DNA of 20,000 nucleotides from the IMG/VR virus record IMGVR_UViG_3300044911_002384; one strand, 5' to 3'. This stretch comes from an uncultured virus (IMG/VR IMGVR_UViG_3300044911_002384). Taxonomy: Duplodnaviria; Heunggongvirae; Uroviricota; Caudoviricetes. This document shows positions 1 through 20,000 of this stretch, in pieces; position 1 is the stretch's first letter, and each line of letters begins with the position of its first letter. The position numbers and the translations under genes are program-made. The notes under the pieces were generated by a model. It was not told the DNA's origin. It saw only the letters and a program-made list of their open reading frames with translations, and ran no database searches.

Positions 1-1041
<1,041 letters not shown>

Positions 1042-1044
1042 TCT

Positions 1045-1052
1045 TATTTATC
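1045..1052 (-). promoter_or_regulatory. Putative phage late promoter (GATAAATA) upstream of dnaK
   Basis: Resembles T4 late promoter TATAAATA. The same motif recurs before 8 gene starts. Its TAA is the stop codon of the upstream gene. Confidence 0.55.
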
Positions 1053-1629
1053 TCTGATTTGCCAGAGGTTGTATTAAATTTCCATTAAATTGTGTACTGC
1101 TCCTTAATCTTTGAAAAACGTTCTGTACTCCCACTGCTTGGTTCCACGCATCTTCTAAAGCATGATGTTTAAGTACCGGCGGTCTTTTTGGGTCAATGCC
1201 CAAATCAAACAACGTTCTAGTATCCCTAACTTCCCAAAAACTCCAAGGGATTGCCTTATTAAGTTTTCTAAAAATATTTTCACAAATAACAGTGTCAAAA
1301 GCGGCACCATGACTCCAAACACGTTTAGCTCCCCAACAAAATTTATACAATTGATTAAAGGCTTCTCTTACATGAATCCTGTCTTCTGTACTAAATGCTT
1401 CTTCTTGTGCTTCTTTACTCTGCTTACTCCACCATTCTAGAGTATCATTTGAAACATCTAATTCTAATTCGTCGCAACTGTCTATGTCTACTTTGACATA
1501 AAATTTTTCACAACTAGGACTATCGAGTTCATTACTAAACGGATCAAATTTAACAGCTCCAATTGTCAATACTGCTGCATTAGGTGAGGTGGCAAGAGTC
1601 TCTAAATCTATCATTATATCAGATAGCAT
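1048..1629 (-). CDS. DEDDh 3'-5' exonuclease/exoribonuclease (Rv2179c-like)
   Basis: IMIDLETL (ExoI), WSHGAAFD (ExoII), RDTRT, HHALEDA (ExoIII) motifs. Confidence 0.85.
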   Translation of the reverse strand: MLSDIMIDLETLATSPNAAVLTIGAVKFDPFSNELDSPSCEKFYVKVDIDSCDELELDVSNDTLEWWSKQSKEAQEEAFSTEDRIHVREAFNQLYKFCWGAKRVWSHGAAFDTVICENIFRKLNKAIPWSFWEVRDTRTLFDLGIDPKRPPVLKHHALEDAWNQAVGVQNVFQRLRSSTQFNGNLIQPLANQR

Positions 1630-1648
1630 AAAATCTTTCTAAAATTAT

Positions 1649-1677
1649 ATTATACAAAAAAAATTAAATTAAAACAA
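1649..1677 (-). promoter_or_regulatory. Sigma70-type promoter TTGTTT-N17-TATAAT
   Basis: Perfect -10 at 1649-1654 and partial -35 at 1672-1677, about 20 nt upstream of the exonuclease ATG. The AT-rich context lowers specificity. Confidence 0.5.
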
Positions 1678-1893
1678 CTTTTTTGGCAATTGTTCTTTTT
1701 TTAATTTGTTTAAGAAACGAGCTCGACCTGCTGCTTTTTTACGTTTACGAGCTGTTGTTGGTTTTTCATAAAATTCTTTTTTTTGTAGAGTCTTTAATGT
1801 ACCAGCTTCCTCTACTTTGTTTTTTAATTTGCGTAAAGCTCTGTTTACATCGTCTCCATCTCTTAGCACTACTGTAGTTCCTTTTCTAGGCAT
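1669..1893 (-). CDS. rpsU: Phage-encoded ribosomal protein bS21
   Basis: V.LRDGDDVNRALRKLKNKVEEAG.L..L.KKEFYEKPTTARKRKKAA...LPKKLF is the bS21 signature. Start placed at ATG 1893 (GAGG 6 nt upstream); ATG 1899 is the alternative. Confidence 0.95.
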   Translation of the reverse strand: MPRKGTTVVLRDGDDVNRALRKLKNKVEEAGTLKTLQKKEFYEKPTTARKRKKAAGRARFLNKLKKEQLPKKLF

Positions 1894-2287
1894 CCTCATC
1901 CTCGTCGTCTTTATCTAGAACTTCTAAAACCCAATCTAAATTATACATTCTATTTCTGCTTATTAAACTCCACGGTGTGATTTCATCTGTGGTATAATAG
2001 TAAGCATTAGATTGTGTTAGAATTAAGGAAACAAATAGTTTAGTAAGATCGTCACAATTATCAATGTCTACAACAATCCTATCGACACTTTGGCTCACTG
2101 ACAATAACCAGTTGATATCCGATTCAGCATCATCAAACACATATACATTTACATCTTCTCCAATCTTACTTAGAGTAGCTTGAAATTGCAGTTTGATTTT
2201 AGTAGACGGTTTGACTAATAAGAATGATAAGTTCGAATTGTACAGTCTGTCAGGAGGTGTAATTAAGTTAATATTTGTTCCACTCAT
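1886..2287 (-). CDS. Hypothetical protein (133 aa)
   Basis: Intact ORF in the gene-dense strand, overlapping the bS21 start. Acidic C-terminus; no recognised motif. Confidence 0.8.
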   Translation of the reverse strand: MSGTNINLITPPDRLYNSNLSFLLVKPSTKIKLQFQATLSKIGEDVNVYVFDDAESDINWLLSVSQSVDRIVVDIDNCDDLTKLFVSLILTQSNAYYYTTDEITPWSLISRNRMYNLDWVLEVLDKDDEDEDA

Positions 2288-2291
2288 ATAA

Positions 2292-3890
2292 CTACTTATT
2301 CTTTTTTTCCTGAATCTTTTGCCACAATGAATCAGGGCTTTGTTCTGAATTTTGCTTGTAATTTAGATCATTAGATTCTTCAGTTTCCGCATCAAAATGT
2401 GCTACAGTTTCCCAAGGTAGTTTATCTATAAGGCCTCGTTCGTATAAAGAACGCTGACGCTTCAACGTATCGTGCGGATTAGATGCCTTCCATGCTCTAC
2501 GAGCATCTGTATCTGCTTCCTCGTCTTCCTCGTCTATTACTCGTTGTGCCCATGTTTCTTCATTTTCTAGAACAGGAACACTGTTAATTAGATCCTGATC
2601 TAACTTGGCTTGTCCTTCTAATGGACGTACCATTGGAAACGGATATGGCTTTTCATATTCATTTAGATCTGCGATATCACTTGGCATTTCTGAATGCTCA
2701 TCAACAGAGTCTTTAATTTGTTTGATTTGTTCTTCTGTTAAAGGACCGTCGTCTGGTTCGTAGTTATATCCATCTTCTTTTGGAATCTCTGATATCAGAC
2801 GATTAGCTTCTTCGATGTCTGCTTGATCGTCTTCGATATCTTGCAATTTAGCAATTACTCTTAGACGTTTAAAAAATTGCTCTGTTTCAGGATCGATTGT
2901 GCCATACAATCCATCGACTACATCACACTCTTTATTAGGACAAAAAGGACCAATTCCTGGGGCATCCATAACTTCTGTCCTGCACTTAGGACAATGCGTT
3001 ATTACTTCTTGGGGATCTCCGGTAGCCACCACAGGATTGGTTCCACCACTATCTCCCACCACATGTACACTATTAAGTTCGGCATCAGTATTAGCATCTT
3101 GTTCCTCCTTGACTCGTCTGAAGTATTGAAAACTGTATTGACTAGACAATAATAGAACAACTGCTAACGGATCAAAAATAACAACAATCAAAATTATGAC
3201 CCAACGAACTGCACGTTCTAAAACATTTTGATCCGGATTATCGCCATACAGTAAAGCCGCAATGTATTTAATCGGCCCTACTTCAGCCTCTACCTTGCGT
3301 AACTCGCTAGCTATTGGTGCCCGTTCTTGATTAAGAGCAGCGATTGTTTTTTGAGAACGTGCAATATCTGATTGCAGAGCAGTGCGTTCTTTGGCTTGAT
3401 TGCGACGAATTTGTACAGCACGTTCAGCACCACGTTCTGTATCGCTACGACCTAACATTTGATCAACTTGTGCATCCATTTGAGTCAATGCTCGTCTAGC
3501 CGCATCAATATTGTCACGTTCTGTTTTAATTTTCTCGTCTATAAGAGCGACTTTAGCAGCAACATCACCGGTAGGTACGGCCTGATCTAAATGTGCTTTC
3601 GACAAATAACCAAAAATTCCCATCGATGTAATTAACATCAAAATGGATACTGCTATAAGCAGGTAAGTTTTAATTAGTCTAGGAGCAATAAACCAATTCT
3701 GTTTCAACCAAACAGTGGCAACTAATTTACTAACTTCTAATACTATTCCCATAATGGCAATAGGTACAGCCGCGGCGGCAAAAATACTTATTAGGCCTGC
3801 GACAGAATACCAAACAGCCACAGCAGAAATGGCAAGTCCGCTGAATAGAGCAAACCATGCAATACTTTTATCAGCAAATGTAATTTTCAT
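2292..3890 (-). CDS. Membrane protein with coiled coil, possible Zn ribbon and acidic tail
   Basis: About 3 N-terminal hydrophobic helices, a coiled coil (KIKTERDNIDAARRALTQMD...), a further TM (WVIILIVVIFDPLAVVLLL), CPKC...CPNKEC, and an acidic C-terminal half. ATG 3890 preferred to TTG 3896. Confidence 0.8.
   Translation of the reverse strand: MKITFADKSIAWFALFSGLAISAVAVWYSVAGLISIFAAAAVPIAIMGIVLEVSKLVATVWLKQNWFIAPRLIKTYLLIAVSILMLITSMGIFGYLSKAHLDQAVPTGDVAAKVALIDEKIKTERDNIDAARRALTQMDAQVDQMLGRSDTERGAERAVQIRRNQAKERTALQSDIARSQKTIAALNQERAPIASELRKVEAEVGPIKYIAALLYGDNPDQNVLERAVRWVIILIVVIFDPLAVVLLLSSQYSFQYFRRVKEEQDANTDAELNSVHVVGDSGGTNPVVATGDPQEVITHCPKCRTEVMDAPGIGPFCPNKECDVVDGLYGTIDPETEQFFKRLRVIAKLQDIEDDQADIEEANRLISEIPKEDGYNYEPDDGPLTEEQIKQIKDSVDEHSEMPSDIADLNEYEKPYPFPMVRPLEGQAKLDQDLINSVPVLENEETWAQRVIDEEDEEADTDARRAWKASNPHDTLKRQRSLYERGLIDKLPWETVAHFDAETEESNDLNYKQNSEQSPDSLWQKIQEKKNK
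2293..2300 (-). promoter_or_regulatory. Putative late promoter (AATAAGTA), 5 nt before ATG 2287
   Basis: Variant of the recurring motif; no SD before the ATG. Confidence 0.4.
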
Positions 3891-3892
3891 AG

Positions 3893-4303
3893 TCAATATT
3901 TATCGATGAATTTCCATGTTTTAGTGCTGTTATAATAACATGCAGTATCTTCAAAACTTTTTTCGTCAGCACCTAGACGAACCCAACTGTGTACACGTCG
4001 ACAAATATTACCATTACCAGGATAGGTATAAACTACTCTAGCTTTGCCTTGAGCATCAGTTCGATCATTAAACCATTCTACTGACTCTCCATTTTCAAGA
4101 TTATTCAATGCATGATAAACTGCATGTGAGTGTAGATTTTGATCTTGTGGTTTTAATTTTGTACCAAAAAATTTAGAAAGGTTATATGCCATACCCAGTA
4201 AAGAATCATTACTCATCCAATGATTATTTACAGGTCCTTGCCAGCTTTGAGCATAGCTATTGGTACATACTAGGATGAGGCACAACTTCCCAAGTACCAT
4301 CAT
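3893..4303 (-). CDS. Exported protein with RT0821/Lpp0805 (17 kDa surface antigen)-like domain
   Basis: Signal-peptide-like MMVLGKLCLILVCTNSYA, then ALNNLENGESVEWFN...G...V..TYP...CR.......TAC......W. Start uncertain (4300/4303 versus 4324). Confidence 0.6.
   Translation of the reverse strand: MMVLGKLCLILVCTNSYAQSWQGPVNNHWMSNDSLLGMAYNLSKFFGTKLKPQDQNLHSHAVYHALNNLENGESVEWFNDRTDAQGKARVVYTYPGNGNICRRVHSWVRLGADEKSFEDTACYYNSTKTWKFIDKY
3897..3904 (-). promoter_or_regulatory. Putative late promoter (GATAAATA), 6 nt before ATG 3890
   Basis: Exact copy of the motif at 1045 and 18068. Confidence 0.55.
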
Positions 4304-4598
4304 ATTTCTTACATGCATAACCACGCCTTTCTACTGGTCGATTGTTTAATGTAATAAAGTATTTGTATTCTCCACAGTCTTGTGCCATACCACTTTGAGC
4401 ATGAAATAATCTATCAACTTTATTGTCGTTGCACTTCATTACTTCTACTGTTTGGCCATCAACAGTTTTACCGGATTTATCTTTAACAATACGTGTTTCA
4501 GTTTTTATGTCACAGTACTGATCAGGTATGTTAGCTCGAGGAGTATAGGTAGTACAGCCTGATAGAGCTATACTACCTATTAACAAATAGCGTATCAT
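4257..4598 (-). CDS. Putative lipoprotein
   Basis: Lipobox ALSGC after a short hydrophobic signal. C-terminal RGYACKKYDGTW resembles the end of the surface-antigen domain. Confidence 0.75.
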   Translation of the reverse strand: MIRYLLIGSIALSGCTTYTPRANIPDQYCDIKTETRIVKDKSGKTVDGQTVEVMKCNDNKVDRLFHAQSGMAQDCGEYKYFITLNNRPVERRGYACKKYDGTWEVVPHPSMYQ

Positions 4599-5209
4599 TA
4601 TTTGTTACGATTCTTAGTTTGGTTTAAAAGTTCACCAGCGACTTCGTTAACATTTTTGCCGGCATGCTTACGTTCACTACGTTCAACTCTGGCATCGTAT
4701 TCCTTAGCCATAGCTTCTACATCTTTCTTGGTAATTTTCATTAACACGAAAGCACGGTAGTGAGCAGTGTCTGGATTATACACAATCATTTTCTTATCTA
4801 CAGCATAAGTTCGAAGTACACTTTCTGCGATAAGATTAACAATTACGTCTTGACCTTGTTGAAATGCTTCTAGTTTTTCTGGCCCACCTTCTTCATCATA
4901 GATGATAGTAGTTCGATTGTTCATTTCTCCTGTAATGCGATCAAGAACTTTGGCCTTGGCTTTAAGCGTAGCTTTCTTTAGAGCCATTTCCATACTAGGA
5001 CTGACATCTTCTGCTACTGCATAGAGATATCCTTCTTTGTCCCAAAACTTCCAACCATCTTTAGATTCTTTACCTACATCAGAATGTTCTAAATACCAAT
5101 TAGGAACTTCACGTTTAGTTACATTTTCGGTACGTAATGGTTCCATACTGGTAGTGCCGCAAGCAGCAAGGATTGATGTTAACGAAACTACTACAAGAGC
5201 CTTTTTCAT
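4598..5209 (-). CDS. Lipoprotein, LPP20-like
   Basis: MKK + hydrophobic stretch + LAAC lipobox; VPNWY and YAVAEDVSPSMEMALKKATLKAKA are typical of LPP20-like proteins; AAAGG SD. Confidence 0.75.
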   Translation of the reverse strand: MKKALVVVSLTSILAACGTTSMEPLRTENVTKREVPNWYLEHSDVGKESKDGWKFWDKEGYLYAVAEDVSPSMEMALKKATLKAKAKVLDRITGEMNNRTTIIYDEEGGPEKLEAFQQGQDVIVNLIAESVLRTYAVDKKMIVYNPDTAHYRAFVLMKITKKDVEAMAKEYDARVERSERKHAGKNVNEVAGELLNQTKNRNK

Positions 5210-5233
5210 ATTTGCCTTTCAAAGTGTGTGTAT

Positions 5234-5273
5234 AAAAGAAAACCTCTACAGTACCAAGTATACTGCAGAGGTT
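5234..5273 (-). terminator. Rho-independent terminator after the hydrolase/membrane protein pair
   Basis: Minus-strand RNA AACCUCUGCAGUA-(7 nt loop)-UACUGUAGAGGUU, a 13 bp stem with one mismatch-free A-U/G-C run and a single G-U pair, followed by UUCUUUU. Confidence 0.75.
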
Positions 5274-5285
5274 GGTAAATGTCAA
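5257..5285 (-). promoter_or_regulatory. Sigma70-type promoter TTGACA-N17-TATACT for the lipoprotein operon
   Basis: -35 at 5280-5285 and -10 at 5257-5262 with a 17 bp spacer. Confidence 0.75.
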
Positions 5286-5295
5286 TGTATTTTGG

Positions 5296-5607
5296 TTATT
5301 TAAAAAATATCAGCATCATTAAGACACTTTGAACGATAAATCCGAAACCAATAGTTGCTACATTTAACATGTCTTTTACAATGACTGCTTTTAAAAATAG
5401 CAGCGTCAATGCGCCCCAAGTTAGCAGAACTAAATCTACACTGGGCAGTCTATCTGTTAAACTCATACTAACTGCTATCAAACTAGGGATAGTAGCAGCA
5501 TGTAACATAATATTGGCTAACCAAGCCATTGTTTCAGAACTAATAATGCCAATTTTTTTGGTTATAACAAATTTAGCATGTTCATATAAACGATTAAATC
5601 TTGACAT
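5296..5607 (-). CDS. Small membrane protein, about 3 TM helices (holin-like or PQ-loop/SemiSWEET-like)
   Basis: Three hydrophobic segments. Likely start MSRFN at 5607, overlapping the end of the hydrolase gene. Confidence 0.7.
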   Translation of the reverse strand: MSRFNRLYEHAKFVITKKIGIISSETMAWLANIMLHAATIPSLIAVSMSLTDRLPSVDLVLLTWGALTLLFLKAVIVKDMLNVATIGFGFIVQSVLMMLIFFK

Positions 5608-6169
5608 TTCGATCCCTATAAAAAATGTGATTACCAATTACGCCAATTCTTTCTTTGCCCCAATTTGGATTGACATATACAGCATGAAAGTACATGGCAT
5701 CTTTCATAGAACTTAATCTAAAGTTTTCTAAAAGAACTTTTTTAGCAACTTCATAACTTTCTTTATAAAGTTCAGGGTGCTTAATCCTTGGTCGGCCACC
5801 GTTTTCACAGTACCAACTAAATTGACAAACTACTTTTTCCATAAAAATAGTTTTTTGGTAAACTACTTGGCAAATATCGTTAGGAAAATTTGGATGCTTT
5901 GATCTATTCAAAGTTACCTGGGCCACTGCCACTTTTCCTTCAAACGACTCACTGCCTGATTCAAAATAAATGTTTCGAGCTAGACATTCTAGTTGACGCT
6001 CTCTATCTTTGAGAGCTACAAGTTCTCGATTTTTAGATTCGATTTTTGCTTGAGTAGCTAATTCAACTCTTTGATAATGGGCTATACGATTTTTAGTAAT
6101 AGCCTGTATTGCTGATCCTACTAAGAATACACCCAGCACGAGCATACCGATTCTTAGATATTTTTCCAT
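5594..6169 (-). CDS. Cell wall hydrolase, SleB/Hydrolase_2 family, with N-terminal TM/signal
   Basis: LECLARNIYFESGSES.EGKVAVAQVTLNR, CQFSW, YFHAVYVNPNW, IGNHIFY motifs; AGGAGG SD. Confidence 0.92.
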   Translation of the reverse strand: MEKYLRIGMLVLGVFLVGSAIQAITKNRIAHYQRVELATQAKIESKNRELVALKDRERQLECLARNIYFESGSESFEGKVAVAQVTLNRSKHPNFPNDICQVVYQKTIFMEKVVCQFSWYCENGGRPRIKHPELYKESYEVAKKVLLENFRLSSMKDAMYFHAVYVNPNWGKERIGVIGNHIFYRDRNVKI

Positions 6170-6193
6170 AGTTACATCCTCCTATTATATTAA

Positions 6194-6274
6194 TGTGTAT
6201 CGCTACACACCAGCAATCCAAAAAATATTAAAAATTGCTGTAGTTTGAAAAAATCAAAACGTTAAGTAGTTATC
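6194..6274 (-). promoter_or_regulatory. Putative late promoter (GATAACTA, 6267-6274) and three-hairpin 5' leader of the hydrolase
   Basis: Inverted repeats at 6243-6260, 6211-6240 (CAGCAAT/ATTGCTG) and 6194-6209 (UGUGUA-GCGA-UACACA, GNRA tetraloop). Confidence 0.5.
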
Positions 6275-6290
6275 AAAGTACATAGAATCA

Positions 6291-6680
6291 TTATCTACGC
6301 ATTTTGCTAATGTCTACTGCTTCTTCATCACTGAAGATAGGCACAGCATTACTTTTATGCATAGTGCCAATTCCTTTAACTTTAGTACCTGTGTAAACCT
6401 TTTGTTCAGGTTTAGTACAAGGGCCTCCAGTAAAAGGCAAACTAGGTATTTTGGGCTGATCCGAACCTCGATGAGCAACTTTTGGTGCCACATATACTGA
6501 TGCAGACATAGCACGGTTAGCTCGTTTTTTTTCAGCTTCAATGCCCCATTTTTTCTGTAATTCTTTCCAATCGTCTTCCAATTCTCTTGCCTTACGTGCC
6601 TCTTCGGAATTTCGAAATTTACGTTTGCCTTTTCGTTTGCCTGTAGTAGTTAGCCAAGGGCCTTCGAGATGCATAGTCAA
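6291..6680 (-). CDS. Conserved basic phage hypothetical protein
   Basis: C-terminal YTG..VKGIGTMHKSNAVP motif, recalled from T4-like phage hypotheticals. TTG 6680 is 7 nt after a GGAG SD; ATG 6674 is the alternative start. Confidence 0.8.
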   Translation of the reverse strand: MTMHLEGPWLTTTGKRKGKRKFRNSEEARKARELEDDWKELQKKWGIEAEKKRANRAMSASVYVAPKVAHRGSDQPKIPSLPFTGGPCTKPEQKVYTGTKVKGIGTMHKSNAVPIFSDEEAVDISKMRR

Positions 6681-6708
6681 AATCACTCTCCAAATCGTTA
6701 AAAATGCT

Positions 6709-6737
6709 ATTATACTAGACTTTTTGGTTTTTGTCTA
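6709..6737 (-). promoter_or_regulatory. Sigma70-type promoter TAGACA-N17-TATAAT
   Basis: -35 at 6732-6737 (includes the upstream gene's TAG) and -10 at 6709-6714. Overlapped by inverted repeat ACTAGAC/GTCTAGT. Confidence 0.75.
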
Positions 6738-7061
6738 GTCTCTAATAAAATCACGACTGACTTTATATAGCAAACTTTCGTGATCGAGATTTTGAAATTC
6801 TTCACCCAATTCATACAAATCATCTGAATAGTCTGGTTGATCGAACCCTAAAATTTCAAACAATTCTCTTTTGGTAAGCTTTTCGCCTCTCATATAGTTG
6901 ACCCAAACTATAGTCATTGTGTAGCACATAAACAACTGTGCATCATTGACGATACCATGATATTCGCACCATGATTCGGTTTGTTTTAAATAGTAATCAA
7001 AATCTTCTAACCTGTGTCTAATTTGGAATAACCAATTTTTGGTATCTTCTCTAGACCACAT
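6735..7061 (-). CDS. Hypothetical protein
   Basis: Likely start MWSREDTK at ATG 7061, 1 nt after the iscA stop. The longer 7124 start overlaps iscA. Confidence 0.75.
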   Translation of the reverse strand: MWSREDTKNWLFQIRHRLEDFDYYLKQTESWCEYHGIVNDAQLFMCYTMTIVWVNYMRGEKLTKRELFEILGFDQPDYSDDLYELGEEFQNLDHESLLYKVSRDFIRD

Positions 7062-7062
7062 T

Positions 7063-7383
7063 TCAAACTCTAAAAGATTCACCGCAACCGCATCGATCCT
7101 TTTCTTTGTTATTGATAAAGTCAAATCCTTCGTTAAGACCTTGACGTCGCCAATCCATGGTCATACCATCGATATATGGTAAGTCTTTTGGATTTACAAA
7201 GATAGTAACACCGTTGCTTTCGTATGTAATTTGATCTGTGTGTGGCGTGTCTACATATTCTAATTTATAGGCAAGTCCTGAACATCCGGTAGTTCTTACT
7301 CCTACCATTATTCCAAGACCGTGCCCTCGATTAGATAACTGCTGCTGTACTTTCTTGGCTGCTATTTCTGTTAATTGAATCAT
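7063..7383 (-). CDS. iscA: Iron-sulfur cluster assembly A-type carrier IscA
   Basis: I.LTE.AA, GVRTTGCSGLAY, GLNEGFDF.N, CGCGESF motifs. Confidence 0.96.
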   Translation of the reverse strand: MIQLTEIAAKKVQQQLSNRGHGLGIMVGVRTTGCSGLAYKLEYVDTPHTDQITYESNGVTIFVNPKDLPYIDGMTMDWRRQGLNEGFDFINNKEKDRCGCGESFRV

Positions 7384-7753
7384 GTTTTGATTTATAATCC
7401 GATAAAGCTGCTTTTATTGCATCTTCTGCAAGAATCGAACAGTGTATTTTGACAGGTGGTAATGCGAGCTCTTCGGCAATTTCCGAATTCTTGATGGCAT
7501 TCGCTTCATCAAGACTTTTACCTTTGAGCCATGTAGTAACAAGCGACGAACTTGCAATCGCTGAGCCGCAGCCATACGTCTTGAATTTGGCATCAGTGAT
7601 GATATTATCTTCTACTTTAATTTGTAATTGCAGAACATCTCCGCAAGCCGGTGCTCCTACTAATCCTGTTCCTACAGTAGGGTCGTTCTTATCAAGTTTG
7701 CCGACATTACGAGGATTCTCATAATGATCTATAACTTGATCAGAATATGACAT
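7331..7753 (-). CDS. iscU: Fe-S cluster scaffold IscU
   Basis: YSDQVIDHYENPRNVG, GAPACGDV, FKTYGCGSAIASSS, LPPVKIHCSILAEDAI motifs. Confidence 0.97.
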   Translation of the reverse strand: MSYSDQVIDHYENPRNVGKLDKNDPTVGTGLVGAPACGDVLQLQIKVEDNIITDAKFKTYGCGSAIASSSLVTTWLKGKSLDEANAIKNSEIAEELALPPVKIHCSILAEDAIKAALSDYKSKHDSINRNSSQESTAAVI

Positions 7754-7815
7754 TAGCGTTTTCTCCTACTTGCTGCCTTAGTTTTTGCTGCTCTTTTGCG
7801 TAGTTGCTTTCCCAT
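7753..7815 (-). CDS. Tiny basic peptide, 20 aa: MGKQLRKRAAKTKAASRRKR
   Basis: TAAGGAG SD 5 nt before the ATG. The stop overlaps the iscU start (TAATG). Fills the intergenic gap exactly. Below the ORF-track length cutoff. Confidence 0.7.
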   Translation of the reverse strand: MGKQLRKRAAKTKAASRRKR

Positions 7816-7824
7816 GACTTCTCC

Positions 7825-7896
7825 TTAGATTTTTCCTCTACGGCGTAGCACTCTACGTACCGCAGCTTTAGTTTTTGTCTTTGCTCTGTAACCCAT
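7825..7896 (-). CDS. Tiny basic peptide, 23 aa: MGYRAKTKTKAAVRRVLRRRGKI
   Basis: AGAGGA SD upstream. Its stop TAA is part of the next gene's SD. Shares KTKAA with the neighbouring peptide. Confidence 0.7.
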   Translation of the reverse strand: MGYRAKTKTKAAVRRVLRRRGKI

Positions 7897-7913
7897 AATT
7901 TTTCCTCTTTAAA

Positions 7914-8108
7914 TTATTTAGTTTTGGACTCTTTACGTTCGTTCTTAACTGCGGTAACATCATTTCTTGCTTCTTTACAGAATTTAGTCAATTCTTGAAG
8001 TCCTTTACGCACACGGGTTCCAGCACTGCCTACGCCCTTGTCGTAGAATTTTTCAAAATCACTTTCCATCGATTCTACTAATTTTACTAATTCTTGATAC
8101 TTACTCAT
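7914..8108 (-). CDS. Histone H1-like (Hc1 family) small protein
   Basis: DFEKFYDKG..SAGTRVRKGLQEL...CKE.R..V matches the short bacterial 'histone H1/Hc1' N-terminal domain; AAGGAG SD. Confidence 0.75.
   Translation of the reverse strand: MSKYQELVKLVESMESDFEKFYDKGVGSAGTRVRKGLQELTKFCKEARNDVTAVKNERKESKTK
7915..7922 (-). promoter_or_regulatory. Putative late promoter (ACTAAATA)
   Basis: Variant of the recurring motif at the end of the Hc1-like gene, 18 nt before ATG 7896. Confidence 0.45.
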
Positions 8109-8697
8109 AATCTTCTCCTTGTGTAATTATGTTATAAATTTGTTTCCAATTTTTGACTACAGGGTATGGACATTCGTGTTTCATATTGTGTCCATGTTCT
8201 ACTAAAATACTTTTAAGTCCTAGTGCATGTCCAAGATCAGCATTGATAGGTTTATCTTCAATCCAATACAATCCACTGTTCTTGTATTCAGACAGTGCAT
8301 CATCTTTATCTGCACCAGTATCTAAAAAAACGAATTTTTCAAATGCTGTGGAACCAAATATTTTTTTAATATTCATTTCTCTAAGCTTTTGAGCATTTGT
8401 ATCATTACTTAGACTAGTTATACAATGAAACTTAAATCCGTGTTCTTCATGTAAACGTTTTACATAATATGTAGCATCTCTTAGACTAGGAAGAAAGCCA
8501 ATTGCTGCACTTTCATTGAATATTCTAATCAATTTTTTAGCTTCGTATTGATCCAAATCTTCGTACTGGTCGTGTAAGTAATAACTGTGTTTTCCATTTG
8601 GTTTGCTAACGTAACCACGTTCGGACATCCAGACATGAAATGCCCATTCCCAATCGAGGATAACTCCATCTGCGTCTGTAAGTATGATTTTTTCCAT
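8101..8697 (-). CDS. HAD-superfamily phosphatase, 5'(3')-nucleotidase-like
   Basis: ILTDADGVILDW (motif I), ITS (II), K (III), WIED (IV). True start is ATG 8697 (MEKIILTD); the 8790 start overlaps the PAAR gene. Confidence 0.8.
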   Translation of the reverse strand: MEKIILTDADGVILDWEWAFHVWMSERGYVSKPNGKHSYYLHDQYEDLDQYEAKKLIRIFNESAAIGFLPSLRDATYYVKRLHEEHGFKFHCITSLSNDTNAQKLREMNIKKIFGSTAFEKFVFLDTGADKDDALSEYKNSGLYWIEDKPINADLGHALGLKSILVEHGHNMKHECPYPVVKNWKQIYNIITQGEDYE

Positions 8698-8703
8698 ACT
8701 TAA

Positions 8704-8732
8704 AGTATATGTTAGATTTTTATTAATGTCAA
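8704..8732 (-). promoter_or_regulatory. Sigma70-type promoter TTGACA-N17-TATACT, leaderless transcript predicted
   Basis: -35 at 8727-8732 (contains the PAAR gene's TGA) and -10 at 8704-8709. The ATG follows 6 nt later with no SD. Confidence 0.75.
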
Positions 8733-9019
8733 CCACCTGCAAATACGTTTGGTGAACCTGCTGCCACTGCGGTGCAACCAGAAAGACCATCCCCTATTCT
8801 TCCACATCCTTTATTGTTCACTTTGACTGTACTGCTACCTGCGGCGATTGGAGCAGAGTGTGCTGGGCAAGGACTACCTGGTAATAAATGAACTGTATTC
8901 ACATCCCCTTGTCTACTTACAGGTTTGTTGTTAACAAAAACGTTACCGGATCCTACTGCCCTGACCATACCAGAGCAGTGCGCAACATCTGCATCACCAA
9001 TTCTTGTAACTGCTGGCAT
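8729..9019 (-). CDS. PAAR-domain spike tip protein (T4 gp5.4-like)
   Basis: MPAVTRIGD..HC, GSGNVFVNNKPVSRQGD...H, GSSTVKVN.KG.GRIGD...C...A.GSPNVFAG repeats. Confidence 0.92.
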   Translation of the reverse strand: MPAVTRIGDADVAHCSGMVRAVGSGNVFVNNKPVSRQGDVNTVHLLPGSPCPAHSAPIAAGSSTVKVNNKGCGRIGDGLSGCTAVAAGSPNVFAGG

Positions 9020-9020
9020 A

Positions 9021-9473
9021 TTAACTTCCTTTGTAATTATAATTGGCCATAAATTGCCTCATCGCTTCTAACGGATTTAATACTTGTTGTGTTACTGTTA
9101 GAGTTGAATTTCCATTGACAGTTAAAACATAAGTTCTTATTTCTGACTGTCGCTGATCTTGAGCTAATTCAAACAAATTTTTATCAGGAGGCATATTACC
9201 TCGACTTACTACAGAAATAGGAGTAGTAGTTAAATCACTTTCTCCTGGCTCTGTATATTTAAAAGTGTCTGTAAATGTAAATTCATATTTTCCGCTAATA
9301 ACTACAGACGAAGCCCCTCCTGTTATATTAATTCCAGGTTCAGAAGGAGATCCTGAAAGAATAGCAGAAACAGAAGAAATAGTTTCAAGCATATCAGGAA
9401 CAATGTTTATTGTTACTGTAAAAGTTTCACCTATTGTTACAGGAGTTAATGTAGCAGGACTAGCCGAGGCCAT
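9021..9473 (-). CDS. Hypothetical protein, beta-rich, possibly virion-associated
   Basis: Intact Thr/Ser/Val-rich ORF adjacent to the PAAR gene. Confidence 0.75.
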   Translation of the reverse strand: MASASPATLTPVTIGETFTVTINIVPDMLETISSVSAILSGSPSEPGINITGGASSVVISGKYEFTFTDTFKYTEPGESDLTTTPISVVSRGNMPPDKNLFELAQDQRQSEIRTYVLTVNGNSTLTVTQQVLNPLEAMRQFMANYNYKGS

Positions 9474-9669
9474 GGTTTTTATTTTCCTTGTCTATTAACA
9501 TTTGTAATCTTTTATGCCATTTTTCTATTTCTTCATGTTGCTCATGTGTATGTGGACCATCTGGTATTTCAGGCACGAACTCTATAATGTGATCGAAATC
9601 ATCAGGAATAGATTCCCAAGTAGTAAATGTTTTTAATTCTTCATTAATTAAAAAAACAAACTTGTGCAT
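9460..9669 (-). CDS. Hypothetical phage protein (69 aa)
   Basis: IPDDFDHIIEF.PEIP.GPHTHEQHEEI..W; tightly packed with its neighbours. Confidence 0.75.
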   Translation of the reverse strand: MHKFVFLINEELKTFTTWESIPDDFDHIIEFVPEIPDGPHTHEQHEEIEKWHKRLQMLIDKENKNHGLG

Positions 9670-9984
9670 TTAAGTTATGATACTTCCTGCACTTACTGGT
9701 TGAATACCTGTAGTTTGGAATACATATTGATTAGCTATTTCTTTGTCAGGTTCTGCAATCACAGTAACTAAACTTTTATTAAAGTTTAATTTACTGTCAG
9801 GATTAACAGTCATGACATATGGAGCCATTCCTATGCCTTTTTGGCTCATGGCTAGCATTACTACTTTTTCTAAAGTTATTGTACTCAAATCTTCCGATAT
9901 ATATTTTCCGATAACTTCTTCACCTGCTGACAACTTTAATGTTACTACGTCGCCGTCACTAAATTTTGATTTTTCAAATAACAT
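9670..9984 (-). CDS. Hypothetical protein, possible Sm-like/SH3 beta-barrel
   Basis: DVVTLKLSAGEEVIG...Y...TTGI pattern, common in T4-like phage small proteins. Confidence 0.7.
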   Translation of the reverse strand: MLFEKSKFSDGDVVTLKLSAGEEVIGKYISEDLSTITLEKVVMLAMSQKGIGMAPYVMTVNPDSKLNFNKSLVTVIAEPDKEIANQYVFQTTGIQPVSAGSIIT

Positions 9985-9985
9985 A

Positions 9986-10210
9986 TTAGCCTTTTAAATA
10001 TTGTTTAAGTTCTGTAAATCCACCAATTAGTTTATTATCTAAAAAAATCTGTGGAACTGTACGTGCTGTTGGTACTGCTTCTAATAAATCTTCTTTGCTA
10101 TAGCCATCTCCGATTTTGCGTTCTTCAAACTCAATTCCTTTGTGTGTTAGTAAGGCTTTAGCTTGATCACAAAATGGACAATGATACTTACTCCATACTA
10201 CTGCTTTCAT
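9986..10210 (-). CDS. grx: Glutaredoxin
   Basis: CPFC active site, RTVPQIF, IGGF; ATGA overlap with the nrdB stop. Confidence 0.95.
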   Translation of the reverse strand: MKAVVWSKYHCPFCDQAKALLTHKGIEFEERKIGDGYSKEDLLEAVPTARTVPQIFLDNKLIGGFTELKQYLKG

Positions 10211-11310
10211 AATGTTGGCAACTCCTCATAATCAATAGCGTCACTCATTACGCCTATAACATAATTAGTCGACTCATTCTCTTGTAAGGCAGTTTGTTTC
10301 TTACTAGTATCGCTGTGTTTGTTAAACCAAGGAATTGGTGTAGTCTTTGGAGCAGCGTGTTGATATTTGATTCCGATTTCCTTCAATGCGCCTACTGCTG
10401 TGTAGTCTACAAAATCTTTTAAGATATTAGCATTCAAACCAATAACAGGACCTTTCTTAAAAAGATAGTCGGCCCATGCTTTTTCTTCACGAATAACATC
10501 TTCATACATAGTGTATACTTCGATTTCACATTCGATTTTAGCACGAGCGAATCTTTCATCTTCTTTGACCACGTTGTTAATTAGCATGGCTGTCCATTCT
10601 TTATGGAGCAATTCATCTTGTAGAATCAAACTGATAATGTTGCCATTACCAATAAAGATTTTATTCTCTACCATGGCTAAACTTGTAGCAAAACTAACCA
10701 TAAAGCGGAATGCCTCTAAAGCATAACTGGCATTGAGTGCTAACCAGATTGCTTTGACATGTTCGATGTCAGTTACATTAGCTTCGTTTAATTCTTTACG
10801 ACAGTTTAGTCTATGTAATAAATCATAATACTTGCCTACACTACTGGCCATGTCAATAATTTCTTGTGTGTCATGAATAGTGTTAAACACTTCCTTAGGC
10901 ACATTATAGATGTTGCGGATAATGTGACTGTAACTACGACTGTGAATATTAGTTTCAAAGAAACTCCAGTTGTACATAAGTGCTTCTAGTTCAGGCAAAC
11001 TTACACAAGGAGTAAACACTTGTGCCGGGCCACGGCCTTGTAAACTGTCTAAGGCAGTTTGACGTAATAAATTACTAGTAAAGATATGTTTAACCGCATC
11101 GCTGGCTTCTTTAAAATCTCCGGCATCTTTAGTTAGACTAATTTCTTCTGGCACCCAAAAGAAACCACGTGCTGTTTGTTCTATTTTTTGTATCTTAGGA
11201 TACTTGACTTCTTCAAATCTCTGAATAGTAACTGGACCTTCTGGATCCAAGAACATTTTACGACTTAAATAGTCTGTTTTTGTTTGTAAGTTATATTGTT
11301 GTTTGCTCAT
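10207..11310 (-). CDS. nrdB: Ribonucleotide reductase class Ia beta subunit
   Basis: FFWVPEEISL, RQTALDSLQGR, ETNIHSRSY (His ligand and radical Tyr), LEAFRFMVSF, DELLH, ALQENESTNY. Confidence 0.97.
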   Translation of the reverse strand: MSKQQYNLQTKTDYLSRKMFLDPEGPVTIQRFEEVKYPKIQKIEQTARGFFWVPEEISLTKDAGDFKEASDAVKHIFTSNLLRQTALDSLQGRGPAQVFTPCVSLPELEALMYNWSFFETNIHSRSYSHIIRNIYNVPKEVFNTIHDTQEIIDMASSVGKYYDLLHRLNCRKELNEANVTDIEHVKAIWLALNASYALEAFRFMVSFATSLAMVENKIFIGNGNIISLILQDELLHKEWTAMLINNVVKEDERFARAKIECEIEVYTMYEDVIREEKAWADYLFKKGPVIGLNANILKDFVDYTAVGALKEIGIKYQHAAPKTTPIPWFNKHSDTSKKQTALQENESTNYVIGVMSDAIDYEELPTL

Positions 11311-11845
11311 TTATATGATTCCAATTAATTATTTTCCATTGGTTTTCTAAATACTTCTTTTTGTCAGCTTGGTAATCCAGAGCCCAAGAATGCTCCCACC
11401 AGTCTATCAATAGTACTATGTCTTTTTTTACTTCGTGATTTGTTATTGTTTTTATTTTACCACTTTTACTAAGATATACCCATCCGCTACCTTGTATACT
11501 CATTGCTGTTTTTTCAAACTCTTCTTTAAACTTATCAAAGGATTTATAGTGTTTGTTTATAAATTCTTCTATAGCACCTTCTGGTTTATTTTTGTTGTTC
11601 GGTGCTTGATATTGTTGAAAAAGAATGTTGTGTAAAAATACTCCTGCTTCATTGAACACAGGGTCACCTTCGCCTTTGTTATATCTTTCGGCATAGGTCT
11701 TAGCTAACTTTTCGTAATGATAGTTAATTGTATTTTCACTTATGCTAGGATTTAGTTCGTCCTTTTTATAAGGCAAAGGTTTAATACTTAATTTTTCATT
11801 ACGGCCTTCTGCAATAAATCCTTTTATAAATTCATAACTCATCAC
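11291..11845 (-). CDS. sod: Fe/Mn superoxide dismutase family protein (divergent)
   Basis: PLPY...L.P.ISENTINYHY, LHN, GSGWVYL, LLIDWWEHSW.LDY, INW. All four metal ligands (H, H, D, H) are present. Confidence 0.9.
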   Translation of the reverse strand: MMSYEFIKGFIAEGRNEKLSIKPLPYKKDELNPSISENTINYHYEKLAKTYAERYNKGEGDPVFNEAGVFLHNILFQQYQAPNNKNKPEGAIEEFINKHYKSFDKFKEEFEKTAMSIQGSGWVYLSKSGKIKTITNHEVKKDIVLLIDWWEHSWALDYQADKKKYLENQWKIINWNHINEQTTI

Positions 11846-14178
11846 AGCTTACAAGCCTCACAGTCTGCATCATCTAACAAGCTTAAATCCATTTCATGGA
11901 ACCCGTTCATCTTTGGTTCGCCTAGATCTTCTTGACTCTTAGATCCTGTTTTATTAATCAAGCTATAATAGAAGGTCTTAATCCCCCAATAATGCGCTTG
12001 CATTAAATTTTTTGCAATTAATGTTGTAGGCACTTTGCGATCCTGATAATGTGCAGGATTATAAAAAGTATTTGTACTAATACTTTGATCAACATAGGCG
12101 GCTAACACTGCGGCAGTTTTAATATATCCTGCACAATCTCTTTGATCCCACATTAATTGATATTTGTTTTTCAATCTGTGATACTCAGGAACCACTTGTG
12201 TAAACGAACCTGCTTTACTTTCCTTAACACTGATTAAGCTCATGGGCATCTCAATACCGTTCGTGCTGTTTATAACAACACTGCTACTTTCAACCGGAGC
12301 AATGGCCATTAGTGTAGCATTACGAACACCATGCTGTTTCATTTCAGCACGTAGAGGTTCCCAATCAAGTTCAGGAGCAAAGTTAGTTAATTCGTTTACA
12401 CCTTCTGCTCGTAGTTCCCAAGGAAAAATACCTTGTCCATATCTAGTCTTATCGCTGTCTTTACACTTGCCTCTTTCTTTGGCTAGTTCTACTGTAGCTT
12501 CAGTTAGGTAGTAAGCTTGATGCTCGATCCAGGTTTTAACCTCTCCCAATGCATCGGTTTCTCCGTATTTAAGACCTCGTTTAGCATGCCAATAAGCAAG
12601 ATTAGTAACACCAATACCCAAAGGTTGAATTTCGTCATTGCTCAGTTTACTCTGAATTGATAAGAAATCTTGATAGTCCAGTATGTTACATAGACTACGT
12701 TGTAAGATGCGACAAGCACGTCGCATATCTTCCGGGTTACGAAAGGCACCCCAGTTGATTGAACCCAGGGTGCATAGGGCAATACGTCCTTCTTCGTCAT
12801 CTAATCTTTTAAATGCCTTAGTGGGCAACAATATTTCACAACATAGGTTACTTTGATATATCGTATGATACTCAGGATCAAATGGTCCTTGATTCATCAC
12901 ATTATCTATAAACACAAGATAGATACGACCCGTGTCTGTGCGTTCTTTTAAAATTCCAGATTTAAAAACTTCTTCTGCTGATATAACTTTCTTGCGCAGA
13001 CCAGATACTTTCTCGTACTTGATGTATAAATCTTCAAACCGTTTCGTGTTTGTGTAGAAAGCTTCATAAAGGTCTGGTACTTCGTTGGGATCAAAGAAAG
13101 TAATGGATTCTTTATTTTTAAATCTGCGCCAGAAGAAAGCAGACAATACCACTCCGTAGTCCATGTGTCTGACTCGGGTCTCGTCTGTGCCTTGATTATT
13201 CTTAAGCACGATAAGATCATCAAACTGATGATGCCAAATTGGATAAAAAACAGTAGCACTAGCATTACGTATTCCACCTTGACTGCAACTCCTTAAATCT
13301 GCGAACCATTTTTTTAAAAAAGGCAGCATGCCAGTGTGCATGATTTCGCCACCGCGAATCGGAGAGCCTAATGGACGTAGTCGACCAATTTCTAATCCAA
13401 TTCCTGCACGTTTACTAGCATACTTAGCCATCATTTCTCCAGAAGCGAAGATACTATCAAGGTCATCATCGCTGCGTATAAGGACGCAGCTACTAAATTG
13501 CTTGGTTGGTGTTCCCAGACCAGCAAGAACGGGAGTAGCGAGAGTAAAAAGACCGTCACTGGCCGCTGTATAATATTCTTTAATATATCGCATCCTTGCT
13601 TGATTCGGCTCTTCACGATGAAAGACCGTAGCTGCTGCGACCATGTATCGAACTTGGGGAGTTTCATATATTTCCTTTGTGCTGCGATTCTTAACTAGAT
13701 ACTTTTCGATTAGTTGCTCGATTGCAGCATAACTGTATTGCTCATCTTTTGAATGATCTATCATATCATTCATTTTGTTCCAATCTTCTTCTGTGTACCA
13801 ATTTAATAATTCTTGTGTGTAAAGACCTGTGGCCACATTCTTCTTTACGATTTCATATAGACGAGGAGGTTCATATCCTCCGTATACATCTTTACGTAAC
13901 ATACTTAATCTTTGTTTGCCTGCTACGTACTGATAATTAGTGTGTCCTAAATCTGGATTGCTTTCGATATCGATTAAGTCAACAATAGCCCTTAGTGTAA
14001 TTTCATCGATTTCTTTTGTAGTGATGCCATCATAGAAATGAGGCTGGCTTTTGATTTCAATCATACTTTGGCTAACATCTGCTATACCGCTACACACTTT
14101 AGCAATCTGTGTCTGCCATTTTTCGATTGTTAGTGCTTCTTTTTTTCCGTTTCTTTTTATTACTGTGATATTAGACAT
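11842..14178 (-). CDS. nrdA: Ribonucleotide reductase class Ia alpha subunit with ATP cone
   Basis: VIKRNG ATP cone, TPV, QFSSCVL, SQGGIR, QSNLCCEI, LCTL, APVESSS, KTFYY, C-terminal CEAC. No intein or intron apparent. Confidence 0.98.
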   Translation of the reverse strand: MSNITVIKRNGKKEALTIEKWQTQIAKVCSGIADVSQSMIEIKSQPHFYDGITTKEIDEITLRAIVDLIDIESNPDLGHTNYQYVAGKQRLSMLRKDVYGGYEPPRLYEIVKKNVATGLYTQELLNWYTEEDWNKMNDMIDHSKDEQYSYAAIEQLIEKYLVKNRSTKEIYETPQVRYMVAAATVFHREEPNQARMRYIKEYYTAASDGLFTLATPVLAGLGTPTKQFSSCVLIRSDDDLDSIFASGEMMAKYASKRAGIGLEIGRLRPLGSPIRGGEIMHTGMLPFLKKWFADLRSCSQGGIRNASATVFYPIWHHQFDDLIVLKNNQGTDETRVRHMDYGVVLSAFFWRRFKNKESITFFDPNEVPDLYEAFYTNTKRFEDLYIKYEKVSGLRKKVISAEEVFKSGILKERTDTGRIYLVFIDNVMNQGPFDPEYHTIYQSNLCCEILLPTKAFKRLDDEEGRIALCTLGSINWGAFRNPEDMRRACRILQRSLCNILDYQDFLSIQSKLSNDEIQPLGIGVTNLAYWHAKRGLKYGETDALGEVKTWIEHQAYYLTEATVELAKERGKCKDSDKTRYGQGIFPWELRAEGVNELTNFAPELDWEPLRAEMKQHGVRNATLMAIAPVESSSVVINSTNGIEMPMSLISVKESKAGSFTQVVPEYHRLKNKYQLMWDQRDCAGYIKTAAVLAAYVDQSISTNTFYNPAHYQDRKVPTTLIAKNLMQAHYWGIKTFYYSLINKTGSKSQEDLGEPKMNGFHEMDLSLLDDADCEACKL

Positions 14179-14211
14179 ATTTCGTTTTCTTTTATGATAA
14201 GGTAGGTGTGT

Positions 14212-14219
14212 TATTTATT
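14212..14219 (-). promoter_or_regulatory. Putative late promoter (AATAAATA) upstream of nrdA
   Basis: Motif 33 nt before the ATG, immediately downstream of a 10 bp hairpin at 14221-14243. Confidence 0.45.
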
Positions 14220-14299
14220 GAAGACTCGTAGGCTACAAGTCTTTTCAACTAAATGTTTTTATACTGGTAACCATATACTTTATCAACTTTTATTAACAA

Positions 14300-14328
14300 A
14301 TAATATACTGTTTTATTTGTAATGTCAA
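14300..14328 (-). promoter_or_regulatory. Sigma70-type promoter TTGACA-N17-TATTAT upstream of nrdA
   Basis: -35 at 14323-14328 and -10 at 14300-14305. Overlapped by inverted repeat ACAAATAA/TTATTTGT. Confidence 0.7.
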
Positions 14329-14378
14329 TGGTTACATTTATCTTTGATACAATCCAAATTAACTATGTGTATAAAGAT

Positions 14379-16034
14379 TTATGGAAGATAACTTAAAGCT
14401 TTATAGGTAAATATCATTTTCGAAACATCTCCTATATTGGTATTAGTATATCTCAATTCGATTGCACCTGAAATAATGGTTGCACTAAATTGTATATTTT
14501 CCGCAGCAGAGGACAATCCTACGAATTCGTAATCATCTGCTAGTTGTATTGCGGTGGTACTTGCATCGATTGCTACAGAAATTTTTCCTCTACGAACTTG
14601 GTCATAACTATTGCTTCTTAATACATAATGTATTTCATATCCATAGTCAGGACTAGTTCCTCCTGTGTTAGTAGCAATAGGTAATCTAAATTTAGGTAAA
14701 GGTGCTCCAAGATTAGTGTTAAGGTCTACAGTAATTGTTTCTGTATTTTCTGTGTAGACATTGCCTCCAACTTCTGCTCGATAAGGACTACTCAGGTCGC
14801 TAGAAATTAAATTAGTTGCATCGAAGCTATTGTGTAAAATACTATTACCTGTTGCAATAAATTTTACTTTGTTATGATAAGTGTCAGGGAATAGATTGGC
14901 ACCATCTTTACCAACACCAACAAATGTATTGCCTCTTAGTTTGTTTCCATAACCGACATGTACAATAACCCCTTCTTGTTCTATGTCTTCGAAAAAGCAA
15001 TTGGAAATTTGATTATACCTAGGACCATAAACTTGTCCAATGCCAGCACCGTTAGCTGGACTAGTTCCATTACCGTCACTGGCACCAAAACTAATACCCC
15101 ATTTGTTTCTAACAAATCTACACTCGGTAAAGGAATTGTCTAAGATGTCTTCCTTAGCAAATATTCCATAAGTAAATCCATCCATAACGATACGATTGAA
15201 TTTGTTTCTTTGAGAAGTTACCGCAGTACTTAACGAGTATAAACCAATAGCAACACCATTAGCACTAGATGCTGCACTATCACCAAATCCACCTGTGAAT
15301 TCAATGTCTTCGAAAACACTATCTCTAACAGAGTGCATTTTTAAACCATGTACATCTACAGTACCTGTATTAACTGTAAAGTTACCCATGTAGATATATT
15401 TAGGTTGTTGGTTATATCTATCAGTATCACTTCCTGGCTGTTCTGTTATTCTGTTAGTGCTTGTAGACAAATCACTAATAAATTCAAATACGTTACTATT
15501 AGATCCTACAAATTGGAATATAGTTTTTCTAGGACCTGCACCTATTAAAGTCACATGGCTAGGAATATAGATGGTACTGTGAATATAATATGTTCCTGGA
15601 AGAAATTCCAGTGCTACTCTATATTCTGGACTAAACTTAGTAGTACCGCTAAGATAAAGATTATCGATAGCCCTTTGAATGTTAGCAGTCTGATCTACTC
15701 CGTTAGGAAGAATACCATAACTTGCACAACTAACACGATCATCTAATCTATCTTGTAATGTTCTTTCTACAGGATAATTTACACTTGCAGATGTTTGAAT
15801 ATTAGGATCATCTTCTTTATAGACGTAGTTAGCATAGTCTAACAGATTATCTGTATCTGTTAAAATCCTAGTATTTCCTACAGCTGGAGCACCTTCACTG
15901 ACAGCACCGTTACCAATATATAGTTTTTGTGTGTCAACAGCCCAGGCCATTTCTCCGCTGCTTAATTGAGGAATTCCTTCTGTTTGCTCTCTTCCTCTTC
16001 TAATTTGAATTTTTGAAATTTGCACTACAGCCAT
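14379..16034 (-). CDS. Virion structural protein, tail fibre/spike-like with probable beta-helix (pectate lyase-like) domain
   Basis: N-terminal VQISKIQIRRG...LSSGEMAWAVDTQKLYIGNG attachment-type motif; RTLQDRLDD.VS..YG...GVDQTANIQRAID...F.PGTY entry into a beta-helix; Asn/Gly-rich repeats. Confidence 0.8.
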   Translation of the reverse strand: MAVVQISKIQIRRGREQTEGIPQLSSGEMAWAVDTQKLYIGNGAVSEGAPAVGNTRILTDTDNLLDYANYVYKEDDPNIQTSASVNYPVERTLQDRLDDRVSCASYGILPNGVDQTANIQRAIDNLYLSGTTKFSPEYRVALEFLPGTYYIHSTIYIPSHVTLIGAGPRKTIFQFVGSNSNVFEFISDLSTSTNRITEQPGSDTDRYNQQPKYIYMGNFTVNTGTVDVHGLKMHSVRDSVFEDIEFTGGFGDSAASSANGVAIGLYSLSTAVTSQRNKFNRIVMDGFTYGIFAKEDILDNSFTECRFVRNKWGISFGASDGNGTSPANGAGIGQVYGPRYNQISNCFFEDIEQEGVIVHVGYGNKLRGNTFVGVGKDGANLFPDTYHNKVKFIATGNSILHNSFDATNLISSDLSSPYRAEVGGNVYTENTETITVDLNTNLGAPLPKFRLPIATNTGGTSPDYGYEIHYVLRSNSYDQVRRGKISVAIDASTTAIQLADDYEFVGLSSAAENIQFSATIISGAIELRYTNTNIGDVSKMIFTYKALSYLP

Positions 16035-16056
16035 CGCAGATATCCTTGTTATTTGA

Positions 16057-16064
16057 TATTTAGC
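16057..16064 (-). promoter_or_regulatory. Putative late promoter (GCTAAATA) upstream of the structural gene
   Basis: Overlaps the exonuclease stop codon, 22 nt before the ATG; AAGGA SD follows. Confidence 0.5.
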
Positions 16065-16779
16065 TGATTAGCTTGTAGTATTCAGACACCCTGTCACACC
16101 AACGTTCTGTCCAGTAGTCAAAATCTTTAGGTTCTAAGATAAACTGCTGATATTCTGGTTCTCCCCACTTTCCAGGCTCTATTTCTGGTGGACGAACACA
16201 CATCATAATTACGCCTTTTCTAATATTAGTACCATGCACTTCGTTATGTGCTAGAGCATAGGCAGTAAGTTGCAGAAAGTAATCGTCAATCCATTCTATT
16301 TTTTTAGGTTTATTAGTTTGTTTGAAGTCCAGTATACTTTCTTCACCATCGTGTATACCTACACAATCTGTTGTACCTGCATACAGTTCTGGAAAATACA
16401 ACGGAACTTCACTGCCCCATACTTCTCCTACATTAGGAAAACCTAGTTCAATGACTTTACGTGCCATTACCAAACTTTGTGCTGCATAAGGATTAGTCAC
16501 TGTTTCTTTTAGTGTTTCTCCTTTGATATAATCTTCGAGAAACTTGTGCATTCTTGTTCCGCGGCCAGCAGCTTCGGTTGTAATTTCTTGTGCTTTCTTT
16601 TCGCCTACTGCTTTTTTCCACGCGGCTAGTGCTTCACGTGCTTCTGCTGGTTTGGTTTTATCTAGAATAGTAGTAACGCTAGGAACACGACTGCCATCTG
16701 GACATGCATATAATCGTTTTCCAGATGACTCGTCGCGTTCTAGTTTTAAGTAATTAAATTTAGGTTGTAATAGTTTCAT
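16060..16779 (-). CDS. PD-(D/E)XK exonuclease (lambda-exo/Cas4/MGME1-like fold)
   Basis: PSVTTIL, RGTRMH..LE, SEVPLY, YAGTTDCV, ILDFKQT, YFLQLTAYA motifs. Confidence 0.88.
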   Translation of the reverse strand: MKLLQPKFNYLKLERDESSGKRLYACPDGSRVPSVTTILDKTKPAEAREALAAWKKAVGEKKAQEITTEAAGRGTRMHKFLEDYIKGETLKETVTNPYAAQSLVMARKVIELGFPNVGEVWGSEVPLYFPELYAGTTDCVGIHDGEESILDFKQTNKPKKIEWIDDYFLQLTAYALAHNEVHGTNIRKGVIMMCVRPPEIEPGKWGEPEYQQFILEPKDFDYWTERWCDRVSEYYKLIS

Positions 16780-16785
16780 AGTAAC

Positions 16786-16814
16786 ATTATAAAGTTACTA
16801 TTACTTAATGTCAA
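16786..16814 (-). promoter_or_regulatory. Perfect sigma70 consensus promoter TTGACA-N17-TATAAT, leaderless transcript predicted
   Basis: -35 at 16809-16814 (contains the upstream gene's TGA) and -10 at 16786-16791. The ATG follows 6 nt later with no SD. Confidence 0.85.
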
Positions 16815-17134
16815 CCTGGTTGTTGTAATACATTCTTGGCAGCAGATTTGGCAGCACCCATATCAACGCCAGGACTTTGTCCAAATTCTGTAGGAGCCTC
16901 TTTAGCTTTGGTGTTCAACACTACACCTTTACCACTATAACTTTTTATAAGTTTTTTTAATTCAGGAGTAGATTGAATAATAGGATTTATGTTGTCATAG
17001 TTTAGCTCAATACCAACTTGATCTCCTATCATATTACTAATGGCAGACCATGAGTATGAAGCTTGACTATCTTTGCTGTTTGCTCTTTTTTGAAGAATTC
17101 TAAAAGCACGGATTAATTCATCCGTGCCTTCCAT
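16811..17134 (-). CDS. Hypothetical protein (107 aa)
   Basis: Intact ORF with TAATG coupling to the upstream gene. Confidence 0.75.
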   Translation of the reverse strand: MEGTDELIRAFRILQKRANSKDSQASYSWSAISNMIGDQVGIELNYDNINPIIQSTPELKKLIKSYSGKGVVLNTKAKEAPTEFGQSPGVDMGAAKSAAKNVLQQPG

Positions 17135-18039
17135 TACTTTTTTTTTGAGTTTAAAATTTGGCCTAACTTGCGACTATATTCTACACTTTCTCTACGTGCT
17201 CTGCCTGCTGCTTCTTCGCCACCTGCTGCTGGAGCAGATGCGGCAAACTCGTCTCCTACTGCTGCAACTTCACCTTCTAATCCACCTGGAGCTGCTGGAG
17301 CTGCTGGAGTTTCGCCACCCATTCCTGGAGCCTCTTCGCCTGTTAATACTGATACAGCCTGTGCTAACGCAGTTCTTGTCGTTTCTAAACTTGTATAAAT
17401 TTCGTCTAATGCTGGTTTAACTTTCTGTTCAAATTGACCACTTACATCACTGCCCATTTCATCTCTTATAGAGTCTAATAATTCTAATAACGTCTCGGAC
17501 TTCATAGACGCTGTGTCTTCTAACCAGCCTGTAATCTTATCTACCATGTCACGTGCGGACATGATTAGTGCTGCTTTTTCTTCTTCGCCTTCTGTAAGAA
17601 CTTGTTCACTTAGTGCCTGACGTAGTACATCCATTGCTTCGCCTACACTTTCTTTCTTGGCCATTTTAGTAGCTGTGGCATACATTACTTCTTCGCCACG
17701 ATCGCCGTAACGCTTTTTAAAGTCGCCTTTAACTTTCTTCATGCCTTTTACATACTTCTCACGCTTGCCTTCTTCGTCTGGGTTTAGTTTTCTTTCTTGA
17801 AGAGCCTGTAAGATTACATCCAAAAATGCACGATCTTTATGATATTCGTTACTTTCGTACACAGCATCGTATTGACGGCTGCTTTCGAAAGTAGCTAATT
17901 TTTCAGCAATTTTGTCTCGTGCTACCATTAATTGGGCATCTGAAAACCCGTCTAGATTTAACTTATAACCAAATGTTTTAGCTACGCTTTCATTCAGCGA
18001 TTTGCTGTTCTTTGGATGTGATAGATCTTTTACTTGCAT
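17134..18039 (-). CDS. Hypothetical protein, probable head core/scaffold-like
   Basis: Helical and acidic, with several L-x-E sites (LNES, LQER, LSEQ, LTEG) and an Ala/Gly/Glu low-complexity tail. Preceded by the late-like motif. Confidence 0.7.
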   Translation of the reverse strand: MQVKDLSHPKNSKSLNESVAKTFGYKLNLDGFSDAQLMVARDKIAEKLATFESSRQYDAVYESNEYHKDRAFLDVILQALQERKLNPDEEGKREKYVKGMKKVKGDFKKRYGDRGEEVMYATATKMAKKESVGEAMDVLRQALSEQVLTEGEEEKAALIMSARDMVDKITGWLEDTASMKSETLLELLDSIRDEMGSDVSGQFEQKVKPALDEIYTSLETTRTALAQAVSVLTGEEAPGMGGETPAAPAAPGGLEGEVAAVGDEFAASAPAAGGEEAAGRARRESVEYSRKLGQILNSKKK

Positions 18040-18067
18040 CGTTTTATCCCTAAAAGGTTGTTTAAAT

Positions 18068-18075
18068 TATTTATC
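18068..18075 (-). promoter_or_regulatory. Putative late promoter (GATAAATA)
   Basis: Directly at the upstream stop codon, 28 nt before ATG 18039. Confidence 0.55.
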
Positions 18076-18505
18076 AAAAACTATTTTTAAAAATTGTAGC
18101 AATTTGATTTCTATAGTTCTCTGCTCTTTGCTTAGTTAAGCTATATCTTGCTAGATAAATTTGTTTTTTAGCAAAATCCTTGCTTTTCTTATATCTTTCC
18201 TCAAAAATAGCAGAATCTATAAAGTTAGTCCAATATTCTGTGTCTAAGTTCTTGATGTGATTGTACAAATCAAATCTGCTATTGTAATAATTCTTTGCTG
18301 CTATTGCTGCTGTGGCTTTAAGATAAAATGTATCAATTACATCATTGTTAATATGACATAGATAATATCCTCTAGCCTTATTTTGCTTAATTTTAAATCT
18401 ATTATATACTAATGATTTATCTGGTAAAACTGCCAGAGGAGTTTTTTTCTTAAATTCCTCTTCTAAAAATTTTTCTAATTTTTCTGCTTGATTTTTAAAA
18501 TTCAT
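18074..18505 (-). CDS. Hypothetical basic protein (143 aa)
   Basis: Intact ORF overlapping the upstream gene by 11 nt. Confidence 0.75.
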   Translation of the reverse strand: MNFKNQAEKLEKFLEEEFKKKTPLAVLPDKSLVYNRFKIKQNKARGYYLCHINNDVIDTFYLKATAAIAAKNYYNSRFDLYNHIKNLDTEYWTNFIDSAIFEERYKKSKDFAKKQIYLARYSLTKQRAENYRNQIATIFKNSF

Positions 18506-18695
18506 TTGCTATAATTTTAGGATCTTTGTCTCCTATCTTAATTACCAAACTTTTTCTAATCATACCCTCAATTGTGAATTGATCACGTTCGCTGAAACTG
18601 CTAAGAAGCCTAGGGTAATCTAGCTTTTTTAACATATTTCTTTCTTCATTTGAAGTATAAATTTCAAATGTTTTTACTAGTTCATTTAATTTCAT
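18495..18695 (-). CDS. Hypothetical protein (66 aa)
   Basis: MKLNELV start; its start abuts/overlaps the upstream stop. Confidence 0.75.
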   Translation of the reverse strand: MKLNELVKTFEIYTSNEERNMLKKLDYPRLLSSFSERDQFTIEGMIRKSLVIKIGDKDPKIIANEF

Positions 18696-19828
18696 TTTAA
18701 TCCGGCTAACTTTCTTAAAATACTGATATCTTCTTTTTTTGGACCAAAGTTTTGATTGATTGTAGCAAGTTGGTCTGGGGTAAGAGTGCCCATTGATCCT
18801 GCTGCTGGTGCCGGTGCCGGTTGTGCGGCTTGACCTTGAGCAGGTTGTTTTTTGCCAAACAATTTATCAAAAAAACCAGGAGCATTAGGATCTGTTTTTT
18901 TGTTACCAGTTCTTGGATCCCAATTACCTGGACCAGGGTATCCATTTGGATTAAATCTATTTGCCGGATTAGCATTTGCCCAAGCAATTTCATCATCTGA
19001 ACGACTTGTCACTGCTTTGCCATCACTACTAGTTAAAGTGCCGCCTGTGCCAGTTTTAACCGTAGGTGCCACTGTACTCGCTCCTGTATCTGGATTTACA
19101 TTTGCTGACTGAGCTGCTTGGCCAGCAGGAGCATCGTTAGTTGCTGTGCCAATATCACCTGTATAAGAGCTTCCGCTATTAGGTGCTGCTGTATTTTGTT
19201 GTGCTGGAGCAGGTGCTGTGGTAGACATTGGTAGACGACCTGCTGCCCATTCACCGGAGTTATCTCCTGCATTTGCAGTGGCTACTGGTTCTGCTGCTGC
19301 TGGTTGTGCTGCTTGTGCTGCTGGCTGTTGTCCGCCAATCGCTAATTGTTTTAATCTATCTATTTCTGCTGTGGTTCCAGCTGACGGTGTAGCTGGTTCT
19401 GCTGCTGGTTGTGCTGCTGGTGCTCCAGTGTAACTACTTGATGCATTTGCAGATGCTGGCACAGCAGCTTGATCAACTGACGCTTTTGGTGTACCGTCTG
19501 GATTATGTGTTGCTCCGTATTTCTGTAACCATGCTTGACCTTTAGGACCAGTACTTGGCTTGCCGTTTAATGTAGGCTGAGGAGGAACTTTACCACTTGC
19601 TGGTGCTGCTTTTTTAGGTGCTGCTGGTTTTGCTGCTGCTGGTTTTGCTGCTGCTGGTGCAGGTGCGGCTGGTGCAGGTGCGGCTGCGGCTGGTGCAGGT
19701 CGACCCCCTTGACTTCCCGCCATTCCTGTTCCAGGCTTGGTTGTATCAACAGGTAGTGTTTGAGTGTTTCTCATTGCATACGCAGTTGAAAAATCTGCTT
19801 CTTTAATAACAACGTCTTTAATTTTCAT
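18692..19828 (-). CDS. Ala/Pro/Gly-rich low-complexity protein, probable internal head protein
   Basis: MKIKDVVIKEA N-terminus, PAPAA/KPAAA repeats, C-terminal ILRKLAGLK; TAAGGA SD. Confidence 0.8.
   Translation of the reverse strand: MKIKDVVIKEADFSTAYAMRNTQTLPVDTTKPGTGMAGSQGGRPAPAAAAPAPAAPAPAAAKPAAAKPAAPKKAAPASGKVPPQPTLNGKPSTGPKGQAWLQKYGATHNPDGTPKASVDQAAVPASANASSSYTGAPAAQPAAEPATPSAGTTAEIDRLKQLAIGGQQPAAQAAQPAAAEPVATANAGDNSGEWAAGRLPMSTTAPAPAQQNTAAPNSGSSYTGDIGTATNDAPAGQAAQSANVNPDTGASTVAPTVKTGTGGTLTSSDGKAVTSRSDDEIAWANANPANRFNPNGYPGPGNWDPRTGNKKTDPNAPGFFDKLFGKKQPAQGQAAQPAPAPAAGSMGTLTPDQLATINQNFGPKKEDISILRKLAGLK
19613..19700 (-). repeat. Short coding tandem repeats (PAPAA and AAAKP units, about 15 bp)
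   Basis: Repeated gctggtgcaggtgcg and gctggttttgctgct on the + strand. Confidence 0.7.
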
Positions 19829-19838
19829 AATTCTTTCC

Positions 19839-20000
19839 TTATCTTAATCCTGCTAATCTTAATAGGTCCTCTGTAGTTTTTCCTATTTCTACAGCATCAC
19901 CTGTTTTAATCGTCGACTGTTGTGTGGATTGTTGTGCAGGTGTACCTTGTGCTTGTGGCCCTACTAATTTTAATTTTCCTGTAGCAGGATCTTTACTTAA
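19839..20000 (-). CDS. C-terminal fragment of a hypothetical protein that begins beyond the right edge
   Basis: Open frame LSKDPATGKLKLVGPQAQG...KTTEDLLRLAGLR* ending at TAA 19839-19841; C-terminal motif shared with the next gene. Confidence 0.8.
   Translation of the reverse strand, partial: LSKDPATGKLKLVGPQAQGTPAQQSTQQSTIKTGDAVEIGKTTEDLLRLAGLR

Follow-up and report, generated by a model that had tools for sequence, protein, structure and literature searches.

Two polycationic micro-protein genes beside a tail-less Hc1 gene in an uncultured phage, and related gene arrays in front of phage two-piece tmRNAs

We analysed a 20,000-nt stretch of DNA from an uncultured virus (IMG/VR record IMGVR_UViG_3300044911_002384; hereafter the window) and found that it carries, between an Hc1-domain gene and iscU, two genes for very small and strongly basic proteins. 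On comparison with their relatives, these genes, which we call pepA and pepB, are almost certainly real coding genes under selection. They appear to belong to an overlooked and phage-only set of micro-proteins of 20-40 aa, in which we count five or six families at the least and whose genes, as far as their arrangement in related phages can tell, very probably form shuffled multi-family arrays, and in other phages such arrays end directly in front of a permuted tmRNA. As a tentative explanation of the whole, we suggest that these genuine micro-proteins, encoded in shuffled arrays, may be early polycations that act on RNA of the translation apparatus.

Organization of the locus

The features of the locus are collected in Table 1. 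An earlier note on this DNA, made from the sequence alone, had described two open reading frames of 23 and 20 aa, each led by a Shine-Dalgarno sequence (SD), and we found both as described, at 7825..7896 and 7753..7815. They share one frame and lie directly after the Hc1 gene, separated from each other by TAA and 9 nt only. The coupling of pepB to iscU that had been claimed was likewise seen on the minus-strand read: the pepB stop overlaps the iscU start as TAATG, an overlap also present at loci L006, L007, L008 and L080, and through it iscU is predicted to be translationally coupled to pepB. The last recognisable gene of the transcription unit is iscA. The phage bS21 gene to which the note referred was recovered as well, by a PF01165 match.

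The conserved gene of about 198 aa that stands ahead of Hc1 matched no Pfam family at E ≤0.01, and it looks HAD-phosphatase-like on its N-terminal D-x-D-G motif only. Its mechanical ORF reaches 8790, and the added stretch covers the promoter-like site; its relatives begin at the MDK/MEK-IILTD position, and the true ATG is likely the one at 8697.

Table 1. Features of the pepA/pepB locus and its context in the window
Feature	Coordinates	Strand	Evidence or sequence
Promoter-like site, sigma-70 type	8704..8732	(-)	TTGACA-17-TATACT, 11/12 match
Conserved gene of ~198 aa ahead of Hc1	8101..8697	(-)	ORF list and relatives
Hc1-domain gene, 64 aa, tail-less, SD AAGGAG	7914..8108	(-)	PF07432, E 1.1e-20
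Shine-Dalgarno of pepA, AGAGGA	7903..7908	(-)	6 nt before pepA ATG
pepA, 23 aa, family A, motif KTKAA[VA]RRVLR	7825..7896	(-)	MGYRAKTKTKAAVRRVLRRRGKI
Shine-Dalgarno of pepB, AAGGAG	7821..7826	(-)	Overlaps pepA TAA; 5 nt before pepB ATG
pepB, 20 aa, family B, invariant core RAAKTKAAS	7753..7815	(-)	MGKQLRKRAAKTKAASRRKR
iscU (NifU_N)	7331..7753	(-)	PF01592, E 2e-51
iscA/HesB-type Fe-S assembly gene	7063..7383	(-)	PF01521, E 3.8e-17
Phage bS21 gene, not adjacent to the peptides	1669..1899	(-)	PF01165, E 3.7e-16

Composition of the peptides and their rarity in the genome

Lysine and arginine account for 10 of the 23 residues of pepA (43%) and 10 of the 20 of pepB (50%), close to the original estimate of about 45-50%; acidic residues are absent (D+E = 0), and the net charge of each peptide is about +9.5. 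Each probably forms one short amphipathic helix. Both peptides have the polycationic, acid-free composition of viral protamine-like proteins, and the term "protamine-like" fits them in composition only. The H1-tail-like K/A/T composition, together with the adjacency to Hc1, fits a DNA target as well as an RNA target.

A phage record of 364,554 bp (G004) contains the pepA/pepB region identically. Among its 2161 ATG ORFs of 15-45 aa there are five with K+R ≥40% and D+E ≤1, and among these five, pepA and pepB are the only ones that are both SD-led and outside ORFs of ≥90 aa. The pair exceeds chance expectation.

Evidence for coding function and purifying selection

Between the window and L008, 13 of the 19 differences in pepA are synonymous and 6 non-synonymous (pS 0.76, pN 0.12, binomial P 8e-5), and between L006 and L007, 8 of the 9 differences in pepB are synonymous (P 9e-5). 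In all 15 pairs compared for pepB, pS was greater than pN (pS 0.27-0.86, pN 0.02-0.26). Residues are kept across codon switches, both for serine (AGT/TCN, including the pepB serine) and for arginine (CGN/AGR); K/R interchange is tolerated, and strong selection acts on the amino acids, at non-basic positions too. In every relative examined the peptide ORFs remain unbroken. Both ORFs of the window have an SD-like tetramer ahead of them, as do, on reading the upstream strings by eye, 16 of 21 relatives, and at the position of the pepA SD the relatives carry GGAGG or AGGAG. Conservation and copy number had been proposed as a check on the earlier note, and the outcome is that the ORFs are conserved as coding genes, with a synonymous excess, and that their copy number varies between phages.

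The region gave no match to an Rfam family (window 7000-8800, E ≤1). The RNA fold of 7740-7925(-) was nothing unusual (z -0.81), and there is thus no sign of a structured RNA in that interval.

Micro-protein families and shuffled arrays

We labelled the families A, B and C, and three more D, E and F. They have in common a C-terminal motif, hydrophobic-[KR]-x-A-[AV]-[KR]-R-x-[LTV]-K-[KR]-[KR] (alignment A9); between families, 22-53% of some 20 residues of low complexity are identical, not enough to establish homology. The pepB of the window is a short form, most of its relatives being 26-28 aa in length.

Every gene of an array carries its own SD. We found the arrangement A-B in the window and L008, C-B in L016 and L079, A-B-C in L081 and A-C-B in L086, with B alone in L006, L007, L080, L082, L050 and L062, and with three or four other family members in tandem in L109 and L123. 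Even close relatives among the freshwater T4-like (Kyanoviridae-like) phages have arrays of different membership and order. The proposal that pepA and pepB arose by tandem duplication stands in part: the shared KTKAA.RR makes paralogy plausible, but there is no recent duplication at the DNA level, and the families are distinct across many phages.

Database and literature searches

Searches of Pfam, NCBIfam and PHROGs with six peptides (E ≤10) returned no families. Against PDB sequences, pepB and a profile of family A gave no match, and pepA gave only histone H4 (E 8.6), which we took as chance. A superfamily profile retrieved only de novo designed helical repeat proteins, which we rejected as spurious because the scores were summed over repeats. 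Across these four PDB sequence searches, no sequence similarity to ribosomal chains, SmpB, ArfA or another solved chain was found. In the ESM Atlas, the best scores for a 37-aa pepB call (0.82) and a 35-aa family E member (0.84) were of the size that shuffled sequences also gave.

Only one entry like pepB was present in a library of 1.84 billion proteins, and its start had been wrongly placed upstream; the pepB profile, which at 26 low-complexity positions has little reach, found in this library pepB itself and no Hc1 tails. Pattern and tblastn searches of 185,579 bacterial and archaeal species genomes yielded 47 pattern matches for pepB and 10 for pepA, none of which was confirmed. A tblastn search of GenBank phages with pepA, pepB and a family D member gave no match, a weak negative because the low-complexity filter was on. 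In the main-text passages of the literature searched, no description of such peptide genes was seen.

The Hc1 gene and its relatives

The Hc1 gene matches PF07432 at 73.6 bits (cut-off 23.5) over positions 1-56 of the 57 in the profile, and the N-terminal domain is therefore present. The gene is tail-less, as had been claimed, because its stop comes 8 residues past the domain. We found 43 viral relatives, and the 42 that could be read to a stop codon are all 54-64 aa long. In a search of database proteins of 35-112 aa, 258 of the 260 candidates were relatives at E ≤1e-3, and the best 120 were 51-95 aa, nearly all 62-67 aa, within that range. A Lys/Ala-rich tail on the same polypeptide is absent from the Hc1 of the window and from its 42 phage relatives.

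A peptide gene lies downstream at 16 of these 42 Hc1 loci, which represent only five distinct DNA versions, and there is none at the other 26. At all 8 metagenome loci found with pepB, the peptides are directly downstream of Hc1. Locus L050 has pepB directly after the preceding gene, without Hc1, IscU or IscA there, and then an unrelated gene of 109 aa; the whole 114-kb contig contains no PF07432 match. An adjacent Hc1 is also missing from pepB in L062, and the arrays of L109 and L123 have no Hc1 within 2 kb. In the cultured cyanophage S-SRM01, Hc1 is present and downstream of it are a 59-aa ORF, an abiF RNA motif and four tRNAs, with no basic peptides. The idea of the earlier note that the locus encodes a split histone was not supported, given that tail-less Hc1 is the norm in the size range searched, that pepB occurs without Hc1, that 26 of the 42 loci are free of peptides, and that the profile found no Hc1 tails.

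Juxtaposition of peptide arrays and phage tmRNA

At four loci (L062, L109, L110 and L123) only 5-11 nt separate the end of the last peptide ORF from a permuted (two-piece) tmRNA, matched by RF04321 in all four (77.6-146.6 bits, gathering score 47) and by RF01850 in L062, L109 and L110 (118.8-132.3 bits, gathering score 84). The family abutting the tmRNA differs between phages, and in L062 it is pepB. In L110 a CspA-like gene precedes the array.

We surveyed tmRNA loci chosen by a tmRNA acceptor-arm pattern alone (at least 120 matches, of which 80 were fetched, with 70 distinct upstream sequences). Peptide ORFs on the same strand and ≤640 nt upstream of the tmRNA were present at 10 of the 70 distinct loci, and at 7 of these 10 the array ends at the tmRNA 5' end; the remaining 60 loci were without such ORFs upstream. 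As controls, the opposite strand gave 0 of 70 and the downstream side 1 of 70.

The phage of the window has bS21, a two-piece tmRNA (matched at 103.1 bits in G004) and 28 tRNAs, and no SmpB was found in it. Its peptide genes lie about 16 kb from its tmRNA, and the ORF ahead of that tmRNA is a Cys-rich one of 50 aa.

According to passages of PMC9004378, T4-like aquatic phages among the marine pelagi- and methylophages show a similar combination of early promoter, leader and permuted tmRNA, with the tmRNA just behind the early promoter in a related marine myophage. The leader described there is a glutamine riboswitch, whereas in the phages studied here its place is taken by translated micro-protein genes, one to four in number, with no riboswitch at Rfam thresholds.

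The tmRNA link could also be explained by synteny inherited with a single plastic region, or by the use of a strong promoter that happened to be conveniently placed. In this connection we note that in L110 there is 1 kb between Hc1 and the tmRNA downstream of it, and that tRNAs follow Hc1 in S-SRM01.

Promoters and expression

All of the promoters described here are consensus matches only. The -10 of the promoter-like site of the window ends 6 nt before the ATG at 8697, and the site is the probable start of a unit holding Hc1, pepA, pepB, iscU and iscA. An exact TTGACA-16/17-TATA[AC]T occurs at the corresponding place in 7 of the 14 loci examined, and the minus strand from 8204 to 7628 contains no promoter-like or terminator-like sites. 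Directly before the array of L109 there is a 12/12 promoter match, and before that of L123 a 10/12 match. Because the arrays lie behind sigma-70-type promoters, they would, by analogy with T4-like phages, be early genes; consensus sites of this sigma-70 (early) type are the one basis at hand for the timing of pepA and pepB expression. Such an early context argues against a role in virion packaging.

RNA libraries (four runs from three studies) contained short contigs identical or nearly identical to parts of iscA, iscU, pepB, pepA and the Hc1 end. One contig of 152 nt matches window 7776-7927 without a difference, running from the Hc1 end through pepA into the start of pepB. We take it as a weak hint of RNA across Hc1-pepA-pepB; the contigs are assembled only, with shares of 0.07-0.19 and depths of 2-5, DNA carry-over is possible, and transcription, strand and ends are not readable from them, nor do stretches without coverage carry any information.

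Possible functions of the peptides

We propose that the peptides would be made early in infection, from arrays that lie behind sigma-70-type promoters and that either sit between Hc1 and iscU or form the translated leader of the phage two-piece tmRNA. They would act in trans as free RNA-binding polycations, their targets being ribosomal RNA, the mRNA channel of the ribosome, or tmRNA, and they would work beside the phage tmRNA, bS21 and tRNAs in the take-over of host translation. The parts of this proposal differ in strength. Composition makes it likely that the peptides are trans-acting binders of nucleic acid. That they are aimed chiefly at RNA of the translation apparatus, and not at DNA, is a tentative suggestion, drawn from the gene neighbourhood only, and we regard the juxtaposition with tmRNA as circumstantial support for the ribosome-binding idea. 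It is doubtful whether the peptides of these aquatic T4-like phages, encoded in the tmRNA leader or next to Hc1, go so far as to be "micro ribosomal proteins" of 20-40 aa that would insert themselves early into the ribosomes of the host or into the empty mRNA channel and reprogramme translation and rescue together with tmRNA and bS21.

A close rival of the translation-RNA reading is binding to DNA or the nucleoid in company with Hc1. The peptides would then be free polycations of the H1-tail or protamine kind that, with the tail-less Hc1, compact or silence the host nucleoid early or organise phage DNA, a possibility that we take seriously and yet hold to be rather unlikely. PF07432 genes have been noted in large aquatic phages, with DNA compaction suggested for them in passages of PMC12619734. 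The position of the peptide genes downstream of Hc1 at 16 of the 42 Hc1 loci and at all of the metagenome pepB loci, the probable co-transcription of the unit with Hc1, to which the RNA-library contig across the Hc1 end and pepA adds, and a composition of K, R, A, T and S without acidic residues, like that of H1 tails, all fit this reading. Its difficulties are that pepB in L050 and L062 and the arrays of L109 and L123 stand away from Hc1, that most Hc1 loci are peptide-free and the positive ones reduce to five DNA versions, and that the profile search found no similarity to Hc1 tails; the early promoter context goes against the form of it in which the peptides are true protamines. Moreover, chlamydial Hc1 reportedly binds RNA as well.

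Another role in trans, in which the peptides would neutralise some polyanionic factor or defence signal of the host, or attach to a host protein such as a protease adaptor or an RNase, seems improbable to us. The rapid shuffling, with changes of copy number and of presence or absence between near-identical phages, resembles that of counter-defence loci, and the early expression context would suit it, but there is no positive evidence for such a role, and composition alone predicts general polyanion binding.

We give little credence to the view that the ORFs act in cis as leaders, so that translation of their Lys/Arg-codon-rich frames, and not the peptide made, would tune either the expression of iscU through coupling or the transcription and processing of the pre-tmRNA. 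It would account for the conserved TAATG coupling to iscU and for ORFs that end so close to tmRNA, and a riboswitch does occupy the leader position in the related marine phage (passages of PMC9004378). However, the strong selection at the amino-acid level extends to non-basic positions and tolerates K/R interchange, several different peptide genes follow one another in tandem, each with an SD, and the downstream contexts (iscU, tmRNA, and the 109-aa gene of L050) are unrelated. The features of an attenuator-type leader are likewise missing: the minus strand shows no terminator-like site, its fold is unremarkable at z -0.81, and it is the residues that are under purifying selection.

It is very improbable that pepA and pepB are decaying or re-initiated remnants of a Lys/Ala-rich Hc1 tail split by a frameshift and a stop. 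Their shared frame, their close spacing directly after Hc1 and their tail-like composition are what such a remnant would show, but no tailed Hc1 occurs among the 42 phage relatives, tail-less forms prevail among the best 120 database relatives in the 35-112 aa range searched, purifying selection acts on each ORF and each is led by an SD of its own, and the order is shuffled (A-B-C against A-C-B), with ORFs away from Hc1 in other phages. Free-standing, shuffled and selected ORFs largely refute this idea. Least probable of all is that the ORFs arose by chance in an A/G-rich spacer or mark a non-coding RNA, which their shortness and a low-complexity composition that eases chance similarity might suggest, but which is ruled out, as far as comparison can go, by the synonymous excess, the intact frames in all relatives, the SDs, the uniqueness of the pair in 364 kb, and the lack of an Rfam match or a stable fold.

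Comparison with known systems

For the reading in which the peptides act on RNA of the translation apparatus, there are precedents of size and charge in the very small polycationic ribosomal proteins, which include bTHX, bS22, bL34, bL36, bL37 and eL41. Like these, the peptides fall in the range of 20-45 aa, are extremely rich in K and R, lack acidic residues and probably form a single helix; they also resemble them in context, being encoded in a genome with bS21, tmRNA and tRNAs and being joined to tmRNA in related phages. In contrast to these proteins, they show no sequence relationship to any of them (Pfam and NCBIfam at E ≤10; four PDB searches) and no bacterial or archaeal homologue of them was found by pattern and tblastn in the 185,579 species genomes, and, unlike core ribosomal proteins, they vary in copy number and order between close relatives.

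The basic C-terminal tails of SmpB, ArfA and ArfB probe the empty mRNA channel. The likeness of the peptides to these tails is one of analogy only, in that they are short and K/R-rich and would be helical when bound, with genes linked to tmRNA, and the phage of the window has tmRNA but no SmpB. They differ in having neither sequence similarity to these proteins nor a globular body for the tRNA-like domain.

In composition and charge, the peptides are like the Lys/Ala-rich tail of chlamydial Hc1 (HctA), H1 tails, protamines and adenovirus mu, and in this lineage their genes come directly after an Hc1-domain gene. Unlike the HctA and H1 tails, they are free-standing genes that are also found without Hc1, and the pepB profile search retrieved no tail-bearing protein. 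Viral protamine-like proteins are expressed late and in connection with packaging, whereas the probable promoter of the peptides, seen as a consensus site only, is early. T4 MotB and PhiKZ014, cited in the review PMC11323111, are phage proteins made early that bind to the DNA or the ribosomes of the host, as the peptides may do, but these are much larger, folded proteins.

Implications for phage biology

The peptide genes fall below the length limit of common gene callers, as the single pepB-like entry in 1.84 billion proteins illustrates. They nonetheless turn up in many phage contigs and bear a clear mark of purifying selection, and they show that comparison can bring to light a whole layer of phage micro-proteins. 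What is new here is the link between micro-protein arrays and tmRNA. The peptides connect two poorly understood phage features, the tail-less Hc1 "histone" genes and the phage two-piece tmRNAs, and because they can be made synthetically they provide a cheap and concrete experimental handle. If DNA is their target, they would represent the function of histone tails or protamines carried out in a phage by free peptides. If ribosomes or tmRNA are the target, no smaller virus-encoded components of translation take-over would be known, and if the "micro ribosomal protein" reading is true, they would constitute a new class of virus-encoded ribosome modifiers that is invisible to standard gene callers.

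Two micro-protein genes between Hc1 and iscU

All of the genes surrounding pepA and pepB, the two polycationic ORFs that lie between the Hc1-domain gene and iscU, are carried on the minus strand. The earlier note had described two basic, acid-free ORFs, each led by a Shine-Dalgarno (SD) sequence and the second coupled to iscU by TAATG, and we found them as described: pepA and pepB each have 10 K+R residues, no D or E, and a net charge of approximately +9.5, and the stop codon of pepB shares bases with the start codon of iscU in TAATG. The two share one frame, TAA plus 9 nt apart, with Hc1 in another frame.

Features of the pepA/pepB neighbourhood, and the bS21 gene, in the window
Feature	Position	Strand	Remarks
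PAAR gene	8729..9019	-	first in transcription direction
Sigma-70-type promoter-like site	8732..8704	-	11/12 match; -10 ends 6 nt before likely start 8697
Conserved ~198-aa gene	8101..8790	-	mechanical ORF, likely true start 8697; directly before Hc1 gene
Hc1-domain gene	7914..8108	-	64 aa; PF07432 E 1.1e-20, profile 1-56 of 57
pepA	7825..7896	-	23 aa; AGAGGA precedes
pepB	7753..7815	-	20 aa; AAGGAG precedes, overlapping pepA stop
iscU	7331..7753	-	PF01592 E 2e-51
iscA/HesB-type gene	7063..7383	-	PF01521 E 3.8e-17
bS21 gene	1669..1899	-	PF01165 E 3.7e-16

Chance does not explain these ORFs, and that reading is largely excluded. The viral record G004, which contains a region identical to the window (364,554 bp, complete by CheckV, no concatemer, 36% G+C), has 2161 ATG ORFs of 15-45 aa. 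Five of them have K+R of at least 40% and at most one D+E, and only pepA and pepB among those five have an SD and fall outside ORFs of at least 90 aa.

A search with Hc1 yielded 43 viral loci in which we read the DNA after the Hc1 stop; one was dropped as too short downstream. One or two basic micro-ORFs follow Hc1 in 16 of the 42 loci counted, representing five distinct DNA versions. Conservation, which the earlier note had proposed as a check, was evident in these relatives, where the ORFs are kept with an excess of synonymous change. Between the window and the L008 version, pepA differs at 19 nt, of which 13 are synonymous and 6 produce three conservative replacements (pS 0.76, pN 0.12, binomial P 8e-5). 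For pepB, pS (0.27-0.86) exceeds pN (0.02-0.26) in 15 of 15 pairwise comparisons; between L006 and L007, 8 of 9 changes are synonymous (P 9e-5), and the codon for an invariant Ser is AGT or TCN depending on the phage. The short 20-aa pepB form occurs in the window and L082, and most relatives have 26-28 aa. The substitution patterns show real, selected micro-protein genes.

Matches of DNA and protein point to a T4-like, Kyanoviridae-type phage. Besides the iscU/iscA Fe-S assembly pair, the window carries a dense block of host-like genes (3-971, 1048-1629, 1669-1899 and 9986-14178, all minus strand) encoding DnaK (running off the end of the window), an Rv2179c-like 3'-5' exoribonuclease, bS21, Fe/Mn superoxide dismutase, glutaredoxin and the two RNR subunits. 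iscU and the iscA-type ORF share 53 nt, read in different frames (7331-7383, minus strand); L081 has a shorter iscU (125 aa) and a 59-aa ORF between iscU and iscA; the 3' end of iscU is thus variable in the group.

Micro-protein families in shuffled arrays

We also used the peptides themselves as queries in viral contigs and in metagenomes, the latter giving 103 pattern matches of which 8 were confirmed. A third family, C, was revealed in addition to families A (pepA) and B (pepB), through the patterns RKYPTPM and ERAAKRAT. Between Hc1 and iscU the order is A-B in the window, the L008 type and L083-85; C-B in L016 and L079; A-B-C in L081; A-C-B in L086; B alone in L006, L007, L015, L080 and L082; and empty in L017-L021 and L028. 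Other basic micro-ORFs stand in tandem, three in L109, four in L123, and two after a CspA-like gene in L110, and further ones came from the tmRNA-anchored survey described below.

In a joint alignment, the families have a common architecture of a short N-terminal part followed by a C-terminal hydrophobic-[KR]-x-A-[AV]-[KR]-R-x-[LTV]-K-[KR]-[KR]. Common descent of all of them is plausible, judged over approximately 20 low-complexity residues. The comparisons show several families whose arrays are shuffled and which, within the searches made, are confined to phages; two neighbourhoods recur, one following Hc1 and one preceding tmRNA.

A junction with two-piece tmRNA genes

In L062, L109, L110 and L123 the arrays are followed immediately by a two-piece (permuted) tmRNA gene, called by ARAGORN and Rfam, with 77.6-146.6 bits to RF04321 (gathering score 47) and a gap of 5-11 nt from the last peptide ORF to the first tmRNA model position. 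The betaproteobacterial model RF01850 reached its gathering score of 84 in L062, L109 and L110 (118.8-132.3 bits); this may hint at the host group of these related phages, the G004 tmRNA having been compared with RF04321 only. Directly before the pepB gene and tmRNA of L062, in the same leader, is a further unannotatable ORF of 36 aa whose hydrophobic core resembles a membrane helix (139-249, plus strand). The cold-shock gene of L110, CspA-type by sequence (1644-1847, plus strand, 67 aa), directly precedes the array and tmRNA, approximately 0.6 kb after Hc1.

For a survey independent of the peptides, we aligned six phage tmRNAs, took a 32-nt pattern from their acceptor arm and scanned viral contigs with it. 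There were at least 120 matches, from which 80 loci were fetched, giving 70 distinct upstream sequences. In 10 of the 70 distinct loci among the matches listed, one or more ATG ORFs (15-45 aa, K+R at least 35%, at most one D+E) lay on the tmRNA strand within 640 nt upstream; the same rule gave 0/70 on the opposite strand and 1/70 in the 640 nt downstream. In 7 of the 10 the ORF ends at the tmRNA 5' end, and two of the ten are contigs previously found with the peptides. The family that abuts the tmRNA (types A to F) is not the same from phage to phage, so the junction has been kept or re-made across rearrangements.

Several observations count against a strict functional link to tmRNA. Among the matches listed, 60 of 70 loci lack a qualifying ORF, and the tmRNA of the window's own phage (G004 264534-264973, minus strand; RF04321 103.1 bits; locus L125) lies approximately 16 kb downstream, past the low end of the window, with a Cys-rich ORF of 50 aa in front of it. 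Hc1, peptides, tmRNA and tRNAs may simply share one plastic genome region, since only 1 kb separates Hc1 from tmRNA in L110 and a tRNA cluster follows Hc1 in the cultured cyanophage S-SRM01. SmpB (PF01668) was not found in the 364-kb G004. ARAGORN lists 28 tRNAs there, one as tRNA-Pyl with anticodon CTA (350196-350271, plus strand, outside the window), which would be of amber-suppressor type.

Promoters and expression

Sigma-70-type matches stand directly before the array in L109 (12/12) and before that in L123 (10/12). At the place matching the window's site, exact TTGACA-16/17-TATA[AC]T occurs in 7 of 14 loci checked. The mechanical ORF of the pre-Hc1 gene covers this conserved site (relatives L006, L007, L021, L079, L081 and L086); the conserved start codon is that of MEK/MDK-IILTD, and the spacing from the -10 would give an almost leaderless early mRNA. 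On the minus strand, Hc1, pepA, pepB and iscU are not separated by any promoter- or terminator-like site. In a marine methylophage, an early promoter precedes the tmRNA (PMC9004378); by analogy with it and with T4-like phages, the peptide genes are probably early, the promoters being consensus matches. A 152-nt RNA-library contig is identical to 7776-7927 (Hc1 end, pepA, pepB start), and other short ones cover iscU and iscA, all at low depth and with DNA carry-over possible.

Possible functions

From composition, peptides of 20-40 residues and charge +9 to +11 are inferred to bind a polyanion, RNA or DNA. On neighbourhood, we tentatively put first RNA of the translation apparatus as the target, because the 5-11-nt tmRNA junction recurs in several permutations, because of the CspA neighbour and the phage investment in translation (bS21, tmRNA, tRNAs), and because the natural bacterial peptides known at such size and charge are ribosomal. 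The ribosome-binding proposal of the earlier note, in which such peptides would act alongside phage bS21, gains circumstantial support from the position beside tmRNA.

Close behind, though itself somewhat unlikely, is binding to DNA or the nucleoid together with Hc1, to which the other recurrent neighbourhood points. The "split histone" form of this idea, raised in the earlier note, is not supported. That the peptides are a detached Hc1 tail is largely excluded: Hc1 proteins of this phage group are as a rule tail-less (Hc1 has also been noted in large aquatic phages, PMC12619734), and in L050 pepB directly follows the 198-aa-type gene and precedes a homologue of window ORF 6735..7124, with Hc1, iscU and iscA absent from the site and no PF07432 match across the 114-kb contig (rated 32% complete). 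A purely cis-acting leader role is improbable, since selection acts on residues; the peptide-gene region matched no Rfam family and folded no better than shuffles (z -0.81).

Comparison with known families

Pfam, NCBIfam and PHROG models gave nothing at E of 10 or less for six peptides of families A, B and C. Searches of the PDB likewise matched no chain of a ribosomal protein, SmpB, ArfA or a histone tail. Against 1.84 billion representative proteins, the pepB profile matched a single entry, which is pepB with its start placed at an upstream GTG. By pattern plus tblastn, no pepA or pepB relative was confirmed in one genome for each of 185,579 prokaryotic species, nor was any found in GenBank phages with the low-complexity filter on. 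The S-SRM01 Hc1 homologue was annotated earlier as "histone H1"; downstream of it and a 59-aa gene, an unannotated stretch (L246, NC_070963.1, 2435-3138) carries an abiF RNA motif at 49.3 bits (gathering score 37) and, after it, four tRNA genes. Full-text literature searches yielded no description of the peptide genes. The pepA/pepB-type genes are a new, unannotated gene set, and the observation first made in this window is more general than it appeared.
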